From the IMG/VR virus record IMGVR_UViG_3300037474_000073: a stretch of 64,000 nucleotides of DNA, one strand, 5' to 3'. Positions within the stretch are counted from its first letter, which is position 1. Each line of letters starts with the position of its first letter. The translations under genes and the position numbers were made by a program. Below are positions 1 through 64,000 of this stretch, one piece after another. The notes beneath the pieces are model-generated. The model worked only from the letters and a program-made list of their open reading frames with translations. It was not told where the DNA came from and made no database searches. This DNA comes from a virus.

Positions 1-1
1 C

Positions 2-2011
2 GTCGGTCCGCACCGCTGGTGGTCGTTCGCGTTCGTGATGGTCGGCTGGTTCGTCGCCGGTCTGTGGACGCTGACCCGTCTCAACGTCACCCGGCAGGAC
101 CCGCGCGCGCCCGAGCAGAAGGAGGACACGGTCCTCGAGAAGCTCGGCCTCGGCGGCTGGGGTTTCAAGGTCAAGGAGAAGGTCACCGACCCGAAGACCG
201 GCGAGCCGATCCGTACGGTCGTCGAGGCGAAGCACGCGCCGGGCGACACGTTCGACAAGCTCGCGGGTGCCGTCGGGGCGTTCGAGTCGCTGGCCGGCGC
301 ACCCGCCGGCCTGTCCGACGCGAACCCGACCGACGCGGCGAACCGGTCGGTGTTCACCATCCAGCACCGCGATGAGCTGAAGTACCGCCTGCCCTACGGT
401 CCGCTCAGTAACGTCGGCGGGTCGATTCAGGACCCGATCACGTTCTCGATCTATCAGGACGGGAACCCGGTCTGGTGCTACCTGGCGGGTCACCCCGCCG
501 GCGAGTTCCCGCCTACCGGTTACGGCTTCATGGGCATGACCCGCACCGGTAAGACCGTCGGCGAGAACGAGATGATGACCGAGGTCATCAGCCGCCGCGA
601 CGTGGTGATCCTGTATCTGAACCAGGCGAAGGGCCTGCAGGACATCCGGCCGATCATTCCCGGTGTCGAGGCGGCGATCCTCGCCGAGGACGCCTCCGAT
701 CAGGGCGTCGGCGAGTACCGGGCCGCGCTGGAGATGGTCAAGACGATCATCACCTACCGGCAGGGCACGCTCGCCCGGTTCGGCAAGTCGGCGTGGGATC
801 CGTCGTGCTTCTCGTCGCCGCCGGTCCGGCGTATGGCGGACGGCACGGTGCAGCAGATGGAGCCGATGCCCGCCCTGATCGTCCACGTCGGCGAGGCGGA
901 CTCGATCCTCGAGCGCGCGGGCGAGATCGCAACGTACGTAGCGAGCAAGGGCCTGTCGACCGGCATCATCGCGGGCTGGTCGCTACAGCGCGCCTCGGCC
1001 GAGTTCATGCCGACGGGCCTGCGGTTCAACGTTGGCGCGTGGTGGTGTTTCGGCTGTGGCGACGAGGTGTCGGCGGGATTCGCTCTGACCGACGACGTGA
1101 TCAGGGCCGGTGCGCACCCCGAATACTGGAAGCAGGAAAAGCCCGGCTATCACTATTTCGTCGGTCCCGGCACGCCTCAGGCGCGTAAGGCGAAAACCGC
1201 TCGGACGATGAGCGGTGAGAATCCCGACCAATTGCAGAACGAAATGTTGCGCCGCAACCTCGAGAATGCACCGCAGATGGCGAAGCTCGATCGCGGCTCG
1301 GCCAAGTCGACCGGCATGCCGGGCATGCCGAGCAACCGATGGGACCTGTTGGTCAAGAACACGAACCGGATCCGCAACGAGCTGCTCGACGGTCAGGCTC
1401 CCGCAACTCCGTCCGCAAACATGACCGCAAGCGACCGCAATCTGACCCCGCAAACGGAGGAGCACGTGTTCCGCAAAGAGCCCGCAACTGTGCCCACGTT
1501 CACCGCAACCGAACCTGCGGACGACGAGACCGCAGACCGGATGCAGTTCGAGGTTCAGTTCGACGACGAGGTTCGCGGTGTCCGCGAGGTTGAGGGCGTC
1601 GAGCTCTACCCCCGCAACGACGACGGCACGACGGACGAGTCGGTCGACCTGAGCCGGCCGCTTCCGGAGCCGCCGGCCGGCGACGACACGTCGTTCGAGG
1701 AGGACCGCCCGGACGCCCCGAGCCGGGAGGTGGCGATCCTCGCCCTCCACGACGTGCTTCGGAAGCTGATCGAGCGGGAGGATCTGCGCGACCCGGCCGA
1801 CCCGAACGGCAACACGGTCATCATCCAGGTCTCGGACATCTACGGTCCGTACAAGTTCAAGAGCCGCCCGTGGTTCTCCGGTGAGCTGAAGGCACTGGCC
1901 GGCGGGCAGCGCACGCCGCCGCCGAGTCTGTCCCTGGAGCGCGCCGACGACCTCGGGCTGAAGGCGGGCAAGTACCGCCTGCGGCGGATCCCGGACGGTG
2001 ACGACGAGTGA
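2..2011 (+). CDS. FtsK/SpoIIIE-family (TraB-like) dsDNA translocase, 5'-truncated by window edge
   Basis: Frame is open back to nt 2. The track Met at 35 lies inside a TM-like segment (FAFVMVGWFVAGLW). Walker A GMTRTGKT, Walker B-like ALIVHVGEAD. Stop TGA 2009-2011. Confidence 0.8.
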   Translation, partial: VGPHRWWSFAFVMVGWFVAGLWTLTRLNVTRQDPRAPEQKEDTVLEKLGLGGWGFKVKEKVTDPKTGEPIRTVVEAKHAPGDTFDKLAGAVGAFESLAGAPAGLSDANPTDAANRSVFTIQHRDELKYRLPYGPLSNVGGSIQDPITFSIYQDGNPVWCYLAGHPAGEFPPTGYGFMGMTRTGKTVGENEMMTEVISRRDVVILYLNQAKGLQDIRPIIPGVEAAILAEDASDQGVGEYRAALEMVKTIITYRQGTLARFGKSAWDPSCFSSPPVRRMADGTVQQMEPMPALIVHVGEADSILERAGEIATYVASKGLSTGIIAGWSLQRASAEFMPTGLRFNVGAWWCFGCGDEVSAGFALTDDVIRAGAHPEYWKQEKPGYHYFVGPGTPQARKAKTARTMSGENPDQLQNEMLRRNLENAPQMAKLDRGSAKSTGMPGMPSNRWDLLVKNTNRIRNELLDGQAPATPSANMTASDRNLTPQTEEHVFRKEPATVPTFTATEPADDETADRMQFEVQFDDEVRGVREVEGVELYPRNDDGTTDESVDLSRPLPEPPAGDDTSFEEDRPDAPSREVAILALHDVLRKLIEREDLRDPADPNGNTVIIQVSDIYGPYKFKSRPWFSGELKALAGGQRTPPPSLSLERADDLGLKAGKYRLRRIPDGDDE

Positions 2012-2022
2012 TCAACCCCCAT

Positions 2023-2172
2023 CTGACACCTGACGACGGAAGGACGGGTGTCAGCGCTCTGTATGTCTATAGGGGCTGACACCCCGTCCATGTATCTGAC
2101 ACCCGTCCTGACACCTGATCTGACACCTGTCTGACACCCCGCCTGACAGTAACCGTCCGTATATCTGACACC
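2023..2172 (+). repeat. Phased array of the 8-mer CTGACACC (7 perfect direct, 2 variant, 1 inverted copy)
   Basis: Direct copies start at 2023, 2076, 2096, 2108, 2120, 2131 and 2165. Variants: CTGACGAC at 2030 and CTGACAGT at 2143. Inverted GGTGTCAG at 2047-2054. Central copies are 11-12 bp apart. The array lies in the non-coding gap between stop 2011 and ATG 2197. Confidence 0.9.
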
Positions 2173-2196
2173 GACCCGAGAGGGAGACGAAAACTC

Positions 2197-2541
2197 ATGG
2201 CTGACGGCCACTCGGCGATCAAACCGCCGAAGAATTCCAGCGAGTTCTACAACCTGGTCACCGAACTGCGTAAGCACCACGAGCTGATGGCCACCCAGTG
2301 GCAGGAGGTCGCAGCCGTGCTCAAGGTGGCGCTGCCGAACGCCAAAGGCAAGAACCTGCCCGGCTGGATGCGCCCCGACCTGAAGATCGCGGCATGGATG
2401 GTGTGCCGGAAGCTCGCTCACGTCTCGGCGTGCAACATCGCCACCGCCAAGGCGCTGACCGCCACCTACATCACCTATAACGACCAGTTCGTCAACCGCA
2501 GGAGCACCGCAAGTCCCGCCGCGTTCGACATCGACAAGTAG
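2197..2541 (+). CDS. hypothetical protein (114 aa)
   Basis: ATG preceded by the CCGAGAGGGAGACGA SD-like element (2176-2190). No domain recognised. Confidence 0.6.
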   Translation: MADGHSAIKPPKNSSEFYNLVTELRKHHELMATQWQEVAAVLKVALPNAKGKNLPGWMRPDLKIAAWMVCRKLAHVSACNIATAKALTATYITYNDQFVNRRSTASPAAFDIDK

Positions 2542-2553
2542 GAGACCGCAACC

Positions 2554-2898
2554 ATGCCCGACACCGTGAACACCCGACCCCGCAAACTCTCCACCATCCG
2601 CAATGACGTCCGCATGATCTGCCACACCGCGCTCCCCGCGTCGGGCGACTTGCGGTCGATGGCGACCTTCGTCGGCGACACGCTCGGCGCGCAGTTGCAG
2701 ACGAGCGCCATGAGCGTGTCCGAGTCGGAGCGCCTTGTCGAAGAGCTCCAAGGACACCTGCGTAACCTCGCCGAGACCCTCGACGCGACCGCTGCCGCCG
2801 GACAGCGGGTCATTGATGCCCTCGACAACGTCCGCACCTCGTACAACAAACACCTTCAGCGATCCGGTAATCAGTCCGGCGACGTGGTGCTGCACTGA
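2554..2898 (+). CDS. hypothetical protein (114 aa), coiled-coil-like C-half
   Basis: ATG 12 nt after the previous stop, in an operon with neighbours. No domain recognised. Confidence 0.6.
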   Translation: MPDTVNTRPRKLSTIRNDVRMICHTALPASGDLRSMATFVGDTLGAQLQTSAMSVSESERLVEELQGHLRNLAETLDATAAAGQRVIDALDNVRTSYNKHLQRSGNQSGDVVLH

Positions 2899-3215
2899 TG
2901 GGTGCGCCGAAGAGCCTGCGGGAATTGCGCGAGGCGATTCCTGTTCGCCGCCGTTCGGCGAGCGGAATATTTGACGAATACGCCGCTCTCGTCTCCGTCA
3001 TTCCGCCTCGGATCAGAAAGGCACTCGTCGATCGCGGCGTCAGCCCGAGTCGGGCCGGCGTGCTGAGTAACGACATCGAGGCGGCACTCAAGGAGATCGT
3101 CCGCGGATACGACACCGTGAGCACGTTCCTCGGCGCGCTCGAGGGCGCGATCGACGAGGCACAGCACGCCGCCGTCACGGCCGGCACGTTCCAAGAGCAC
3201 TTCATCATCGACTAG
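2898..3215 (+). CDS. hypothetical protein (105 aa), paralog A
   Basis: ATG overlaps the previous stop (TGATG). Shares the RGVS..RA..LS..I pattern and the C-terminal F(I/V)ID with 3224-3538. Confidence 0.6.
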   Translation: MGAPKSLRELREAIPVRRRSASGIFDEYAALVSVIPPRIRKALVDRGVSPSRAGVLSNDIEAALKEIVRGYDTVSTFLGALEGAIDEAQHAAVTAGTFQEHFIID

Positions 3216-3223
3216 GGGCAGGC

Positions 3224-3538
3224 ATGGCGACAGTGAAGCTCAGCGACCTTAGGCAGGAAGCGGCCGACCGGCGTACGAACACGGTACGAGCGGCCGACCG
3301 CTACTCCCGTCTGCGCGTCCCCCTCGGTGCGGGTCTGCTGGATCTCCTGCGGGCACGTGGCGTCTCGGACGATCGGGCGCTGGAACTGTCCTCGGGGATT
3401 CAGGACCGGGTCGCTGAATTGGACCGTGTGTACTCTGAGGCAGCAAAGAACCTGGCCGCTCTGATCAGCTACCTTGATCGGGTGGAAACCGAACTACGCA
3501 AGGCGGGCCGGGACACCGAGAAGTTCGTCATCGACTAG
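3224..3538 (+). CDS. hypothetical protein (104 aa), paralog B
   Basis: Same length and motif pattern as 2898-3215. Ends ..EKFVID. Confidence 0.6.
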   Translation: MATVKLSDLRQEAADRRTNTVRAADRYSRLRVPLGAGLLDLLRARGVSDDRALELSSGIQDRVAELDRVYSEAAKNLAALISYLDRVETELRKAGRDTEKFVID

Positions 3539-3943
3539 GTGGGGGTCATGGGACGGATCAGCGGCGACGAGTGGCACTCGCTGGCACGGCGGGAGGCGGC
3601 GCGCGAGTTCGGGAAGCGCCATTACGGCTCGTACGTCGTCAGCCAGTTCGCGCCGCACATCGCGCTGATCGTGCTGGCCGGTGCGGCGGGATTCGGCGCC
3701 TGGTGGCTCTACTCGCGCATTCACGCCGCCCTGTCCCGCCCCTCCGTCACGACCGAGGTCGCACAGGTCCACTCGGGCGTGCCGGTCTGGATCTGGTTCA
3801 CCGGCGCCTTGCTCGCGGTCGGCACGGTCGTCGTCTACCGCCCCGGTCGCGTCCCGTCGATGCCGGGCGTCGCGATTGCGAAGGTCGCGATCGTGCTCGT
3901 GCTGTGGCTCGCCTGGGTCGGATTCCTGCTCGCTCAGATCTGA
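3539..3943 (+). CDS. membrane protein, about 3 TM helices
   Basis: GTG directly after the TAG of the previous gene (alternative ATG at 3548). Hydrophobic segments IALIVLAGAAGFGAWWLY, VWIWFTGALLAVGTVVVY and IVLVLWLAWVGFLLA. Confidence 0.6.
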   Translation: MGVMGRISGDEWHSLARREAAREFGKRHYGSYVVSQFAPHIALIVLAGAAGFGAWWLYSRIHAALSRPSVTTEVAQVHSGVPVWIWFTGALLAVGTVVVYRPGRVPSMPGVAIAKVAIVLVLWLAWVGFLLAQI

Positions 3944-3978
3944 TCTACCGGGCCTTATGGGCCAACCGATAAGAAGAC

Positions 3979-4009
3979 GGCAGCCCCGACCATCCAGGTC
4001 GGGGCTGCC
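3979..4009 (+). terminator. stem-loop after the 2197-3943 operon
   Basis: GGCAGCCCCGACC-atcca-GGTCGGGGCTGCC, a 13-bp perfect stem. No clear U-tract. Confidence 0.5.
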
Positions 4010-4254
4010 GCGCGTTCGGGGTCAGTGCCGTACGGCCTGAGCTTGACCGACGACGGTCGTGAGGATGAACGTCACCGAGAGAGCGGCGACGGTGAGACGG
4101 TCCGCAGGGTCGATGGGACGCGGTGCCGTGGTCCGATGTAGCCGTGACGCGATTCCGACATTCCGACAAGATACGGCACCCGCCCGTCAGAGTCACCGGT
4201 TGCCGCGTGCCGTTGCTCTACTCTGGTGGGCGTACACCGAGAGAGGGAGACGAG

Positions 4255-4710
4255 ATGACTCAGAACGAGGTGACCGCGCGGTACGTGCCTGAAGTGCGCA
4301 CGATCGTCGGCACCGACCTGGAACTGACCCAGGCGCTACGGCGCCAGAGCGCACTCGGCCGGCTGCTCACGCCGCCCGGCGAAATCAAGCCGCGGCGCGT
4401 CGAGGACGGTCGCTGGGCGATCACGGTCCGGCTGGCCCGCCCGCTGACCGCGCAGGAGGTTCGCGACCTGACTCCGACGTGGTGGAAACGCCACCGCCGG
4501 CACGTCGGTTACGCCGCCCTCGCGCTCACCCTGCTCGCCGTCATCGGCGGCATCGTGACGCTGTTGATCAGCCTGTTCACCGCGGTCGCCGACAACGGCT
4601 CGTACCTGCTCGCTGGCGCGATCGGCCTCAGCGCCGTCTTGTTCGCCGCAGTGAAGAAAGGTCACCCCTGTACCGGTCTGCACTGCGCGGGATGCAAGGA
4701 CAAGCACTGA
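4255..4710 (+). CDS. membrane protein (151 aa), two TM helices, Cys-rich C-terminus
   Basis: Trimmed from track ORF 4123. ATG 4255 follows CCGAGAGAGGGAGACGAG. TM segments YAALALTLLAVIGGIVTLLISLF and LLAGAIGLSAVLFAAV. Ends CTGLHCAGCKDKH. Confidence 0.55.
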   Translation: MTQNEVTARYVPEVRTIVGTDLELTQALRRQSALGRLLTPPGEIKPRRVEDGRWAITVRLARPLTAQEVRDLTPTWWKRHRRHVGYAALALTLLAVIGGIVTLLISLFTAVADNGSYLLAGAIGLSAVLFAAVKKGHPCTGLHCAGCKDKH

Positions 4711-4721
4711 GTGCACAACGA

Positions 4722-4755
4722 AACGGCCCGCCACCTCATCGAGGGGCGGGCCGTT
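4722..4755. terminator. bidirectional stem-loop between convergent genes
   Basis: AACGGCCCGCC-12 nt-GGCGGGCCGTT, an 11-bp stem, between stop 4710 (+) and stop 4776 (-). The stem sequence recurs at 34528-34566. Confidence 0.65.
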
Positions 4756-4775
4756 CTCCTTGACTGGCGTCAGAT

Positions 4776-5051
4776 CTACCTTAGCGAATCGGATGCGACC
4801 TCGTCCTCGGGCGCGAGCGTGACGGACGGGACGGCACTGGCGCCCTTGCCGCCGATCTTCGAGGTGATGAGGTTCTTGAGCAGCGAGAACGCCGTGACGA
4901 GCCCGGCCGCGCTCCACAGCTTCCAGTTGTCCAGCTTGAGAACGTCCTGCCAGCCGACCGCGTCGGAGGTGGCGAGACCGAGCACGGATACGACGAACGT
5001 CGCGATCACGCGTTCGGCGATGTCCTTGGCTACGGGGAACTTGCTTGCCAT
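4776..5051 (-). CDS. holin-like membrane protein (r1t-holin-like pattern)
   Basis: 91 aa, AAGGAGA RBS. Pattern AERVIATFVVSVLGL...W..W...AAGLVTAFSLLKNL resembles the Phage_r1t_holin family. Last gene of the lysis cassette. Confidence 0.55.
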   Translation of the reverse strand: MASKFPVAKDIAERVIATFVVSVLGLATSDAVGWQDVLKLDNWKLWSAAGLVTAFSLLKNLITSKIGGKGASAVPSVTLAPEDEVASDSLR

Positions 5052-5066
5052 GATCTGTCTCCTTAA

Positions 5067-5669
5067 CTACGCGCCGTCCACGGCGGCAGGCGCGGGCTGA
5101 ATGACCCGAAGGTCCAGGGCGTAGTAAAGATCTCCCGGCGTCACGTCGCCGACCCAGCGCCCATCATCGAACAGGTTGTACGGGACCGGCTGACCGGCGT
5201 ACCCCTTCAGCGAGAACAGCCCGCGGTCGACGAGCTGCGAGCACATCAGGTTGCCTCGCCGGCCGATGAACGCCTTGGCGTGCGGCACCGGAATGTGGAA
5301 CTGGATGCAGGCGAGCACCGGGTACGAGAGCAGCGAGTATCCGATCGGTCCGCCGTGCGGTCCGGCGGTCATGAACATGGTCGCGACCCGCGGCACGTCG
5401 GCGCGCTGCTCGTCGGTGAGCGGCACCGAGGCGTAGGCGAAACCGGGAGCGAGACGCGGACGCAACGGCTGGTACTCGGCGCCGTGCGGCATGGCCTGGA
5501 TGATCAGACCGTCGGGGTAGTCCGGATGGTCGACGGGATGCACGACCCAGAACGCGTGGTCGAACCGGCACCCGTCCTTGAGCAACGCCTGACCCCAGTA
5601 CGGGACCGCGCCACCCGCGCCGGCGATGGTGGAGAACCCGACGTCCCCGGATTGCGGATTGATCGTCAT
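5067..5669 (-). CDS. permuted papain-like (NlpC/P60 superfamily, YiiX/C92-like) peptidase, probable endolysin peptidase module
   Basis: GDVGFSTI...FDHAFWVV followed by ..NLMCSQLVD (His before Cys arrangement). Lies in the lysis cassette. Confidence 0.6.
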   Translation of the reverse strand: MTINPQSGDVGFSTIAGAGGAVPYWGQALLKDGCRFDHAFWVVHPVDHPDYPDGLIIQAMPHGAEYQPLRPRLAPGFAYASVPLTDEQRADVPRVATMFMTAGPHGGPIGYSLLSYPVLACIQFHIPVPHAKAFIGRRGNLMCSQLVDRGLFSLKGYAGQPVPYNLFDDGRWVGDVTPGDLYYALDLRVIQPAPAAVDGA

Positions 5670-5687
5670 CTCTCTATTCTCTCTCAG

Positions 5688-5722
5688 CCGGCCGGTGTGG
5701 GTACGAACCCCGTACCGGCCGG
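5688..5722. other. GC-rich stem-loop inside the lysis cassette
   Basis: CCGGCCGGT...ACCGGCCGG outer stem with an inner GTACG/CGTAC pairing, between stop 5727 and start 5669. No U-tract. Confidence 0.35.
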
Positions 5723-5726
5723 TCCA

Positions 5727-6218
5727 TCAGGTCGGGCGCCGTAGTTGCAGCCGCGCCCGCGTGAGCTCGGGTGGTCCGCCATTGACGTACTGGTGGCGCA
5801 CCTCGGCGTCGCTGATCAGCGGATCGTTCGCCGCAGTGATCACGCGCTCCGTCCAGCTCACCATGCCGTCCATCAGCGTGATCATCGACTGGAGCCGTTC
5901 CTCGGCGGCGTCGGCGCGGCGGGTCGCCGCCTCTGCTGCTCGGCCGGCAGCGGCAGCGGAGGTCTCGGCGGCCTTGGCCTGCCGGGTCGCCTCACCCGCC
6001 TCGGTCTTGGCGGATCGCGCTTCGTCCATCGCCTGTTTGGTCCAGTTCAGTTGATCCTCGGACAACGAGATCCGCTGCTCTCCGGCCTGCGCCTTGCGGC
6101 TGACCCGATAGTTCAATATCCCGACCAACGCCGTGAGTATCGCGCTGACCGCGCCGACCGCCCAGATCGTGGTCGTGCTGGGGTTTGTCGGCGTTGAGGC
6201 GGCGAGCTCCGCGATCAC
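5727..6218 (-). CDS. N-terminally membrane-anchored coiled-coil protein (lysis cassette)
   Basis: Trimmed from track start 6293 to the GTG that overlaps the upstream stop (GTGA). TM segment IWAVGAVSAILTALVGIL, then an Ala/Glu/Arg-rich helix. Confidence 0.5.
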   Translation of the reverse strand: MIAELAASTPTNPSTTTIWAVGAVSAILTALVGILNYRVSRKAQAGEQRISLSEDQLNWTKQAMDEARSAKTEAGEATRQAKAAETSAAAAGRAAEAATRRADAAEERLQSMITLMDGMVSWTERVITAANDPLISDAEVRHQYVNGGPPELTRARLQLRRPT

Positions 6219-6673
6219 TGGTCGGTTCCCATCGGCCCCAGATCGTGAGTGATCTCCTCGGTCGACGTCGGCCGCCGCGGAGGCTCTGACCACCCGCTGA
6301 TGATGCCGATCATGGTAGCGAACACGAGCCAGACAATGCCCGATACCCAGCCCCGATCAACACCCCCGAACATCCAGGACGTGATCCCCACGAGTCCCCA
6401 GATGACCTTTTGGCAGATCGCCAGCGAGTAGCCGAGGGCATCGTGGCGTAGGAACGCCTGAAAGATCAGGAAGATACCCACGACGATCCATCCCCCGCCC
6501 CACACCCAGAGCGGGAGGTAGTGCTGGCGCCACACGGTCGCCGCGGATGTCGCCTGCTCGGTGGTCGGCGAGCTGATCGACCATCCGAAGATCATGTCGA
6601 ACACGCCGAGGATGAGCAGGATCGACCCGCGGCGACCGAAGCGGGACCGGGACAGAAACCGGAGGTTGAACAT
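6215..6673 (-). CDS. 4-TM membrane protein, holin-like
   Basis: 152 aa with four hydrophobic segments, immediately downstream of the glycosidase-type endolysin gene. Confidence 0.55.
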   Translation of the reverse strand: MFNLRFLSRSRFGRRGSILLILGVFDMIFGWSISSPTTEQATSAATVWRQHYLPLWVWGGGWIVVGIFLIFQAFLRHDALGYSLAICQKVIWGLVGITSWMFGGVDRGWVSGIVWLVFATMIGIISGWSEPPRRPTSTEEITHDLGPMGTDQ

Positions 6674-6679
6674 CAGCCC

Positions 6680-7618
6680 TTAGGTGTTCTTCAGTCCGCC
6701 GAATACTGCGCGGATCACTTCTTCTACATCCTGCTTTGAGGCGCCGGCTGGGATCTGGATCAGCGGGCCGAGCAGTGGGGCGAGCTTCTCTGCTACCTCC
6801 TGCGCACTGGCGCCGCTTTGCTGAACAACCAGCGCGGTCAGTCCGTTGACCGCGGTCATCAACGGACCGGCCGACTCGGAGAAGTCGATCGTGGCGTTGA
6901 GGTTGTTCCGGAACACCCGAGCGGCGGCCACGTCATCGGCTGTGGTGTCATTGATGACGGTCGCCACATCGGCGAACAGATCCTTGATCGCTTCCTTGAT
7001 GATCGGCTTGTCTGCGTTGGTCAGTGCCACGTCATCCTCCTGGTATCCCCATTGGCCGTAATCTCCGACCAGCGCGCGGGTAAGATCGCAATCTCCGCCA
7101 CCGATCGTGACGCCGTTCTTGTACTGGTACAGATCGTTGACCGGGTGCACGCGGTCACCCGACCATGCGTAGGTCTGCCAGTACCACCGGGCCAGTCCGG
7201 TCACCGCGCAATGCTCGATCACGTCATAGGAGCCGTATACCCCGACACGCTCCACGCCGATCACCTGTGCGCTCGCACGTAGCGCTGCATCGATGCCCGG
7301 CCAGTCCTTGCTCCCGGCATCGAAGTCCACCGAGAAGTAGATCGGCCGGTTCGCCGGCATGCCGAGCGCTCGGAAGGCGGACTCTGCAGATTGCGCCCAG
7401 GACCGTCCGGCCGCAGCGCCGGTGTAGCCGCCGGCCGTACCCTCTGCGTTTGCCACCACATCCAGTCCGGCTCCACGTAGCGCAGCAAGCTCACCGGCAT
7501 GCAGGTGCTTACCATCGGAACCGGGACCGCCATAGCGGACAGCGAACTTCTTTCCCGCGGCGGCCAGAGAGGCAGGCGAGGGACGCGAGAACGAGTAGTC
7601 CACGCCTTCAGTGATCAT
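6680..7618 (-). CDS. endolysin, glycoside-hydrolase-like module (DUF1906 / Rv2525c-like, GH25-related)
   Basis: N-terminus GVDYSFSRPSPASLAAAGKKFAVRYGG...LHAGELAALRGAGLDVVANAEG fits the DUF1906 pattern. First gene after the tail genes. Confidence 0.7.
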   Translation of the reverse strand: MITEGVDYSFSRPSPASLAAAGKKFAVRYGGPGSDGKHLHAGELAALRGAGLDVVANAEGTAGGYTGAAAGRSWAQSAESAFRALGMPANRPIYFSVDFDAGSKDWPGIDAALRASAQVIGVERVGVYGSYDVIEHCAVTGLARWYWQTYAWSGDRVHPVNDLYQYKNGVTIGGGDCDLTRALVGDYGQWGYQEDDVALTNADKPIIKEAIKDLFADVATVINDTTADDVAAARVFRNNLNATIDFSESAGPLMTAVNGLTALVVQQSGASAQEVAEKLAPLLGPLIQIPAGASKQDVEEVIRAVFGGLKNT

Positions 7619-7633
7619 TCAAGTTCACCCCCC

Positions 7634-8728
7634 TTATCTCCGGGCGACCGGCGTCGTATCGAACGGCGCGCACACGTCAGCGGTCTTCGCGGCCATCTGT
7701 GCGACCTGGGCGATCTGGAGCAGGTTCGTGTTTCCGGCGAGGTACGTCTCGACGTTCGTGAAGTACGGATCCGCCATCACGCACCAGCGGTTGGCGGGTC
7801 CGACCGCGACACCGGCGATCTCCGACGGCAGCCACGCGAGGCGCATGTAGACCAGGGCGTCAGTCGGGCGCGGCGGGGTGAAGGTCGGCGTGTGCATCAT
7901 GACGTAGGCGGCGTTCGAGGCGAGCTGCGGGGCGAGCTGATACATGCCCCACACCGAGTACGACGTGTGATCGGGATCGGTGTCGGCGGTGCGCAGTTCG
8001 GAGTACGGCCAGTCCCGTGTCGCCGGCCGGTACGCGTAGACCTCGCGCCGGGTCACGTCCTCGGCGAGCTGAGCGATGCCCGCGGTGCCGACGCCCGCGG
8101 CGTTCGCGTCGAGCAGGAACGCGGCGACCCCGGCGTTCGAGTTGTGCACGCAGGTGCCGGGCGCGCGGTCGCCGGTCGCGTTCGAGTAGGCGACGCAGGT
8201 GCCCTGCGCGGTGTTGATCTGCGGGAAGTTCTTCAGCATCACCACGATGGCCCGGAGCTCGGTGAACGAGACCACCCCGTGCTTGTAGCCCTCAAGGAAC
8301 GTCGCGCCGACGTGACCGGCGAGCGTCACCGAATAGGTCGTGGTGATCGGGTTGACCGTGCCGTCACCGAGCTGGTCGTATGCGCACGGCAGACCCCAGC
8401 CGCCGTCCGGGTTCTTCATCGACCGGATCTTGTTCAGGTACGCCGTCGTGGTCGGATCATCCCAGCCGCGCAGCCGGCCGGCAGCCTCGCCCGCCCAGGA
8501 ATAGGTCGACGCCCGCTGCGGTGCCGCGGTGACCGTGCCGCATGGCTGCGTGGAACCGGGGCCTCCGATCGCAGTGTGATCGACGGCCTCGAACGTGGCG
8601 AGGGCCTGGACGGCGATGGCTCGCCAGCGCTCGGAACGGGTCGGTACCGGGTCGGCGGACGCTGACGGAGCGAACAAAAAAGCCGCAGTGATGACCGCGG
8701 CACACAGGATCGACATCTGTCGTCTCAT
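7634..8728 (-). CDS. secreted protein with Sec signal peptide, possible alpha/alpha-toroid fold
   Basis: Trimmed from track start 9217 (the upstream part is off-frame and R-rich). ATG overlaps the upstream stop (ATGA). Signal MRRQMSILCAAVITAAFLFAPSASA/DP. Contains NPDGGWGLP. Confidence 0.6.
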   Translation of the reverse strand: MRRQMSILCAAVITAAFLFAPSASADPVPTRSERWRAIAVQALATFEAVDHTAIGGPGSTQPCGTVTAAPQRASTYSWAGEAAGRLRGWDDPTTTAYLNKIRSMKNPDGGWGLPCAYDQLGDGTVNPITTTYSVTLAGHVGATFLEGYKHGVVSFTELRAIVVMLKNFPQINTAQGTCVAYSNATGDRAPGTCVHNSNAGVAAFLLDANAAGVGTAGIAQLAEDVTRREVYAYRPATRDWPYSELRTADTDPDHTSYSVWGMYQLAPQLASNAAYVMMHTPTFTPPRPTDALVYMRLAWLPSEIAGVAVGPANRWCVMADPYFTNVETYLAGNTNLLQIAQVAQMAAKTADVCAPFDTTPVARR

Positions 8729-9273
8729 AGCGGCAACACTATCAATGTGCGGTTCAAGGCGGTGAGCGCGCCGCCGGTGGGCGTCGTGTACTTCGCAGTG
8801 AAGGTGTTCGATCCAGCGGTGATGGTCGGCAGGTCGATGCCGAACGATCGGTGCACCGTGCCGGCCGTTTCGGACATCAGCCGGATCGCGTTGGCGATCG
8901 CCGCTGCCTGCGTCGTGGCGCCGGACACCGCGTAGGACATGTAGCCACCGCAGCCGACCGAGGCGTTCGACATGTAGGCGCCGTACATCACGATCGCCTT
9001 GGTGCCGGTGACCAGCGGCCCGACGACCGGTCCTACGGTGGCGAAGTCGGCGAACACGCCGGTCGACGGCGTGAACGACTCGTTGGTCGCGACGTTCGCG
9101 ATCGTCGGGGTCCGGGCGGCGATCGCGTTGGCGCCGGTGCTGATGAACATCTGGCCGGCGGTCGTCGCGAGCGCAGGCGCGGTCGTGAGCAGGTTGTCCC
9201 GCACGGACGCATTCCACTGCGCGGCGGTCAGCGGCGTGTTTGCTACCGCCGTGAGCGGCGTCGTCCAGGCCAT
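8725..9273 (-). CDS. minor tail protein
   Basis: 182 aa. N-terminus W..PLTAV.NTPLTAAQWNASVRDNL is typical of actinophage minor tail/fibre proteins. Position after the large minor tail gene. Confidence 0.55.
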   Translation of the reverse strand: MAWTTPLTAVANTPLTAAQWNASVRDNLLTTAPALATTAGQMFISTGANAIAARTPTIANVATNESFTPSTGVFADFATVGPVVGPLVTGTKAIVMYGAYMSNASVGCGGYMSYAVSGATTQAAAIANAIRLMSETAGTVHRSFGIDLPTITAGSNTFTAKYTTPTGGALTALNRTLIVLPL

Positions 9274-9274
9274 G

Positions 9275-9736
9275 TCAGCTTCCGATCTCGGGGACCCGGC
9301 GCTGCGGGTCGAACTGGCCGGCGAGCCGGTTGATGTATCCGCCGATGACGTAATCGCCCTGCCCGACGATGAGCGGACCGCCCTGCTCGAGCGCCTCGTC
9401 GGGCGGCATGATCCCGTGCAGGATGTTCTCCATGAGCAGCCCGTCGAGCGTCTCGCCCGGCTCCCAGTTGCGGGTCTTCTCGTCGGGGCGCATGGACAGG
9501 ATCGCCTCGATCGCAGCGGGGTCGGGCGGCCAGGCGATCGCCTCGGTGACCTGCCCGCAGTCCCAGCAGACCATCGACCAGTCGCCCCACTCGATCGAGT
9601 AGCGCACCATCGTGCCGTGCTCGTCGCACAGGTGTACGCCGACGACCAGCCCCGATGTGCAGTGCGCGCAGTCGACGATCCACCGCGACCAGTTCATCCG
9701 GGTCGCCCCGCCGTGACGCAGCACGATATCGCTCAC
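9275..9736 (-). CDS. Cys-rich (zinc-ribbon-like) protein in the tail gene block
   Basis: Trimmed to the GTG that overlaps the upstream stop (GTGA). Contains CAHC...C...CWDC. Confidence 0.5.
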   Translation of the reverse strand: MSDIVLRHGGATRMNWSRWIVDCAHCTSGLVVGVHLCDEHGTMVRYSIEWGDWSMVCWDCGQVTEAIAWPPDPAAIEAILSMRPDEKTRNWEPGETLDGLLMENILHGIMPPDEALEQGGPLIVGQGDYVIGGYINRLAGQFDPQRRVPEIGS

Positions 9737-11325
9737 GTCGCAAAACCCCCTTGATCGAACATCTGTGTCGCGACCGCGGTGTCCAGCGTGAACATCTGGG
9801 TCGGGTTGCTCAGCGCCCCGATGCCGAAGAACCCGTCGTTGAATCCCTTGCCGGCGACGTCGAAGGTGAAAACGTTCGACGGTTGTGCCGGGTCGACCAT
9901 CTGGCACCCGATGGTCAGCGTGTGGATCAGCCCGTTCTTGCGGATCAGGTGCGCGATGTTCTCGATCCAGAAATCGGCGCTGAGTCCCATCTCATCGTTG
10001 ATGATCGTGATCCGGTCGCTGATCCGGCGGGCGAGGATTCCGGTCAGGTGGGCAGCGTTGACGTTGGCGACCGAGAACGTGACCGCCGGCCGGGGTTGGG
10101 CGTAGACCGCGACGATGCGCTGGGCGATCGCCCGCGCGTCGTACTGGTTCGCCCACGGCGCCGTACCGTCCCACTTCTTGCGGGTGAACGTGAGCACGCT
10201 CGCCGAGTCCTCTTCGATGACCTGGATCGTCCGGGCGATCGGTAGCGGCGTGGCGAGCAGCTTGATCCCCTGGATGATCGCGCCGCCCGCGCCGGCCGTG
10301 ATGGTCAGGAAGCACGATGCTCCGGACGTGCGCGACAGCGTGATGGTCACGCTGCCGGTGACGAGCATGTACTCGCCGACCGCGGCGCCGTCCGTTCCGG
10401 TGAACGTGATCGGCGTCGGCACGAGAGCGTTGATGAACGGGTCGGAGCCCTGCACGACGTAGGTGCGCACCTCGTTCGCGCCGAGGTTGATCTGCTCGTC
10501 GGTGCTCCACACGACCTCGACGTCGGTCGGCTGCCGCTGGTTGACCGTGAGCGTGACGCTGTTGATGATGTTCTTCAGCCCGTAGTCGTAGTTGAACGAG
10601 TCCTTCAGGATCTTCATGTCGCCGGCGGCCACGACCCCGGCGGGCTTCCGCTGGGTGTAGAGCCCCTGGCTGGTCTGGCTTGCGGCGCGGGTCAGCCGGT
10701 GCAGCCGGTCGCGGAACACGAACGTTCCGCCGTCGACATAGGCGATGGCGGGTGGTCCCTCGCTGTTGACCAGGTTCGTGATCGCGGTCGCGGCGTCGTT
10801 GCCCTCCTCCCACCACCAGTCGACGGCGGTCGCACCGGCGTCGAGGTCACGCCCGCCGGTCCAGCCGATCGCGTCGAGGATGACGCCGATCAGGTAGCCC
10901 GTGCGCTGCCCCGAGTAGACAGGCGTCGACAGTTGCTCGCTGCCGGGCGTGCCCCATCCGTCGTTGGCCGAGATGGCAACGGGCTTGCTGGACGCGGTCG
11001 TGTCGAATCCGATGTCGCCGATCGGCCCGCTGAACAGCGTCCGGGTCGCAGCGGTCGCGGGGTCGGTCACGAGGTACTGCGCGAGCGTGCCCGGTAGCAC
11101 CTTGCCGTAGATCGGCGATGCGGTGTTCTCGGGGCTGAGCACGCGGTCGATGTTGAGTAGGACAAAATCCATCTTTCCGGTGCCCGCGTCAGAGGTCGCC
11201 CGCGGTTCGTTGCGCCCGAGCGTGATGGAGATGTCGCCGGTCAGCCGTTTGGTGACGTTCTCGTTGGTGTTGGCGAACGACCCGTTCCGCGACCAGTCGC
11301 AGTCCATCTCCCGGCCGGCGACCAT
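9733..11325 (-). CDS. minor tail protein (530 aa)
   Basis: Trimmed from track start 12150 (that extension is off-frame inside the tape measure gene). ATG overlaps the TMP stop (TGATG). Directly follows the tape measure gene. Confidence 0.7.
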   Translation of the reverse strand: MVAGREMDCDWSRNGSFANTNENVTKRLTGDISITLGRNEPRATSDAGTGKMDFVLLNIDRVLSPENTASPIYGKVLPGTLAQYLVTDPATAATRTLFSGPIGDIGFDTTASSKPVAISANDGWGTPGSEQLSTPVYSGQRTGYLIGVILDAIGWTGGRDLDAGATAVDWWWEEGNDAATAITNLVNSEGPPAIAYVDGGTFVFRDRLHRLTRAASQTSQGLYTQRKPAGVVAAGDMKILKDSFNYDYGLKNIINSVTLTVNQRQPTDVEVVWSTDEQINLGANEVRTYVVQGSDPFINALVPTPITFTGTDGAAVGEYMLVTGSVTITLSRTSGASCFLTITAGAGGAIIQGIKLLATPLPIARTIQVIEEDSASVLTFTRKKWDGTAPWANQYDARAIAQRIVAVYAQPRPAVTFSVANVNAAHLTGILARRISDRITIINDEMGLSADFWIENIAHLIRKNGLIHTLTIGCQMVDPAQPSNVFTFDVAGKGFNDGFFGIGALSNPTQMFTLDTAVATQMFDQGGFAT

Positions 11326-14300
11326 CAGGGGATCTTTCTGTCGTTCTTGAGCCGCTTGATGCTGGTCGCGAGCCACCGGTCCATCTCGGCCTGTGAGCCG
11401 ATCACGCCCTCGTTGTGCACATGGACGTGGAGGTCGCCACCACGCCCGCCCCGGCCGTCGTCGACGTATTCGGTGCGCCCGCTCATGTTGGCACCGAGCG
11501 TGCCTGACGGCCACGCCCCGCCGTTGTCGAACAGGCGTACGGGCCGACCGAACAGACCGCCCTGTGCGAGCTTCGCCGCGCCGACCTGGGCGAACCCGCC
11601 GACTCGGCGGGCGCCACCGCCGACGATGACACCGCGGGAACCGCGGGACTCGAACGGCAGGCTGCCGATCTGACCGGCCATGTGACCGACGGACGCCGAC
11701 GCGGGCGCCTGACCCGGATGCGACCAGCCCGCGATCAACGGACCGTTGCGCTTGCCGTTGGTGAAGTACGAGCCGGCCGACTCGGTGCTGAACGTGTGGC
11801 TGTAGGGGTTGCGCCCCTTGAGGATGTTGTACGCCGCCGACACGATGCCCGAGCAGTCGTAGCCTCCCGGTCCCGCCGACGCCCACACGTACGGCTTGCC
11901 GTTCTGCGCGTGAATGAATCGGGTCGCGTCGCCGACCTTGCCCTTGCCGCCTGCGCCGCCGGTGATGAACTTGACGGCGCCGTTCAGGAACCGCTTGCCC
12001 GCGCCGACCAGGAAGTCTTTCACGAGCCCAACGCCGGGGATGTGGTTGATCAGCGACTCGAACGGCTTCTTGATCGTGGCGATCGGGTCGCTGACCGCTG
12101 ACCAGACGTCCTTGACCCAGCCGACGAGCCCGCCGTCCTTGAACGCCCATCCCTCGCTGCCGTCGCCGGGGTAGTCGGTGAGCGGTCGCCCGATCCGGCT
12201 GCCGATCAGGTTCTTACCGCCCTTCATCCCGTCGTTGATCCAGCGCAGCAACGGCAGCGCGCGGGCGGTGTCCTGCCGGTTGACGATGAACTCGCCGCCC
12301 ATGAGCTTGACCGCGCCGACGCCGGGGATGGTCGCCGGTGCGAGCCGGTTGTCCTCGGTGCTGCCCGCGCCCGAGATCTTCCCGCCGGCCGCGTATCCCG
12401 CGATCTCGCCGCCCTTGGCGAAGCCTGGAATCAGGGCGACCCGGTCCTTGATGCCGACGACGCTCGCCGCCTTGTTGAGCCCGCCGATGAACGGGTTGAT
12501 CACGTGGTTGACCACGAATGCGACAGGGATCCGCGCGGCGTCCTGGACGCCCTGCCACGCCTTGCGGATCGCGGCGACGCCCGAGCGGAAGGCGTTCGGC
12601 AGGGTCTTGGTCACGAAGTCGGCGACCGCCGAGAACACCGGCCGGATCTTGCCGGTCCAGATCGCCGAGAACCCGGCGGCGAGGGCGTCCCAGACCACGC
12701 GTACTGCGGCGAACGTCGGGCGTACGCGGGCGTTGTACCAGGCTGAGATGTAGCCACCGATGGCCGTGAAGATCGCACCGAAGAACGCGCGCAGCGAGAC
12801 GAGCGACGCGACCACCGGACCGAGCACGTACGTGCGGAACAGCCCGAAGATCCTCAGCGCCACGCCCCACCAGAACTGGATCGCCGCCGTGATGCCCCGG
12901 AACGCGACCTCGAAACCGGCGCGCAGCGCGGCGATGATCGGCTGGAGCGTGAAAGCGATGATCTTATACAGCCCGACGAAGATCACTCGGACGGCGAGCC
13001 ACCAGATCTCGACGATCTTCTGGATCGCGCCGAACACCGGCTGGAACACGCCGTGCCACAGGAACAGCGCCGCGCCCTTGACGATGTTGAATTCGAGCAC
13101 GAGCGCCGAGATGACCCCGCGCACCGCGACGACCGCGACGCTGACCGCAGCCTGAATGCCGCGCCAGACCGGCTCGATCACGTTGTGCCAGAGGAACAGC
13201 GCGGCACCCTCGACGGCGTGATAACCCGCGAGCAGACCGGGCCAGACCGTCTTGGTGAAGAAGTCGATCGTCGCCGACACCGCGACCTTGATGCCGGTCC
13301 ACGCCCCCTGCACGATGTTGCGGAACGTCTCCGAGTGCCGGTAGGCGAGGATCACGCCGGCGACCAGCGCGGTCAGGGCGACGATGACCAGCCCGATCGG
13401 GTTGGCGATCAGCGTGGCGTTGAGCAACACCTGGGCGGCTGCCCAGCCCTTCGTGATGCCCGTGACGATGCGGATGCCCTGGATGTACTTGATGACGCCG
13501 CCGGCCGCCGTGACCGCGAGCATCAGCGAGTTGATCCGCAGCGCGATCGTCACGGCCGTGATCGCGAGTGCCCAGTCCCGGAACACGCCGAAGTTGTCGC
13601 GGATGAACCCGAACACCTGTGCGACGCGCGCAAAGAAGATCGGTAGCTGTGTGGCGAGGCTGTTCAGGAACGAGGTCAGTGGTCCTTTGGCGAGCGCGTA
13701 GATCGCGATGGCCTCGTTCTCGAACTGGCTCTTGACGTTGTCGATCGCGCCGCCGAGTCCTTTGTTCTTCGCCGCAGCGAAGTCGGCCGCCGCGCCTTGC
13801 TGCAGCACCGCCTTGCGTTGTGCGTCGTAGACCGGCAGTCCGCCCTTGAGTAGGGCGATGACCGAGCGGCTCGCGTCGGCGCCGAAGATCTGGGTGATCG
13901 CGAAGTCGCGTTCCTCGTCGCTCATGCCCTTCGTGCCGGCCGCCGTCAGCGCGATGATGTCGCGCAGCCCGCGCATCTTGCCGCTCGAGGTGAACGCGAT
14001 GTCGCCGAGGTCGCCCAGGTTCTTATTGTGCTTGGCGACCGCGGTCAGCGCCTCGGTCTGCACCTTCGTCGACCCGTGCAGAATCTCGTTCTGCTGTTTG
14101 AGCGAGACGTTCGCGCCGGCCGCCTTGAACGCGAGCAGCTCCATCTCGCCTTTGGCGTTCTTGGTCGGACCGGTGAGCTGCAGCAACATCTGCTTGAGCG
14201 AGGTACCGGCGTCGGAGCCCTTGATGCCGTTGTTGCCGAGCACGGCGATGGCGGTGTTGAGCTCGGTGATCGCTTCGGTCGAACCGACGGCGGGCGCCTG

Positions 14301-15065
14301 GAATCCGGAGAACACCGACGCCGCTTGCTGGAAGGCCAGCGACACGTCGGTGATCTCCACCGACGACGAGTTCGCGGCGGCCGCGAGCTGGTCGACGACC
14401 TTGGTCGTGTCGCTGGCCTTGATCCCGAACGCGTTCACCGCGTTGGCCGCGATCGTCGCTGCGTCCGCCTCGCTGATGCCCGCGACCCGAGCGAGCTGTA
14501 GCGTGCCCTGCGCGGCGTCCATGGCTTGCTGGACCGTGAACCCGGCCTTGGCGAGCTCGGTCATCGCCGCCGCCGCGCCGGCCGCCGAGACGCCGGGCAG
14601 CTTGACGTCGGCGCCGAGCGCGCGGGCCTTCGCCGCGACCGCGGTCATCTGGTCGCCGGTCGCCTTGCTCACGAACTTGAATATGTTGAGGTTGTCCTCG
14701 TAGGCGATGCCGATCTTCCCGATCGACGCCACCGCGGCGCCGAGACCGATCGGGACGAACACGCCCGCGGCAAGCTTCAGGTTGCTGCCGATGATGCTCT
14801 TGAGTCCGCTCGAGCCCTTACCGAACCCGGTCGCGAACTGACTGCCCGCGCCCTGCCCTGCCTTCGCGCCGGCGGCCGTTCCGTCGCTGACGAACTTGCC
14901 GTGAACGTCACGGAGCTTGCCGTTGATGTCGCGCTTGTAGCCCTTGCCGAACCCGTCGGCGGCGCCCTTGCCCGCCTCCTCTCCCGCCTGGTTACCGGCC
15001 TTGACGAAGTCCTGCCGGTTGACCTCGGGACGCAGACGCACGAAAGCGGAGGCGAGCGCCACCAT
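11325..15065 (-). CDS. tape measure protein (1246 aa) with C-terminal NlpC/P60-like motif
   Basis: Longest ORF, located after the chaperone genes. Central hydrophobic repeats (GAALFLWH.V..PV....IQ occurs twice). GKPYVWASAGPGGYDCSG ... VGHMAG near nt 11680-11900. Confidence 0.9.
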   Translation of the reverse strand: MVALASAFVRLRPEVNRQDFVKAGNQAGEEAGKGAADGFGKGYKRDINGKLRDVHGKFVSDGTAAGAKAGQGAGSQFATGFGKGSSGLKSIIGSNLKLAAGVFVPIGLGAAVASIGKIGIAYEDNLNIFKFVSKATGDQMTAVAAKARALGADVKLPGVSAAGAAAAMTELAKAGFTVQQAMDAAQGTLQLARVAGISEADAATIAANAVNAFGIKASDTTKVVDQLAAAANSSSVEITDVSLAFQQAASVFSGFQAPAVGSTEAITELNTAIAVLGNNGIKGSDAGTSLKQMLLQLTGPTKNAKGEMELLAFKAAGANVSLKQQNEILHGSTKVQTEALTAVAKHNKNLGDLGDIAFTSSGKMRGLRDIIALTAAGTKGMSDEERDFAITQIFGADASRSVIALLKGGLPVYDAQRKAVLQQGAAADFAAAKNKGLGGAIDNVKSQFENEAIAIYALAKGPLTSFLNSLATQLPIFFARVAQVFGFIRDNFGVFRDWALAITAVTIALRINSLMLAVTAAGGVIKYIQGIRIVTGITKGWAAAQVLLNATLIANPIGLVIVALTALVAGVILAYRHSETFRNIVQGAWTGIKVAVSATIDFFTKTVWPGLLAGYHAVEGAALFLWHNVIEPVWRGIQAAVSVAVVAVRGVISALVLEFNIVKGAALFLWHGVFQPVFGAIQKIVEIWWLAVRVIFVGLYKIIAFTLQPIIAALRAGFEVAFRGITAAIQFWWGVALRIFGLFRTYVLGPVVASLVSLRAFFGAIFTAIGGYISAWYNARVRPTFAAVRVVWDALAAGFSAIWTGKIRPVFSAVADFVTKTLPNAFRSGVAAIRKAWQGVQDAARIPVAFVVNHVINPFIGGLNKAASVVGIKDRVALIPGFAKGGEIAGYAAGGKISGAGSTEDNRLAPATIPGVGAVKLMGGEFIVNRQDTARALPLLRWINDGMKGGKNLIGSRIGRPLTDYPGDGSEGWAFKDGGLVGWVKDVWSAVSDPIATIKKPFESLINHIPGVGLVKDFLVGAGKRFLNGAVKFITGGAGGKGKVGDATRFIHAQNGKPYVWASAGPGGYDCSGIVSAAYNILKGRNPYSHTFSTESAGSYFTNGKRNGPLIAGWSHPGQAPASASVGHMAGQIGSLPFESRGSRGVIVGGGARRVGGFAQVGAAKLAQGGLFGRPVRLFDNGGAWPSGTLGANMSGRTEYVDDGRGGRGGDLHVHVHNEGVIGSQAEMDRWLATSIKRLKNDRKIP

Positions 15066-15068
15066 GGG

Positions 15069-15823
15069 TCACTCACCTCCGTTTTCGATGTCCACGAACT
15101 GACGCAGGGCACGGTTCGCAGCGAGGTTCTCGGCAGTCAGACCGTAGAGATCGTTGTCGAACTCGTCGCGCTGCTCGGAGTCCATCCCCTTGACCGCCTG
15201 GGCGTAGACCGCGTTCAGCACCGCCCGCGGGGGCATGGCGTCTATCGGTCCGCCCGACCGATATCCCCGACGGGGGTGAGCCCCGCCAACTGCGGGTGCC
15301 GCTGCATGGCCGGCGAGGATGAGGGTTCCCTCGAACTCGGCGAAATTTGCGGCGAGGAGGATGCAGAGGTTCCACGCCGCTTCCGAGGGCGCGCAGCGAT
15401 CACCCCCATCGCGTCGCGGATGAACCCCATCAGTTCCTCGCCGTCGGCCTTCTCGTCGATGGCGTGGCGCTCGAAGCGCTGCCAGTCCGACGGTCCGTCC
15501 CAGACCGGCTCACCGGCCTCGTCGAACTCCTCCTTGCCGTCGGCGTCGAGTTTCTGCACGCGGGTCTGATCCACGGTGTCGCGGATGACCGCGTACATCG
15601 CGGCCATACCCTCCATGTCGTCGGAGTCCAGCCCGCCTTTGCTCGCGTTGGCGAACGCCAGCAGCGGCATGAGCCCGATGTTCTCGGCGAGCCGGAACCG
15701 CTTGCCGAGGAACTCGATCGAGTTCGTGTCGTCGGCGACCGGTGCACCCTCGACGGCCGCCTGCACGTCCTGCGAGGTGACGTCGTCGGGCACGATGTGC
15801 GGGTATGCCATCGGCTCAGCCAC
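15069..15823 (-). CDS. tail assembly chaperone, putative -1 frameshift extension (G-T type)
   Basis: The -1 frame is open from about 15510 to TGA 15069-15071. It encodes a plausible protein (..EAAWNLCILLAANFAEFEGTLILAGH..AVLNAVYAQAVKGMDSEQRDEFDNDLYGLTAENLAANRALRQFVDIENGGE). No canonical XXXYYYZ heptamer found. Confidence 0.45.
15242..15823 (-). CDS. tail assembly chaperone (G-like)
   Basis: Lies between the major tail and tape measure genes. GTG start overlaps the major tail stop. Acidic protein whose last 45 aa or so turn S/P/R-rich. Confidence 0.7.
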   Translation of the reverse strand: MAEPMAYPHIVPDDVTSQDVQAAVEGAPVADDTNSIEFLGKRFRLAENIGLMPLLAFANASKGGLDSDDMEGMAAMYAVIRDTVDQTRVQKLDADGKEEFDEAGEPVWDGPSDWQRFERHAIDEKADGEELMGFIRDAMGVIAARPRKRRGTSASSSPQISPSSREPSSSPAMQRHPQLAGLTPVGDIGRADR

Positions 15824-16397
15824 GGGTGACCCCGGCGTTGGCGAAGTAGATGGGCTGCGAGCTCGCGTCCGGTTCGAACGTGAACGTCAGCGGGAGGGTC
15901 GCGTTGTCGGCGCCCTTCTTGCGCTGGATGCCGACTGAGCCGGTCTGGAAGCACTGCATCCCCCACCAGCGCTCGGTGCCGTCCACCGACTCCCATCCGA
16001 GCTGGCACCGGACCTCGGCGCCGATCGCCGGCAGGGTGTAGGTCGTGAGCAGCGTCGTGCCCGCGCCCGAGGTGGCCAGCGTGCCGCCGTTGAACGACCG
16101 CTTGATGTTGGTCATGTGCATCTGCATCAGCTCGAACTCGGCGGTGATGGTCCGGCCGGTCACGACGTTGAGCAGCGGGTCGACGTACTCGGCGGCCTCG
16201 ACGGCGTCGGTGTTGATGTCGAGGTTGAGCGTGTGGCCTTCCTTGGTCACGCCCCACAGGTTCCAGCCGACGGGCCAGGTGTCGGTGAAGACCGAGCCCA
16301 CGACCGTGTTGGCCGGTGCGGAGACGGCGAGGGCGGACTGGTAGAGGTATCCGGCGCCGAACGCGAGTGCGCCCTTGGGCACGGTAACAGCGGGCAT
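15816..16397 (-). CDS. major tail protein
   Basis: 193 aa, immediately upstream of the chaperone genes. Preceded by a 219-bp gap and a GAAGGAG RBS. Confidence 0.7.
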   Translation of the reverse strand: MPAVTVPKGALAFGAGYLYQSALAVSAPANTVVGSVFTDTWPVGWNLWGVTKEGHTLNLDINTDAVEAAEYVDPLLNVVTGRTITAEFELMQMHMTNIKRSFNGGTLATSGAGTTLLTTYTLPAIGAEVRCQLGWESVDGTERWWGMQCFQTGSVGIQRKKGADNATLPLTFTFEPDASSQPIYFANAGVTRG

Positions 16398-16447
16398 GGT
16401 GATGCTCCTTCGCTAAGGATCCTGGATCCGGGGGACAGCGATGGCCC

Positions 16448-16466
16448 GAACGCCCCTCGGGCGTTC
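16448..16466. other. short stem-loop upstream of the major tail gene
   Basis: GAACGCCC-ctc-GGGCGTTC. Confidence 0.35.
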
Positions 16467-16569
16467 AGGTGGTCTAATGGGATCGCCGGATGCGTGACGG
16501 GTCGTGCCCGCGCATGACCGGACGATCGGCGAACGTGGAGCCTGGTCACTCCAGGGCGTTGTGCCGCAG

Positions 16570-16611
16570 AAAGGGCTCGGCGCCGGAACGATCGCCGGTG
16601 CTGAGCCTTTT
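16570..16611 (-). terminator. imperfect 17-bp stem-loop just after the tail terminator gene
   Basis: AAAGGGCTCGGCGCCGG-8 nt-CCGGTGCTGAGCCTTTT. On the minus strand it has 3 A.C mismatches and is followed by TTTCTG. Confidence 0.4.
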
Positions 16612-16616
16612 CGCTA

Positions 16617-17045
16617 TTACGTCGGCCGGACCCGCACGGTGAACTGGACGAGCAGGCGCGGAACCTCCTGGTCGGGCGCCCACGTCGGACCCTGGATGTC
16701 GTCGCTGACGAAGATCAGCGCACCGGTCACCGATGCGGGGCGACCGGCGAGTTGCGTCGAGATCTCCTCGGCGAGGGCGACGGCCGCGTTCGTCGCCGCC
16801 TCGCGGGTTCCGCCGTAGACCTGCGCCGAGAGCGTCGCCATCATGTCGGGGTTCTCGGGTGAGTCGTCCGACCGGAAGGCGGGCAGCTCTTCCAGGTACG
16901 CGTACGTGACCGGCGTCGATCCCTCGAGGTGCTTCAGGTGCGCGCCGGCCTGCAGCGGGTTGCCGGTCCCGACCAGCGTCGCGGTCCGGCTGTTGATCCA
17001 TGTCCGCACGGCGCCGAGCGAGTCGGCGTAGGTCTGCGCGGTCAT
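16617..17045 (-). CDS. tail terminator-like protein (142 aa)
   Basis: Trimmed to the ATG that overlaps the upstream stop (TGATG). Last gene before the major tail gene. Confidence 0.5.
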   Translation of the reverse strand: MTAQTYADSLGAVRTWINSRTATLVGTGNPLQAGAHLKHLEGSTPVTYAYLEELPAFRSDDSPENPDMMATLSAQVYGGTREAATNAAVALAEEISTQLAGRPASVTGALIFVSDDIQGPTWAPDQEVPRLLVQFTVRVRPT

Positions 17046-17479
17046 CAGAACGTCCGGCCGGCGAGGTCGGCAACGGCCGCCCGCAGCCACGGGTACGGCT
17101 GCGTGCCGGGGTGGTTGACCCGCTTGCCGAACACGCGCCCGTGCTTGTCGCGCAGCGGATAGTTGCCGTGCGACTCGATCACGTGCGGGCGCGAACCGAG
17201 CTCGAGGATGAGCGGGTAGTTCGTGCCGCTCGGCGTCAGCGCGTCGTCGCCGGTGCCGATGTCCCACCACGGTCCGAGCGCGTCGATGCCGGACTCGACA
17301 TGGATCTTCGATTTGGCGTAGCCGGGCTGCCGGCCGTACGAGCCGTCGGCACTGACCGGAATCCGCGCCCGCTGCCCAGCGGCGACGACCGCGGCGGCCG
17401 ACTCCATCGACGGTCCGACCATCGTCTTGAGCTCACGCTCGAACCCCGGCGCGAGCACGACGCGGACCCCGGCGGCCAT
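17045..17479 (-). CDS. head-tail joining protein, HK97 gp10-like
   Basis: Trimmed to the ATG that overlaps the upstream stop. ILELGSRPHVI ... HPGTQPYPWLRAAV matches the gp10-family ELG ... PFLRPA pattern. Confidence 0.6.
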   Translation of the reverse strand: MAAGVRVVLAPGFERELKTMVGPSMESAAAVVAAGQRARIPVSADGSYGRQPGYAKSKIHVESGIDALGPWWDIGTGDDALTPSGTNYPLILELGSRPHVIESHGNYPLRDKHGRVFGKRVNHPGTQPYPWLRAAVADLAGRTF

Positions 17480-17994
17480 CAGCCCTCGTTCGCGGCCTGC
17501 TGGTCGGACAGCGCGGTCGCGATCGTGTCGCCGGGTACGGGCGCCTGAGCCGGTTCCCACGCCTGCAGGTCGGCCTTCGTGGTGCCCTTGTCGCTCGCCC
17601 ACGCCTCATCGCCGCCGTGCCGGGTGACGTACGCGATCCACTCGCTCTTGTTCGCCGAGTCCGCCGGCCGGTCGGCGAGCGCCACGCTGTCGGGTTCCAC
17701 CGCCTCGAGATCCTCCTGACTCGCGTCGGCCGCCTCCTCGGCGGTCATGGCGCCGATGGCGACGGCGTACGCCTCCATCTGCGCGCGGTTCGCCTCGGGA
17801 CCGGGCTTGGCGAGTGCGGGCTGGACGGCGGCGAGCGTGCCGAGGTCGGTCTCGGTCCCCTCCTCGACCTCGCGCACCTGCGTGTCGTCGAGTTCCCACT
17901 TCTCGACCACTTCGTCGGCAACGGGGTCGCCAGGCTGGTAACCGGCGACCAGCGTGTCCGGTGCCCGCAGCGTGGTCAGTGCGATGTACGGCAT
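17479..17994 (-). CDS. acidic hypothetical protein (171 aa) in the connector block
   Basis: GGGAGA RBS. No domain recognised. Confidence 0.55.
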   Translation of the reverse strand: MPYIALTTLRAPDTLVAGYQPGDPVADEVVEKWELDDTQVREVEEGTETDLGTLAAVQPALAKPGPEANRAQMEAYAVAIGAMTAEEAADASQEDLEAVEPDSVALADRPADSANKSEWIAYVTRHGGDEAWASDKGTTKADLQAWEPAQAPVPGDTIATALSDQQAANEG

Positions 17995-18007
17995 GACGTC
18001 TCCCGAC

Positions 18008-18331
18008 TCAGATATTGCCCGGAATCATATATTTCACTTCGGATGCTGTGCCGTCGATGCCGACCGACACGCGACCGTTCGAGTCGCCCCACAGCGAGTT
18101 GATCCGACCGGCCTTGAACCCGCCTGTCGGGATGGAGATCTGCCGACCGGTGACCGTCAGACCGTCGGCGCTGAAGTTGTTCCCGAGCGTGATCACGTGA
18201 GTGCCCGCGCCCGTGTTCTGCCAGACCACGTACGCCCCTGCGGGAACGGTGTCGGCGGACGTGGTGCCGGTGCGGACGGTGAGGGTGGTTCCGACCGTGC
18301 TGGATGCAGCATCGGCGGCGTAGTCGGTCAT
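18008..18331 (-). CDS. hypothetical structural-region protein (107 aa)
   Basis: Trimmed to the ATG after GAAGGAGAGATC. Confidence 0.5.
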   Translation of the reverse strand: MTDYAADAASSTVGTTLTVRTGTTSADTVPAGAYVVWQNTGAGTHVITLGNNFSADGLTVTGRQISIPTGGFKAGRINSLWGDSNGRVSVGIDGTASEVKYMIPGNI

Positions 18332-18353
18332 GATCTCTCCTTCGGTGCTGCTC

Positions 18354-18794
18354 TCAGATGTCGGTGCGGTCGCCCCACCAGACCGGGTCGGGCGCCGTCC
18401 ACACGGGGTACGCCTCAACGGGGCTGGTGCCGGTCTGGTCGATGCTCACGATGAGCGCCTGGTAGTCGGTGTTGTACTGCTTCTCGAGCGCGTCGGCGAA
18501 CACCAGGTCGGCCGCGCTGCGAGGAAATGACCGGGCCAGCGCGATCGCGGTCTTGAGCGCGGTGACGGCGCTGGCGAGCGGGTACAGCGTGGTCGGCAGC
18601 GTGGCACTGATTCCCGCACCGATGACGGCGACCGACCGGTCGATGTGCGCTTGCGCCTGCGCGTCGGTGGGCGAGGTCGTCGTGGTGAACGTGCCCGCGT
18701 ACGTCTGGTTGCCGGGCGTCGCCGTGCTGGTGGTCAGCCACGGTACCCAGATAGCGACCTGCTCGAGAGTCGGAGCCCATGCGACCGTCATCAT
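18354..18794 (-). CDS. head-to-tail adaptor-like protein (146 aa)
   Basis: Trimmed to the ATG after a strong AGGAGG RBS. The assignment is by position only. Confidence 0.45.
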   Translation of the reverse strand: MMTVAWAPTLEQVAIWVPWLTTSTATPGNQTYAGTFTTTTSPTDAQAQAHIDRSVAVIGAGISATLPTTLYPLASAVTALKTAIALARSFPRSAADLVFADALEKQYNTDYQALIVSIDQTGTSPVEAYPVWTAPDPVWWGDRTDI

Positions 18795-18810
18795 GCCTCC
18801 TGGTTTTGGG

Positions 18811-18908
18811 GCCGTGCGGCGGGCGCGGCGGATGGGGGGTCGCAGTCGCGCGCACCGCCGCACGGCGGCACCACGGCGACCGGGGAGACGAAGCCAGGCG
18901 CCGTGGTG
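18811..18908. repeat. two consecutive inverted repeats in a 166-bp gap
   Basis: IR1: GCCGTGCGGCGG 18811-18822 pairs with CCGCCGCACGGC 18855-18866. IR2: CACCACGGCG 18869-18878 pairs with CGCCGTGGTG 18899-18908. Confidence 0.6.
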
Positions 18909-18960
18909 GTTGTTGGCCGGACACGCCGCGATCGCAGGTGCCCCGCTCTGGGAAGTCGCC

Positions 18961-19548
18961 TTACGGAAGGAAGTAGCACTGGAACAGCCGGTACTGATTC
19001 GACAGTTGCGCGTCTGTCTTGCTGGCCGGCAGGTCGGACGCTGCGACCTCGCCCTGCAGGCGGGGGGCGAACCCCGCCGACTGGAACCGGATCGGGATGC
19101 ACTCGAGGATCGGCATCTGTGTGCCGATGCCGAGGATGCCCGACGCGTACCGCACGCCGGCCTGCTTGGTCCACGACGCACTGAGCGCCTTCGTGTAGGG
19201 CGTGTTGGTCGCCGCCCACAGCGTGACGTCGTTGGGCGTGCTGGCGATGAGCGTGATGTCGCCGTTCGCCGCGACCGAGAAGATCCCGATCCGGGCGAGA
19301 GTCAGACCGGTCGCCGCGCTGCTCGACACGTGCGTGCGGACCTGGGTGATGACCTCGGTCTTGCGGGCGGTGAAGAACGTCAGGTGAAGCGTGCCGGACG
19401 CCGGCCGGTCCTCGTTGGTCATCGCGACCCGAGGGACCGCCTCCTCGCCGGACGCGAGCAGGCTGAACCCGGCGGCGAGCGCCGCGTTCGAGCGGTCGCC
19501 GGCGACCCGCCCGAGGCTGCCCCCGCCGCGGCTGAACCGCGCGCTCAC
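18961..19548 (-). CDS. hypothetical protein (195 aa)
   Basis: ORF in the head/connector block. Start overlaps the upstream stop. Confidence 0.55.
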   Translation of the reverse strand: MSARFSRGGGSLGRVAGDRSNAALAAGFSLLASGEEAVPRVAMTNEDRPASGTLHLTFFTARKTEVITQVRTHVSSSAATGLTLARIGIFSVAANGDITLIASTPNDVTLWAATNTPYTKALSASWTKQAGVRYASGILGIGTQMPILECIPIRFQSAGFAPRLQGEVAASDLPASKTDAQLSNQYRLFQCYFLP

Positions 19549-19841
19549 AGAATGCCCCGCAGGCTGGCGGTCGTTCCCGCCGCGCTGATGAGCTTGACGG
19601 TGATGGCGACGCTGTTGTTGCGGCTGATCTGGATCGAGGCGCCGGTCGCCGCAGTCACGACGTCGCAGTCGTTGCCGCCGGTGGTCGGGTTGGCGGGCGT
19701 CGCCGTGCCGTCATAGCTGGTGTAGATCTCGTCGGACCCGGCGCGGTTGAGTACCTCTACCGACGAGTAGTCGCCGGGCAGCGTGAAGCTCTGGACCACG
19801 CCTGCGGCGAGGGTGATGTGACGTGCGTACGAGGCGGCCAC
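19545..19841 (-). CDS. hypothetical protein (98 aa)
   Basis: ORF in the head/connector block. Confidence 0.55.
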   Translation of the reverse strand: MAASYARHITLAAGVVQSFTLPGDYSSVEVLNRAGSDEIYTSYDGTATPANPTTGGNDCDVVTAATGASIQISRNNSVAITVKLISAAGTTASLRGIL

Positions 19842-19901
19842 GGTCTGCCCTTCGATCGGGCCGGACCCGTGCGCGCTGGCGGGCGCGCACGGGTCACGGG
19901 G

Positions 19902-20345
19902 TTACGAGTTGTCCCGAGCGTTGACCGCGTCGATCACGGCCGCTTTGTTCGGCTCAGCCTCGAGCTCGAGCTGATCCATGCCGATGCTGACGCCGTACGC
20001 CTCCCACGCAGCGCGGGAGTCGTTCGGCTTGGGCTTCTCCACCGGTTCCGCCGGTGCGGCGGGGGTCTCCGGGTCACCGGTCAGTGATCCGAGGGCGGGA
20101 ATCGGTCCGGGCGGGTTGTCCGCCGAGACCGGCGGGAACGGCTCTGCCTCGACCGGCTGGATCCCGTGGTCGCGGTTGTCGCCAACCTCGACGATCATGC
20201 CCGCGCTGGCGAGGGCGTTGATCTGGAACGGCAGCACGTAGCCGGGAACCGGGTCGCCGCGCTTCACGACCTCCTCGTCGCCCGCTGACGTGCCGTCGGT
20301 GTTGGTCGGCTGGAAGGCCAGAGCGCTTGAGTAAACGACGTACAT
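19902..20345 (-). CDS. hypothetical protein (147 aa)
   Basis: Strong AAGGAGG RBS overlapping the capsid gene stop. Confidence 0.6.
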   Translation of the reverse strand: MYVVYSSALAFQPTNTDGTSAGDEEVVKRGDPVPGYVLPFQINALASAGMIVEVGDNRDHGIQPVEAEPFPPVSADNPPGPIPALGSLTGDPETPAAPAEPVEKPKPNDSRAAWEAYGVSIGMDQLELEAEPNKAAVIDAVNARDNS

Positions 20346-20357
20346 GGTCTGACCTCC

Positions 20358-21284
20358 TTAGTCGTTGAGCGTGCCCATGCCGGTGATCTTGCAACCGGCG
20401 CCGGGCTCCTGGACGAACGGGACGACCGAGCGGCGAGCGCGCACCAGCCACTCGTCGTTACCCAGCGGGTTGCGCCGGGTCAGCGACTGGATGGCGTCGG
20501 CCGCGCCCTGGTACTCGGGGCTCGGGATGTTCTCGTACCCGAGGGCGCCGAGCGCGCTGGAGTCGCAGACGATCGCGGTTCCGGCGGTCGGCAGGTTCGG
20601 GGTCGGGAGGATCCGCAGACCGGCCAGGACCGGCAGGTCGCCGGACATGGAGACGGTCGTGCCGGCCTCGCGCGCCATCGTGGCGAGCATGTTGAGGTTG
20701 CCGACGATGTACGCGAACGCGAAGTCGTCGACCGCCACGACGTCGGGGTCGTAGCCCTTGTTGAGCGCCCGGATGGTCGCCTTGGCACGGAGCAGGTCCA
20801 GCAGCGGGTTGGCGCCCGCGCCGTCCCAGACGGCCGTCGCGGGGATGGACGCCGTCACGGCGCTCGTGATTACCGCGAGGGCGGTCGAGTCGACGGTCAG
20901 CACCAGGTAGTTGACGATCTTCTGGAGGTTCCGCTCGACGGCCTGACCGCGGAAGCGGCCGACCTCCTCGTCGGTGATCGGAACTTCCTGGCCCCACTTG
21001 ACCGGGTTGGCGACGGACGCCGTACCGGTCGGGGCGAGCGAACGCGGGTACTGGGCGCCGGGAGCGACGACCTCAGGGGCGTCGGAGGTGTAGATCGACT
21101 CGTCGGTCTCGTACAGGATCGAGGAACCCTCGATCCGGCCGGAGAGCAGTACGTCGGCGATGAACCGGTTCTCACCGATCGTCCGCAGCCGCCGGGAGAC
21201 GGCCGTCGGGTTGTTGAGGAACCGGGAGATCGTAAGCGTGTCGCCAGACAGCGACGGTGCAACGGGTGGGTACGTGATAGCCAT
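20358..21284 (-). CDS. major capsid protein
   Basis: 308 aa, directly after the scaffold and decoration-like genes. Size and position are typical of HK97-fold capsid proteins. Family judged by eye only. Confidence 0.8.
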   Translation of the reverse strand: MAITYPPVAPSLSGDTLTISRFLNNPTAVSRRLRTIGENRFIADVLLSGRIEGSSILYETDESIYTSDAPEVVAPGAQYPRSLAPTGTASVANPVKWGQEVPITDEEVGRFRGQAVERNLQKIVNYLVLTVDSTALAVITSAVTASIPATAVWDGAGANPLLDLLRAKATIRALNKGYDPDVVAVDDFAFAYIVGNLNMLATMAREAGTTVSMSGDLPVLAGLRILPTPNLPTAGTAIVCDSSALGALGYENIPSPEYQGAADAIQSLTRRNPLGNDEWLVRARRSVVPFVQEPGAGCKITGMGTLND

Positions 21285-21298
21285 TGTCTATCCCCCTT

Positions 21299-21670
21299 TC
21301 AGCGGCCGACGAAGCGGCAGATGGCGGTGTCCGCGGCAGCGCGGTCGGCGACGCCGACGAGCTGACCGAAGGTACCGGCGGCGATGGGCGAGACGACCCC
21401 GGCGGCACCGGCCGCGAGGTTGTCACCGGCCGAGATGGCACCGGATGCGGTGACCTTGTGTGTGAGCCCGGCCAGCGGCCAGACGTCGACCTTGGCGCCG
21501 TTGGCCGCGTCGAACGCGGCGACGCCGAGCACCTTGACGGACGCGGCGCCGGCCGGTCCGACGGTGCCGTTACCCGTGACCTCGACGAGACGGCCGCCGG
21601 TCACGGCTGCGCTGGCCTGGAGAGTCCAGGGCGCGGTGCCGTTCGTGAAGACGGGCGTGTAATCGGCCAC
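21299..21670 (-). CDS. small Gly/Ala/Val-rich head protein, DUF2190/decoration-like
   Basis: Trimmed from track start 22120 to the GTG after GGAAAGGAGAAG. 123 aa with a beta-rich G/A/V composition, between scaffold and capsid. Confidence 0.5.
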   Translation of the reverse strand: MADYTPVFTNGTAPWTLQASAAVTGGRLVEVTGNGTVGPAGAASVKVLGVAAFDAANGAKVDVWPLAGLTHKVTASGAISAGDNLAAGAAGVVSPIAAGTFGQLVGVADRAAADTAICRFVGR

Positions 21671-21671
21671 G

Positions 21672-22655
21672 TCACTTCTCCTTTCCGTACAGGCCCTCGT
21701 AGGCCAGGTCGGCCTCGTTGAGGTCTGTGTTGTCGGCCGCGCCGAGGAACCCGACGGACTGAACGGGGATGATGTTGCGCGCGAGCAGGCTGACCTGCGT
21801 GCGGGTGCCCTCGGGATCGACGTCCCAGAGCTTCTCGTACGCGGGGAGCGACGCAGGCGGGATCCGCCCCTCGCGCACCGCGCCCGAGAGGAACGCGTCG
21901 CGCTCGTTGCGGCGGTTCTGGTTGTAGGCGAGCTCGCCCTTGGTGGCGCGCTCGATGAGAACCTGCAGGTTCGCGCGGTCCACGAGCACGGCCTGACCGG
22001 TGCCCGCGAGCGCGCTGAGCGCGGCGAGGGATTCGGCGTCGGGCGCGGTCGAAACCGGCGGGGTAGGCGTCTCGGAGAGAGCGGCGAGCGCCATCTCCTT
22101 GACCTCGTCGTCGGAGACATCGGCGGACAGCCCGAACGCCTCCCGGAACTTGGCTGCGTCGAACGCCACGTCCGTCGCCTCCTCTGGATTGTCGGAACTG
22201 CCCGTCGCCGGTTCGACGACGGGGGTCTGAGTGGGCTCGGCGACCGTGGTCGCGGCCATCTTGCGGATAGCGGCGCCGGCCGGCGTCACGTCGGGCGCGA
22301 TCACGACCGCGGTCCCGCCGGTCGTGCTCGTCGCCGGTGCGGGCTCGGTGACACCCGCCGCGGCCAGCGCCGCCTTGCGGTCGGCCCAGCGGTAGGGGAT
22401 CGCGGCGGCCGCCGCGCTCTTCACCGGCGTGTAGGTCTGCGCGACCTCCTGCGGCTCGCCGAACGTGAACTCCTCGCCCGATAGCTCCACCGGAACCGAG
22501 TAGAACTTTCCGGTCGCGTCGTCGCTGGTGATCAGTTCGAGGGGGTCGATGTGCATGGCCGTGATCCACATCGAGTAACCGGCCGACTCGTAGTACTTGC
22601 GGCTGATGTCCTCGACGCTGACGCTGGCCCGCGCAACGGCGGTCTTAGTGGGCAT
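21672..22655 (-). CDS. scaffolding protein
   Basis: 327 aa, acidic and Ala/Pro-rich in the centre. The C-terminal part resembles the Mu gpI-like scaffold pattern. Position between protease/MuF and capsid. Confidence 0.6.
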   Translation of the reverse strand: MPTKTAVARASVSVEDISRKYYESAGYSMWITAMHIDPLELITSDDATGKFYSVPVELSGEEFTFGEPQEVAQTYTPVKSAAAAAIPYRWADRKAALAAAGVTEPAPATSTTGGTAVVIAPDVTPAGAAIRKMAATTVAEPTQTPVVEPATGSSDNPEEATDVAFDAAKFREAFGLSADVSDDEVKEMALAALSETPTPPVSTAPDAESLAALSALAGTGQAVLVDRANLQVLIERATKGELAYNQNRRNERDAFLSGAVREGRIPPASLPAYEKLWDVDPEGTRTQVSLLARNIIPVQSVGFLGAADNTDLNEADLAYEGLYGKEK

Positions 22656-24036
22656 GGGAGTGGTCTCCGATCGACAGACGGACAGTGGTGCGGATGCGCC
22701 CGGTCGGCGCCGCTAGACGCTCGCCCCACACCGAGACGAGTTGGCCGCGGCAGCGCGAGCCGCCGAGACACGAGACGTATTTGCCGGACCCGTACGCGGC
22801 TTGCGCGTCGTCGCGGTTGTCGAACCGCTCACCGTCGATCGACCGGCACGGCGCACACGAGTTCTCGTCGAGGCGCTCGGAGGCGTAATACTCGGCGATC
22901 GGGGCGACCTCGATCACCGACCAGCGGCCTTTCGCCTGTGCCGCGCTGAGCGCGCCGCCGAGCTGGTCGCGCAGGAACCGGTCGCCGTAGCCGGTCAACT
23001 TCTCGCCGACGAGAGCCGCGATGGTCCTGCCGTCACCGGTCCCGATGAGCTGAGCGGCAGTCCGACCGGCAGCGGTCGCGGTGCTGGCGCCCATGACCGC
23101 GGTCACGGTCGCGGCGAGGTCGTCGAGTTCCTTCTGATCGATCTCGGGCGTCTCCACGACGACGCCCTGCCGCATGGCCTCGGCGATCTGTTCGTCACGG
23201 GCGTCGGCGGCGACCGAGCTCATCCGTGCGGCCAACACGGCCGCCGCCGTCCCCGTGGTGACGACCAGCGCGGCGAGGTCGTCGGTGCGGTCCTTGTCGA
23301 CCGCCTCGGTGATCTGCGCCGTGAGTTCGTCCCGCTGTGCCGAGCTGATGTCCGGCCATTCGGCGAGCAGCTCGTCGAGGGCGTCCGACCACGATTTCTG
23401 GATCGCCTCGAAGTCGGTGGTCGCCGCGATCTCGGCCGGCGTCGACTCGCGTACGTCGGACGCGGCGAGCCGGATCGGGATCGTGGTGCTCAGCCGCGCC
23501 GCCGACGCGGTGACCTTGTCGCCGGGCATCGGCTCGGTGAAGGTTGCGTAGACGTCCTGCATGCTCTTGAGCACGCCGACCCCCGGCGCGTAGGCGCCGA
23601 GGATCGCGACCGCGGTGATGACCGACGGGTGCAGGTGCCCGATCTGGCAGAGGAACGGCTGATAGATCTCGATGGACCGGTCGGGGTACGCCGAGGCGAG
23701 CACGCTCATGCCGTTCTCGTCGGCCTCGGTCAGCCACGCGGGCATGCCCATGTAGTCGCCGATCAGCTTGGCGCCGTCCACGTGCATGTTGCCGATCCAC
23801 CCGAGCGCCGGTTCGCCGTCCCACCGGACGCCGTTCGTCGAGTCCTCTTCCATGTGGCCCGCCTTGATGACGGGGTTACGCACGCCCGGACATTCCAGCG
23901 CAGCGACCGCCTGAGCGAGGTCATCGTCGGTCAGCGTCAGCCATCCCGTACTGGCGTGCCATTTACCGACGGCGGCCAGCTCGATCCCGCCGACCGAGCG
24001 CAACGGCACCGGACGGCGGATCTCCAGGTCGGTCAT
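22645..24036 (-). CDS. capsid maturation protease / MuF-like head morphogenesis fusion protein
   Basis: 463 aa after portal. The C-terminus ..NSCAPCRSIDGERF.. matches the SPP1 gp7/Mu F-type motif. Confidence 0.65.
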   Translation of the reverse strand: MTDLEIRRPVPLRSVGGIELAAVGKWHASTGWLTLTDDDLAQAVAALECPGVRNPVIKAGHMEEDSTNGVRWDGEPALGWIGNMHVDGAKLIGDYMGMPAWLTEADENGMSVLASAYPDRSIEIYQPFLCQIGHLHPSVITAVAILGAYAPGVGVLKSMQDVYATFTEPMPGDKVTASAARLSTTIPIRLAASDVRESTPAEIAATTDFEAIQKSWSDALDELLAEWPDISSAQRDELTAQITEAVDKDRTDDLAALVVTTGTAAAVLAARMSSVAADARDEQIAEAMRQGVVVETPEIDQKELDDLAATVTAVMGASTATAAGRTAAQLIGTGDGRTIAALVGEKLTGYGDRFLRDQLGGALSAAQAKGRWSVIEVAPIAEYYASERLDENSCAPCRSIDGERFDNRDDAQAAYGSGKYVSCLGGSRCRGQLVSVWGERLAAPTGRIRTTVRLSIGDHSHAH

Positions 24037-25331
24037 GACGCGGGAACACGCTCGTTCGCGGGCGCGGGCACCGGTGCGGGCTGCGCGGCGGTCGGGGTCG
24101 GCTCGGGCGCGACCGCTGCCGGCCGTTGCGCGATCGTCGGCAACTGGTAGCGGTTACGCAGGTCGTTCTCCAGCGTGATGTCAGGCGTCAGCGCCCCGCA
24201 GGTCACGAGGGCGGCGATCGCGTCGCTGGTGACCTCGGGACGGGTGATGTCCGTACAGATGATTCCGGGGATCGGCTCCTCGCCGCCGGACCAGTTGATG
24301 TCGACCATCTGCATCGACAGGTTGTTCGCCGGCGTGGTGATCTCACCTGCGGTCGCCCGCCACGACAGCTCGAGCATGCCGATCAGCGTCTCGCCGAGCG
24401 CCCGCGACCCGTTGGCGCTGGCGTCGAGGTTGAACACGTTCGCCATGACCGACGCCGCGATCTGCGCGTCGAGGTAGCGAATGAACCCGAGGGTGTCCGG
24501 CACCGACCCGGAGAGCCCCTTCAGGTCGAACGTGTATCCGTCGGGCAGACCGACGCCGGACTGGTCGCCGACGCGGTATCCGCTGGCGAGTTCCTGCGCG
24601 CGGGTGATGTCGGCGGGCGGTGACCCGGCGGGCGCGGTCACCTGCGGGATGCCCATGCCGAACCGGCGCGATGAGGTAGCGAGCACCCGCCAAAGCTCGT
24701 GCTTGATAAGCCACGGCGCGTACGCGGGCCGGATCATCGACTGACCCTGCCAGGCGGCACCCTCCTTCTCGCGCACGTTCCAGAGCAGCCCCGACGCGGG
24801 CACGAGATCCTTGACGCCGCTCTGATAGACGCCCTTGAGCGATCCGTCGTCGTTGGTCACGATGTTCGTGATCGTCTGCGGCAGCCGCTCTGACAGCTCG
24901 GCGAGCCGGGCACGCAGCGGGTTGCCGATGATGTCGTACCGCATGGCGAACGGCGAGTGACCGAAGATCAGCATCAGGTTCACGGCGAGCCGCAGGTACT
25001 CGTCCCACTGCACGCCGCGGCGCCGGAACGGTCCGGGTCCGTCGTTGTCGCCGACGATCGGCAGCCCCCACGCGTCGGCGACCAGCTCGACGACCTCGTC
25101 CCGGCAGCCTTTCGGGTTGACCGCCCACGTTCCCGAGCGCAGCGGCAGACTGTACGACTTGACGACCGACGAGATTTGCGGGTCGTGCCTCATCTTGGCG
25201 AAGGTCTGGATCGACGTGGGGTAGGCGAGTGCGGGCACCGACTCGTAGAGATCGAGCGCGAGCGTGCCGTACCCGTATCCGCCGTCCTGCAGAGATCCGG
25301 CGAGGGTGCGCGGTGCGTCGGACAGTGCCAC
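24033..25331 (-). CDS. portal protein
   Basis: Trimmed from track start 25478 to the GTG after AAGGGGG. 432 aa. Position between the TerL region and the protease. Confidence 0.75.
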   Translation of the reverse strand: MALSDAPRTLAGSLQDGGYGYGTLALDLYESVPALAYPTSIQTFAKMRHDPQISSVVKSYSLPLRSGTWAVNPKGCRDEVVELVADAWGLPIVGDNDGPGPFRRRGVQWDEYLRLAVNLMLIFGHSPFAMRYDIIGNPLRARLAELSERLPQTITNIVTNDDGSLKGVYQSGVKDLVPASGLLWNVREKEGAAWQGQSMIRPAYAPWLIKHELWRVLATSSRRFGMGIPQVTAPAGSPPADITRAQELASGYRVGDQSGVGLPDGYTFDLKGLSGSVPDTLGFIRYLDAQIAASVMANVFNLDASANGSRALGETLIGMLELSWRATAGEITTPANNLSMQMVDINWSGGEEPIPGIICTDITRPEVTSDAIAALVTCGALTPDITLENDLRNRYQLPTIAQRPAAVAPEPTPTAAQPAPVPAPANERVPAS

Positions 25332-25354
25332 GGTGACCCCCTTACGATGCGGAT

Positions 25355-25750
25355 ATGGAGACGAGCGGAAACGACGACTACCCGCCGATGACCGCGCCGC
25401 CGTGGGGGCGGCACGATCACGACGTGATGGCGGACCTGATGCGCGCGGTACGGGTGCTCGGCATGGCACCGGCGCCACCGTTGCCCGACGTGCGGGCCGG
25501 CAGCGATCAGGTGTTCAGGGATCTCGCCAGCGAGTCGGGGATCCAGACCAGCACCGGCGGCGCGGAAACGCTCGCCATGCTCGGCATTCCGGTGCGGGTC
25601 ACGACCGAGCTACCCGAGAACGTGGTCATCATCGGCGACCGCGTGCTGATGCGCCGACAGCGTGGCGACTGGATCACGTTTCCGCTGAGCGTGCTGGATT
25701 ACGATGGCAATGCCACTGCTGAGCACGTGCGTGCATTCCGCGCACCGTAG
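25355..25750 (+). CDS. hypothetical protein (131 aa), antisense to the late operon
   Basis: Only plus-strand ORF inside the structural block with a protein-like translation (..GAETLAMLGIPVRVTTELPENVVIIGDRVLMRRQRGDWITFPL..). Start uncertain. Confidence 0.5.
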   Translation: METSGNDDYPPMTAPPWGRHDHDVMADLMRAVRVLGMAPAPPLPDVRAGSDQVFRDLASESGIQTSTGGAETLAMLGIPVRVTTELPENVVIIGDRVLMRRQRGDWITFPLSVLDYDGNATAEHVRAFRAP

Positions 25751-25769
25751 GACCTGGTGCCCCTACGCC

Positions 25770-25794
25770 GAACCCCCCGCATCGCGGGGGGTTC
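25770..25794. terminator. bidirectional stem-loop between convergent genes
   Basis: GAACCCCCCGC-atc-GCGGGGGGTTC, an 11-bp perfect stem, followed by TT on the plus strand. Confidence 0.6.
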
Positions 25795-25807
25795 TTGGCG
25801 TCCGGTG

Positions 25808-26752
25808 CTAGTAAGTGCCGCCGTAGCGGAACGAACGGAACACGGTCGGCGCGATCATGATCGCGTTGTAATGCGTGGGCACCGATGGGATGTTGAAGAT
25901 CGTCAACGCGGGCGTCACGCCGGCCGGCACGGTGTTGCCGAGCGTGAACGAGTACGACTTGGCGCCAGCGGTCGTCGAGCCGAGCACGCCGCTGCCCATC
26001 TTGGCTCCGATCGGAGCGGTATCGCTGGCCGCGACCTCACCGAACACCTGCACCTTCCCGGCCTGCGTATACGTCGGCGACGTCCACAGGCTGTTCTGGA
26101 ACGCACCGCAATAGTTGCCCTTATAAGACGTCCACCACGCACCACTGACGTACTGCACGCCGAAGAGCTGCGTTGTGGCGCTGCCGACGCTGACGTCGGC
26201 GTTGATGTCCAGTCCGTGCGGGCAGGTCGTTCCGACAGCCGGAACAAATCCTGTGCCGTAGCCATTGAAAACGCCGTTGGTCCAGCTCCCTGCGAACAGG
26301 TGCGGATTGCTGTTGCCGAACAGGGAAGAGTCGACGGTCCAGCCCCACTCGACGATCTGCTGCTCGTTGGCAGACTTGACCGCCAGTTCGAACAGCGAGT
26401 GATAGCAGAACTGCGTCGAGGTGCACGTCGGCTTCTCGACGGTCACTTGATCCGAGGCGCCGTCCGTGGAAACGGTCTGCTGACCGCCTCCGTAGAAGTA
26501 GCACGTGCCGCAGGGCGACTTGGCGGTCATGCCGACTCGCTGAACGGGCATGCCCTTGCGTACCGAGCCCTGCTTGCCGACCAACGCGTGCGCGTAGTCG
26601 AGCGCCGGCAGCGGCTTGCCGATCAGGTTGCTCGCGCTGACCGCCTGCGCGGGCGCCGCAGCGGCCGGCGTGCTGCTGATGCCGGCCGCGCCGGCGAGCA
26701 ACAACAGGAACGCCCCGAGCAGTGACACCGCCCGAGTCTTGATCGTAGTCAT
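25808..26752 (-). CDS. secreted neprosin-like (DUF239) putative glutamic peptidase
   Basis: Trimmed from track start 27364 to the ATG after GAAGGAGACGAG. Signal peptide MTTIKTRAVSLLGAFLLLLAGAAGISSTPAAAAPAQA. VEWGWTVDSSLFGNSNPHLFAGSWTNG..GTGFV...GAWWTSYKGNYCGAFQNSLW...VFGEVA parallels the neprosin pattern, including both Glu positions. Confidence 0.6.
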   Translation of the reverse strand: MTTIKTRAVSLLGAFLLLLAGAAGISSTPAAAAPAQAVSASNLIGKPLPALDYAHALVGKQGSVRKGMPVQRVGMTAKSPCGTCYFYGGGQQTVSTDGASDQVTVEKPTCTSTQFCYHSLFELAVKSANEQQIVEWGWTVDSSLFGNSNPHLFAGSWTNGVFNGYGTGFVPAVGTTCPHGLDINADVSVGSATTQLFGVQYVSGAWWTSYKGNYCGAFQNSLWTSPTYTQAGKVQVFGEVAASDTAPIGAKMGSGVLGSTTAGAKSYSFTLGNTVPAGVTPALTIFNIPSVPTHYNAIMIAPTVFRSFRYGGTY

Positions 26753-26768
26753 CTCGTCTCCTTCATCA

Positions 26769-28403
26769 TCACCAGTCGGCGCGTTCCAGGTCGGCGCCGC
26801 TGAGTAGTCCCGTGCTCGCGGTGTAGGCGAGATCGGCGTCCGTCGGTCGCCGGTTGACCGGCTCGGGCTTCTCGTGGCGCGGGGTCCAGTGCGCCGAGAC
26901 GATCCGGGCGGCGTACGAGAACGTATCCACCTGGTCGTCATGGGTCCACGACGGGAACCCGGCGATCTCGTCGCACCACTCGTCGAGCCAGTCGGCGACC
27001 GCCGGCCAGAACACCGTGTGGCTTGCGAGCCGCTGCGTCGCCGGCAACGCCCGCGTGACCTTGTCCTTGTCCGGCGTGAGCGGCTGGATCCGGATGCCCG
27101 CGGTCGTAGCGTCGATGACCAGCGTGGTCCCGATGAAGCCGCGCTCCACGTAGACGTCCGGCGCCGCCCACTTCGCGCACAGCGGGCGCAGCATGTCGGC
27201 GTGCGCCTGCTCGGCGATGCGCTTGCGCACCCGGTCGAGCAGGATGAGCCGGCCGTCCAGCGTGATCGCCCACACCGAGGCGACCGTGAAGTCGGCCGAG
27301 GTCTTCGTGCTCGACGCCAGGTCCATCGTGATGAACCGGCGCATGTCGCCGACGAACAGCGCATCGCCGTCCACCTGGATCCGCAGACCGGCGGTCGGGT
27401 CGTGGTGCGACCGGTCGTAGCCGATGACCGACCAGTACCGGAAGTCGGAGCGGGCGAACAGATTGCCCTCGGCCGCGACCGGCGTCTGCATGTAGATCGA
27501 GTTCCAGACGTACATGGAACGCTTGGTCTGCAGCTCGCGGTAGTAGCCCGGCCGGCGACCCTGAACGCTGATCAGCTCACCGTGCGGGTCGTACACCGAG
27601 GCGCCGTCGCCGCCACGCACGAGCGGCTGGGTCACGTCGCGCACCGCAGGGATCCGCAGCACCTTCCAGGTTCCCGGCTCACGCTCGAGCATCCGGCCGG
27701 CGAGGTCGTCGGTGTGCCAGCGGGTCATCATCAGCACGACCCGGCCGCGCGAGCTCATCCGCGTCGCGCCGACCGACTCCCACCAGTCCCACGCGCTCTC
27801 GCGGTAGGTCGGCGATTCCGCCTCGGCGCGGCCGCGCACGGGGTCGTCGATCACCATCAGGTCGATCCGCTCACCGGTCAGACCACCGCCGACGCCGACG
27901 GACACGACGCCACCGCCCTGCGTGGTCTCGTACGCGTCCACCGCCCGCGAGTCGGCCATCAGTTCGAGCCCGAGCTCGGGATGCGCCTCGATCATGCGTC
28001 GGATCCACTTGCCCCAGCGCTCGGCCTTGGTCGCCGAGTAGCTGACGATGCCGATGCGCAGGGTCGGGTCCTGGGCAAGCATCCAGAGCGGGAACCAGCA
28101 CGACGTACGGGTGCTCTTGCCCTCCTGCGGCGGGATGAACACCATCAGCCGACCGCGGTCCTGCTCGGCGTCCGCGAGGTCCACGAGAGCGGCGTCGATG
28201 GCCTGCAGCGCGGGGGTCTGCGTCGTCGAGGTCAGGTACGCCTGCGCGAGGGCGCCCGGCGTGGGGTACCGGGCGCGGAACTCACTCGCCGAGATCCTCC
28301 GGAGGTGGTCCCGTTTCGATCTCACCTCGGACAACTTGGCCTTCAACCGCACGAGCTCGTCGACTGATCTCGTCGTCAAGCTCTCGGATAGTGGCGTCGA
28401 CAT
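26769..28403 (-). CDS. terminase large subunit
   Basis: Walker A PPQEGKST, Walker B DLMVIDDP. 544 aa. Start uncertain because it overlaps the TerS-like ORF by 122 nt. Confidence 0.9.
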   Translation of the reverse strand: MSTPLSESLTTRSVDELVRLKAKLSEVRSKRDHLRRISASEFRARYPTPGALAQAYLTSTTQTPALQAIDAALVDLADAEQDRGRLMVFIPPQEGKSTRTSCWFPLWMLAQDPTLRIGIVSYSATKAERWGKWIRRMIEAHPELGLELMADSRAVDAYETTQGGGVVSVGVGGGLTGERIDLMVIDDPVRGRAEAESPTYRESAWDWWESVGATRMSSRGRVVLMMTRWHTDDLAGRMLEREPGTWKVLRIPAVRDVTQPLVRGGDGASVYDPHGELISVQGRRPGYYRELQTKRSMYVWNSIYMQTPVAAEGNLFARSDFRYWSVIGYDRSHHDPTAGLRIQVDGDALFVGDMRRFITMDLASSTKTSADFTVASVWAITLDGRLILLDRVRKRIAEQAHADMLRPLCAKWAAPDVYVERGFIGTTLVIDATTAGIRIQPLTPDKDKVTRALPATQRLASHTVFWPAVADWLDEWCDEIAGFPSWTHDDQVDTFSYAARIVSAHWTPRHEKPEPVNRRPTDADLAYTASTGLLSGADLERADW

Positions 28404-28806
28404 CGCTCTCCCCGATCTGGATCCGAGTCGGAGCGTTCGCGCCGGTCAGTCGGCTGATGGAGTCGATGATCAGGCGGCACTCGGTGACCGCCTTGATGTC
28501 GCCGTCCATCGCCCGCTGCCATAGCGCCTTCAGCAACGCCTGCAGCCGGTCGAGGGACTCGGCACGGTAGTAGACCGTCTCGTGCCGCAGGTCGGCGATC
28601 GCGTCCTGCATGGCGCGGTGAACTGCCATCCCGACGGCCTGGCGGCTCGGCCACACCCGCTTGCCGTTCTCGTCGACCTGGGTCAACCAGATCTCTTCGT
28701 ACGTCATGCCCGAGCGCTTGCGGATCAGTGCCTCGCGGGTGCGCTCGGCGCGCATCTCCGTCGACGCCTTCTGCTGATGCGGCGGGATGTTCCCGGTCAT
28801 CGTCAC
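28282..28806 (-). CDS. terminase small subunit (putative)
   Basis: 174 aa directly upstream of TerL. N-terminal HTH-like region (GMTYEEIWL), a coiled region and an acidic tail. GTG start. Confidence 0.55.
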   Translation of the reverse strand: MTMTGNIPPHQQKASTEMRAERTREALIRKRSGMTYEEIWLTQVDENGKRVWPSRQAVGMAVHRAMQDAIADLRHETVYYRAESLDRLQALLKALWQRAMDGDIKAVTECRLIIDSISRLTGANAPTRIQIGESDVDATIRELDDEISRRARAVEGQVVRGEIETGPPPEDLGE

Positions 28807-29072
28807 GGCGCCTCACCTGATTCCGGGCACGGTGAAGTTGTCGGCATAGTATGCGCCGCCTGATCACTTCGGCAACTGACCGCCCCTGATCTCACCCAGT
28901 CAGCATGCACCCGCATCACCTCTTCGGCCGAATAGACCGGCGCGGGCTTGCCGCCGGCCGCCGTCATCCGGTGCCCGATAACAGGCGAGCCCGCCAATCT
29001 GCGCTGCAACGTCCGGCGCGGGATCGGCGGGCTCAACCATGAGAGCGCCTCGGTGATGGTCAATCCGGTCAA
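28803..29072 (-). CDS. helix-turn-helix DNA-binding protein (excisionase/MerR-like)
   Basis: Trimmed to the TTG that overlaps the upstream stop (TTGA). LTITEALSWLSPPIPRRTLQRRL..KPAPVYSAEEV. Confidence 0.45.
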   Translation of the reverse strand: MTGLTITEALSWLSPPIPRRTLQRRLAGSPVIGHRMTAAGGKPAPVYSAEEVMRVHADWVRSGAVSCRSDQAAHTMPTTSPCPESGEAP

Positions 29073-30049
29073 CGTGCCTGGCGGGGGTAGCGGGCCGACT
29101 TGAACCCCGAGTGGTGCTGCTCGCGCAGCATCTCGGCAGCCGCGTAGTCGTACGCCTCGGACCAGGCGGCGTCGTACTCGGGCAGCCACGCCTCACCAGC
29201 GAGGTCGTGCAAGGTGCCGAACAGTACCGCCTTGACGGCGGCGTACTCCTCGAGCGTCGCGCCACGGGTGACGCCCTCGCTCGGGCGCCAGAATGCGGCG
29301 TGCGCACGACCCATCGCCTGCAGCGCGGTGTCGAGTGGTTCAAGGCTGTCGGGGTTGTCGGGGTCGTACATCGTGGCGAGCGCCTTGAGCGCGCCATACA
29401 GCTTGTCGCGCTGCTTGAGACCGCGAGAGTCGGGGTCACCGAGCGGGTCGCGAGGGGCGAGCAGGTCGGACGGGAAGATCTCGGCGAGATTCGGCGCCGC
29501 GTCCAGCAGCCGCGAGTAGAACGTCAGGATCGCCGTGTCGCCGGTCTCACCGTCGAGCAGGGCGATCGACTCGCGGAGCAGGTCGCTGGTCGTCATGACG
29601 TAGCCCTTCCCTCGGCACGCCGGGCACGGCGGGCGCAACGCCTGGATCTCCGACGCCCGCATCCTGGTCAGCGTGTCGTCGAGCGGGACGTCGACCGGAT
29701 CGTCGACCGACGTATCCGTCGCCCGTTCCCCCTCGATCCTGCCCGCGCCCGCGTAACCGTCGCCGGTCTGAGGTCGGTCGTCGGCCGTGTCCGGCAGGTA
29801 CCGGCCGACGTTCTGCGTACGGTCCGCATCGCTCTGCGCGGGTGGTGCGCTGATCGGCTGTTCTGGTTGCACTGCTTGCTCCCCTGCTACTCGTCTCCGG
29901 AACATGATGAACTTCCCTACCTCGGCCAGGACCCGCCCGAGCATGACCATGCCGGCCAGTCCCCCGACGACGATCAATATCAAGGTGACCATAGACCACG
30001 GGTTACTGCGGATCGGGTCGTTGAACAGGTGATACAGCCAGTCCCTCAT
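29069..30049 (-). CDS. membrane-anchored globin-domain protein
   Basis: N-terminal TM segment WSMVTLILIVVGGLAGMVMLG, then a linker with CPACRGKG. The C-terminal 150 aa or so align by eye to 3-on-3 globins (FY B10, IF CD1, QRD E7, GRAHAAF F8 His, W..AY..AA). Confidence 0.6.
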   Translation of the reverse strand: MRDWLYHLFNDPIRSNPWSMVTLILIVVGGLAGMVMLGRVLAEVGKFIMFRRRVAGEQAVQPEQPISAPPAQSDADRTQNVGRYLPDTADDRPQTGDGYAGAGRIEGERATDTSVDDPVDVPLDDTLTRMRASEIQALRPPCPACRGKGYVMTTSDLLRESIALLDGETGDTAILTFYSRLLDAAPNLAEIFPSDLLAPRDPLGDPDSRGLKQRDKLYGALKALATMYDPDNPDSLEPLDTALQAMGRAHAAFWRPSEGVTRGATLEEYAAVKAVLFGTLHDLAGEAWLPEYDAAWSEAYDYAAAEMLREQHHSGFKSARYPRQAR

Positions 30050-30056
30050 CGGTCGC

Positions 30057-30497
30057 TCATCGGTTCAGCTCCTTACGCCAGCGATTCGACCAGCGGGCGG
30101 CGTGCGCTATCTCGGAGAACGCGGGTGTGTTCGCGTGCTTGGCGCGACCTGCGGTACTCCACAGCTCGTGATTGCGGGTGTACCGGCCACCGAGGAAGCT
30201 CAGACCGTATTCCTGCCAGCCACGATAAGCGATGACCCGCACCGCGCCCGGATAGCGCGCCCAGATCTCCCGAGGCAGCGACCGGATCACCTCGTCGACC
30301 AGCGCGTACGGCGTGGTCAGGGCGACCGCCTCGATCTCGTCGAGCAGGTCGTGCACCAGACCGTGAGCGTTCGCGCAGAGCTGGATCGTGCGTGTGCCGG
30401 TGCCGCCGCGGGCGATCGGGCGGATATGGTGCTGCTCGATCGGCACGACCTCGGAATGAACGGGATGAGCGAGACAGACACGGCCGATCGTCATCAC
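30057..30497 (-). CDS. HNH endonuclease
   Basis: EQHHIRPIARGG ... CANAHGLVH (HNH/HNN core). Typical position near terminase genes. Confidence 0.8.
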   Translation of the reverse strand: MMTIGRVCLAHPVHSEVVPIEQHHIRPIARGGTGTRTIQLCANAHGLVHDLLDEIEAVALTTPYALVDEVIRSLPREIWARYPGAVRVIAYRGWQEYGLSFLGGRYTRNHELWSTAGRAKHANTPAFSEIAHAARWSNRWRKELNR

Positions 30498-30616
30498 AGA
30501 GCCATCGACAACAGGTAGACGGTGAGGACGACGGCACCTCCCAGCATGGTCACGATGCCGACCATGCCGATGAGACCGACGGCGACCCAGCCGACCGCCC
30601 GAGCAACCTTGTGCAA
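30494..30616 (-). CDS. small membrane protein (about 40 aa)
   Basis: One TM segment VGWVAVGLIGMVGIVTMLGGAVVLTVYLL. Start uncertain (TTG 30616 chosen; the track start is 30691). Confidence 0.3.
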   Translation of the reverse strand: MHKVARAVGWVAVGLIGMVGIVTMLGGAVVLTVYLLSMAL

Positions 30617-30706
30617 CGGATACCCCCTGGTACCCCCCGTTCGGACGCTACCCCTCTGACCGGAAACGCACATGAGCCGAGCGTTGCTCAAAGATCGTCC
30701 GAGAGG

Positions 30707-30877
30707 CTACTCAGCCGACCACTGAGTGTCCGTACTCATGCTGGTCGGCATCTGAGTATTCATCGGCGCCACGTACGGTGAGATCTTCCGGAACGGGCGC
30801 ATCAGCCACCACAGCCGGATCCGAGCGATCGTATAGGCGGCCAGGATGCTGGACCACATCCAGACGATCAGGCCCAC
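30707..30877 (-). CDS. small membrane protein (56 aa)
   Basis: Trimmed to the GTG near the upstream stop. TM segment LIVWMWSSILAAYTIARI. Confidence 0.35.
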   Translation of the reverse strand: MGLIVWMWSSILAAYTIARIRLWWLMRPFRKISPYVAPMNTQMPTSMSTDTQWSAE

Positions 30878-31104
30878 GGGTCGCGGTCCTCTTCGGTAAT
30901 CAGGCCGGACACACTCGCGCCCCACTGAATGACCCACGACTGGCCGCTGCCGACCGTCAACTGCTCGGTCTGCTCGATCTCCACCTTGACCATCGTCGCG
31001 CCCTTGAGTTCGGCGTCCAGCATCCGGACCACCCAGCTCAGAGCGTCATCGACATCGGCGAACCCGCCGCGGGCGAGATTGACGTGCCGCTCTCTGGTCG
31101 TCAC
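30868..31104 (-). CDS. hypothetical protein (78 aa)
   Basis: GTG start after GGAGTGAG. Confidence 0.55.
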   Translation of the reverse strand: MTTRERHVNLARGGFADVDDALSWVVRMLDAELKGATMVKVEIEQTEQLTVGSGQSWVIQWGASVSGLITEEDRDPWA

Positions 31105-31240
31105 CGCTCACTCCGATACAGGTCGGTGGGGGTCCACCACAGAATCCGGCGCCAGCGATGCCGGCCGGCGTGCTGCAGAACGCCGGTACAGCGCACGGGC
31201 GGCGTGGTGAACCGGTACGCCCCGCACTGCGGTCCGTGCC

Positions 31241-31555
31241 TCACGTGCCGACCTTTGACCTGTCCACCAGCCAGACAAATTCGCCGTCGGCTCCAACAGG
31301 CGAGTGCTTATGGCACGTCGTGCAGTAGGTGGCACCGTAGAAATCAGGCTGCCGCGCGTATGTCTCGGCGATCGCCCGATTCATGGTCGTCACTTGCCCG
31401 CACGCTTCGTGTATGTACGACTCCCGAAGAGGTCTGACGAATCCAGCCGCCCTCTCTGATTCACTCAGCACCAGATACGCCTCTGCCTGATCAGCTGGCT
31501 CAGCGTCGGCGCCGTGCGTCAGCCGCGGGTCGTTCGGGTCTTCGGTCGTACTCAT
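31241..31555 (-). CDS. hypothetical Cys-containing protein (104 aa)
   Basis: Trimmed to the ATG after GGAGGGG. Contains HEACGQ...CTTCH. Confidence 0.55.
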   Translation of the reverse strand: MSTTEDPNDPRLTHGADAEPADQAEAYLVLSESERAAGFVRPLRESYIHEACGQVTTMNRAIAETYARQPDFYGATYCTTCHKHSPVGADGEFVWLVDRSKVGT

Positions 31556-31784
31556 GGCCCCTCCATCACAACTGATCCGCTTAAGCCGCACTCGGAACAG
31601 TGCGGGCAAGGGTGATTCGGTGAGAGGTGATCGTGACGGCAACGCGGATCCCGAACCGCTGAAGTGCAGGGCACGCCTCGGGCGCCGTGCGAGAGACATC
31701 GGTCGCCCGCGCCTTCCCGCACGGGACGACCCGAATCGACGCAATACCATTCCTGGTTAACCGTCTCCCACGAGATCACCTCCA

Positions 31785-32114
31785 TCACATCGGCACCGCA
31801 TGGCCGGCGGCGAGGATCTCGGCGGCGTAGTCGTAGACCGCGCCCTGCGGGCTGGTCATGCTGATCGAGCCGAGCGGGCGCCCGTACTTGTCGAGCGAGT
31901 GGCTGGTGAACGTCACCCCCATGCCGATCGGCAGCGCGCCCCGTGCCCACGTCAGCGCGGCCTGGCCCTCCTCGAGCGCGAGCTCGGGTGCGTTGATGCC
32001 CGCGATGCGGCACCGCTCCTCGAGCGTGATGTGCCAGCCCAGGTCGAGCTTGAGAACGAACGTGTCGCCGTCGACCACGCGCACGACGGTCGCGGGTACG
32101 GTCCAGGTGGTCAT
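31785..32114 (-). CDS. thermonuclease (staphylococcal-nuclease-like)
   Basis: VVRVVDGDTF ... RIAGINAPE ... DKYGRPL ... match SNase signatures. ATG overlaps the upstream stop. Confidence 0.7.
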   Translation of the reverse strand: MTTWTVPATVVRVVDGDTFVLKLDLGWHITLEERCRIAGINAPELALEEGQAALTWARGALPIGMGVTFTSHSLDKYGRPLGSISMTSPQGAVYDYAAEILAAGHAVPM

Positions 32115-32464
32115 CGCGCTTCCCATCCATGTCGACGAAGCGAGCGCAACGCCCGCGACTTGGTCCAGCCCGAACCGCAACGGGTGAGCGAGCCGTCCTC
32201 CGGCCAGTGATACGGCTCGGCCAGGTAGCCGTTAAAGGTGTTCTTGAGAGCCCGCCAGTCTCGGTCCCGCACATGCCGAACAACGGTCTGACGGATGTGC
32301 CGTAGCGACGTGTATGCGCGATTGATCCGCCAGGACCAGGGCGGCGACCCAACTGCCGCTGGAAACCGACGGACCGTCACGTAACGCCAGGCATGCCTCA
32401 GGTCGGCGAGCACACCGACCGGGTAGACATCGACACGATGCCGGTCGGTCGGCGCCGTCACCAT
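32111..32464 (-). CDS. hypothetical protein (117 aa)
   Basis: Trimmed to the ATG that overlaps the upstream stop region. Confidence 0.55.
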   Translation of the reverse strand: MVTAPTDRHRVDVYPVGVLADLRHAWRYVTVRRFPAAVGSPPWSWRINRAYTSLRHIRQTVVRHVRDRDWRALKNTFNGYLAEPYHWPEDGSLTRCGSGWTKSRALRSLRRHGWEAR

Positions 32465-32739
32465 TGCACCCGATTCGCTCGACGTTCCTGCAACGAGCGC
32501 GGACCGGAAGCGGTCTGACCGTCGAGCCCCTGAATGCGGGCGGTTGCGCGGCTGATGTCGTCGGTGATCGCGAGCCCGACCAGGGTCGCGCCGTCGACCG
32601 TGCCGAGGATGACGCACTTCTCGCCCCAGCCGTTCGGCCCGACGATCGTGCCGGGCTCGGGCGGGTCGGGGTAGCGCAGCCGACCGAGGATGCGCCGGTT
32701 CTTGCCCTCGTAGGAGATGGTGTCCATCTGATCAGGCAT
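32458..32739 (-). CDS. hypothetical protein (93 aa)
   Basis: Trimmed to the ATG that overlaps the upstream stop. Confidence 0.5.
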   Translation of the reverse strand: MPDQMDTISYEGKNRRILGRLRYPDPPEPGTIVGPNGWGEKCVILGTVDGATLVGLAITDDISRATARIQGLDGQTASGPRSLQERRANRVQW

Positions 32740-32947
32740 CGGTCGTCTCCTTCTCGTAGCGCATCCGCCGGGCAGCCTCGGTCGCCACACCGGCGCGATA
32801 GCCGAGTGTCCACGCGAGCTGAACGGCGCGACGGAACCACGGCTTGCGCGGCGCGGTCGGACCCAGCGCGTAACGATGGACCTCGACATAGACCATCGCC
32901 GGAACCTCGACCAGCGGAACCAGGTCGTCGGATGTGGGCTTATGCAT
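32732..32947 (-). CDS. hypothetical protein (71 aa)
   Basis: ORF coupled to its neighbours. Confidence 0.5.
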   Translation of the reverse strand: MHKPTSDDLVPLVEVPAMVYVEVHRYALGPTAPRKPWFRRAVQLAWTLGYRAGVATEAARRMRYEKETTDA

Positions 32948-33602
32948 CGATCGTCTCCCGGAAGTGCAGTGTCGTTCCGTCGCCGAAGATCAGCTGAGCT
33001 TCCCCCGTCAGCCGGCCGGTCTCCATCGTCGCACGGGTGGGTCTGCCGTCCGCGTCCTCACAGCCGGGGAAGAAACACCGGACCTGCCCGCCGCGGCGCT
33101 GCATGCGCAGCCCGAACGTCCGGCAGTACGGGCACTCGGGCGGTGCCGAGCCGGGAACCGCGGGAACCGGCGCCCACGGCTCGGCCTCGTCGATCGCGGG
33201 TACCTGCCGGGCGAGCCGCGCCCACGTCTCGAGCTTGCGGGCGACGTAACGCAAGGTCTCCTCGGGTGCCGCCGGCAGGAGATTCGCGAGCACGTCGAAC
33301 GCCTCGGCGCCGACCGGCAAGAGGTGGTCGGGGAGGCGTCGCATCCCTCGCGCGTACCGGACGATCGCGATCAGCTTGCCGGGACCGAACCAGAGGTTCC
33401 AGTACGCATCGGCGGCCGGGCCGTTCCACGGCTCGCTGCTCTCCGGTGCGCTCCGACCGATCGTGCCGGTCTGCGGTCCGGCGCTGTCGGGCTCGGGCAG
33501 TAACCGCTGCAGCGGGCCGAGCATGCCGGCCGCCTCCTTGATCGCGTCGTTGACCCGTTGCGAGAGGCTGTCGATCGTCTTCGGCATGCGTCCGATCATC
33601 AC
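32940..33602 (-). CDS. hypothetical protein (220 aa) with C-terminal zinc-ribbon-like motif
   Basis: CPYC...C..PGC. The GTG start lies 7 nt after terminator 33610-33629. Confidence 0.6.
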   Translation of the reverse strand: MMIGRMPKTIDSLSQRVNDAIKEAAGMLGPLQRLLPEPDSAGPQTGTIGRSAPESSEPWNGPAADAYWNLWFGPGKLIAIVRYARGMRRLPDHLLPVGAEAFDVLANLLPAAPEETLRYVARKLETWARLARQVPAIDEAEPWAPVPAVPGSAPPECPYCRTFGLRMQRRGGQVRCFFPGCEDADGRPTRATMETGRLTGEAQLIFGDGTTLHFRETIDA

Positions 33603-33609
33603 ACAGAAA

Positions 33610-33629
33610 AGCCCCGCCGTAGCGGGGCT
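33610..33629 (-). terminator. rho-independent terminator
   Basis: On the minus strand AGCCCCGC-tacg-GCGGGGCT followed by TTTCTGTGT. Ends the 33647-33856 transcription unit. Confidence 0.75.
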
Positions 33630-33646
33630 GATCGGGGGGTTGGAGG

Positions 33647-33856
33647 TCAGACTTCGCTGACCTCCGTGGTCTCCCAGATCATCACCGAGGCGTCTCGGCG
33701 AATGATCGTTCCTGTCTTCTGAACTACAGGGTGACCCATGACCATGAAGGTTTCGCTGCCCTGGAATATGTCCGTGACCTTGATGGCGCGACGTTTCTTG
33801 GCATAGCAGTCTTTGACTCGGATCGTCATCCCGATCTTGATCTCATCTCGCGTCAT
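33647..33856 (-). CDS. low-GC small protein (69 aa), leaderless
   Basis: Trimmed to the ATG at 33856, 6 nt after the -10 TACAGT. About 52% GC by eye, against about 66% for the window. Lys/Ile-rich: MTRDEIKIGMTIRVKDCYAKKRRAIKV... Confidence 0.55.
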   Translation of the reverse strand: MTRDEIKIGMTIRVKDCYAKKRRAIKVTDIFQGSETFMVMGHPVVQKTGTIIRRDASVMIWETTEVSEV

Positions 33857-33862
33857 ACTCAG

Positions 33863-33900
33863 ACTGTACCCCCACCCCACCGACCGCGCAAGGAGCTTGC
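33863..33900 (-). promoter_or_regulatory. conserved promoter/operator module
   Basis: Minus strand: palindrome GCAAGCTCCTTGC (33888-33900) containing the -35 TTGCGC, a 17-bp spacer, then GTGGGGGTACAGT (33863-33875) with the -10 TACAGT. Confidence 0.6.
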
Positions 33901-33947
33901 GGGATCCACATCGTACGATGGCAATTCAACCGATCAGGGGGGCGATC

Positions 33948-34520
33948 ATGACGAACAGCACGAAGCAAGATCAGACGGTCATCCGAGATCATCCGGCAGT
34001 CGGACTCGGGCTGATGCGCCACATGTGGGAGATGTACGCCGAGACGTTCGAGGGGATCAACGCGCTCGCCGTCCAGCGGCACATGATGACCTACGCCGAG
34101 TTCGCTGCGGTCTGCATGGACGACCGGATCCACAAGTACGTGGCCACCGACGCGGCCGGCGTCCAGGGCATGTCGCTGCTGACCAACGACCTGAACGCGT
34201 GGCCGCTGATCAGCCCCGCCTACTTCGAGAGGCACTGGCCGACGCACTACGCGGCGAAGAGCGTCTGGTACGTCGGATTCGTCGCGGTCGCCGAGGGCGC
34301 ACCACATCACCTGTTCCCCGAGCTGATCGCCGCGATGTACGAGCCGGTCAAGGCGAGCAAGGGTGTCGCGGTCATGGATTTCTGCTCGTACAACGTCGCG
34401 AGTCGCAGGCTGCCGGACGTGACGACCCGGATCCTGCGCCGCCTGAACGCCTCGGCGGTCGGCGCCCCGATCGACGCGCAAGAGTTCTGGCTCTGGGAGT
34501 TCCCCGACCTGAACGTCTGA
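33948..34520 (+). CDS. hypothetical protein (190 aa), possibly GNAT-like fold
   Basis: Trimmed to the ATG after AGGGGGG. Opposite orientation to the flanking genes. The segment ..SVWYVGFVAVAEG.. is weakly GNAT-like; function not established. Confidence 0.5.
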   Translation: MTNSTKQDQTVIRDHPAVGLGLMRHMWEMYAETFEGINALAVQRHMMTYAEFAAVCMDDRIHKYVATDAAGVQGMSLLTNDLNAWPLISPAYFERHWPTHYAAKSVWYVGFVAVAEGAPHHLFPELIAAMYEPVKASKGVAVMDFCSYNVASRRLPDVTTRILRRLNASAVGAPIDAQEFWLWEFPDLNV

Positions 34521-34527
34521 GCACGAG

Positions 34528-34566
34528 AAACGGCCCGCTCGCCCATCGGGGGTAAGCGGGCCGTTT
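34528..34566. terminator. bidirectional stem-loop between convergent genes
   Basis: AAACGGCCCGCT-15 nt-AGCGGGCCGTTT, a 12-bp stem with flanking A/T runs. Confidence 0.6.
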
Positions 34567-34588
34567 CATGCCATCGGTCAGCGGCACC

Positions 34589-34804
34589 TTACCATCCGGG
34601 AACCTCAAACTCCTGCCCGTACTGAGCGGGGATCGACGCCGTCTGCCCGGCCTCGTTGACGCACCAGATCGCCACGTTGTCCGGCATCTCCGGTGCAAAG
34701 ACCTCGACACTGACGACGGTCACGTTCACCGGGTTCTTTTCGTGAAAGGCGAACGACTGGATCCGATCGCCCTTGGTCAGGGCTTCGGCGATCTTCGTAG
34801 CCAT
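34589..34804 (-). CDS. hypothetical protein (71 aa)
   Basis: ORF at the end of the early region. Confidence 0.55.
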   Translation of the reverse strand: MATKIAEALTKGDRIQSFAFHEKNPVNVTVVSVEVFAPEMPDNVAIWCVNEAGQTASIPAQYGQEFEVPGW

Positions 34805-34836
34805 CGCGGTCCCTTCGTCGTCGGTGATTCGGGAGT

Positions 34837-35109
34837 CTAACCCGCCGGCCGGTCCATCCGGCGCACCAGCACCTCGAGCGCCAGCACCCGATCGAGGAGA
34901 GCGGCGAACACCTTCACGCGGATGACGTCGTCGGGCGGTTGATTCAGTTCCCGGCAGACCCGGATGATCTCCAGAGCCGTCGTGCGGTCATGCGTGAATG
35001 CCGGTTCCGAGAACCAGTAGCGCTCGCCCATCGCCGCCGAGTCGGCGCGGTGCGCGAACTCGGCCAGCAGCGCGTCGTCAGTACTCGACCGCGGCTCGGT
35101 CATCGCCAT
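34837..35109 (-). CDS. hypothetical protein (90 aa)
   Basis: Trimmed to the ATG that overlaps the upstream stop (TGATG). Confidence 0.55.
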   Translation of the reverse strand: MAMTEPRSSTDDALLAEFAHRADSAAMGERYWFSEPAFTHDRTTALEIIRVCRELNQPPDDVIRVKVFAALLDRVLALEVLVRRMDRPAG

Positions 35110-35393
35110 CAGACACGCTCCATCAGGTGCCACACGAGCTGCTCGCCGCCGATGCACTGGTCGATCGGCACGAGCGCGGTCCCGACGTACGCATACTCGG
35201 CGGGTCCGATCTCGTGACCGGTGCCGAACACCCGAAAGTAGCGGCGGCGAAGCCCGGTGGGAGTCCACAGCGCCCAGAACTCCACCACGGCACGCCGCCG
35301 GCAGGCGACATGCAGGATCCGGTCGGGCACCAGCATCTCCCGGTCGTCGCCGTCGACCGGTACCTCGTAGCGGTAGATCCTCTGGTTCGCCAT
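35109..35393 (-). CDS. hypothetical protein (94 aa)
   Basis: Compact ORF with the pattern YRYEVPV...FWALW...FGTGHEI...LVWHL. Confidence 0.6.
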   Translation of the reverse strand: MANQRIYRYEVPVDGDDREMLVPDRILHVACRRRAVVEFWALWTPTGLRRRYFRVFGTGHEIGPAEYAYVGTALVPIDQCIGGEQLVWHLMERV

Positions 35394-35752
35394 CAGTCCT
35401 CACCTACCGAAGGTTCGTGGATCGCGGTCGGGATCGGTTTGCCGTCGGTGCCGAACAGTTGGGCGGGCGTGTCCGGCGCGTTGTCGGTGATCTCGGCGAA
35501 AGCGCGCATCCAGTGCGTCATCGCCATCCGGAAGATAGCGCCCTGCACCTGATCCATCTCGCTCGGACCCATCAGCGACGGATGCACCGCGACGGCCACC
35601 CGCCACCCGGTCCCGTCGCCGCCGTCGCTCTGCATCGCGATCCAGGTGATGTACCGCAGCGGGTAGGTCAGCGCGGTCCGGATGTCGAGCCAGACCGCGG
35701 TGCCGTCGGGAAGGGTCAGCCACTCGCCGTGCCGCTCACCGCCCATGATCAT
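35393..35752 (-). CDS. hypothetical protein (119 aa)
   Basis: Trimmed to the ATG 5 nt after the upstream stop. Confidence 0.55.
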   Translation of the reverse strand: MIMGGERHGEWLTLPDGTAVWLDIRTALTYPLRYITWIAMQSDGGDGTGWRVAVAVHPSLMGPSEMDQVQGAIFRMAMTHWMRAFAEITDNAPDTPAQLFGTDGKPIPTAIHEPSVGED

Positions 35753-35757
35753 GACTC

Positions 35758-36096
35758 TCACGACGGACCCACCTTCGCGACGAACGACCGGCACTGATCC
35801 ACGTTCCGGCAGGACAGACATACGCCCTCGCGGGCCGGAACGGTGACCCCCCGATCGTCCACGTCACCGTGCGCCGACCTCGGATGCCCGCACAGCGTCC
35901 GCGCACACGAAGGCTCGCCGGCGAGCATCCGCGCCACCGACTTGACCGCAGCCGACGGCCGGCTCATCGCCATCGCCCCGATCACCTGCAGGATCCCGTC
36001 CGTCGTCGGGTCGCTGTCGTCGCCCCAGCTCACCTCGATCGAGCTCGGGATACCGCCCTCGGGTGCGGGGTCGCTCCACACGATCCGGACGCTCAT
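35758..36096 (-). CDS. hypothetical Cys-rich protein (112 aa)
   Basis: ATGA overlap with the upstream stop. Confidence 0.55.
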   Translation of the reverse strand: MSVRIVWSDPAPEGGIPSSIEVSWGDDSDPTTDGILQVIGAMAMSRPSAAVKSVARMLAGEPSCARTLCGHPRSAHGDVDDRGVTVPAREGVCLSCRNVDQCRSFVAKVGPS

Positions 36097-36386
36097 GACG
36101 GCACCTGCGACCAGTCGATGACGACCTCGAGCCGACCGACCGTGAACGGCGGCGAGCCGTCCGGCGGGTCGACGTAGTTGAACGTCGTCTGCAGCCGGTA
36201 GGGCTCCATGCCCGGCGCGCAGATCGGCGCGTCCGGACCGGTGACCCGGATCAATACCGAGTCGTTCTCCCACTGATCTCGGACGCCGGTCACGTGCCAG
36301 CCGTCGGGAAGCTGCAGGATCCGAGACAGTTCATCGACACCCAGCCGCACGATTGCTGCGCGCCGCGGTTCCGCTGGCGCGCTCAT
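36093..36386 (-). CDS. hypothetical protein (97 aa)
   Basis: ATGA overlap with the upstream stop. Confidence 0.55.
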   Translation of the reverse strand: MSAPAEPRRAAIVRLGVDELSRILQLPDGWHVTGVRDQWENDSVLIRVTGPDAPICAPGMEPYRLQTTFNYVDPPDGSPPFTVGRLEVVIDWSQVPS

Positions 36387-36715
36387 GACGGCAGCCCCGC
36401 CGAGTTGCCCTCGGTCGCCTCGCGCAGCGCGTCCACGTCGACCAGCGGTTCCCGCTTCGGCTCGGGCGTCGGAACCCACTCGCTCGCGTAGACCGTGACC
36501 GAGCGCTCGTAGCGGACGGTGCGGACCGGCTTCGGCTTCCTGTCCATCAGCGCACCGGCGAGGTTGCCCCAGGTGACCCTGATGTGCGGTTCCATCCGGA
36601 CGGGCTCGCTGTCGACGACCGTCCCATCGGCGAACTCGCTGCGGACCATCACCTCGCGGTAGGTGGTCTCTCCCGTCGCCTCGCCGACCTTGCGCCCCTC
36701 GATTGCATCCTTCAT
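36383..36715 (-). CDS. hypothetical protein (110 aa)
   Basis: ATG after GGGAGACGAG. Confidence 0.55.
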   Translation of the reverse strand: MKDAIEGRKVGEATGETTYREVMVRSEFADGTVVDSEPVRMEPHIRVTWGNLAGALMDRKPKPVRTVRYERSVTVYASEWVPTPEPKREPLVDVDALREATEGNSAGLPS

Positions 36716-36999
36716 CTCGTCTCCCTGCGTTGCTGTTGCCGTGCGATCACAGCCTCCCAACCAGAGACCGTACTTGCGGTACGTTTTGCGGCTCGGCGGA
36801 CCGGTAAAGATTGACCGGTGCCGGCCGACTTTGCGGGGCGAGTTGCGGGCTTCTCGCCGCTGCGTTTGCGGGACGAGTGCGGAACCTCGGCGAACTGCGA
36901 CGGCAGGGATTGCGGTCCGACCGCGAGCAGCGTGTAGCACGCCCCGCCCTTCTTGGCCTCGCACACGTCGCACGCCAGGTACGATCCCCAGTCGGTCAC
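36712..36999 (-). CDS. hypothetical protein (95 aa), CxxC plus basic tail
   Basis: GTG after GGGAGGGGG. Both ends are 4-nt coupled to neighbours. Confidence 0.45.
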   Translation of the reverse strand: MTDWGSYLACDVCEAKKGGACYTLLAVGPQSLPSQFAEVPHSSRKRSGEKPATRPAKSAGTGQSLPVRRAAKRTASTVSGWEAVIARQQQRRETR

Positions 37000-37121
37000 C
37001 GGTCCACCCCCTCCCAGGTCACGGACTCGCCCCGCAACCACTCCCGCAACAACACCGCACCGACGGACGCCGCGCCCGCAAGTGCGAACCACCACGCCAA
37101 CCACAGTTTGCGGTCACTCAC
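36996..37121 (-). CDS. micro-ORF, 41-aa single-TM peptide
   Basis: VSDRKLWLAWWFALAGAASVGAVLLREWLRGESVTWEGVDR. Its stop overlaps the next start (GTGA) and its GTG lies inside the end of the upstream gene. Below the track cutoff. Confidence 0.4.
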   Translation of the reverse strand: MSDRKLWLAWWFALAGAASVGAVLLREWLRGESVTWEGVDR

Positions 37122-37383
37122 CCCGCACCTCGAACGACGCCACGTCGTACCAGTGGTCCGGACCTGCGGGGGCTGTGTAGAGCGGCGGCTGCCAGCCGGG
37201 CGGGAACAGGTACGGGCGGCCGGCGAGCTCTGCCGCCTCGCGGAACCACAGCCCGCCCAGCAGATTCATCTCCTCGTGATGCCGGATCGCGGCGGCGAAC
37301 GCAGCCTCCTTGGTCTCGCCGACGGCGAGGAACCCGCGCCCGCCGTCGTACTTCGACAAGCTCATCGCTACCCAGACGATCAC
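37114..37383 (-). CDS. hypothetical protein (89 aa or shorter)
   Basis: ORF coupled to its neighbours. Confidence 0.55.
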   Translation of the reverse strand: MIVWVAMSLSKYDGGRGFLAVGETKEAAFAAAIRHHEEMNLLGGLWFREAAELAGRPYLFPPGWQPPLYTAPAGPDHWYDVASFEVRGE

Positions 37384-37544
37384 GACCGATCACCCCACAG
37401 CCTCGGCTCGCACCCGCCGGCCGACCTCGGGATCGGCTGCGGCCACGGCCAGGTGAGCTTGCACCGCTGGCACAACCACTGCGCACCGTCACGGACGATC
37501 CGGTGACTGTCGAGCAGCGCGTCCGTCGTCCGGTCGTCAGGCAT
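37380..37544 (-). CDS. hypothetical protein (54 aa)
   Basis: Trimmed to the ATG near the upstream stop. Contains CQRC. Confidence 0.4.
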   Translation of the reverse strand: MPDDRTTDALLDSHRIVRDGAQWLCQRCKLTWPWPQPIPRSAGGCEPRLWGDRS

Positions 37545-37797
37545 GAGGCACCGGCGGATTCGCGCACAACGCCATCGACGCCGGGTGCACCCAGGCGTTG
37601 CCGGACCACATCGCGGTGATCCCATGCCCGCACACTGCGGTATCGCCGGACTCGGGAACGGGAGGACCGGGCAGCCGGTCGTGAATAGCGATCCACGCCA
37701 TCGTCATCCAAGCCATCGCCTCAACGCGCTCGGGGCTGTCGCCGGTCGATGTCGACGCGTACCGGATCGCCTTCTTGAGTGCCTCGTCGCGGGTCAT
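37537..37797 (-). CDS. hypothetical protein (86 aa)
   Basis: ATG overlaps the upstream stop (TGATG). Confidence 0.5.
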   Translation of the reverse strand: MTRDEALKKAIRYASTSTGDSPERVEAMAWMTMAWIAIHDRLPGPPVPESGDTAVCGHGITAMWSGNAWVHPASMALCANPPVPHA

Positions 37798-38144
37798 CAC
37801 AGCACCAGCCGATACAGCCAGATGAGCAACAGGATCAGCGCGGCCGAAGCACCGGCGCCGAGGAGCCCGACGATCCACACGCCGACCTTCGTGGCAGTAG
37901 GTAGATCTACGTACCTCGGCGCCTCGTCCGGCACCTCAGCCGGCGTATCCCAGTTCCACTTACCCGACTCGTTCTCGGGCAGGCGGATGGTCACCGAGTC
38001 GCTGTCCGGGTCGAACCGGTAGGTGACGATCGGACGCGGCGCGGCCGCGAGCTCAGCGCGGGTCAGCGTCAGTTCCGCCAGGTGGGCGTGCATCATCACG
38101 GCACCGCAGATCGCGCCGTCGAGCAGGATCGGTTCGTCGCTCAT
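37797..38144 (-). CDS. C-terminally membrane-anchored protein (115 aa)
   Basis: C-terminal TM segment VGVWIVGLLGAGASAALILLLIWLY. Confidence 0.55.
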   Translation of the reverse strand: MSDEPILLDGAICGAVMMHAHLAELTLTRAELAAAPRPIVTYRFDPDSDSVTIRLPENESGKWNWDTPAEVPDEAPRYVDLPTATKVGVWIVGLLGAGASAALILLLIWLYRLVL

Positions 38145-38611
38145 CGGGCGGCCTCGGCGCGCTGCGGGGTGGCCTTGAGCCCTCGCCGGTCGATCGCCTC
38201 GGCGATGGCGACGGCTACCGCGGCGACCTGGATCGCCTCGGCGCGCATCTTGGCGTCATCGCCCTCGGCGTGGGACAGGACGATCGCCTCGACGAACTCG
38301 GCGACCTCCTCGAGGAGGATGCCGGCCCACGTCCCGCCGTGTAGACCGGCCTCGCTCTCGCAATGCAGCCGGGCGCGGTTCGCGGTCGGCACCTCGTACT
38401 CCTCGGCGACCCGCTTGGCGACCTCGGTCGGGTGCGAGTACCGCTGCGGACGGCCGAGGCTGTCGAGCCGACCGAGCCGCGCGAGCAGAACCGGGTCGGC
38501 GTCGGCGATGTCCGACTGATCGCCCCACTTCGCGAGCTGACGGAACCGTTCGTCGATCACCTCGCTGATAACCGCGCCCATCCGATTGACCCCTGTGACT
38601 TCGTCGCTCAT
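38141..38611 (-). CDS. MazG-like nucleotide pyrophosphohydrolase (putative)
   Basis: Trimmed to the ATG after GAGGGAGACGAG. All-helical, with LLEEVAEFVEA...EAIQVAAVAVAIAE acidic motifs. Confidence 0.45.
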   Translation of the reverse strand: MSDEVTGVNRMGAVISEVIDERFRQLAKWGDQSDIADADPVLLARLGRLDSLGRPQRYSHPTEVAKRVAEEYEVPTANRARLHCESEAGLHGGTWAGILLEEVAEFVEAIVLSHAEGDDAKMRAEAIQVAAVAVAIAEAIDRRGLKATPQRAEAAR

Positions 38612-38708
38612 CTCGTCTCCCTCGAGTCGGTGGCTCCGTAACCCGCTCCGATCGTGCTCACCGCTGACACCGAGCAAGCACGAGCGGAACGGGAGGCGCA
38701 ACCACCGA

Positions 38709-39185
38709 TCAGAACGGCGGCTCATCGTCGAAGTTACTGGTCTGGGTCGGGCCGCGCGAGCCGGACGAACCGAACCCGCCCGAGGCGCGCGTACCGCCGT
38801 CGGCACCGCCGTTCTCGCCCTTCGCGACCCGGCTCACCGTAGCGGTCGCCCACTTCAGACTCGGGCCGATCTCGTCGACCTCCACCTCGTACACCGTGCG
38901 CTTCTCACCCTCGCGCGTCTCGTACGAGCGCTGACGCAGCCGGCCGGTCAGGATGACCCGCATGCCCTTGGTCAGCGACTCGGCCACGTGCTCGGCGGCG
39001 TCGCGCCAGATGTTGCACGCCAGGAACAGCGGTTCGTCGTCGACCCACTCGTTCGTCTGCTTGTCGAAATGGCGGGGCGTGCTGGCGATCCGGAACTTCG
39101 CGACGCCCGCGCCCGACGGCGTGAAGCGCAACTCTGGCGCCTCTACCAGGTTGCCGATCAGCGTGATCTGCGTGTCACCGGCCAT
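38709..39185 (-). CDS. ssb: single-stranded DNA-binding protein
   Basis: Canonical OB-fold N-terminus ([28 protein letters not shown]..), a Gly-rich linker and an acidic tail ending DDEPPF. Confidence 0.95.
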
Positions 39186-39423
39186 TGCGTGCTCCCTCGG
39201 TCTTCAGTCGTTCGATGTTGGTCATGACGTACTCGGCGGTCGCCGACCGGTTGAACGTAAGTTCGCCGCCGGTCGGCGTGTCGATCACAAACCGGTAGGC
39301 GTGCTCAACGTCCGGCAATCCGACCGCAGAACGCAGGTCGGCGACAGCCTCGGCACCGAACACCTCGCGCGCCTCAGCCACGACGTCCACGATCCGCAAG
39401 TGCGGGTCATACTCGACGGTCAT
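39175..39423 (-). CDS. hypothetical protein (82 aa)
   Basis: ORF coupled to ssb. Confidence 0.55.
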
Positions 39424-39671
39424 GAGCCGTCACCGTGCGGACCCTCGACGTTCTCGGACAGCGGCGTACCCGTGTCGGCATGCTCGCGGTAGTCGTTGAG
39501 CAGATCATCGAGCACGTGCCAGGCGGTAGCACCAGGCGCCGCCTCCTTCTGGAAGTCGTCTCGCGCCCGCTTGATCCACGCCTCCACCACGTCACCGCGG
39601 CGAGGCTCGAACGGCTTGACCTGGAAACGATCGTCGCCGTCGTAACCACCGGCTGGATACGGATGTCTCAC
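39420..39671 (-). CDS. hypothetical protein (83 aa)
   Basis: Trimmed to the GTG after CCGAGAGAGAGCGAGACGAA. Confidence 0.5.
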   Translation of the reverse strand: MRHPYPAGGYDGDDRFQVKPFEPRRGDVVEAWIKRARDDFQKEAAPGATAWHVLDDLLNDYREHADTGTPLSENVEGPHGDGS

Positions 39672-39793
39672 TTCGTCTCGCTCTCTCTCGGTGCCGGCCG
39701 GACCGGCTCGGTCTTGCTGGCGGCCGCGACGATCGCGGTCAGGATCGCGGCGAGCTGGTACGACCTGCTCGGCTGGCGGTGCTGCCCCCTCAT
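39668..39793 (-). CDS. micro-ORF, 41-aa single-TM peptide
   Basis: MRGQHRQPSRSYQLAAILTAIVAAASKTEPVRPAPRESETK. ATGA overlap upstream and GTGA overlap downstream. Confidence 0.4.
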   Translation of the reverse strand: MRGQHRQPSRSYQLAAILTAIVAAASKTEPVRPAPRESETK

Positions 39794-40149
39794 GCGGCAC
39801 CGCCAGCCGCGGCGAGCATGCACGCGCCGCACTTCGCGGTCGCGACCCGCTCGGGAATGGCGAGCGCGGTGGCACTGCACGCGCAGGTCGTGCGGACCAG
39901 GTTGGTCGCCGGCATGCCCGTGTCCGGGTCGAATGCGGCGAACTCGTACTCGCCGGGCTTGCGCACGTCCAGACGGCGGGCGACCAGCTCGGCGCTCGGC
40001 GCGGCGAACCCCGTCCCGCGACCCAGGTGCGCCATGCCGTACCGCACGCCGTGACCCTGCTCGGGCGCACCGCACAGCGCACACCCGTTCGGGTCGGAGC
40101 ACATCAGAACCTCGGTCATCACGCTGACCGGCTCGTGGTCGGTGTTCAC
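39790..40149 (-). CDS. Cys-rich hypothetical protein (119 aa)
   Basis: GTGA overlap with the upstream stop. Contains CALCG ... CAC ... CGAC. Confidence 0.5.
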   Translation of the reverse strand: MNTDHEPVSVMTEVLMCSDPNGCALCGAPEQGHGVRYGMAHLGRGTGFAAPSAELVARRLDVRKPGEYEFAAFDPDTGMPATNLVRTTCACSATALAIPERVATAKCGACMLAAAGGAA

Positions 40150-40448
40150 TCGTCCCCCTCGGCTGCATACCACTCCATGACCACGCCGTTCTCCAGCCAC
40201 CGCCCGTACAGGTGCTCGGCGCAATACGCCCACCACTCGCCCCTGCGAACGTCCTTGCCGTCGATCGCGACGACGCGCAGGCGGCGCATGTCGGCGACCG
40301 GCGGATTCGGGCACATCGTGTGTATTCCGGTCTTACGCCGGCACTGCGGGTACCGGCTCGGCGTACGCCAGTCGGCGGCCGAACGGGTCGCCCGGCGAGT
40401 GCCGGCCGGCGCGGGGAACGGATCGGGACGCGGCGTGTCGGTCACCAT
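40146..40448 (-). CDS. hypothetical protein (100 aa)
   Basis: ATG overlaps the upstream stop (TGATG). Confidence 0.5.
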   Translation of the reverse strand: MVTDTPRPDPFPAPAGTRRATRSAADWRTPSRYPQCRRKTGIHTMCPNPPVADMRRLRVVAIDGKDVRRGEWWAYCAEHLYGRWLENGVVMEWYAAEGDE

Positions 40449-40543
40449 CACCGACCCCCCCGCCATGCCTGAACCAGCGCCACGATCCACGCGCCGACCA
40501 GGATCGCGAGTAGCACGACCATCGCATAGATGACTAGGTCCAT
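40448..40543 (-). CDS. micro-ORF, 31-aa single-TM peptide
   Basis: MDLVIYAMVVLLAILVGAWIVALVQAWRGGR. TGATG overlaps at both ends. Confidence 0.4.
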   Translation of the reverse strand: MDLVIYAMVVLLAILVGAWIVALVQAWRGGR

Positions 40544-40818
40544 CACTTCTCCGATCTCGTGCGCATGCGGTCGGCGTACCGACCGAGAGCATCGGCGAGC
40601 AGGTCGAGCGCGTCCGGGTCGACGATCTCGACGCCGCCGAACCAGAGCGAGCCGGCGACGTCCGCGACGATCAGGCGCCGCAGGTTGCAGCCGACCAGCA
40701 CGTGCCCGGCGAGCGCACCGCGGTCGACGTACAGACCGGGCGCGAGCCCGCCGCTGTCGATGTACGTGTCGCCGGCCGACGTGATGTGCGCGACCGCGTT
40801 CACCCGCTCGGGCGTCAT
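40543..40818 (-). CDS. hypothetical protein (91 aa)
   Basis: ORF coupled to its neighbours. Confidence 0.55.
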   Translation of the reverse strand: MTPERVNAVAHITSAGDTYIDSGGLAPGLYVDRGALAGHVLVGCNLRRLIVADVAGSLWFGGVEIVDPDALDLLADALGRYADRMRTRSEK

Positions 40819-41291
40819 GACGGACCCGGCCCGAGCTCGAGCAGCGGGCGCATGTCACCGGTCGCGTACGCGGCGTCGATCGCGGGCTGGGCCATCTCCG
40901 ACACCGTCTGCCCGTTCGGCAGCACCGTGTACGGCAGGAACTCCTCCTCGAGCGTGACGATGCCGTCCTCGACCGCTACGAACTTCGCCTTGATGATCAG
41001 GGCCAGCGCGCGCCACCGCGCGCGACACGCCTGCGTCCACAGGGCGGTGACCTGCTCTGGCTTGCGAGGTGTACGGCGCGACTCGGTGAACCGGAACTCC
41101 GGCGCCGAGCGGTCCGGCAACGGCACTTGGAAGCGGTAGCGCCGGTCGCTCATCTCGAACGTGATCACCGCGTTGTCACCCTGCCAGCCGTAGACGTACG
41201 AACTCGCCCCGTGCTTGGTCACGATCGCCTCGATCTCGCCCCGCGACCGGTCGATCGGCACCTCAGTGCTCTCGGCGTACCGGCTGCTCAT
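40815..41291 (-). CDS. hypothetical protein (158 aa)
   Basis: ORF with a protein-like composition. Confidence 0.6.
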   Translation of the reverse strand: MSSRYAESTEVPIDRSRGEIEAIVTKHGASSYVYGWQGDNAVITFEMSDRRYRFQVPLPDRSAPEFRFTESRRTPRKPEQVTALWTQACRARWRALALIIKAKFVAVEDGIVTLEEEFLPYTVLPNGQTVSEMAQPAIDAAYATGDMRPLLELGPGPS

Positions 41292-41309
41292 CTCAACCAG
41301 CTCCCAAAC

Positions 41310-41777
41310 TCAGCGCTCGACATCCGGCATTGCCCCCAACTTCTCGATGAACTGCTTGGCTTCCAGGAACGACCGGGTCGGGTTGTTCACGTATTGCCGG
41401 GCCGGACCCTTACGGTTCTGCGGGAGCTTCGCCTCGATCAGGGACCACGCGCGCCTGCGCTGATCCCAGGTCATCGGCTTACTCGGGTCGGAATCGTCAC
41501 CCCGAGCCCATTCGCCGACGACCGAGCCGGCGTGGTTGCCCCGCAGGACACGGCGCACCTCGGCGTCGGTCATCACGGGACCACGGCGCTCCGGGTGTGG
41601 CTTCTGCTGGCGCTGAGCGAAGAACCCGATCAACGGAGGCGGGCCGATCCACGACTTGAGCCGGAAACACCGCCACCCGATCTGGGCACCACACAGCGGG
41701 CAGACCCGCGACAGAGCGCCGCGCGGACTGTCGCCGGCGACGATCGGCGAGCCCTGAGCTCGCGGAAGTCGCTTCAC
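41310..41777 (-). CDS. hypothetical protein (155 aa) with N-terminal CxxC
   Basis: GTGA overlap with the upstream stop. Confidence 0.5.
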   Translation of the reverse strand: MKRLPRAQGSPIVAGDSPRGALSRVCPLCGAQIGWRCFRLKSWIGPPPLIGFFAQRQQKPHPERRGPVMTDAEVRRVLRGNHAGSVVGEWARGDDSDPSKPMTWDQRRRAWSLIEAKLPQNRKGPARQYVNNPTRSFLEAKQFIEKLGAMPDVER

Positions 41778-42028
41778 GGCGCGATCACCTTGCGGCCGGC
41801 GTCGGTGATCCGCAGCCCGAACCGCCACCCGTTCAAGTTCGGCACGACCTCGATCAGACCCGCCGAGACCAGCGGCTTAGCCCGCAAGGTGACGTTGCGG
41901 TACGGTAGGGTCGCGCGCAGGCGGGCGTGATATGTCTCCTGATAAGCGCGCTTGTAGCCGTCGCCGTCGCTCGCCAGCGCCTCGAGCAGGTGTCGCTGCG
42001 AGGGCAACAGCCGGATTTCAGTTCTCAC
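41774..42028 (-). CDS. winged-helix-like DNA-binding protein (84 aa)
   Basis: LLEALASDG...VTLRAKPLVSAGLIEVV...GLRITDAGRKVI resembles a MarR-type wHTH. Confidence 0.45.
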   Translation of the reverse strand: MRTEIRLLPSQRHLLEALASDGDGYKRAYQETYHARLRATLPYRNVTLRAKPLVSAGLIEVVPNLNGWRFGLRITDAGRKVIAP

Positions 42029-42356
42029 GGCAGTTCACCGCCACGTCGAACTCCACCGATACGAGCTCGCCGGCCGAGTCCAGCTCGACCCACCCGTTCG
42101 GATACTCGACGGTCTCCATCGCCATCCGCGCGCCGACCACGTCGAGACGGGAGGGGTAGTGCTCATCAACGCCGATCTCTTCGAACAGATCCTCGAGCCG
42201 GTCGACCAGGTTGAGCACCTCGCCGATCCGCGACGGCGCGGTGATCACCTCAGACACGACCGCAGCGATCTCGGCCCACATCCCGCCACGCTTGACGGCA
42301 GCCTCGTACGCCTTGCGGTCACGCTCGCGCTGGGCGAGCACCTCGGGCGCGGTCAT
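42018..42356 (-). CDS. hypothetical protein (112 aa)
   Basis: ATGA overlap with the upstream stop. Confidence 0.55.
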   Translation of the reverse strand: MTAPEVLAQRERDRKAYEAAVKRGGMWAEIAAVVSEVITAPSRIGEVLNLVDRLEDLFEEIGVDEHYPSRLDVVGARMAMETVEYPNGWVELDSAGELVSVEFDVAVNCREN

Positions 42357-42556
42357 GATCCGCCCTCGATCTCGTCGCGCTTCTCGTCGGCAACGACGCG
42401 GCACAGCTCAACGAGCCGCTTGGCCTGTCGCTGAAGTGTGTAGAGCTCACCGATCGACAGCTCAGCCAGATGCGAGCGAGCCTCGTCGTAATCAGGCGCC
42501 CCATCATCGAGCGCCAGCAGCGCATTCGCCTCGATGAACCGCGTCGGAGCGCTCAC
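42353..42556 (-). CDS. hypothetical protein (67 aa)
   Basis: GTGA overlap with the upstream micro-ORF stop. Confidence 0.5.
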   Translation of the reverse strand: MSAPTRFIEANALLALDDGAPDYDEARSHLAELSIGELYTLQRQAKRLVELCRVVADEKRDEIEGGS

Positions 42557-42711
42557 GACACACGCTCGCGGGTGAACACGAGCAGCCCGAGAACCCAGGC
42601 GATCTCGATCAGGATGAGCAGCACCAGCTCCAGCGGGTGCGCCCACAGCCACGACATCACCTCACGCACGCTCTGCGTCAGGCTCGCGACCAGGTAAGCC
42701 AGGAAATCCAT
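42553..42711 (-). CDS. small membrane protein (52 aa)
   Basis: MDFLAYLVASLTQSVREVMSWLWAHPLELVLLILIEIAWVLGLLVFTRERVS. ATG after CCGAGAGAGAGGGCAC. Below the track cutoff. Confidence 0.45.
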   Translation of the reverse strand: MDFLAYLVASLTQSVREVMSWLWAHPLELVLLILIEIAWVLGLLVFTRERVS

Positions 42712-42740
42712 GTGCCCTCTCTCTCGGATCAGGTACTACG

Positions 42741-42825
42741 TGCGCGACCGGGAATCGAACCCGGTGCGAGGATCCTGGTCCCGCCGAAGCGGTTAGGGGA
42801 CCTCTAGCCCAGTGCTTCTCGCGCT
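42741..42825 (-). ncRNA. tRNA-like element: perfect T-arm and acceptor 3' half, non-canonical body
   Basis: Minus strand ..CCGGG-TTCGATT-CCCGG-TCGCGCA, with a matching 5' strand AGCGCGA (6 bp plus an A.A mismatch) 85 nt upstream. The interior forms a CCGC-UUCG-GCGG hairpin but no D or anticodon arm could be folded. Confidence 0.3.
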
Positions 42826-43042
42826 ACCCGGTTACCAGCCGGACCCCATCTCGGATCGGGTCACATTGGGCGGTTGGTAGCCGCTTCACATTGCCTTCAC
42901 TCCGGTGAACCGCTGCCGCATGAGGTCTTGCGCCCCACTGCCGGGGATGCCTCCCCGACACGCTCGAATACGCTCGCTGCTTTGTCCCGGTTCCAGACAT
43001 TTGAGCGGGGTCGGAACCGGGAAGCTCCACCGCTTGGCTTGA

Positions 43043-43291
43043 TCAGATTTCGAACATCGGGGTCAGGTCGGCGTACATGCTGTCGTCGTACTTCGCGGGC
43101 GTCCATCCGTCGGACGCGATCAGGTAGCCGTGACCGAACAGGACCGACTCGACGGTGCTCATCTCGGCGGGATACGTGCCGGCCGGACCGCAGACGCCCG
43201 CATACCGGTTCTGGATCACGGTCACCGTGCCGACGGCGTAGTCGAACGACGCCTCGAAGGTGACCGGGTCGGCCTTGCTCGGGTAGTGCAT
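43043..43291 (-). CDS. hypothetical protein (82 aa)
   Basis: ATG after CCGAGAGAGCGGAGCACCC. First gene downstream of the promoter module at 43397. Confidence 0.6.
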   Translation of the reverse strand: MHYPSKADPVTFEASFDYAVGTVTVIQNRYAGVCGPAGTYPAEMSTVESVLFGHGYLIASDGWTPAKYDDSMYADLTPMFEI

Positions 43292-43396
43292 GGGTGCTCC
43301 GCTCTCTCGGGCTGTGCTGTAAAGCAGGGCGGCGCCTGTCTCCGGTATGAGCCTTGCGGTCTGCCGGCGCTCTCACCGCCCTGCCTTACGAGAACT

Positions 43397-43447
43397 ACTG
43401 TACCCCCACGTACCGAGCAGCACAAGCCATCCGCGCAAGTTCTTTGC
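43397..43447 (-). promoter_or_regulatory. conserved promoter module (variant)
   Basis: Minus strand: GTGGGGGTACAGT (43397-43409), -35 TTGTGC (43420-43425) at a 17-bp spacing, and a degenerate palindrome GCAAAGAACTTGC (43435-43447). Confidence 0.5.
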
Positions 43448-43501
43448 GGGACCGCCTGAGAGCCTCTGTACCGTTGATCAACTCGCTACCCTCACTGACC
43501 C

Positions 43502-44299
43502 CTACACCGGCCCCGAATCGTCAGCGTGGCGCTCAGCGGGCGGGCGGGCGGCTAGCTTGGCGGCGTGGCGCGCCTCGAGCCCGTGGGACCGCGCCTCGGC
43601 GTGCTGCCGCTGAAACCTCGCGTTCCACTCCCGCTGCCGCTGCTTCGCCGTCATGCACGGACCCAGGTGCGGCTCACCGCCCCGATCGCAGCCGGTCGCG
43701 TCATGCGTCACCTCGCCGAGCGACCGACCCGGCACGACCCGGTACTCCCGCACGAGCTGCTCGGTCGACGGGCGGGCAACCTCGAGGGTCCGCTGCGCGC
43801 ACACCGCGGTCAGGCTGTCGGTGCCCGTTCTCGAGCAGGCGCACCCCTCGACGTGCTGCATCTGAATCAAACCCTCATCGACGAGAGGCGCCAGCGCATC
43901 CAGCTCGGCGGCAAACTCCCGGCTCAGCGTCGCCGGCACCGAAACCCCGAGATCCCGCCGGCCGCGATATGCCTGCGTCCACCGCGTCGCGACCACCGTG
44001 TCCGGCCAGTCCCGACCCGGTTGCTGATTCGGGTGCGGGATCCGGATCCAGTACGGCCCGGCCGGCGTACCTTGCTCGATCGCTCCCCTGACGCCCTCTG
44101 CGATCTGCTCGAGCGTGAACGCGTACGGCGTCCACTCGCCGGCCGTGACCGACGGATGCCCGTCCCGCTCGGTCGTCCGGTACGGAGCCAGCCGCATCCG
44201 GTACAGCCCGAACCCCGGCTTGCCAGGCGCCCGGACCCGGCTCTTCGAGATCTCCACCCCGACCCAGCCCGCCTCGGTCCGTACCCGCTGCTCATCCAT
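43502..44299 (-). CDS. hypothetical protein (265 aa)
   Basis: Long ORF. No domain recognised. Confidence 0.6.
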   Translation of the reverse strand: MDEQRVRTEAGWVGVEISKSRVRAPGKPGFGLYRMRLAPYRTTERDGHPSVTAGEWTPYAFTLEQIAEGVRGAIEQGTPAGPYWIRIPHPNQQPGRDWPDTVVATRWTQAYRGRRDLGVSVPATLSREFAAELDALAPLVDEGLIQMQHVEGCACSRTGTDSLTAVCAQRTLEVARPSTEQLVREYRVVPGRSLGEVTHDATGCDRGGEPHLGPCMTAKQRQREWNARFQRQHAEARSHGLEARHAAKLAARPPAERHADDSGPV

Positions 44300-44664
44300 T
44301 ACTCACCCGCCGCAATCCGCTTGGCAGCCTTGATCGTGCCCACGAATACCAGCGGACAGGACAGCACCTCGGCCGCCCGACCTGCCTCGGAGATTCCACC
44401 CAGCGCGATCCCGACCGGCTCCATCACGTCGTCGGTCCATCCGATGATCGCGTACACGCCCCGCCCGTACTCTTCGTCGCTGACCGCCCACAGCGGCCAT
44501 CCCTGAACCTGCATCACCACTTCCCTCGGCCGGCACGGTGACCCGCGCCGCTCTCTCGTCTCCCACGCCAGACACCGCACACAACGGCGCTGGGTCACTC
44601 GCCAGGAACACCGGCGCGTCCCGAACACCGCGTCGTCCGCATCCCGCCACCCGTGCTCAGTCAT
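44299..44664 (-). CDS. hypothetical protein (121 aa), N-terminal Cys cluster
   Basis: Trimmed to the ATG that overlaps the upstream stop (TGATG). Confidence 0.5.
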   Translation of the reverse strand: MTEHGWRDADDAVFGTRRCSWRVTQRRCVRCLAWETRERRGSPCRPREVVMQVQGWPLWAVSDEEYGRGVYAIIGWTDDVMEPVGIALGGISEAGRAAEVLSCPLVFVGTIKAAKRIAAGE

Positions 44665-44885
44665 CAGACCATCCTGTATCTGAGTGCGGGATCGCCTCGC
44701 AGCACGTGCGCCCCGCCCCTGACTCCGTTCGATAGATCGCTCGGCATGATCGGTACTGCGTACGGCAGCCCGGTCCCCGACTCGAACCCGACCACCAGGT
44801 AAGTGATCACGGTCGCGTCCTCGGGGTCGGTGGTCGTCGCCCACAGCGGACACCGCACCGGAATGATCTCTGCATGGGTCTGCAT
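44664..44885 (-). CDS. hypothetical protein (73 aa)
   Basis: ATG after TCGAGAGAGAGACGTC. Confidence 0.55.
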   Translation of the reverse strand: MQTHAEIIPVRCPLWATTTDPEDATVITYLVVGFESGTGLPYAVPIMPSDLSNGVRGGAHVLRGDPALRYRMV

Positions 44886-44923
44886 GACGTCTCTCTCTCG
44901 ATCTTTACTAGTCGTATGACAAC

Positions 44924-45154
44924 GGGGGAACGGGGGAACAGGGGAACATGTTCCCCCTAGGGTGTCTCTCGCGGTGCTCCTCGCGTAACGCGAATCAAAC
45001 TTGTCTTATATTTATATTTATCTATATACGCAGGTCAGACCACATATCACGGAAATTCGTTGATCCTGCAATAATTGCGGTCGCAAACAAAAAGTGTCCG
45101 CGCGACACACACAGGGGGGAACAGGGGCGATGTTCCCCCCTAAAACGTTCCCCC
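44924..45154. repeat. origin-like region: GGGGAAC iterons flanking an AT-rich core
   Basis: GGGGGAAC at 44924 and 44932, GGGGAAC at 44941, inverted GTTCCCCC at 44950-44957 (palindrome GGGGAACATGTTCCCC 44941-44956). AT-rich 45004-45028. GCAATAATTGC 45068-45078. GTGTCCGCGCGACAC 45094-45108. GGGGGGAAC 45114-45122. GTTCCCCCC 45132-45140. GTTCCCCC 45147-45154. Confidence 0.55.
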
Positions 45155-45166
45155 GTACAAAACCGG

Positions 45167-46711
45167 TCATGACGGACTGTCCGAACCGAGCACCAGACAC
45201 CCGTCGACCTCTTCCTCGGCGATCCACCCGACCCGCCGAGCGTGCGCCAGAGCGGCATCGAAGAACGCCTTGTCGCGGCCCATCTTGTCTTTCTTGAGCG
45301 ACCACCTCTTGACCGGATCGAACGTCTCGTTGACGATCCGGTGGATCCGGCGGGCCACTCGTTCCACGTCCGAGCTGACCGCCACCTTCATGACCTCGAG
45401 CTCGGTCGCCTCGGCCAGACGAGCGGTCCGCTTCTCCTCGGCGAGACGTGCGTTCTCCTCATCTCGGTGCCGGATCAGCCGGTTCCGGATCGCCACCGAG
45501 ACCGACCAGATCATGCCGGCCAGGACCCAGTCGTCGCGGTTGACCAGCATCCGGCCGTCGAGGTAGCAGAGCAGGGCCGACAGCTTGGCGCGCATCAGCG
45601 GCTCGTGCGAGTCCATCGGGTCGAACTGGATCGTTCCGCGATGTTTGCCCCAGATCTGATGCCGGAACCACTTGCGGAGCTCGGCAGGGAACTGGATGAC
45701 ACCTGTCCGGCGCTCTTCGGCCGGCACGGTCATTGGCTCGGGGAACTCGAAGTCCTCTTCAGGGTCGGGCATCTCGGTGTCCGTGGCGCCGAACCAGAGG
45801 AACCGCTGCGGTGTGCCTGGACCGACGTCGGACAGCATGGCGACCGCGGTCTCGGGCTGGTAGCCGATGATGACGCCCATCGTGTACGACTCGGCTGGCA
45901 CGAGGCGGAACCGGTCCTCGCTCGCGTTCGCCTGGCTCAGCGTGCCGCCCGACCATGCCGTGCGCAGGTGCGGGCCGAGGGTGGCGCCAGACCGTTCGTG
46001 CATCAGCTTGGTCAGTGCCTCGCCCTCGTCGACGAAGAAGAACGCTCGGTGCCGGACCGCACGGCGGACCTTGACCATCTCGGGCTCGGGCACCGCGTTA
46101 CGACCACGCCCCCTGATCGCCATCTTGACCGAGCCGTCGGGGTTGGTCGCCTCGAGTTCGACCGTTCCCATGTAGGTCTCGGCCAGGCCCTCGCCGGTGC
46201 TGATGTTCAGACCGTCGCGGAACACGTCCATGTTCACCGCGCCGCCCGGTTCGAGCAGGTAGCTCGGCAGCCGGGTCAGCCGCTTGGCCGCCTTGTACGC
46301 ATCCGACTTGCCGATGCCGGACCCCGAGAGCAGGCAGGCGAACAGCGACAGCGTGCCGATCGACTTTCCTGTGTCGAACGTGACCTCGTGCCCGATGGCG
46401 CCGGCCGCTCGTGCGAGCACGCATGCGAGCACCGCGTCGGGATGGGTCTGACTCGCCCACGCCGCCTGCCGTATGGCCTTGAACATCTCGCGGGCGCCCC
46501 AGAACTCCTCGGGCAGCCGGTAGCGGGCGGCGATGGCCTCCTGAGCCGTCATCTCGGCGGGCGTATCCGCCGTCACGTGCGGTTCGATCCCCGCCCCGTA
46601 CACCTCGTCGAGCGGGAACCCCGAGTCGTCGGTCATGCCCTCCCACAGGTCGTCCGGCACGTGTGCGCCCTCGGCGGGCGTCACGCCGGCACCGCGGCCA
46701 CGGGCGGCCAT
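45167..46711 (-). CDS. DUF3987-type replicative helicase / replication initiator-like ATPase
   Basis: Walker A LSGSGIGKSD, Walker B FFFVDEGE. 514 aa (alternative start ATG 46636). Confidence 0.65.
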   Translation of the reverse strand: MAARGRGAGVTPAEGAHVPDDLWEGMTDDSGFPLDEVYGAGIEPHVTADTPAEMTAQEAIAARYRLPEEFWGAREMFKAIRQAAWASQTHPDAVLACVLARAAGAIGHEVTFDTGKSIGTLSLFACLLSGSGIGKSDAYKAAKRLTRLPSYLLEPGGAVNMDVFRDGLNISTGEGLAETYMGTVELEATNPDGSVKMAIRGRGRNAVPEPEMVKVRRAVRHRAFFFVDEGEALTKLMHERSGATLGPHLRTAWSGGTLSQANASEDRFRLVPAESYTMGVIIGYQPETAVAMLSDVGPGTPQRFLWFGATDTEMPDPEEDFEFPEPMTVPAEERRTGVIQFPAELRKWFRHQIWGKHRGTIQFDPMDSHEPLMRAKLSALLCYLDGRMLVNRDDWVLAGMIWSVSVAIRNRLIRHRDEENARLAEEKRTARLAEATELEVMKVAVSSDVERVARRIHRIVNETFDPVKRWSLKKDKMGRDKAFFDAALAHARRVGWIAEEEVDGCLVLGSDSPS

Positions 46712-47043
46712 TCACAGTCGGGCAGCCGGACCGGCGCGGGCACGTCGTAGTCGAGCAGCCCGGCGTCGGCGGCCGCCGCGCGCCTGCGCCGGGCGAGGGC
46801 GTCGGCGGTCTCCCGTCCGGAGAACGGCGCCGCGGTCCGGGCGACGTGCAGTGCGTCGAGATTGAGTTCGACCACCGAGGCGACGCCGTCCGCGTGCCCT
46901 CGCCAGTAGGCCTCGTCGGTGGCGATCTCGGAGCCCCAGCGCATCGCCTGCTTCATCCACCAGGCGAGCTGTGTTCCGGTGAACATCGCCTCAGGGTCGG
47001 CGAGCGCTGCGGTCATTCGGGTGATTCGGTTATGATCTGACAT
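46681..47043 (-). CDS. hypothetical protein (120 aa)
   Basis: ORF upstream of the helicase gene. Confidence 0.55.
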   Translation of the reverse strand: MSDHNRITRMTAALADPEAMFTGTQLAWWMKQAMRWGSEIATDEAYWRGHADGVASVVELNLDALHVARTAAPFSGRETADALARRRRAAAADAGLLDYDVPAPVRLPDCEWPPVAAVPA

Positions 47044-47067
47044 GAGTCCGGCCTTTCTCGGTGCATA

Positions 47068-47098
47068 CAGCCCCCGTCGCTGACCACGGCGGGGGCTG
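47068..47098 (-). terminator. stem-loop
   Basis: CAGCCCCCG-13 nt-CGGGGGCTG, between stop 47108 and start 47043. Confidence 0.45.
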
Positions 47099-47107
47099 AC
47101 TCGTCTC

Positions 47108-47287
47108 TTACGGCTGTCGCAGGGCAGACCGGATCGCCTGGGTGAACTCGGCGAACTCTTCGGGGGCGATGACCGTCCAGCCGTGGGCGCGCAGGATGAT
47201 CGCCTTCTTCTCGTCGGCGTTGCGACGGCGGGTCGCCTGCGCAGCCGCGATCCGGCGCTGTCCCGCCGTCATCTCACTGGTGCTCAT
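47108..47287 (-). CDS. hypothetical protein (59 aa)
   Basis: MSTSEMTAGQRRIAAAQATRRRNADEKKAIILRAHGWTVIAPEEFAEFTQAIRSALRQP. ATG after GAGGGGGTGAAGAG. One residue below the track cutoff. Confidence 0.45.
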   Translation of the reverse strand: MSTSEMTAGQRRIAAAQATRRRNADEKKAIILRAHGWTVIAPEEFAEFTQAIRSALRQP

Positions 47288-47346
47288 GTCTCTTCACCCC
47301 CTCGGGCATTCTCGCACCTCATCCTACCGACAGTTGACCATGTGGT

Positions 47347-47751
47347 CTATCGTGCGTCCGGATGCACCCGCACCGGATCAGAGGACCGGGCGACGCCGGG
47401 CCGGGACAGTTCCCACCGACCGTCGACCAGGCGGGACTCGTAGACGCCCGCGCCGAGCGCCAGGCACAGTCGCTGCAGCACCTCCGGTGCCGCTTCGGCC
47501 GCTCGGTTCACCTCGCAGTCGAACAACGACCGCCCACCCGACCGGCATGCGAGCGGGTGCTGGATCGTCCACCCGTCGTCACGCAGCTCGATCAGGTGCG
47601 GCTCATTGTCGTCCACGATCCGCAGCCCCGGTATCGCCGCGACGACCGCCTCGGCCGCCCGTTCGGCGTCGCCCCCCGCGTCGGCCATGTCCTGTGAGCT
47701 GTAGTAGTCGGCAATCGCCCCCGCGATCCGTACGGTCAGGTCGTCAGTCAT
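47347..47751 (-). CDS. hypothetical protein (134 aa)
   Basis: Trimmed to the ATG that overlaps the upstream stop region. Confidence 0.55.
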   Translation of the reverse strand: MTDDLTVRIAGAIADYYSSQDMADAGGDAERAAEAVVAAIPGLRIVDDNEPHLIELRDDGWTIQHPLACRSGGRSLFDCEVNRAAEAAPEVLQRLCLALGAGVYESRLVDGRWELSRPGVARSSDPVRVHPDAR

Positions 47752-47980
47752 CGGTGACCACCTCAAAACCCTCGCCGGCGAGCAGCGCCGCAATCAGGGC
47801 ACGGACCGAAGCAGGGTCATCGTTGTCCGTCCAGGCCAGTTCTTGCTGCACTCGCCGGATCAATTCCGGCGTGATGCGCACACGTGTCGCGATCTCAATG
47901 GCCGCCGTTACGCGCGACTCGGGATCGGCGATCTCTGCCGCCTCATGTGCCGCCTGCCGCCGTACGTCGAGCGAGTTCAC
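47744..47980 (-). CDS. hypothetical protein (78 aa)
   Basis: GTGA overlap with the upstream stop. Confidence 0.5.
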   Translation of the reverse strand: MNSLDVRRQAAHEAAEIADPESRVTAAIEIATRVRITPELIRRVQQELAWTDNDDPASVRALIAALLAGEGFEVVTDD

Positions 47981-48312
47981 TTCGCCGCCTCGCGTGCCGC
48001 CGCTGTGGCCTTGCCCTCGCTGATCGCCTTGCGGTAGTCGTCGATCCACTGGTCGACCAGCCGCTTGGATTCCGGCGAGAGCATGTCGACGGCGAGTTCG
48101 CCGTCCAGTTCGGTCAGCCCGTGCAGACGCCGGATGATCATTACCGCCCGACCGTACAGCTCGACCGTCTCCTTGGTGCCGAGTCCGGCCTCCCGGAACA
48201 GCCGGCCGACCTCTTTCTTCGCCTCGGATTTGGCGACCAGCATGAATGTCGTCGGGACGGCGATCAGCAGCGTCCCGAAGAACGTCGCCACGATCGCGAA
48301 CAGGGTCGTCAT
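47977..48312 (-). CDS. N-terminally membrane-anchored protein (111 aa)
   Basis: Trimmed from the off-frame track ORF (start 48951). ATGA overlap. TM segment LFAIVATFFGTLLIAVPTTFMLV. Confidence 0.55.
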   Translation of the reverse strand: MTTLFAIVATFFGTLLIAVPTTFMLVAKSEAKKEVGRLFREAGLGTKETVELYGRAVMIIRRLHGLTELDGELAVDMLSPESKRLVDQWIDDYRKAISEGKATAAAREAAK

Positions 48313-49007
48313 CGGTTCGTCTCCTTCTGTAGCGCGCGGGCGACCCGCGCGGCCTTGGCTCTGACGTCGGCGATGCGGCGCGCGGTGCGCTCGCTCGCCA
48401 GCTTGCGGTAGTCGGCCCGCAGGGCGAGCACGTACGACTCGGTGATGCCGAGTCTGACGGCGATCTCGCCGGCGGTCAGGAACCCGGTTTCGTAGCGGTT
48501 CCCGCGCCGGTACAGCGTCTCGATCGCGAGCTGCCGCTCCCGTGTGGTCGGCGAGTCGCTGAACCCGGTCGTCAGCAACAGCACGTTGACCCGTGAGACG
48601 CGGGTCTGCGGTCCGCGCCACTTCTGTACCGAGTAGGGGTCCTCGGTCTCCTTGCGCTTGAGCCGGGTGAGCCGCTGCACCTCGAGCCGCCGGGCGTGCC
48701 GCTGGACGGCGAGCGGGCACCGGCAGCCGGCCGCGTACGCCGCCTGGTTGTCGTGCTTGTCGCTCGGGCAGTCTGGTCGCAGGGCGACGACCGTCGCGGG
48801 TTTCGGTGACGCCGCTCCGCGCTTGAGCGCGAGCGCCGCCTCGTGCGCCGCGACCGCCTCGGGGCACCGGCACCGGTTCTTCTTCCATGCCGACTGCGTG
48901 CCGTGCGTCGCCGCCGGGCAGTTCGGGTCGGTTCGCGGGCGTGAGTTCCACGCGACCCCCGTCTCTCCGCGCAGTGCCCCCTTGGTCTTCTCCATCATGT
49001 CGGTCAC
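48309..49007 (-). CDS. DNA-binding protein with sigma-70 region-4-like HTH and two Cys motifs
   Basis: Contains ..RCRCPEAV.. and ..GCRCPLAV.. plus a C-terminal LTAGEIAVRLGITESYVLALR. Confidence 0.55.
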   Translation of the reverse strand: MTDMMEKTKGALRGETGVAWNSRPRTDPNCPAATHGTQSAWKKNRCRCPEAVAAHEAALALKRGAASPKPATVVALRPDCPSDKHDNQAAYAAGCRCPLAVQRHARRLEVQRLTRLKRKETEDPYSVQKWRGPQTRVSRVNVLLLTTGFSDSPTTRERQLAIETLYRRGNRYETGFLTAGEIAVRLGITESYVLALRADYRKLASERTARRIADVRAKAARVARALQKETNR

Positions 49008-49516
49008 AGCGTCACGCCCCGACCGTCAGCCTCGGCACGGATGGCGTCGAGCGCGTCGGAGACCGGATCACTCGTGACCATCATGTTGATCCGCTCGTAC
49101 ACCGCCCGCAACACCGACGCGACCACCTCGTTGCGGCGTTCGAACACGGTCTCGATCCCGTCGGCGACCGCCTGGCTGATCTGTGCTGCCGTGATGGCGG
49201 CCGGCAGCGATTCCGGCGAGCGCAGCCCGTGCCGGTCGGCGAACGGCGTCACCTCGTCCGTCGCTTCGGCCCATGCCCCCCGCAGCACGAACCGCCGCAA
49301 GGGTCGGCCGACCGCGTCAACATCTCGCTCCCACGTAACGGGGTAGCGCTTTACGATCTCGTTCGCGATCCGATAGGCGTTCTCCTCGGCGTTACCTACG
49401 CCGTCCTCGCTCAGGTCGACGGGTCCGTTCTGGATTACGACGCTGAGCGACCGTGCCGCGGTGACTCTTGCCGCATCGCTGGACTCCGGTGCGCCCGGAT
49501 CCTGGATCTCTGTCAT
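49004..49516 (-). CDS. hypothetical protein (170 aa)
   Basis: ATG after CCCGAGAGGAACGAGAGAG. Confidence 0.6.
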   Translation of the reverse strand: MTEIQDPGAPESSDAARVTAARSLSVVIQNGPVDLSEDGVGNAEENAYRIANEIVKRYPVTWERDVDAVGRPLRRFVLRGAWAEATDEVTPFADRHGLRSPESLPAAITAAQISQAVADGIETVFERRNEVVASVLRAVYERINMMVTSDPVSDALDAIRAEADGRGVTL

Positions 49517-49568
49517 CTCTCTCGTTCCTCTCGGGAATGCGGGGCGGCCTCGCGACCGCCCCGCTCGT

Positions 49569-49802
49569 TCAGCCTCGGGCAGGGTTGACTGTCCAGTCGG
49601 TCGTCAGTACGTAGCGCTCCAATGCCACGACCTCGCCGGCGACCTTCGTGGTCGTGGTCTCCCGCTCGGCGTACCGGAACTCGCCGACGATCTCCTTCGC
49701 GGTGGCGCGGACGTCACCGACGATGTCCGGACCGGAAATCGTGTCGGCGATCAGGGTCTCGACCGCCTCGCGAGCGGTCACGTCCTCTTCGGGCTTGCGC
49801 AT
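49569..49802 (-). CDS. hypothetical protein (77 aa)
   Basis: ORF downstream of the clamp gene. Confidence 0.55.
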   Translation of the reverse strand: MRKPEEDVTAREAVETLIADTISGPDIVGDVRATAKEIVGEFRYAERETTTTKVAGEVVALERYVLTTDWTVNPARG

Positions 49803-49836
49803 TGCGTCTCCTTCTCGTCCCCGGCTCGGTGCCGGG

Positions 49837-51018
49837 TCAGCTCAGTACAACCATCGGCATGATCGCGTGTTGCCAGTTCGGGTCGTTGGGGCTGGTCAGT
49901 ACGATCGGCCGGCGGGTGAACTCTCCGACCTCGAAGCGCACCTCCACCTTGTCGCCGGGCACCGACCCGAGTGCCTCGGCCAGCCATTGCGGGTTGGTCG
50001 CGATCGAGCCGGACTCGCCGGTGTAGTCCACGTCGACCTGCTCGTTGCCGTCCTGGTCGAGATCCTTCTCGCTGGACGCGATGGTCAGCGTGCCGTCGGT
50101 GAACCGCAGCTTGACCGGTCCCTCCTTGCCCCGTACGATCGCCGCCCGCTTGAGCGGCATCGCCACCTCGGCGGGCTCGAGCACCGCCAGTCCGGCGTAG
50201 TTCTGTGCCTGGGCGAAGTTGCCGTCGAGGTGGATCGCCGGCCAGCCGTTCGGACCCGGATCGCCGAGGCGCATGACCAGCGACCGCGCGGGCGAGGTCA
50301 GCGAGATCCCGCCGTCGTGCAGCCCGATCGTGATTCGGCCGGGTCCGGTGAACGACGCGGCGGCGTCGATGAGGTTCGTTCCGTACGGGGTCGCCGACCG
50401 GCCGTATGCCGCGCCCTCGGCGTCGGGCGTCCACGGCAGCACGGTCTTGGCGACCCGGTACCGGTCGGTCGCGTAGACGGTGAGGTTGCTGTCGCCGGTC
50501 TCGTCGCCGAACCCGAGGAACATCTGCCGGAACACGGTCGTGTTATCGGGGTCTTTCAGGTTGGCGACGCCGACCCGTGCGATCGCGGCGGCGAATTGGT
50601 CGCCGTCGACCGATCCGATGGACGGCAGTTCGGCGGTCAGGCCGGGCCAGTCGTCCTCGCTGAACGTCGGCATCGTGCCGACCCAGCGCCCGACGGTGAG
50701 CATCAGGTGCCCGTTGCCGGCGGTGCCGATGCGCACGACCTGGTTGCCGCGGAACGTCGCGGCGAGCTCGCCGAGCAGGCGCCCGGACACGATCGCGATG
50801 CCGGCCGGCGTGTCGGTCAGGTTCTCCTCGGTGAGCACGGTCGCCCGCGCGGTCGCGTTCTCGTTGTACGTGGTGACGGTCAGCTTGCCGTCGCCGACCT
50901 CGAGCGCGACGCCGAGCCCAATCGGTGCCGCCGGCCGTGCCCCGATCCACTTGACCGCCCACGCCACGGCGGCCGCGAACGGCGCCGCCTTGACGGTGAC
51001 CTCTCCGGTGATCGTCAT
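49837..51018 (-). CDS. dnaN: DNA polymerase III beta sliding clamp
   Basis: Trimmed from track start 51192 to the ATG that overlaps the upstream stop (ATGA). Contains ATDRYRVA, NPQWLAEAL and a C-terminal AIMPMV. 393 aa. Confidence 0.85.
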   Translation of the reverse strand: MTITGEVTVKAAPFAAAVAWAVKWIGARPAAPIGLGVALEVGDGKLTVTTYNENATARATVLTEENLTDTPAGIAIVSGRLLGELAATFRGNQVVRIGTAGNGHLMLTVGRWVGTMPTFSEDDWPGLTAELPSIGSVDGDQFAAAIARVGVANLKDPDNTTVFRQMFLGFGDETGDSNLTVYATDRYRVAKTVLPWTPDAEGAAYGRSATPYGTNLIDAAASFTGPGRITIGLHDGGISLTSPARSLVMRLGDPGPNGWPAIHLDGNFAQAQNYAGLAVLEPAEVAMPLKRAAIVRGKEGPVKLRFTDGTLTIASSEKDLDQDGNEQVDVDYTGESGSIATNPQWLAEALGSVPGDKVEVRFEVGEFTRRPIVLTSPNDPNWQHAIMPMVVLS

Positions 51019-52694
51019 TCCTTTTCTCCACTCTCTCGGTTTTTCTCGCACTCGGCGACGCCGAGCATGACCCATTCGAAGACCGGCACGGCGATCGAGT
51101 TGCCGAGCTGCCGGTACCGCGCCGAGTCGGCCTGCGGTTTGCCGTTGCTGGTCGCCGTCCACCCGTCCGGATATCCCTGCAACCGTTCGCACTCCACCGG
51201 CGTCAGCCGCCGGACCGCCGAGGGCGAAGCGATCGCCCCGCCACTGGTGTTGTGTCCCGAGCGCACCGTGTTCGCCAGTTCGCGTGCTCGCGGTCCGACC
51301 CCATCGGTGTGCCCGAACGCGACCGGCTGGACGATCCGCAGTCCATGGTCGCCCCGCTCGCCCTCCTCGGCGGTGATGGTCGGCGCGGTGTCTGTCGGCG
51401 TGACGGTGATCCCGTCCTGGTTGCCGAGTGCCCGCTCCTTGTCGACGATGAAGTTCGTGTTGTGCCCCTGCCCGACCCCGCCGAGGTCGGCGCGCAGCGC
51501 GTACGCGATGAACGCCTCCTCGTCGGGGTGGTTGCGCTGAACGTGGGACATGAGCGCGGGTGAATTATCTCCGATCACCAGATTTGCCGAATCGCCCGCG
51601 TCGTATCGGTCCGCGCCCTTTCCTGCAGTCAAGGAATATGCAACCTCGGGTGCGATCGCGATGGCATGCGCGCCAGTCGTGTCCAGAGTGAACATCGCTC
51701 CGTCGTCATCGCCGTAGCCCGGTCCCGCTGGTCCAGCCGTGTCGCTACGCCCGATGATCGTGTTCTGCATGGGAAAGACGTGGTTCGCGAGTACGTCGGA
51801 AGCATCAACACCCGCCCGTCCGCCACCCATCCATGAGGTGAGCGCGCCGGCAAGGATCTGCCCGCCGGCCGCCGACTCGGCGTCGTACGGGGTACGGGCG
51901 TTGGTCTCGGACAGCGGCGAGATCACTTCTCCCGGTCCGCCAGCGAGCGCAACGCTGCGTGCAAGGACGCGGGCAGTTCGCGCTCGCGCCGCTTCGCCCG
52001 CCGCAGGATCCCCGTCGCGGCCTTGGGGCTCAAGCAGTACCTGAGCAGGTGCGGCCCAGTCTCGAGAATTCGCGACAATGACGACGCGGCGGCGCCGCTG
52101 GGGGACTCCGAAGTGCTGAGCGTCCAGCACTCGGTAGGCGTACCCATACCCGCGGTCTGCCAGTTCCCCGAGGACGGCACCCATTGCACCCCCGTGGATC
52201 TCGACGCACCGGCCGGGGCCACAGGCTCCTCCCCGAACAGAGTGAGGATCGGTGCAACCGTTTCCGCAGGCTCCGTTGCCTGGGCAGGGGCAGACCGACG
52301 ACAGGAGACCAGGGACGTTTTCCAGGACGACCCACCGACACCGAACACCGGTGAGCTCGAGAATCTCGTCGAGGATCCGCACGATCTCGAAATAGAGTCC
52401 CGAACGTGCGCCGTCCAGGCCCATGCGACGTCCCGCCAGGCTGAGATCCTGGCATGGGAAACCGGCTGTGATGATTCCGTTTCGGGGATCAAACCCGGCT
52501 GCGAGTAGGTCGGCACCGGTCACCTTCCTGATGTCGTCGAACATGGTCATGTCGGGGAAGTGATCGGCTGCCACGCCGGCCGCCGCCTTGTCGATCTCAA
52601 CGGCTGCCACGGTGCGGAACCCGACCCGTGCCAGTGCCAGCGGGAACCCGCTGATCCCGTCGAACATCGAGACGGCGGTCAGTTGGCTGTCCAT
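51015..52694 (-). CDS. DNA (cytosine-5)-methyltransferase
   Basis: Motif I FDGISGF, motif IV GFPCQDLS, motif VI ENVPGLL, motif X QLGNSIAVPV. Very long variable region (559 aa in total). Confidence 0.95.
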   Translation of the reverse strand: MDSQLTAVSMFDGISGFPLALARVGFRTVAAVEIDKAAAGVAADHFPDMTMFDDIRKVTGADLLAAGFDPRNGIITAGFPCQDLSLAGRRMGLDGARSGLYFEIVRILDEILELTGVRCRWVVLENVPGLLSSVCPCPGNGACGNGCTDPHSVRGGACGPGRCVEIHGGAMGAVLGELADRGYGYAYRVLDAQHFGVPQRRRRVVIVANSRDWAAPAQVLLEPQGRDGDPAAGEAARARTARVLARSVALAGGPGEVISPLSETNARTPYDAESAAGGQILAGALTSWMGGGRAGVDASDVLANHVFPMQNTIIGRSDTAGPAGPGYGDDDGAMFTLDTTGAHAIAIAPEVAYSLTAGKGADRYDAGDSANLVIGDNSPALMSHVQRNHPDEEAFIAYALRADLGGVGQGHNTNFIVDKERALGNQDGITVTPTDTAPTITAEEGERGDHGLRIVQPVAFGHTDGVGPRARELANTVRSGHNTSGGAIASPSAVRRLTPVECERLQGYPDGWTATSNGKPQADSARYRQLGNSIAVPVFEWVMLGVAECEKNRESGEKE

Positions 52695-54301
52695 CAGAAC
52701 TCCAACACGGGCTGGATGCCCTTGCTGAGCCGCTTGACGATCAGCGGCAGGTGTCCGGGGTCAAGCTCGATCAGCGTGACGCGGAACCCCTCGACGATGC
52801 ACGCTTCGCCGGTCGTTCCGGATCCGGCGAACGGGTCGAGCACCATCCCGCCGGGCGGCGTGACCAGCTTGACCAGCCACCGCATCAGGTCGACGGGCTT
52901 CACGGTCGGGTGCGCGACGACGCCCTCGGATCCATCGCGCGCGATCCACTGCGGCTCGGGGCACACGCACGGCGACCCGGATACGTCGGTCCACCCGCAC
53001 AGAGCGCACCGGTTTCCGGTCACACCCGCACTCGCGCCGCGCCCGATCCGCGGCCGCTCCGACGCGGGCGCCTTGGCCTCATACCGGAACGTCGGGAAGA
53101 ACCGTGATGCCCCGCCGCTGTCGTACTTGATGGCGATTCCGTCGTTAGTCCCAGCTGCGCCTTCGCCAAACCCGATCCCGCTTCGCCGAGCCGGTCGGAT
53201 CCCGCCCTCGATGTATCCGCTCTGCGCGTCCAGCTCGGCGATCGGGCATCCCGGCACACACCTGTCGGCGCACAGATCCTCGCCGTCCGGCGTCGCCGCG
53301 TGCGACAGCACGACGTTGCTCGGCCACCGACCGAGACCGGCGACCGGCACCGACGAGCGGCCGTTCAGCCCGTGACCGTAGGCGGACACCGACTCGGGTG
53401 CATGGCTATCGAATCCAGGATCGCGCGTGCCGCCGGTGTTCCCGACCCGGCACCCGTCGATGTTGAGCGCGCCCGTGCCGTACGCCTGCACGTTGCCGGC
53501 GACGGTGCCCGCCAGCGGCTTGCGCGCAACGACGATCGGTTCCGACGCCGGTTTGAGCGCGGTACCCCAGCCGGCCCACCGCTTTGCGGCGTCGGTGGCG
53601 GGGGCGGTTACGTCGAGGTAGCCGTTCGCTGCGCCGTTAGTCATCGTCGGAAGCATCCGGCCTGTAGTTGCCGTGTTTGCGTAACCCGGCTGCCCTAGCT
53701 TCGTGTCGACCACCTCACGCGTTGCGCCCGCCGCCTTGTCGATGGCCTTGCTGACGTCCAGCGACTTCGGGAAGCCCGAGCCGTACATCCAAGTGATCGT
53801 GTCGCGGATCTCGAACCCGGCATCCTCGATCCCACAGGTCAGCCGATGCCAGGTACGGGTACCGCCGAAGGCGAGCAGGTGCCCGCCAGGCTTGAGAACA
53901 CGCCAGCATTCACGTGCCCAGTCCTCGGTCCATGCTTGAAAGGCGCGGAGTCGGGGGCCGCGCTCATCAGTGAAATCGGGATTCGCGCATCGGCACGGCG
54001 ACCCGCCGCGCTGCGAGTGACCACAGGACTTGCATCGAGGGTTCACTCCGCCAAGGAAGGTGGGAGCCTCGATTCGGCGCGCTCCATCGGAATAGCCAGC
54101 GGCGCTCATCCCCGCTGTTGCGTTAGATCTAGCTTCGCCGCGCCCGAATGTGTCCCACTCGCGACCCATGAACTCGAGCCCATATGGAGGGTCACACACA
54201 ACGGCGTCGATGGAAGCCTCAGCCATAGCACGCAGGACCTCGAGCGAGTCTCCGTGGAACAGCAGCATGTTGTCGCCGTCACGCCAGTACGGCTCAGTCA
54301 T
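52694..54301 (-). CDS. DNA amino-methyltransferase (N6-adenine or N4-cytosine, beta-class order)
   Basis: DPPY near the N-terminus and DPFAGSGTT near the C-terminus. 535 aa with Cys-rich insertions. Confidence 0.9.
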   Translation of the reverse strand: MTEPYWRDGDNMLLFHGDSLEVLRAMAEASIDAVVCDPPYGLEFMGREWDTFGRGEARSNATAGMSAAGYSDGARRIEAPTFLGGVNPRCKSCGHSQRGGSPCRCANPDFTDERGPRLRAFQAWTEDWARECWRVLKPGGHLLAFGGTRTWHRLTCGIEDAGFEIRDTITWMYGSGFPKSLDVSKAIDKAAGATREVVDTKLGQPGYANTATTGRMLPTMTNGAANGYLDVTAPATDAAKRWAGWGTALKPASEPIVVARKPLAGTVAGNVQAYGTGALNIDGCRVGNTGGTRDPGFDSHAPESVSAYGHGLNGRSSVPVAGLGRWPSNVVLSHAATPDGEDLCADRCVPGCPIAELDAQSGYIEGGIRPARRSGIGFGEGAAGTNDGIAIKYDSGGASRFFPTFRYEAKAPASERPRIGRGASAGVTGNRCALCGWTDVSGSPCVCPEPQWIARDGSEGVVAHPTVKPVDLMRWLVKLVTPPGGMVLDPFAGSGTTGEACIVEGFRVTLIELDPGHLPLIVKRLSKGIQPVLEF

Positions 54302-54756
54302 GACTCGACCCGCATCAGCCGCTCGGCGATCTCGTGCTGCAAGAACGTCTTGAAGTCGGGATAGACCTCGATGTCAGGGTGACAGTGGAACACGTGCTCG
54401 CGCGGTCCGACGACGATCAGGCGCATCGGGGCGTCACTGAGCGAAGCCCGGAAATCAGCGTGCATCAAGGCGACGCCGTGCTCGACGTGTCGACCGCCAC
54501 GACCGCCCTGCCCGGTGAACGACACGATCGCGTCTGCGGTACCGAGGTCGGAGATGTCCCGAGCGCCGTGCGCCCAGACCTCGGCGGGATGCGCCGCGAT
54601 GTAGTCGGACGTAAAGCTGTTGTCGAGTCCGGGTGTGACCTCGCGGTGCCAGGACGACACGACCTCACCGCAGCCCGCCGCCTCGAGTACGTCGGCGTTC
54701 TGCGTCATCTCGGCGTGGCGCAGGTATGCGCTCGCGAAGTAGTAGCGGTTGCGCAT
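54298..54756 (-). CDS. nucleoside 2-deoxyribosyltransferase / DNPH1-like protein (putative)
   Basis: Trimmed to the ATG that overlaps the upstream stop (TGATG). RYYFASAY ... GGRGGRHVEHGVAL resembles the family's Rossmann-like core. Weak call. Confidence 0.4.
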   Translation of the reverse strand: MRNRYYFASAYLRHAEMTQNADVLEAAGCGEVVSSWHREVTPGLDNSFTSDYIAAHPAEVWAHGARDISDLGTADAIVSFTGQGGRGGRHVEHGVALMHADFRASLSDAPMRLIVVGPREHVFHCHPDIEVYPDFKTFLQHEIAERLMRVES

Positions 54757-54950
54757 CACGCGGCCGTCTCGACCGGCAGGCTGAGCCGCTCGCTGGTCTG
54801 CTCGTCGGTCTCTTCGAGCAGGAGGTCGAGCATCGCGGTCAGGTACGTCGACCGGTCGATGCCGAGCCGGTCGCACTTCTCGGCCGCCTTCTGCCAGCGG
54901 TCGGTGGGATAGCGCCAGTTCTGTTTGGGCGTGCCCCTGGTCGTAGCCAT
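54756..54950 (-). CDS. ribbon-helix-helix (CopG/Arc-like) DNA-binding protein
   Basis: Trimmed to the ATG after GAGAGAGGTGACCAC. 64 aa. WRYPTDRWQKAAEKCDRLGIDRSTYLTAMLDLLL fits a strand-helix-helix pattern. Confidence 0.5.
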   Translation of the reverse strand: MATTRGTPKQNWRYPTDRWQKAAEKCDRLGIDRSTYLTAMLDLLLEETDEQTSERLSLPVETAA

Positions 54951-54973
54951 GTGGTCACCTCTCTCATGCAATG

Positions 54974-55007
54974 GATGTACCCCCACTATAGCGCGCTGTA
55001 CCCCCAC
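54974..55007 (-). promoter_or_regulatory. tandem GTGGGGGTACA boxes upstream of the RHH gene
   Basis: Minus strand: GTGGGGGTACAGC (54995-55007) and GTGGGGGTACATC (54974-54986), 21 bp apart. No GCAAG-N3-CTTGC palindrome nearby. Confidence 0.5.
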
Positions 55008-55014
55008 ACGACAA

Positions 55015-55043
55015 CAGCCCCCGACCGTGAAGATCGGGGGCTG
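55015..55043 (-). terminator. stem-loop terminating the 59440-55057 operon
   Basis: CAGCCCCCGA-9 nt-TCGGGGGCTG, followed by TTGT on the minus strand. Confidence 0.6.
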
Positions 55044-55056
55044 TCGTGCGAATTGG

Positions 55057-55341
55057 TCAGGCGGTGCGGGCGTCGCGCTCAGGGTCGCGTGGGTCGTACT
55101 GCGTACAGCGCCGGTTCAGCGAGTTCTCGCCCCACTCGGCCGGCGTCTGCTCACTGATCAGGGCGAGGTCGGCGAGCGGGCAGTAGACTTCGGCCTCCTC
55201 GTCCGCGTGCCGACAGGTCCCGCACCAGCGTGCCGACCACATGTCCCACTCGGTGCCGTTACTGAACGCCCGACCGTCCAGCGACGCAGCCTCGAGCCGA
55301 TCGAGATCGACGATCAGCGGAACCGTACCGCGGTCAGACAT
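55057..55341 (-). CDS. hypothetical Cys-containing protein (94 aa)
   Basis: Contains WCGTCRH...C. Confidence 0.55.
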   Translation of the reverse strand: MSDRGTVPLIVDLDRLEAASLDGRAFSNGTEWDMWSARWCGTCRHADEEAEVYCPLADLALISEQTPAEWGENSLNRRCTQYDPRDPERDARTA

Positions 55342-55744
55342 CGGTGTGCCCGTCCGCGTCGGCGAGCCGACCGTGGGCGTCGTGCAGCTCCATCTCCAAT
55401 CGCATCACCTGCGCCGAGAGTTCCTCAATCTCGGTGCGCTGCTCGGCGAGCACGATGATCGCGGTCAGCGCCAGTGTGTCCAGGTAGCTCCGAGCGGTCA
55501 GCCTGCGCATCTGGATCAGGTCCATCACGTCCCGGCCGGGACACAGCGGCTCAGCTGTGCATCCGGTCTTGACGTGCTCGCCGGCGAGCCTGCCGAACAC
55601 CAGCAGATCATCGCGGTTGCCTCGATCGATCAGCTCGCGCCCCTCGCGGCTCTGTACGTCCCGTTGCCGATTCTTCAGGTAGGCGTCCACGTAGGCGCGC
55701 GTGATCTTCTCGGCGGTCTCGTCGTCCGGTCCCGGCATGGTCAT
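55334..55744 (-). CDS. hypothetical protein (136 aa), C-terminal coiled coil
   Basis: Trimmed to the ATG after GAGGAGACG. Confidence 0.55.
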   Translation of the reverse strand: MTMPGPDDETAEKITRAYVDAYLKNRQRDVQSREGRELIDRGNRDDLLVFGRLAGEHVKTGCTAEPLCPGRDVMDLIQMRRLTARSYLDTLALTAIIVLAEQRTEIEELSAQVMRLEMELHDAHGRLADADGHTDV

Positions 55745-55848
55745 CGTCTCCTCGGTTCTCGTCGTATCGGGTGCTCGAAGGTGACCACCGCCGCGACCAC
55801 GCCCGCGCCGAGCAGCGCGAGCGCGGCGATGGACCACCAGCCGTTCAT
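55741..55848 (-). CDS. micro-ORF, 35-aa single-TM peptide
   Basis: MNGWWSIAALALLGAGVVAAVVTFEHPIRREPRRR. ATGA overlaps at both ends. Confidence 0.4.
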   Translation of the reverse strand: MNGWWSIAALALLGAGVVAAVVTFEHPIRREPRRR

Positions 55849-56636
55849 GCCTTCGGTGCCGCTGCGGCCTGGCGCTCGCGACCGATGCGGGTGAGCAGGT
55901 CGATCAGCTTGATCTCCTCGCCGGTCACCGTGGTCACGACGGTCTCGGCGATGTCCGGGTGCGCGGTCAGCTCGCGCCGGATGCGGATCAGCCGGTCCAG
56001 GCTGGTGCGCTCGCGCACGATCTCGTCGGCGTACTCCTCTGCCGTCGGCGCGGCCGGCGTCGCGATCTCGTGCTGAGTGCCGTACTCGGGGTCCATCTGC
56101 GGCTGATTCGTTGGGATGGCTAGCGAGTTGATGTAAAGCGTTCGCAGTGCAACGCTCATCGCCTTGACTGTGGACTTGTCACCCGAGTCGAACGCCTCGC
56201 CCACGCTGACCATCGGGAAGCTGTCACCCTTCGGTCCGTAGACGACGTACTGCACGCGGGCGACGCAGAGCCGCATCGCCGACCCGCCGCTGGTCCTGAT
56301 GGCCTCGTACGTCGTATCGGCGCCGGTCTGCACGACCGTGACCGCGTGCTTGCGCAGCGCCGGTCCGACCGCGTTGAGTACCGCGTCGATACCGCGGAAG
56401 TCGTACGTTCCGCCCGCGCCGGTCTTGCGCCCGTTCTTCCCGATGAACTGAACCTCGGCCATCACCCGCGACCAGGCCACGAACACCGACACGTCCATGT
56501 CGGCGGGGATCCCCGACGTGTCGACGTCGGCCGGCACCGTAATCGGCGCTGTCCCGTCGGTGATGTTCTGAACGTCCTTCACGTATTCCTCGGTGACCGT
56601 CATCGCCTGCGCGGCTCGCGCACGGAGGTCTGTCAT
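55845..56636 (-). CDS. ERF-family single-strand annealing protein
   Basis: YDFRGIDAVLNAVGPALRKHAV ... GEAFDSGDKSTVKAMSVALRTLYINSLAIPT matches the ERF pattern. Confidence 0.75.
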   Translation of the reverse strand: MTDLRARAAQAMTVTEEYVKDVQNITDGTAPITVPADVDTSGIPADMDVSVFVAWSRVMAEVQFIGKNGRKTGAGGTYDFRGIDAVLNAVGPALRKHAVTVVQTGADTTYEAIRTSGGSAMRLCVARVQYVVYGPKGDSFPMVSVGEAFDSGDKSTVKAMSVALRTLYINSLAIPTNQPQMDPEYGTQHEIATPAAPTAEEYADEIVRERTSLDRLIRIRRELTAHPDIAETVVTTVTGEEIKLIDLLTRIGRERQAAAAPKA

Positions 56637-56654
56637 GATTCCTTCTCTCTCGGA

Positions 56655-57497
56655 TCAGATGAACGGGCGGAACGGGTAGGCGCCGGACACGGTCGCTGGG
56701 TCGCCCTTGTCGGGGTTGCGGGTGAAGTGCTCGCGCAGACTTTCGGCCTGCTCGGCGGCGACTTTGGTCAGCCGTAGGTGCAGGTTATGCGCGTCCAGCT
56801 CGCGCAGGGCGTAGAACGCGCGCACGACCTCCTCGGGCTTGTGACGCTTGCGGTAGCGCTCGAACAGCGTGGCCGACGGCTCGTCGCACCGCTGGGCGAT
56901 CCGCCACGCGATCCGCAGCGCCGCGAGTACGTCGGCGCCCGCGTCGTGCGCACCGGCGTCGCCGAGCTTCACCCCGTAGTGCGCTGCGGTGACCTCGAGC
57001 TTGCGCTTACCGGGCCGGAACCTGTCGACCATCTTGTCGAGCACGAGCGTGTCGATCACGGGGAACGTCGCGACCGTGCGCCCATCCTCACGCAGGTTGA
57101 CCAGACCGATCAGCGAGAACTCGCTCTGTTCGAGCCCGAGCGATCCGATCCCGAGCCGCCTCATCTCCCGGTCGAGCACGGTCAGGTCGTAGTTGCCGAC
57201 GTTGTGCCCGATCACGGGCGCGTCGATCGACGCTCCGGTGAGCAGCGAAACGATCAGCTTGACGCCGGTCTCCCGGCTGATCCCCTCGGCGCGCGCCCGC
57301 TCGGTGCTGATCCCGTGGATCGCGGCCGCCTCCTCGGGGATGTCCCGTTCGGGTTGCAGCATGACGTCCACCGGCGCGCACTCCTTCCCTCGGATCGTGG
57401 TCACGTTCGCCGAGATGATCCGCGCGTTCTCGGGGTCCTTGTCGTCACTCTCGAAATCCAGCCCCACCGCACTACCGGTCCACCATTTAGCCGTCAT
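56655..57497 (-). CDS. DnaQ-like 3'-5' exonuclease (DEDDh)
   Basis: Exo I GLDFES, Exo II GHNVGNYDL, Exo III AHDAGADV. Confidence 0.85.
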   Translation of the reverse strand: MTAKWWTGSAVGLDFESDDKDPENARIISANVTTIRGKECAPVDVMLQPERDIPEEAAAIHGISTERARAEGISRETGVKLIVSLLTGASIDAPVIGHNVGNYDLTVLDREMRRLGIGSLGLEQSEFSLIGLVNLREDGRTVATFPVIDTLVLDKMVDRFRPGKRKLEVTAAHYGVKLGDAGAHDAGADVLAALRIAWRIAQRCDEPSATLFERYRKRHKPEEVVRAFYALRELDAHNLHLRLTKVAAEQAESLREHFTRNPDKGDPATVSGAYPFRPFI

Positions 57498-57934
57498 CGG
57501 GCTTGCCGCCTCTCTCGCCTCAGGTCTGCGTCACGCTTACATATCCGGCATCTGGTAGGGACCTGTCGATCTACTCCATGACGGCATTTCGTCTTGTCGC
57601 GACGGTACGGCCGTCGATTCTCGGCCTGCTCCTCGCTGGTCGCCCAGCGACAGTTCTCGGGCGAGTAGCCCGCGTCGTTGTCGCGACGATCCAGACTGCG
57701 CCCCTCTGGTCGCTCGCCCATGTCGGCGTAGAAATTGGCGAACTCGCGCCAGCGTTCGCAGACCGTGATTCCCCGTCCGCCGTAGTCGGCATAGCGAGCG
57801 TGCTTCGGTCGGGTGCATCGATAGACCATGTCGCACCAGATGTAATAGATCTTGGTGCCACACATCCCGTGCGTGCTCACACCCTCATGACCACCGCTGC
57901 GAATTCGGATCCCGCCACTGACGATCGCGGTCAT
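57494..57934 (-). CDS. HNH/AP2-like DNA-binding (homing-endonuclease-like) protein
   Basis: Trimmed from the off-frame track ORF (start 58708). ATGA overlap. IYYIWCDMVYRCTRPKHARYADYGGRGITVCERW...DRRDNDAGYSPENCRWAT. Confidence 0.55.
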   Translation of the reverse strand: MTAIVSGGIRIRSGGHEGVSTHGMCGTKIYYIWCDMVYRCTRPKHARYADYGGRGITVCERWREFANFYADMGERPEGRSLDRRDNDAGYSPENCRWATSEEQAENRRPYRRDKTKCRHGVDRQVPTRCRICKRDADLRRERRQAR

Positions 57935-58977
57935 GACTCCTTCTTTCGCGGCGGCACCTTGTACGCCTTGTCGATGTAGATCGTGTGACCCGTGCGCTGC
58001 TCGACGACCTCGGGGTCGGCGTACGCGTCGGGGTACCTCTCGCGCAGCTTGTCGAGGTCGACGTGCGTGCGCGAGGTCGGAACGTAGCGGTAGGCGGGAT
58101 TGTCGGAGAACAGCACGAGCTGCCGGCCGGCAGCGAGTTGCGCGAGCCGCGCCCGCGCCTCCTCCAATTCCTTCTTGGCGTCGCCGGCCGCGCGCGACTT
58201 GAGCGCGTAGTCCATCACGTCGCCGATGTCGTCGATGCCGATCTCGCCGACCCGATCCGGATACATGATCGCGTCCATCTCGAGCAGCTTGGCGGCCTTG
58301 CCGGCGACGTCCCAGGCGGGCTCGCGACGCGGGATCAGGTGCTGGGCCCGGAACTTGTCGACCTCGCCGACGATGAACGCCATGAGGTCGGCCTCGCGGT
58401 CGGCGTAGACGATCCCCTGCTTCATCACGTTCCCGCCGATCAGGCAGGCATAGTGCGCGTGGGCGTATCCGGTGACGTAGAGCTGGTGGAGGATCTGCGC
58501 GAGGATCCGGTCGGGGATGTCGGCGTGCCAGCGTGACGCTGAGGCGAACCCGACGTTCTTGACCTCGAGCAGGCACTCGCCCTCGGCGGTGTCCTTGTAG
58601 ACGGGGCATTCCCGAACCCGCCGGTCGATCGTGGACTGGTGCCACGGCGCCGCCGCGTGCGACACGAGCCCGATCTCGTCGATGACCGTCCGGTTGCGGC
58701 GGCACCACTCGGATGCGATCGGGTCTTCGAGTAGGTGCCCCCAGGTCATCGCCTCGTTCTGTGGCGTCTGGTATCCCTCGACCTTCGCCTTGTAGACGTG
58801 GACCGGCGTGTCGACCCCATCCAGATCCAGGATGGACGGCACGTCGGACGACCCGATGCAGAACAGGCCGGGCACGGTCGGACGCATCCGCCGAGCCTGA
58901 AGCCAGTCGGCACGCGCCGCCGCAGCGGGCAGCACGAGCCGCCCGCGCGGCGTGATCATTTCCCCGATCTCAGTCAT
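57931..58977 (-). CDS. YqaJ-like (lambda Exo-type) recombination exonuclease
   Basis: IGSSDVPSIL ... WGHLLEDPI ... LLEVKNV ... ILHQLYVTG fits the PD-(D/E)XK YqaJ pattern. Confidence 0.8.
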   Translation of the reverse strand: MTEIGEMITPRGRLVLPAAAARADWLQARRMRPTVPGLFCIGSSDVPSILDLDGVDTPVHVYKAKVEGYQTPQNEAMTWGHLLEDPIASEWCRRNRTVIDEIGLVSHAAAPWHQSTIDRRVRECPVYKDTAEGECLLEVKNVGFASASRWHADIPDRILAQILHQLYVTGYAHAHYACLIGGNVMKQGIVYADREADLMAFIVGEVDKFRAQHLIPRREPAWDVAGKAAKLLEMDAIMYPDRVGEIGIDDIGDVMDYALKSRAAGDAKKELEEARARLAQLAAGRQLVLFSDNPAYRYVPTSRTHVDLDKLRERYPDAYADPEVVEQRTGHTIYIDKAYKVPPRKKES

Positions 58978-59075
58978 CGTCTCTCACTCTCGGGTCGGCG
59001 ACCCATCCGGATCGGCTGCCGCACCACGCAGGCGAGCAGCCGGATCCAGAACGGGTCGGAATCGTAGGCGATCAT
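58974..59075 (-). CDS. micro-ORF (33 aa)
   Basis: MIAYDSDPFWIRLLACVVRQPIRMGRRPESERR. TGATG overlap upstream and ATGA overlap downstream. Confidence 0.3.
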   Translation of the reverse strand: MIAYDSDPFWIRLLACVVRQPIRMGRRPESERR

Positions 59076-59440
59076 CAGAACGGGCAGGGGCGGTCGGTCG
59101 GGTCCACGATCTCCCACGGTTCGGCGACGCGCGGGATCAGGTGGATCGCGGCGGGGTCGGCGATCTTCCAGCCGACTCCCTCGAACGTCGCGATGCGAGC
59201 CGCCATGAACACGGAGGGGTCGGTGCCGCGCGGGATGGGGAACTCGAGGGTCGTGCCGACGAACTCGCCGCCCTCGCGCATCTGCACTCGCGGGTAGGCG
59301 GCGATGACCCAGTGCTCGGCGTCGTACCGCGAGAAGGTCACGGTCTCGTACACCTCGCCCATCGGGCGGAACATCGTCACCTGGTCGTCGGGGGTCATGA
59401 CCTCGGCCTCGTTATCCCAGCCGATCATGTTCTCGCTCAT
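59075..59440 (-). CDS. hypothetical protein (121 aa), first gene of the early operon
   Basis: ATG after ACGAGAGAGAAACCGAGG. 36 nt separate the -10 (end 59477) from the ATG. Confidence 0.6.
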   Translation of the reverse strand: MSENMIGWDNEAEVMTPDDQVTMFRPMGEVYETVTFSRYDAEHWVIAAYPRVQMREGGEFVGTTLEFPIPRGTDPSVFMAARIATFEGVGWKIADPAAIHLIPRVAEPWEIVDPTDRPCPF

Positions 59441-59476
59441 GCTGACCTCGGTTTCTCTCTCGTTGTGCTGAGGTCA

Positions 59477-59553
59477 ACTGTACCCCCACGGGGCCTCACG
59501 TGCAAGCGGCTTGTGACAAGCTACTTGCACAATCGGGTCGGCGAGTGCATGCT
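59477..59553. promoter_or_regulatory. divergent promoter/operator region
   Basis: Leftward: GTGGGGGTACAGT (59477-59489 on plus) with -35 TTGCAC (59500-59505) at 17 bp. Two palindromes: GCAAGCGGCTTG 59502-59513 and ACAAGCTACTTGC 59516-59528. Rightward: -35 TTGCAC 59525-59530, 17 bp, -10 CATGCT 59548-59553. Confidence 0.6.
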
Positions 59554-59559
59554 GAGGAC

Positions 59560-59898
59560 ATGACAGACATCCGGATCCAGACGACCGGGCGCGACACGCT
59601 CGTGACCGGCGCCCACCGCGGTACGACGCTGATGCGACTGCTCTCCCGCGCCCTCGGCGACGCCGGTCCGCTGGACCGGTTCATCGCCAGTCGGCGTGTG
59701 CCGGGCGACCGCTGGCACCGCTGGTCGGACATCGCCGACGACATCGCGACCGCGACCGGTGAACGCTTCAGCGGTGAGTCGGTCCGCCAGTGGGCGGTAA
59801 CGCTCGGCATCCCGCAGGACACCGGTAAGAACGACGGCGCGATCGCGCGCGGTGCGTTCCTCGACGCGATCAGCAAGCAGGGCATTCCGTACGTCTGA
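59560..59898 (+). CDS. helix-turn-helix regulator candidate (112 aa), leaderless
   Basis: Trimmed to ATG 59560, 6 nt after the -10. HTH-like WSDIADDIATATGERFSGESVRQWAVTLGI. Confidence 0.55.
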   Translation: MTDIRIQTTGRDTLVTGAHRGTTLMRLLSRALGDAGPLDRFIASRRVPGDRWHRWSDIADDIATATGERFSGESVRQWAVTLGIPQDTGKNDGAIARGAFLDAISKQGIPYV

Positions 59899-60156
59899 GC
59901 TTTCCAGGTCAGCGGCGAACGTCCACATGGGCGGCGTGAGCCAGCGTCCGACGCGCGTGGTCCCGGTGCGTGACCGGTTACGGGGCACTAACTCCATACT
60001 TCAAGGCGCGGGTCGTCGGTGTTTTCCGCACTCATATCCACCGCAAGGCGGCCGATCCGGAACTGCAATTCCGGGGAGCCTGTCCTGCCCGCGCCGTGAC
60101 CCGACGAGAGCCGGGTCGGATCAGGGAGCGTGCCGGTCCGGCTCGGCTCTTTCCAT

Positions 60157-60194
60157 GCAAGCTACTTGCGTGATCCGCCACGTGGGGGTACAGT
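60157..60194 (+). promoter_or_regulatory. conserved promoter/operator module
   Basis: GCAAGCTACTTGC 60157-60169 containing -35 TTGCGT (60166-60171), a 17-bp spacer, then GTGGGGGTACAGT 60182-60194. ATG 60201 lies 6 nt after the -10. Confidence 0.65.
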
Positions 60195-60200
60195 AGGGGC

Positions 60201-60449
60201 ATGACGAAGACAGAGGTCGCCCGACTTGCCATCCTCTCGGTTTCCGAAGATCGGGACAGGGTGCGCCCCTCACACCTGACGATCATGGAAATCTGCCGGA
60301 CGCTCAAGCTGTCCACCGATGAGGCGGTTTCTCTGCGGGCGACCGTCGTCACCGACTGGCTGCTCGAAGAGAACGAGGAACGTCGCGACCTGCTTCATCT
60401 CGCTAAGACCGTGATCAACCAGTACGCCCGCGACTACAGCCTTCGCTGA
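60201..60449 (+). CDS. hypothetical protein (82 aa), leaderless, possible HTH
   Basis: No room for an SD. Contains IMEICRTLKLSTDEAVSLRATV. Confidence 0.6.
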   Translation: MTKTEVARLAILSVSEDRDRVRPSHLTIMEICRTLKLSTDEAVSLRATVVTDWLLEENEERRDLLHLAKTVINQYARDYSLR

Positions 60450-60458
60450 GAGGTTTAC

Positions 60459-60854
60459 ATGAACCGCCTTAAGTCGTCAGGCTCGTGCCGTATTTGCCGT
60501 ACCTGGCTCGAGGGCGAGTGGGCGAACTCCAGAATCGCAGCGGTGCGCGCCGAGATCGAACGGCAGATGGCGGCCGGCATCTGTGACGGATGCCAGCGTA
60601 AGCGGCAGCTTGCCGCGCGGGAGTACATCGCCGCCTCGGATGACGTGCGCCTGTGGTTCCAGGTGCTGACCGCGCTCGGTTACCGCACGCCCGAGCAGTA
60701 CGCGAACGGTATGCCGGACGCCATGATCACCCGTGTCAAGACCGCCGAGGAGAGGTGTATCTCCCTCGGCATGTGGTCTCGGCATCGGGGAGCGGACGTC
60801 CCGGAACGGTTCCGGGAGCCGCCGAAGTATCGACCGAGGGAGACGCAATGCTGA
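60459..60854 (+). CDS. zinc-ribbon-like protein (131 aa)
   Basis: Contains CRIC ... CDGC. Confidence 0.55.
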   Translation: MNRLKSSGSCRICRTWLEGEWANSRIAAVRAEIERQMAAGICDGCQRKRQLAAREYIAASDDVRLWFQVLTALGYRTPEQYANGMPDAMITRVKTAEERCISLGMWSRHRGADVPERFREPPKYRPRETQC

Positions 60855-61696
60855 CCATTCCTACGAGTGAGCTGATCGGTCTGCTGACCGACGTGCTCGG
60901 ATTCGTTCCGGTCGTCAAGGACGACCCGCGCCACGGTGTGCTGATCGAGTGGGACGGCGACGCCCTGCACGCCAGCGCCTACGACGTGCTGTCCGCCGGC
61001 CGTTCGACCTGGACGCCGGGCGAGGGTCTGGAAGGTACGACGGAGATCGACGAGAACGACACGATCCGTCCCAACTGGGGCGGCGACGACCCCGCCTGGA
61101 AGGCGTTCGTGTCGCTCGACGACGTGAAGGACATCGTCAAGACGTTCAAGGTCGCGAACAAGCTCTGGTGGCTCCCGCTCTCGGTGAAGATCTCACCGAC
61201 CGGCGGCAAGCTGACGGTGGAGCGTGCCGGCGACTTCGGCAAGCCTGCCGCCCTCGTGACCGTCGCCGTCGACCACGACGTGACCGCCAAGTTCCCCGAC
61301 GTACGCAAGGCATTCGAGGGGATGTACGACGAGTGGCACGCGCTGGACGACACGATCGACACGATCACGTTCAGCCCGTACCGCCTCGCCGCGTTCGGCA
61401 CGGTCCGCTCTCACGGCACGCTCGTGCTGAGATTCGCCGGCGAGCAGGGCGCGGTGTCCGCGTCGATGGGCAGCCGCTTCATCGGGTTCATCTTCCCGGC
61501 CGGCGCGCGCATCGCCGAGGCGTCCGCGATCCTGAACGCGGCCGGCGACCAGGCGGGTTCCGATCTCCTGCGCCACGGCACCGGCGTCCACACCAGCACG
61601 GTGCCCGAGCAAGATGCCAGGGACGACGGCCCGGCAAGCGACACGTCTCTGGATCCGTCCGACGAGGATGACGACAACGGATCGCAGTTCGACTAG
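60848..61696 (+). CDS. sliding-clamp-like (DnaN-like) protein, short form with acidic tail
   Basis: Trimmed to the ATG after GAGGGAGACGCA. MLTIPTSELIGLLTDVL...GVLIEWDGDALHASAYD...AKFPDVRKAF...GFIFPAG parallels the clamp motifs of 49837-51018. 282 aa. Confidence 0.45.
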   Translation: MLTIPTSELIGLLTDVLGFVPVVKDDPRHGVLIEWDGDALHASAYDVLSAGRSTWTPGEGLEGTTEIDENDTIRPNWGGDDPAWKAFVSLDDVKDIVKTFKVANKLWWLPLSVKISPTGGKLTVERAGDFGKPAALVTVAVDHDVTAKFPDVRKAFEGMYDEWHALDDTIDTITFSPYRLAAFGTVRSHGTLVLRFAGEQGAVSASMGSRFIGFIFPAGARIAEASAILNAAGDQAGSDLLRHGTGVHTSTVPEQDARDDGPASDTSLDPSDEDDDNGSQFD

Positions 61697-61772
61697 CCCG
61701 CACACGACGGAGGGGCGGACCCGTGGAGGTTCCGCCCCTCATCGATCCCGAGAGAGATGAGAGAACCATACC

Positions 61773-62912
61773 GTGAGCACCTCAGAGATTCCTGACACCG
61801 TCACCGGATGGTTCGGCGACGACCCTACTCGGCTGTGGCTGCTGGTCGTACCGACCGCCCTCGCCATCGTCATCGGGTGGCGTCTGATCCGGTTCGCCCG
61901 CGGTGGTCGCCCCGATGCACGGGTGACGCTGGTCGCCACCCTGATCGGTCTCGGCTGGTCGGCGCAGGGCATGTGGGACACCGCCGTGCACCACTACAGT
62001 GTGGCGCCGATCCTGGCCGCCGTGCTGTTCCTGCTCTTCGAGTCGTTCATGGTCGGCAACATGCTGCGCGCCGCCCGCTACCGCACCGACCGGGTACGCC
62101 GAGCGCGCCCGGTCCGATTCGTGTGGCTGACCGCGGTCGTGATGGGCGTGATCGTCGCTCTCGCCGAAGGTGCCGGGCAGGCGCCGTTGCGGCTCGCCGT
62201 CCCGTTGTTGGTCGCCGGCAACTGGTGGATTGAGCTCGTCGCCGACGACGACCCTGCCGACAAGCTGAGCACCTCGTGGAAATGGACGCCGCGCCGCCTC
62301 GGTCTCGCGCTCGGGCTGCTCGAGCCCGGCGCCAAGGACGCGGTCACGATCGACCGAGACCGGCTGACCGCCAAGCTGACCGCGCTGCGTTTCCGTCAGC
62401 GCTACGGCTGGACCTGGCTCGGTGACGTGACCGGTCGCTCGCGCCGGATCGCCCGCCTGGGCCTGCTCGCCGATGACGCGATCGTGACCGAGTCGGACCT
62501 GCGCCTGCAGCGCGCCGCCCGGCTGATGGGTGACGAACCGGTGCCGCCGGCCGACCAGCCCGCGCCCGAGTCGCACCCGACGATGCCCGAGCAGCCCGCA
62601 CCGCCCGCCCGTGTTCCCGCACCGACACCCGAGCCCGAGCCCGAGCCCGAGCCCGCCCCGACCGAGGGCACCCCGCTTCCGCAGGGCGTCCACATCCGCG
62701 CCGGCCGCACGTTACGTGGCGCGGCCCTGCGTGCCGACGCCGCTGCCCGGTTGCAGGCGTCCATCGGTGCCGAGCGCCCGCGCGGCATGACCACCGCCGA
62801 GCTCGCCGCGCTCTATACGCCGCCACTCAAGGTCCGCACCGCCGAGGCGATCGCCGCCGAGGCGCGCAAGTCGCTACCGGTCAACGGTCACCGGTTCGCC
62901 GACGCGAACTGA
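61773..62912 (+). CDS. polytopic membrane protein (379 aa), DUF2637/Spd-like candidate, Pro-rich linker
   Basis: GTG after CCGAGAGAGATGAGAGAA. About 4 N-terminal TM helices, a PEPEPEPEP linker and a C-terminal helical region. Confidence 0.6.
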   Translation: MSTSEIPDTVTGWFGDDPTRLWLLVVPTALAIVIGWRLIRFARGGRPDARVTLVATLIGLGWSAQGMWDTAVHHYSVAPILAAVLFLLFESFMVGNMLRAARYRTDRVRRARPVRFVWLTAVVMGVIVALAEGAGQAPLRLAVPLLVAGNWWIELVADDDPADKLSTSWKWTPRRLGLALGLLEPGAKDAVTIDRDRLTAKLTALRFRQRYGWTWLGDVTGRSRRIARLGLLADDAIVTESDLRLQRAARLMGDEPVPPADQPAPESHPTMPEQPAPPARVPAPTPEPEPEPEPAPTEGTPLPQGVHIRAGRTLRGAALRADAAARLQASIGAERPRGMTTAELAALYTPPLKVRTAEAIAAEARKSLPVNGHRFADAN

Positions 62913-62922
62913 CAGACACAGA

Positions 62923-62955
62923 GCAGCCCCCGACCTGAGCAAGGTCGGGGGCTGC
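62923..62955. terminator. bidirectional stem-loop between convergent genes
   Basis: GCAGCCCCCGACC-tgagcaa-GGTCGGGGGCTGC, a 13-bp perfect stem, then TTCGT. Confidence 0.7.
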
Positions 62956-62968
62956 TTCGTGCGGTAGC

Positions 62969-63193
62969 TCAGTACGGATAGACCTTGCGCAGGGCCGTCC
63001 GCATCCGAGAGATCATGTCTTCGGTCGCCGCGCTGTCCTCAGGGTCGCCCATCTCGACGATGCCTGCGGTGATGTCCAGGAAGTCGCAGAGCAACTGAGC
63101 CTGGCTTTCGTTGACGACGATCGTGACGTCGCCGTACTCGTTCTTCTCAATGTCGATGGTGTCGGTGTCCGCGAGGTTGCTCATGCCTGTCAT
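62969..63193 (-). CDS. acidic hypothetical protein (74 aa)
   Basis: Trimmed to the ATG that overlaps the stop of the zinc-finger ORF (ATGA). Confidence 0.55.
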   Translation of the reverse strand: MTGMSNLADTDTIDIEKNEYGDVTIVVNESQAQLLCDFLDITAGIVEMGDPEDSAATEDMISRMRTALRKVYPY

Positions 63194-63342
63194 CCGTTCT
63201 GCGAGTTGACGTCGTGGTCGGTCCTGAGCTCGTGACGCTCGAGTTCGTCGCGGGTCGCATATCCGGCGCCGCACTCGTCGCACTCGTACTTGATCCTGCC
63301 GCGCCCGGTCTGTGCGTCGCTGATGCGCTGGGTCTCGGTCAT
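63190..63342 (-). CDS. 50-aa C2H2-type zinc-finger protein, leaderless
   Basis: MTETQRISDAQTGRGRIKYECDECGAGYATRDELERHELRTDHDVNSQNG (C-X2-C-X12-H-X5-H). ATG 63342 lies 6 nt after the -10. Below the track cutoff. Confidence 0.5.
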   Translation of the reverse strand: MTETQRISDAQTGRGRIKYECDECGAGYATRDELERHELRTDHDVNSQNG

Positions 63343-63348
63343 AGCTCT

Positions 63349-63412
63349 ACTGTACCCCCACCCCCTAAGTTATGCAAGCTACTTGCGCAGACGGGTAGGG
63401 TGGGGGTACAGT
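63349..63412. promoter_or_regulatory. near mirror-symmetric divergent promoter/operator
   Basis: ACTGTACCCCCAC 63349-63361, 12 bp, GCAAGCTACTTGC 63374-63386, 13 bp, GTGGGGGTACAGT 63400-63412. -35 TTGCAT (leftward, 17-bp spacer) and TTGCGC (rightward, 18 bp) lie within the palindrome. Confidence 0.65.
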
Positions 63413-63442
63413 AGTCGTATCACCGAGAGAGAGCAGGACACG

Positions 63443-63895
63443 ATGAACAAGCCGATCACCTTCCAGGTCGTCAAGGGCACGAACGTCCGGCGCAACGCCG
63501 AGACCGGCCTCGAGATCCACCGCGACTGCGACGGTTTCACGTTCTTCTCCCGCCAGCGTGACGGCTCCCTCGCCTACTGGGGCGAGGAGTACAGCCTGCG
63601 CGAGGCGCTCGCCGAGGGCCGCGAGAAGGTCCAGATGATCCGCGACCACATCGACATGGACCACGAGGATGCGCTCGAGATGGAGCAGGAGCGGACGCTG
63701 GCGCACATCACCGAGGTCGCCGCCGCAAACGACCTCCCCCGCAGGGCGCGCGAGCTCGCCGAGGGCATCTACATCAAGGCGATCAACTTTCGCAAGGGCG
63801 GCGAGTACGGCAAGGCGATCGGCTATCTGAACGCCGCAGTCGTCAGCATCGACAAGAGCGCCGAGGCATACGCCTTCATGGCAGGCACCCGATGA
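63443..63895 (+). CDS. hypothetical protein (150 aa)
   Basis: Trimmed from track start 63290 to the ATG after CCGAGAGAGAGCAGGA. Confidence 0.6.
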   Translation: MNKPITFQVVKGTNVRRNAETGLEIHRDCDGFTFFSRQRDGSLAYWGEEYSLREALAEGREKVQMIRDHIDMDHEDALEMEQERTLAHITEVAAANDLPRRARELAEGIYIKAINFRKGGEYGKAIGYLNAAVVSIDKSAEAYAFMAGTR

Positions 63896-63972
63896 GCTTC
63901 CCCGTCGTGGCGATCGCCCTGGGCACGCTCGGGGCGATCCTGGCCGTCATCAACATCATCCGTCACCGCTGA
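63892..63972 (+). CDS. micro-ORF, 26-aa single-TM peptide
   Basis: MSFPVVAIALGTLGAILAVINIIRHR. ATGA overlap with the upstream stop. Followed by CCGAGAGAGCGAGAGAG and an ATG at 63995 that the window end cuts off. Confidence 0.4.
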   Translation: MSFPVVAIALGTLGAILAVINIIRHR

Positions 63973-64000
63973 CCCGAGAGAGCGAGAGAGATCATGCTTC

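Follow-up and report, generated by a model that had tools for sequence, protein, structure and literature searches.

Positions 59441 to 59562 of the 64,000-nucleotide stretch of DNA analysed here (the window, 64 kb of a 67.5-kb contig) form a conserved two-way control region of an uncultured high-GC phage, with dyads on the -35 boxes of both of its divergent promoters. The phage measures ~67 kb with 67.5% G+C and presumably infects an actinobacterial host. Rather than a unique switch, the region is a copy, in this case with its dyad doubled, of a module found at other promoters of the same genome. In our estimate the chances are even that the dyads, as predicted operators, belong to a one-repressor, many-operator regulon with a 112-residue protein encoded next to the region as the likely binder. 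If so, the 112-residue protein, the 13-bp dyad and defined strong and weak actinobacterial promoters, one of them leaderless, would make up a compact regulator-operator pair from a phage lineage that has no cultured member, and would show how such a lineage times or silences its early genes.

Two divergent promoters and their dyads

Every coordinate and motif listed in the original prediction is present in the sequence of 59200–60100. On the minus strand a -35 hexamer, TTGCAC (59500–59505), whose position matches that in 18 module copies, is separated by a 17-nt spacer from an extended -10 box, GTGGGGGTACAGT (59477–59489, referred to below as the G-box), which contains the -10 hexamer TACAGT (59477–59482). 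On the plus strand a second TTGCAC (59525–59530) is followed by 17 nt, a weak -10 hexamer without the G-run box, CATGCT (59548–59553), and, after a further 6 nt, an ATG at 59560. Because the rule followed by the modules puts 6 nt between -10 hexamer and start, the leftward start is predicted at 59470; if both promoters follow it, we infer start sites at ~59470 (minus) and ~59560 (plus), 90 bp apart. Relative to these predicted starts, each of two dyads is centred at -38 of one promoter and -52 of the other: for O1, GCAAGCGGCTTGT (59502–59514), the -38 is counted from the leftward start, and for O2, ACAAGCTACTTGC (59516–59528), from the rightward one. Each dyad overlaps one -35 box by 4 nt (TTGC/GCAA), and the inner arms, CTTGT of O1 and ACAAG of O2 (59510–59520), serve no promoter. 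A scan for E. coli-type consensus promoters called none here; we judged it uninformative since the hexamers are of the high-GC, actinobacterial TANNNT type and not TTGACA/TATAAT. The composite pattern TTGCNN, 17 or 18 nt, CANNNT, 5 to 8 nt, ATG occurs only twice in the 64 kb.

The leftward transcript would begin with a 30-nt leader (59441–59470, minus strand) carrying the motif GAGAGAGA and a GAGG Shine-Dalgarno sequence at 59446–59449 ahead of the ATG at 59440; the block TCTCTCTC within this leader is conserved in the alignment of related regions. The first gene of the operon (59075–59440, minus strand) encodes an acidic 121-residue protein of unknown function, with orthologues at the same place in loci L002, L005, L007, L008 and L009. 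The protein matches neither Pfam nor PHROG families, and no HTH-like pattern was found in its orthologues. Downstream of it lie genes for a YqaJ exonuclease, an HNH-like protein, an RNase_T/DnaQ-like protein and ERF; Pfam supports YqaJ, RNase_T/DnaQ and ERF, which bears out the predicted exonuclease/ERF/DnaQ content of the operon.

Among 50,697 phage records, neither blastn with the region nor tblastn with the 112-residue protein gave a match. A protein-pattern search of IMG/VR returned one 18-residue match (L001), rejected as spurious, and the module pattern found none there; metagenome contigs searched with the protein alignment and the module pattern likewise yielded none. A protein collection yielded four homologues at ~64% identity and, when clustered at 50%, 31 representatives; a profile search gave 48 sequences. 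These homologues are all metagenomic, unnamed and ~100 residues long, and by this measure the protein appears to found a small, metagenome-only family. The loci compared here fall into clade A (the window, L002, L005 and L006), clade B (L008, L011, L012 and L013) and clade C (L009/L010), plus L007; across them the small gene points away from an operon whose last gene is ERF, with YqaJ and RNase_T present in most loci. The gene and its divergent placement are kept in at least nine phages of three clades. A TTGCNN-17/18-CATNNT promoter occurs in nine phages, with a palindrome over its -35 in eight of them (the window, L002, L005, L006, L008, L009, L011 and L013); L007, which shows the synteny, is not counted among the phages with this promoter.

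The three metagenomic relatives in clade A, whose small proteins are ~64% identical to that of the window, keep its layout, so that the predicted pair of divergent promoters with dyads over both -35 boxes is both present and conserved. Leftward they have ACTGTACCCCCAC, 12 nt and GCAAG-N3-CTTGY; rightward they have TTGCGC, homologous to the TTGCAC at 59525–59530, then 17 nt, CAT(C/G)AT, 6–7 nt and ATG. When the four phages are aligned, no change is seen in the G-box, CAAG..CTTGC, GCATNNTG or the start ATG, and the remainder drifts. The number of dyads is another matter: the original prediction rightly saw two palindromes in the window, and L006 also has two, but the pair is not conserved, as L005 has a single dyad serving both -35 boxes and L002 has one dyad plus a degenerate second inside the spacer of the rightward promoter. 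In clade B the palindrome is CTTGCGCAAG, with TTGCGC, 18 nt and CATNNT, and the gene is leadered with a strong Shine-Dalgarno sequence; L012 of this clade has a near-palindrome with one mismatch, CTTGCGCAAC. Clade C has TTGCCAAT-N3-ATTGGCAA-N5-TTGCCAA with TTGCCA, 17 nt and CATGGT; here an extra half-site, the first TTGCCAAT, completes the dyad without promoter use, and the motif is found nowhere else in 10 kb. The weak CATNNT promoter is on these comparisons a family trait, and the proposed GCAAG-N3-CTTGC regulon is confined to clade A.

A reused promoter-plus-dyad module

The dyads are not confined to this locus. CAAG-N3-CTTG (CAAGNNNCTTG) occurs five times in the window against 0.23 expected, a count reached in none of 100 shuffles, and the G-box, allowing up to two mismatches, eight times against 0.76 expected. 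The box at 59477–59489 is an exact copy, one of these eight, and is invariant at the homologous place in L002, L005 and L006. The layout of the module is fixed: dyad, 12 nt (once 13), then G-box. A one-way module at 60157–60194 (plus strand) consists of the perfect dyad GCAAGCTACTTGC, 12 nt and a G-box, followed by an apparently leaderless 82-residue gene whose ATG lies 6 nt after TACAGT. Another, at 33863–33900 (minus strand), has the dyad GCAAGGAGCTTGC and would drive a leaderless 69-residue gene. The module at 63349–63412 is two-way, with a single dyad (63374–63386) common to two G-box promoters. At 43397–43447 (minus strand) a degenerate proximal dyad is accompanied by a second dyad at -52 with one mismatch, the same tandem geometry as at 59502–59528, and two G-box copies at 54974 and 54995 (54974–55007) have no dyad. 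Occurrence of the module at no fewer than five promoters, on both arms of the genome, argues for the logic of a genome-wide regulon and not for a local CI/Cro toggle.

Four related phages together hold 25 G-box modules, and in 19 of these a dyad lies at the fixed distance of 12–13 nt from the extended -10. This placement centres the dyad at -38 and covers the TTGC of the -35, a position suited to blocking the promoter. An alignment of 18 clade A modules shows no variation in the arms CAAG/CTTG. The distal arm carries as much information as the proximal one, at 1.5–2.7 bits per position; both equal the -10 in this respect, and the central N3 and the 12-nt spacer are near-random. Conserved positions extend past the hexamer core to the G/C at the arm ends. 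In five one-way modules (60157 and 33888 in the window, 6468 in L002, 3685 in L005 and 665 in L006) the distal arm is perfect and no promoter faces it, and in the one-way modules of the four phages the 12-nt spacers are down to ~3/12 identities (~25%). Two-way modules, in which one dyad is shared by two G-box promoters, occur at 63349–63412 in the window, 10042–10104 in L002, 6683–6745 and 8974–9036 in L005, and 3764–3826 in L006. The module would be, if repressible as proposed, a ready-made two-way promoter part for high-GC hosts.

These data bear on whether the dyad is an operator at all. The half-site is exactly the -35 core TTGC, so an inverted TTGC/GCAA is partly expected wherever two promoters diverge, and one may suppose that there is no dedicated regulator: the dyads would be the back-to-back -35 hexamers (TTGCNN) of a two-way promoter cassette, the one-way copies its decayed remnants, and the 112-residue protein would do something else. 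Many copies are indeed truly two-way, the 112-residue protein has no HTH match, and the palindromes of clades B and C are likewise made of TTGC/GCAA. In clade B the order of the half-sites is reversed (CTTGC-GCAAG), which a -35 constraint would explain no less well than a conserved specificity of a protein, and the arms of the dyad are 8 bp apart centre to centre, a distance short for a classical HTH dimer that weakens the argument for a protein site. Against such a by-product stand the perfect distal arms of the five one-way modules, where the distal -10 and spacers have decayed or been replaced by a terminator, the conservation reaching beyond the hexamer core to the G/C at the arm ends, and the arms that have no promoter partner (in O1 and O2 the inner ones, in clade C the first TTGCCAAT). 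Together, the invariant arms, the distal arms kept in one-way modules and the partnerless arms favour a site for a dimeric protein over a by-product of the -35 boxes, which we consider rather unlikely; the dyad is probably a protein-binding site of some kind.

The position of the dyad also bears on what a bound protein might do. A centre at -38 is close to the positions of class II activators, and the poor -10 of the rightward promoter might need help; a class II-type activator that overlaps the -35 could on these grounds turn on the module promoters, especially the weak CATGCT promoter. The strong modules, however, already have a near-consensus extended -10 of the GNTANANT-like type familiar from corynebacterial and mycobacterial promoters, G-box copies at 54974 and 54995 do without a dyad, and the site covers four of the six -35 bases that sigma must read. 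Activation is accordingly a very unlikely reading. Occlusion, that is repression, is favoured by the pattern of the sites, because they cover these four bases and because the strong modules are already near consensus at the extended -10.

As an operator, the dyad would fit a simple scheme. The strong sigma-A-type promoter (TTGCAC, 17 nt, GTGGGGGTACAGT) would fire leftward from ~59470 into the early recombination/replication arm, and the weak one (TTGCAC, 17 nt, CATGCT) rightward, starting at the A of the ATG at 59560 and giving a leaderless, monocistronic mRNA for the basic, helical protein of 112 residues. A 13-bp dyad, GCAAG-N3-CTTGC, covers most of each -35 and has its centre at the predicted -38, and the same holds for at least four further putative early promoters on both arms. 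The dyads would be operators, at which a dimeric repressor of the phage would contend with sigma region 4 for the TTGC bases. The most likely binder would be the 112-residue protein, through an HTH-like helix pair at residues 55–82; it would then regulate its own gene and shut down the early promoters that bear the dyad. Such a system would be a one-repressor, many-operator regulon with CI-like gene placement, and not a CI/Cro toggle. Counting against this scheme are the lack of any match of the 112-residue protein to an HTH family, by sequence or by fold, and the presence of several further small proteins that are conserved and have no assigned function, among them the CxxC protein at 60459–60854.

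The 112-residue protein and its gene

The small gene (59560–59898, plus strand) encodes a basic protein (pI 9.7) of 112 residues with five predicted helices, the candidate regulator. The same 112-residue start was called independently on a Logan contig. In four phages CATNNT lies 6 or 7 nt before the ATG, there is no Shine-Dalgarno sequence at working distance, and the conserved N-terminus begins at that ATG; the ATGs that lie further upstream in the window and in L005 belong to other frames. A longer reading frame from a GTG at 59500 (132 residues) was rejected, as the extension crosses the dyads and is not conserved in relatives. Many strong module copies likewise have an ATG exactly 6 nt, sometimes 7, after TACAGT. 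Conservation of the whole rightward arrangement (TTGCRC, 17 nt, CATNNT, 6–7 nt, ATG) makes a leaderless mRNA likely; the prediction of a leaderless gene has thus become probable, on the strength of the N-terminus conserved from the ATG in four phages and the 6-nt rule at many modules. Leaderless transcripts are common in mycobacteria, where they make up about a quarter of the total and an ATG or GTG at +1 is necessary and sufficient for translation (PMC4633059). The mRNA is probably also monocistronic. A 258-nt 3' region separates the gene from a terminator-like hairpin of ~19 bp followed by UUUCC (60106–60151, plus strand), identified by folding, whose stem is kept with changed bases in L002, L005 and L006. 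The hairpin closes the unit just before the next module at 60157, and the gene can be read as a closed unit insulated by this conserved, terminator-like structure.

The protein had been described as an HTH protein, an assignment that the searches do not sustain. It has no Pfam, PHROG or PDB sequence match; Pfam gave no family-level match for 35 members of the family, PHROG none for the relatives, and a profile search of PDB sequences noise only. Single members showed sub-threshold matches to HTH_33, HTH_psq and HTH_91 (E 0.01–0.08, Pfam). The AlphaFold2 model built from the 48-sequence alignment is confident (pLDDT 85.6, pTM 0.76) and all-helical, with helices at residues 23–35, 38–46, 55–66, 72–82 and 94–106 (an alignment of five sequences gave an unusable model, pLDDT 49). 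Foldseek found nothing at E≤0.001, the best values being 4.2 against PDB and 0.68 against BFVD. Helices 55–66 and 72–82 are joined by a 5-residue turn, and the family motif is W..IA..L..TGE.vT.e.vRqWA.ryGIP, which we take to resemble the HTH_17 motifs of excisionase/MerR-type proteins. The helix pair, the motif and the basic charge are the pattern from which an HTH may be suspected. In the putative recognition helix (72–82) all five proteins of clade A read SVRQWA, where clades B and C have other residues. This change parallels that of the palindrome by clade, a correspondence too thin to serve as evidence of covariation.

The dyads may instead be operators of another factor, a different small phage protein or a host regulator, with some other role for the 112-residue protein; this reading shares the evidence for an operator and gains from the 112-residue protein having no recognised DNA-binding domain, although we hold it to be unlikely. 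A 13-bp dyad with 8-bp arm spacing suits ribbon-helix-helix (RHH) tetramers of the MetJ or CopG kind, which draws attention to an RHH-like protein of 64 residues (54756–54950). In the window and in L002, G-box promoters that lack a dyad drive its gene, which would thus escape the regulon. We down-weighted it as a dyad binder because the strand with which it presumably reads DNA, KQN(W/F)RY, is kept in clades B and C, which lack the GCAAG-N3-CTTGC dyad; the G-box, conserved to the same degree, would be a better partner for it. A C2H2 zinc-finger protein was also down-weighted, its gene being accessory (found only in the window and L005), and the 82-residue gene behind the 60157 module was rejected since unrelated genes take its place in relatives. 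The CxxC...CxxC protein (60459–60854) is conserved in the distant clade C and could be the remaining candidate. What speaks for the 112-residue protein over these is that its own promoter is the only one with a palindrome in all clades examined, and that this palindrome and helix 72–82 both change by clade. As to a host regulator, dyad and G-box together are absent from the 185,579 reference genomes, a query for the pair and not for the dyad alone as it would stand in a host regulon.

Comparison with known phage switches and repressors

The original prediction likened the region to a CI/Cro-type switch, and part of the likeness stands. As at lambda cI-PRM/OR/PR-cro, a regulator gene is divergent from an early operon and shared operators would overlap both predicted promoters, as sequence, spacing and relatives indicate. 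The regulator promoter is weak in both cases, and lambda cI mRNA from PRM is leaderless (PMC10491246), as predicted here. Unlike lambda, there is no CI-type protein (Xre/HTH_3 with a dimerisation or S24 domain) by Pfam, PHROG, PDB sequence or fold, and the first gene of the opposing operon encodes the acidic 121-residue protein and not a Cro. In place of three graded operators there are one or two dyads (two in the window and L006, one plus a degenerate one in L002, one in L005), and further copies of the dyad sit at no fewer than four other promoters. The comparison does not place the region in the CI/Cro family, and the logic appears closer to the one-repressor regulons of phiC31 and the Cluster A phages. 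A small regulator that controls its own gene, next to divergent promoters whose -35 boxes carry dyads, is a general design of the textbooks, and the finding amounts to solid annotation and is no surprise.

A lysogeny apparatus of the kind that accompanies such a switch was looked for as well. Pfam matches among ~50 ORFs include SSB, a beta-clamp-like protein, two DNA methylases, a DUF3987 protein, YqaJ, ERF and RNase_T; in agreement with the original prediction none of these ORFs matched an integrase, and none a partition protein/ParA or an Xre/CI-type repressor. Nor were prophage copies found: one genome each of 185,579 prokaryote species contained no member of the 112-residue family and no module. 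With no integrase, partition gene or prophage copy found, a maintenance state that needs a repressor is not established; lysogeny is unsupported, and for the regulator a role in shutting off early genes during a lytic cycle is just as conceivable. We think it quite improbable that the 112-residue protein represents a new family of DNA-binding fold and is the master repressor of the lineage, both CI-like and kor-like, silencing all the early promoters with a dyad on the two arms; a tailed actinophage lacking an integrase could then persist in a non-integrated, plasmid-like carrier state.

In the Streptomyces phage phiC31, the repressor c acts with conserved inverted repeats at conserved early promoters. 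Our phage, of high GC and presumably also an actinophage, resembles it in carrying the same short inverted repeat at many early promoters that closely resemble one another across the genome, which implies one repressor with many operators. As expected for regulons of the phiC31 c/CIR or L5 gp71 type, the number of copies of a short site lies well above chance. The two are not related in sequence (tblastn and blastn were empty), the dyad is 13 bp here and 17 bp in phiC31, and phiC31 has an integrase. In Cluster A mycobacteriophages, the gp71 repressor of L5 has 20–30 operator/stoperator sites (PMC6550527). There, too, many 13-bp sites are spread over the genome, including the early lytic promoter, under one small repressor (here proposed), and site motif and repressor co-vary between lineages, which we list as a further likeness (PMC6550527). 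The Cluster A sites are asymmetric, oriented with transcription and mostly inside transcription units, where they block elongation (PMC6550527); those described here are symmetric and always at -38 of predicted promoters, and there is no homology.

A role like that of the kor repressors of Streptomyces conjugative plasmids, TraR/KorA, which tame the toxic expression of TraB (PMC4447253), would for the 112-residue protein be a reasonable speculation. TraR is a GntR-type protein of ~240 residues that recognises direct 14-bp repeats (PMC4447253), compared with 112 residues, an unclassified fold and dyads in this phage.

Promoter orientation and insertions around the divergent control region

In the metagenomic relatives of clades B and C, the G-box (extended -10 box) adjoining the leftward gene faces rightward, i.e. 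toward the small regulator gene, as seen in clade B at L008 4895-4912, L011 5402-5415, L012 4899-4911 and L013 4903-4916, and in clade C at L009 4925-4937. There, the leader of the small regulator gene is long and its Shine-Dalgarno sequence, GGAAGGAGGG, is strong. Compared with the clade of the window, these two clades may therefore have exchanged which promoter is strong and which is weak. In L007, the divergent control region that separates the early operon from the small gene carries two inserted tRNA genes, Glu-CTC (4675-4746) and Ser-AGA (4840-4910).

The window contains a second site with two adjoining 13-mers upstream of a G-box (43397-43447), ACAAGCCATCCGC followed by GCAAGTTCTTTGC. 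These lie at -38 and -52, a geometry matching that of the two adjacent dyads at 59502-59528, although the proximal 13-mer is degenerate.

RHH-like gene and leader motif

A gene for an RHH (ribbon-helix-helix)-like protein of 64-81 aa, with the strand KQN(W/F)RY, always has paired, dyad-less G-boxes upstream (window 54756-55007, L002 811-1063, L008 19-316 and L009 174-469); in the window both of these boxes end in C rather than the T of a -10 element. Because the G-box and the strand KQN(W/F)RY are both kept in all clades, comparison of the sequences suggests the box itself may be read by the RHH-like protein.

A common purine motif, CGAGAGAG(A), precedes the start codon by 10-20 nt in leadered genes downstream of module promoters (G-box promoters, usually with a dyad), as in the leader ...aacgagagagaaaccgaggtcagcATG. 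The motif occurs in the window at 59452-59460 (minus strand), with further copies at 63421-63432 and 54951-54965, and is retained across clades, in leaders of L002, L005, L006, L007 and L008. It may represent an unusual ribosome-binding or regulatory element.

Rightward arm beyond the small regulator gene

The small gene is followed by a terminator-like hairpin, conserved with compensatory base changes (window 60106-60151, L002 ~6430-6466, L005 ~3646-3682 and L006 ~611-653), which ends in a short UUUCC with no long U-tract. The first gene downstream of this conserved terminator-plus-module at ~60157 occupies a variable slot (window 60201-60449, L002 6512-6781, L005 3729-3998 and L006 737-994): the 82-aa protein of the window is unrelated to the 85-89-aa proteins of the relatives, yet the promoter is orthologous. 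Also on this arm, a CxxC...CxxC protein of ~100-130 aa is conserved between distant clades (window 60459-60854; L009 6494-6802). It has no family match. Its N-terminus is zinc-ribbon-like and is followed by AAREY, and the protein may be a further DNA-binding protein.

Follow-up and report, generated by a model that had tools for sequence, protein, structure and literature searches.

A recurrent, probable two-way promoter module with a putative shared operator, and a predicted leaderless C2H2 zinc-finger gene behind one of its copies, in an uncultivated actinobacterial-type phage

Outward-facing promoters arranged around one protein-binding region, with a single regulator for both directions, are known from tetA/tetR of Tn10 with tetO and from the A2c and A3 promoters of phage phi29 with protein p4. 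Among actinophages, the cluster A mycobacteriophages carry stoperators, which are asymmetric sites of 13–14 bp found in many copies on both genome arms and served by a homologous repressor, and phiC31 has conserved inverted repeats at its early promoters; in either system a single phage protein links the sites to promoter control. Promoters of the SigB/SigF type have GGGTAY as their -10 element. The bacterial Ros/MucR proteins have a larger and different globular fold than classical fingers and another ligand spacing.

In M. tuberculosis, TANNNT is located 7–12 bp upstream of the start site, often after [G/C][A/G]N, and this element alone suffices for sigma-A; leaderless mRNAs are common in the same organism (PMC3898074). 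In symmetry-driven bidirectional promoters, key elements are reported to coincide on opposite strands and the binding of one polymerase to exclude the other (10.1101/2020.01.31.928960; PMC12825309). Among the viruses of prokaryotes, Acidianus filamentous virus 1, an archaeal virus, encodes AFV1p06, a protein of 59 aa with a single classical zinc finger, for whose family no bacterial homologues were found (PMC3541406).

The region analysed here occupies positions 63190–63443 of a 64,000-nucleotide stretch of viral DNA (IMG/VR record IMGVR_UViG_3300037474_000073; hereafter, the window). Its source is an uncultivated phage of approximately 67.4 kb with a G+C content of 67.5%, whose closest known relatives infect Actinomycetota; the matches of its portal protein were almost all actinobacteriophages. 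A haloarchaeal host, considered in view of the high G+C content, the leaderless genes and weak DUF7128 matches, was rejected because a bacterial beta-clamp and a bacterial SSB are encoded, the portal is actinobacteriophage-like, and the promoter element is placed at -10 and not at the position of a TATA box. Megablast of positions 61000–64000 against GenBank phages gave no match, and neither did tblastn against phages with the finger protein, a 102-aa finger protein of the relative L002 or the 112-aa protein discussed below. The searches turned up neither a homologue of any known phage repressor nor similarity to known phage records. The comparison set consisted of four related genomes, all metagenomic.

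Read directly from left to right, the control region consists of ACTGTACCCCCAC (63349–63361), 12 bp, GCAAGCTACTTGC (63374–63386), 13 bp, and GTGGGGGTACAGT (63400–63412). On the minus strand, positions 63349–63361 read GTGGGGGTACAGT and form the extended -10 box of the leftward promoter, with the -10 hexamer TACAGT at 63354–63349; across a 17-bp spacer lies the -35 hexamer TTGCAT (63372–63377), where other copies have TTGCRY. The rightward promoter consists of TTGCGC (63383–63388, plus strand), an 18-bp spacer, and the same box at 63400–63412, with TACAGT at 63407–63412. Common to both is the dyad GCAAG-CTA-CTTGC (63374–63386), a putative operator, whose GCAAG-N3-CTTGC framework holds four bases of each -35 hexamer. 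The first-pass annotation had described two outward-facing promoters with one dyad carrying both -35 hexamers, and its coordinates and spacers of 17 and 18 bp agreed base for base with our reading. The inverted repeat proved longer than had been given there, with 31-nt arms at 63333–63363 and 63398–63428 that are 87% complementary; an RNA structure was rejected as its explanation because the arms belong to different, diverging transcripts. The predicted start sites of the two promoters are approximately 77 bp apart. The locus resembles the symmetry-driven bidirectional promoters in being pseudo-symmetric promoter DNA that serves two directions, and differs from them in that only the -35 region is common, the two -10 boxes being separate with about 45 bp between them and the -10 hexamers (63354 and 63407) 52 bp apart; it falls outside that class (10.1101/2020.01.31.928960; PMC12825309).

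Both sides of the region carry GGG-TACAGT, in agreement with the -10 elements of actinobacterial principal sigma factors (SigA/HrdB-type), and both have a TTGNNN hexamer within the range of 16–19 bp upstream (TTGCAT at 17 bp, TTGCGC at 18 bp). On the left, the ATG at 63342 follows TACAGT by 6 nt, which corresponds to a leaderless start (AUG or GUG at the predicted +1, 6–7 nt past the -10). Scanning 62800–63600 for the sigma-70 consensus of E. coli returned 0 sites with at least 9 of 12 matching positions, the hexamers of the region reaching 7/12. From its sequence, the module is best read as a set of promoters of the actinobacterial sigma-A type, in which the extended -10 is invariant and the -35 lies inside a putative operator dyad.

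Far from being a one-off, the region belongs to a standard promoter module that each genome carries in about ten copies. The 13-mer GTGGGGGTACAGT occurs in 6 exact copies in the window versus 0.00 in shuffled versions of it, so that its recurrence is not due to chance, and the dyad, with one mismatch allowed, has 8 matches versus 1.32 expected. Over four related metagenomic phages, 26 distinct copies were found; GTGGGGG is invariant in all of them, the dyad GCAAG-N3-CTTGC stands 12–13 bp upstream of the box in 20, and an ATG lies exactly 6 nt after TACAGT in 12 (binomial p 1.7e-17). Public gene calls, made independently, also begin at ATGs 6 nt past TACAGT. Back-to-back pairs on one shared dyad were found seven times, with box starts 50–51 bp apart. 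When six modules were aligned, only the two boxes (the leftward one identical in 6/6) and the dyad arms were invariant, while the spacers and the dyad centre varied. Exact-pattern searches gave 0 matches, both when viral and genome contigs were scanned with the divergent pair and when metagenome contigs were scanned with the combination of dyad and box.

The window contains further copies. A one-way copy with dyad and box (60157–60194, plus strand) leads to a leaderless ATG at 60201 that opens an 82-aa gene, and another (33863–33900, minus strand), with box and dyad GCAAGCTCCTTGC, leads to a leaderless ATG at 33856 and heads a leftward minus-strand gene run that includes the terminase and portal genes. 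The copy at 59477–59554 drives the leftward recombination/replication operon from a box on the minus strand (59477–59489); it contains two dyads (59502–59514 and 59516–59528) and a weak rightward -10, CATGCT (59549–59554), 6 nt ahead of the ATG at 59560. At 43397–43447 (minus strand) the box is accompanied by a displaced, imperfect dyad. A tandem pair of boxes, GTGGGGGTACATC and GTGGGGGTACAGC (54974–55007, minus strand), has no dyad and lies upstream of a 64-aa gene starting at 54950 whose product was judged RHH-like by eye.

The module resembles the stoperators and the phiC31 repeats in being a short, highly conserved site repeated through an actinophage genome and oriented with transcription. 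It differs from them in sequence, in having fewer copies, and in that every copy is upstream of a gene start. The box itself is asymmetric, 13 bp long and oriented with transcription, but its roughly 8 occurrences in the window all precede genes, and the structural-gene region between 5 and 28 kb has none; it falls outside the cluster A stoperators as these are usually defined. Unlike at tetO or phi29 A2c/A3, a single 13-bp dyad here contains both -35s, and the module recurs some ten times in each genome, often with a leaderless start.

We consider it reasonably probable that an actinobacterial-type phage uses a standard promoter-operator module of which this region is a copy, with the dyad as the operator of a regulator and the finger gene as an accessory. 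Each promoter would consist of a TTGCRY -35, a spacer of 17–18 bp and the invariant extended -10 GTGGGGG-TACAGT, the -35 making up one half of the 13-bp dyad; since the promoters stand back to back here, a single dyad would provide both -35 hexamers. Leftward transcription would start with the first base of the start codon at 63342 and yield a leaderless two-gene mini-operon, encoding the zinc-finger protein and then an acidic protein, and ending at a hairpin (62916–62962). Rightward transcription would start at about 63419, the predicted transcript (63419–63895, plus strand) having a 24-nt leader (63419–63442) with a ribosome-binding site ahead of the first gene (63443–63895, 150 aa); this leader is conserved in L002. 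The promoters are most likely read by the host RNA polymerase with its principal sigma factor, and the dyad most likely serves as operator for a dimeric phage regulator, which would silence transcription in both directions at this locus by occupying the two -35 hexamers, and would also control the whole promoter set at once.

The idea of one dimer at the dyad controlling both promoters, already put forward in the first-pass annotation, gained support from the comparison, in which the dyad arms were invariant in 20 of the 26 promoter copies, one-way promoters included, with the central 3 bp varying. Alternatively, the dyad could have no regulator at all, being a by-product of back-to-back -35 hexamers or of an inverted promoter duplication, with its distal half a relic in one-way promoters. 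In every divergent pair the palindrome indeed follows automatically from TTGC on both strands, the repeat in the window reaches 31 nt at 87%, which is beyond functional need and suggests duplication or gene conversion, and the search for a cognate DNA-binding protein found none. Nevertheless, the site is conserved beyond what a promoter needs, with fixed arms and a variable centre: the distal GCAAG is perfect in five one-way promoters of four diverged phages (60182 and 33863 in the window, 7790 in L002, 10493 in L003 and 690 in L006), in which neither the neighbouring spacer nor the 3-bp centre is the same. Back-to-back -35s also do not demand the paired dyads, 14 bp apart, beside the gene for a 112-aa protein in the window, L003 and L006. 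We consider a dyad without a regulator unlikely.

Candidates for a regulator of the dyad were identified by position only. They are the RHH-like protein (54950) and the 112-aa protein (59560–59898, plus strand), which is basic, present in all four relatives and always adjoins dyads. The latter had been labelled an HTH protein, a label that could not be confirmed: it had no Pfam or PDB match, and its AlphaFold model had a pLDDT of 49, a quality at which its Foldseek matches are meaningless. Further candidates are the 82-aa protein (60201) and an HTH_17 protein encoded immediately past the end of the window. Protein-guided scans of genome and viral contigs found no relatives of the 112-aa family, and therefore no prophage and no clue to the host. 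No significant match was obtained in PHROGs, NCBIfam or PADLOC with the finger protein, its acidic partner, the 77-aa protein that takes the place of the finger in some relatives, or the 112-aa and 82-aa proteins.

The invariance of GTGGGGG is not accounted for by ordinary sigma-A recognition. The 13-mer could primarily be something other than a sigma-A -10, namely a stoperator-like site of a phage DNA-binding protein, the target of the RHH-like protein, or a GGGTAC -10 of a SigB/SigF-like or phage-directed sigma factor. In favour of this, GTGGGGG is fixed in 26 copies even though TANNNT is enough for sigma-A (PMC3898074), GGGTAC resembles the SigB/SigF-type element, and just upstream of the RHH-like gene there are dyad-free boxes ending in TACAGC or TACATC, arranged in tandem in the window and, in L003, as two inverted boxes separated by 9 bp. 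Because two boxes upstream of that gene have neither the final T of TANNNT nor a dyad, the 13-bp box may act beyond being a -10. On the other hand, TTGCRY at 17–18 bp and the start codon 6 nt past TACAGT fit the geometry of sigma-A, and the proteins scanned included neither a recognisable sigma factor nor an RNA polymerase. A phage-encoded RNA polymerase behind the invariant promoters was considered for a 791-aa ORF that had no Pfam match, and rejected; with membrane segments at its N-terminus and the Walker A motif GMTRTGKT, this membrane-anchored P-loop protein looks like an FtsK/TraB-type translocase. We regard a primary role of the 13-mer other than as a sigma-A -10 as unlikely; such a role would be compatible with the promoter-operator module favoured above.

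Direct reading confirmed the leftward ORF at 63190–63342 (minus strand) with its 50-aa translation and its C-X2-C-X12-H-X5-H signature. Its predicted leaderless start, with the A of the ATG as the predicted +1, is supported by the placement of the ATG 6 nt past the -10 as in 11 other copies. The ORF had been reported as missing from the gene track; it is a genuine gene, but one that both JGI and Logan already list among their public gene calls. Judged from its sequence, it is a real gene under selection. The GC3 of the ORF is 0.86, and compared with its homologue in L002, which is 80% identical, the differences by codon position were 2/7/15, with a dN/dS of 0.17. Conservation among the relatives is partial, since L003 and L006 have another gene at this place. 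Because they keep the module and hold there an unrelated 77-aa gene, the zinc-finger gene is, on this comparison, an accessory in a variable slot.

The second gene of the leftward mini-operon (62969–63193, minus strand) encodes an acidic protein of 74 aa, or of 71 aa from a second ATG at 63184. It had been described as an ATGA-coupled 74-aa gene; an acidic gene does follow, but there is an uncertainty of three codons in its start. It may begin at 63184 rather than at the ATGA-overlapping 63193, as the alignment with the L003 homologue sets in at residue 4 and Logan calls a gene of 71 aa. In a word-index search the acidic protein matched only itself. The hairpin between the convergent units at 62916–62962 is strong (−39.5 kcal/mol, z −7.8) and probably constitutes a two-way terminator closing the zinc-finger operon; a simple terminator scan missed it because it has no T-run, and Rfam gave only far sub-threshold hairpin matches.

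The product of the 50-aa gene is, according to its model, a single classical-type C2H2 finger with a predicted beta-beta-alpha fold. The predicted metal ligands are C21-x2-C24-x12-H37-x5-H43, within the classical spacing of C-x2-4-C-x12-H-x3-5-H, and all four are conserved in P0002; the classical hydrophobic core (Y19, Y28 and L34) is invariant between both homologues. Pfam zf-C2H2 (PF00096) matched with an E-value of 2.4e-4 and 21.8 bits, under the curated cut-off of 25.2, and P0002 scored 24.5 versus a cut-off of 27 for PF13894. The AlphaFold model had strands at 19–20 and 27–28 and a helix at 31–45 (mean pLDDT 64, core 77–79). Its top Foldseek matches in the PDB were all classical fingers, superposing at approximately 1 Å rmsd over 27 columns, with E-values of about 1 because the domain is so short.

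The finger resembles eukaryotic C2H2 fingers (Kruppel/Zif268, PF00096) in that Y-x-C-x2-C-x3-Y-x5-L-x2-H-x5-H fits the consensus, RDELERH in its helix is similar to RSDELTRH of Zif268, the predicted fold is beta-beta-alpha, and its best sequence and fold matches were all such fingers. It differs from them in being a lone finger instead of an array, in its H-x5-H spacing, in a Pfam score under the cut-off, in being acidic and phage-encoded, and in matching at about 15 bits per finger. With AFV1p06 it shares a tiny size, a single finger, short and probably disordered tails, and an origin in a prokaryotic virus, where such fingers are rare; AFV1p06 has an archaeal host, has no His as fourth ligand and binds DNA, whereas the present protein is bacteriophage-encoded and acidic (PMC3541406). 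AFV1p06 was not among the best 60 PDB sequence matches of the finger or among the top Foldseek PDB matches shown. With Ros/MucR of alpha-proteobacteria it shares a C2H2-like metal site in a bacterial setting (PMC7710501), and the Ros/MucR families were absent from its Pfam results. The rarity of C2H2 fingers in bacteria and phages, noted in the first-pass annotation, was likewise supported. Protein-guided scans with the finger found 10 loci, none matching over the whole protein; the three loci read in detail were false relatives, namely a CxxC stretch in a 323-aa protein beside an 865-aa ORF (L008, of the near-identical L007–L010, L012 and L013), a zinc ribbon (L016) and a poly-Q, eukaryote-like protein (L011). 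In an exhaustive HMMER search the matches were all long proteins with many fingers, which owed their scores to the sum of numerous weak per-finger matches.

The zinc-finger protein had been proposed as a candidate regulator of its own control region, which it would bind and autoregulate. In favour of this, the leftward promoter yields it as first product, its helix residues are Zif268-like, and a paralogous finger in L002 is joined to an HTH-like tail. Yet L003 and L006, which are without the finger gene, keep the dyad and boxes base for base with the 77-aa gene in the leaderless slot, and the protein is a single finger of acidic character (pI 4.9, charge −4.3; −14.3 in L002) with no other copy in the window. 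Autoregulation by the finger therefore appears very improbable, and the protein, acidic and encoded in a variable slot, is more likely a protein-binding, host-directed factor expressed from this promoter than a regulator of the DNA at 63349–63412. That the ORF is not a gene and its Cys/His pattern accidental is scarcely credible, for although it is short, scores under the Pfam cut-off and has only one known homologue, it has high GC3 and low dN/dS with differences mostly at third codon positions, conserves its four metal ligands and hydrophobic core, has its start codon at the same leaderless position as 11 further genes, and is called by two pipelines.

A wider scenario, which we consider rather doubtful, would be that an actinobacteriophage lineage took up C2H2 fingers of the eukaryote or archaeal-virus type as early leaderless products aimed at proteins or nucleic acids of the host, represented by two paralogues that each come first behind a two-way promoter, and that the promoters, with their invariant 13-bp box and shared dyad, belong to a phage-specific programme under an unrecognised factor rather than plain sigma-A.

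If confirmed, the promoter-operator module would provide a compact, portable actinobacterial part of approximately 64 bp with two strong, co-regulated outputs, one of them leaderless, and each genome would offer a natural set of about ten near-identical promoters, usable for work on how leaderless genes initiate, how an extended -10 is recognised and how a single operator controls divergent transcription. Copies of the conserved module are also the sites at which related phages exchange gene cassettes. With the finger, if confirmed, bacteriophages would join the few non-eukaryotic carriers of classical C2H2 fingers, and the protein would constitute a 50-residue test case for the role of a lone acidic finger in infection.

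The region between the finger gene at 63190–63342 (−) and the gene at 63443–63895 (+) was read directly from the sequence of 62700–64000, and the box, dyad, hexamer, spacer and ATG coordinates of the first-pass annotation were all borne out. The leftward box, ACTGTACCCCCAC (63349–63361), is separated by 12 bp from the central dyad, GCAAGCTACTTGC (63374–63386), which is followed after 13 bp by the rightward box, GTGGGGGTACAGT (63400–63412). Leftward, TTGCAT (63377–63372) stands 17 bp from TACAGT (63354–63349), itself 6 nt from the ATG at 63342; rightward, TTGCGC (63383–63388) stands 18 bp from TACAGT (63407–63412), with a predicted start at 63419, 6 nt past TACAGT and 24 nt ahead of the ATG at 63443. 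Translation of the ORF at 63190–63342 (−) yielded exactly the 50 residues proposed, and the inverted repeat at the locus proved longer than described before, with arms of 31 nt and 87% complementarity. The 13-mer box (GTGGGGG plus TACAGT) occurs in six exact copies in the window (0.00 in shuffles) and the dyad, with one mismatch allowed, in eight (1.32 expected), so a chance origin of these copies is excluded.

The region had been treated as unique, which did not hold: 26 distinct box copies were found across four phages, namely the window phage and three relatives. Further exact 13-mers lie in the window at 33863 (−), 43397 (−), 59477 (−) and 60182 (+), and near copies at 54974 (−) and 54995 (−); when aligned in register, most window copies are preceded by the same dyad at 12–13 bp, and three are followed by an ATG at exactly 6 nt. 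Over the whole set, GCAAG-N3-CTTGC precedes the box by 12–13 bp in 20 of 26 copies, and an ATG follows TACAGT by exactly 6 nt in 12 of 26 (binomial p = 1.7e-17) and by 7 nt in one more; public gene calls start at those same ATGs. Seven back-to-back pairs share one dyad, with box starts 50–51 bp apart, and each phage has one such pair at the position syntenic to the locus studied here. In an alignment of six pairs, invariance was limited to both boxes and the arms of the dyad; its centre and the spacers varied. Boxes are confined to the non-structural region and to the start of the leftward terminase/portal gene run, and every box is oriented toward its following gene; jointly they define about ten units in a simple map of transcription. 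The window phage has another two-way module about 2.4 kb past the window end (2557–2620 of L001, a Logan copy of the phage), which is leaderless in both directions, each box being followed after 6 nt by an ATG. The genes flanking the conserved module differ among relatives (window 63334–63445, L003 14027–14140, L006 3750–3860): one flank has the finger or a 77-aa protein, the opposite flank a 150-aa or an unrelated 103-aa protein. Because these neighbours differ, the invariant promoter marks mosaic junctions, and it may itself be a recombination point.

The three further phages, represented by L002 (which carries P0002, the homologue of the finger protein) and by L003–L006 (with homologues of the 112-aa protein), share the same gene order. 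L001 fills the 3,392 bp between window end and window start and thus bridges the two, showing that the genome is circular or terminally redundant; it closes on itself at about 67,392 bp, of which the window covers 64,000 bp (JGI contig, 67,519 bp). G+C content is 67.5%, and a bacterial beta-clamp, SSB, ERF recombinase, YqaJ exonuclease and DNA methylase are encoded. This gene content, together with portal matches almost only to phages of Gordonia, Mycobacterium, Arthrobacter and Corynebacterium (up to about 40% identity), points to an actinobacterial host; terminase matches were about 35% identical. No nucleotide-level relative was found among GenBank phages, and searches for a prophage relative and an integrase found neither. 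Following an HTH_17 gene, a 791-aa protein (35–2011, +, starting beyond the window end) has N-terminal membrane segments and the Walker A motif GMTRTGKT; it had no Pfam match and is possibly a DNA translocase of the FtsK/TraB type, unusual for a phage. A 172-aa protein (41313–41828, −) weakly matched Pfam Phage_zn_bind_8, a putative DNA-binding phage zinc finger, below threshold (E = 0.0033). GAGAGAG-type purine runs just 5′ of the start codons of leadered genes (63425–63436, 59452–59462, 54955–54965, 63975–63990) are probably part of the ribosome-binding sites of this phage.

In M. tuberculosis, the −10 element is TANNNT, 7–12 bp upstream of the start and preceded in half of cases by [G/C][A/G]N, and leaderless mRNAs are abundant (PMC3898074). 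With its start codon 6 nt on, GGG-TACAGT fits this pattern exactly, and TTGCRY at 17–18 bp is a reasonable −35. The two outward promoters proposed by the first-pass annotation are plausible, with TACAGT and TTGCRY so spaced on each side, as is the leaderless start of the 50-aa gene, whose ATG has the 6-nt position seen in 12 of 26 copies; we infer the transcription start sites and the sigma factor used. A promoter scan of the locus with the E. coli consensus gave no match, in line with hexamers that agree at just 7 of 12 positions, and counts as a failed test of the promoter reading.

Compatible with this promoter reading, the box may also bind a protein or serve a different sigma factor. The invariance of GTGGGGG is not explained by sigma-A needs alone, and boxes lacking both the dyad and the final −10 T occur upstream of the RHH-like 64-aa gene (starting at 54950, −) in the window and in L003. 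In the window these are tandem boxes 21 bp apart (54974 and 54995, within 54974–55007, −), with TACATC and TACAGC as −10; in L003 they form an inverted pair 9 bp apart (5029–5063). Such dyad-less boxes suggest a separate function for GTGGGGGTAC, one possibility being autoregulation through the RHH-like protein, which was so called by eye alone. GGGTAC within the box also resembles SigB/SigF-type −10 elements.

That the 50-aa ORF encodes a real finger is plausible. Its GC3 is 0.86, and a collection of 5.8 billion proteins held only two entries, itself and P0002 (80% identical), between which differences by codon position were 2, 7 and 15 (dN/dS 0.17); the four ligands are conserved, as are Y19, Y28 and L34 of the hydrophobic core. 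The Pfam zf-C2H2 match (E = 2.4e-4) scored 21.8 bits, under the 25.2 cut-off. Phmmer against the PDB and 1.84 billion representative proteins matched classical multi-finger proteins only, with totals that are large because many fingers are summed; the best single-finger stretches among the matches listed reached about 15 bits. The AlphaFold model is a beta-hairpin plus helix (core pLDDT 77–79), and the top Foldseek matches in the PDB were all classical fingers (about 1 Å over 27 columns), at an E of about 1, a consequence of the small domain size. In a viral fold library the best matches were fingers of giant eukaryotic viruses, none from phages. The rarity claimed for such proteins agrees with the reported near absence of classical fingers from bacteria (about 0.003% of genes), and a 59-aa single-finger protein of an archaeal virus is comparable (PMC3541406). 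A literature search for C2H2 fingers and mycobacteriophages found no paper linking both. The protein is best described as a rare, unproven bacteriophage relative of the classical C2H2 fingers, with presumed zinc binding and a presumed role.

A regulatory role for the finger, proposed at first, was not borne out: L003 and L006 keep the module but have an unrelated 77-aa gene at the leaderless position, and the protein is acidic (pI 4.9, charge −4.3; −14.3 for the L002 counterpart). It is probably not the regulator of the locus and would more likely bind a protein than the locus DNA, as an accessory factor expressed from the leftward promoter. The leftward unit is a two-gene mini-operon ended by a G+C-rich, very stable hairpin without a T-run between convergent units (62916–62962; −39.5 kcal/mol, z −7.8); similar hairpins lie just upstream of other promoter copies, e.g., at 55010–55045. 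A homologue of the acidic second gene is retained in L003 (38% identity). L002 has no separate acidic gene; its finger carries an extra Cys-rich acidic tail of 32 residues (4986–5084), whose four additional cysteines (C-x2-C-x9-C-x4-C) may form another metal site. L002 also encodes a second, paralogous C2H2-like finger, YRCLECGTPVASVGELFRHRTDEH, at the N-terminus of a 102-aa protein (2545–2853, +), 54% identical to the window finger over 24 residues. Here too the gene comes first behind a two-way module and is leaderless, and the protein resembles an HTH in its C-terminal part; in the window phage, the 63-aa gene at the syntenic position (L001 2627–2818) lacks the finger.

In a back-to-back pair the palindrome is the automatic outcome of two opposed TTGC motifs. 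The distal dyad half is nonetheless perfect in five one-way promoters (window 60182 and 33863, L002 7790, L003 10493, L006 690), which vary in the three central base pairs and the adjoining spacer, and two dyads 14 bp apart adjoin the gene of the 112-aa protein (59560, +) in the window (59502–59528), L003 and L006, with a single one in L002. For these reasons we favour the dyad as a putative operator for a dimeric phage protein, and the shared operator first suggested is plausible given the invariant arms. The 112-aa gene has a weak −10 of its own 6 nt before its ATG (CATGCT, in the 59549–59562 region; CATGAT in L002), and with its dyads it has the appearance of a regulator gene under its own control, opposite a strong promoter. 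Its product is a basic protein found in each of the four phages; it had no match in Pfam, PDB or NCBIfam, and its predicted model had a pLDDT of only 49. A dimer on the dyad would occlude both −35 hexamers at the locus, and the same protein would control the whole promoter set. Such a regulator may serve as a lysogenic repressor or else as a shut-off factor at the early-to-late switch. The module can be regarded as a novel variation on known kinds of phage control region.
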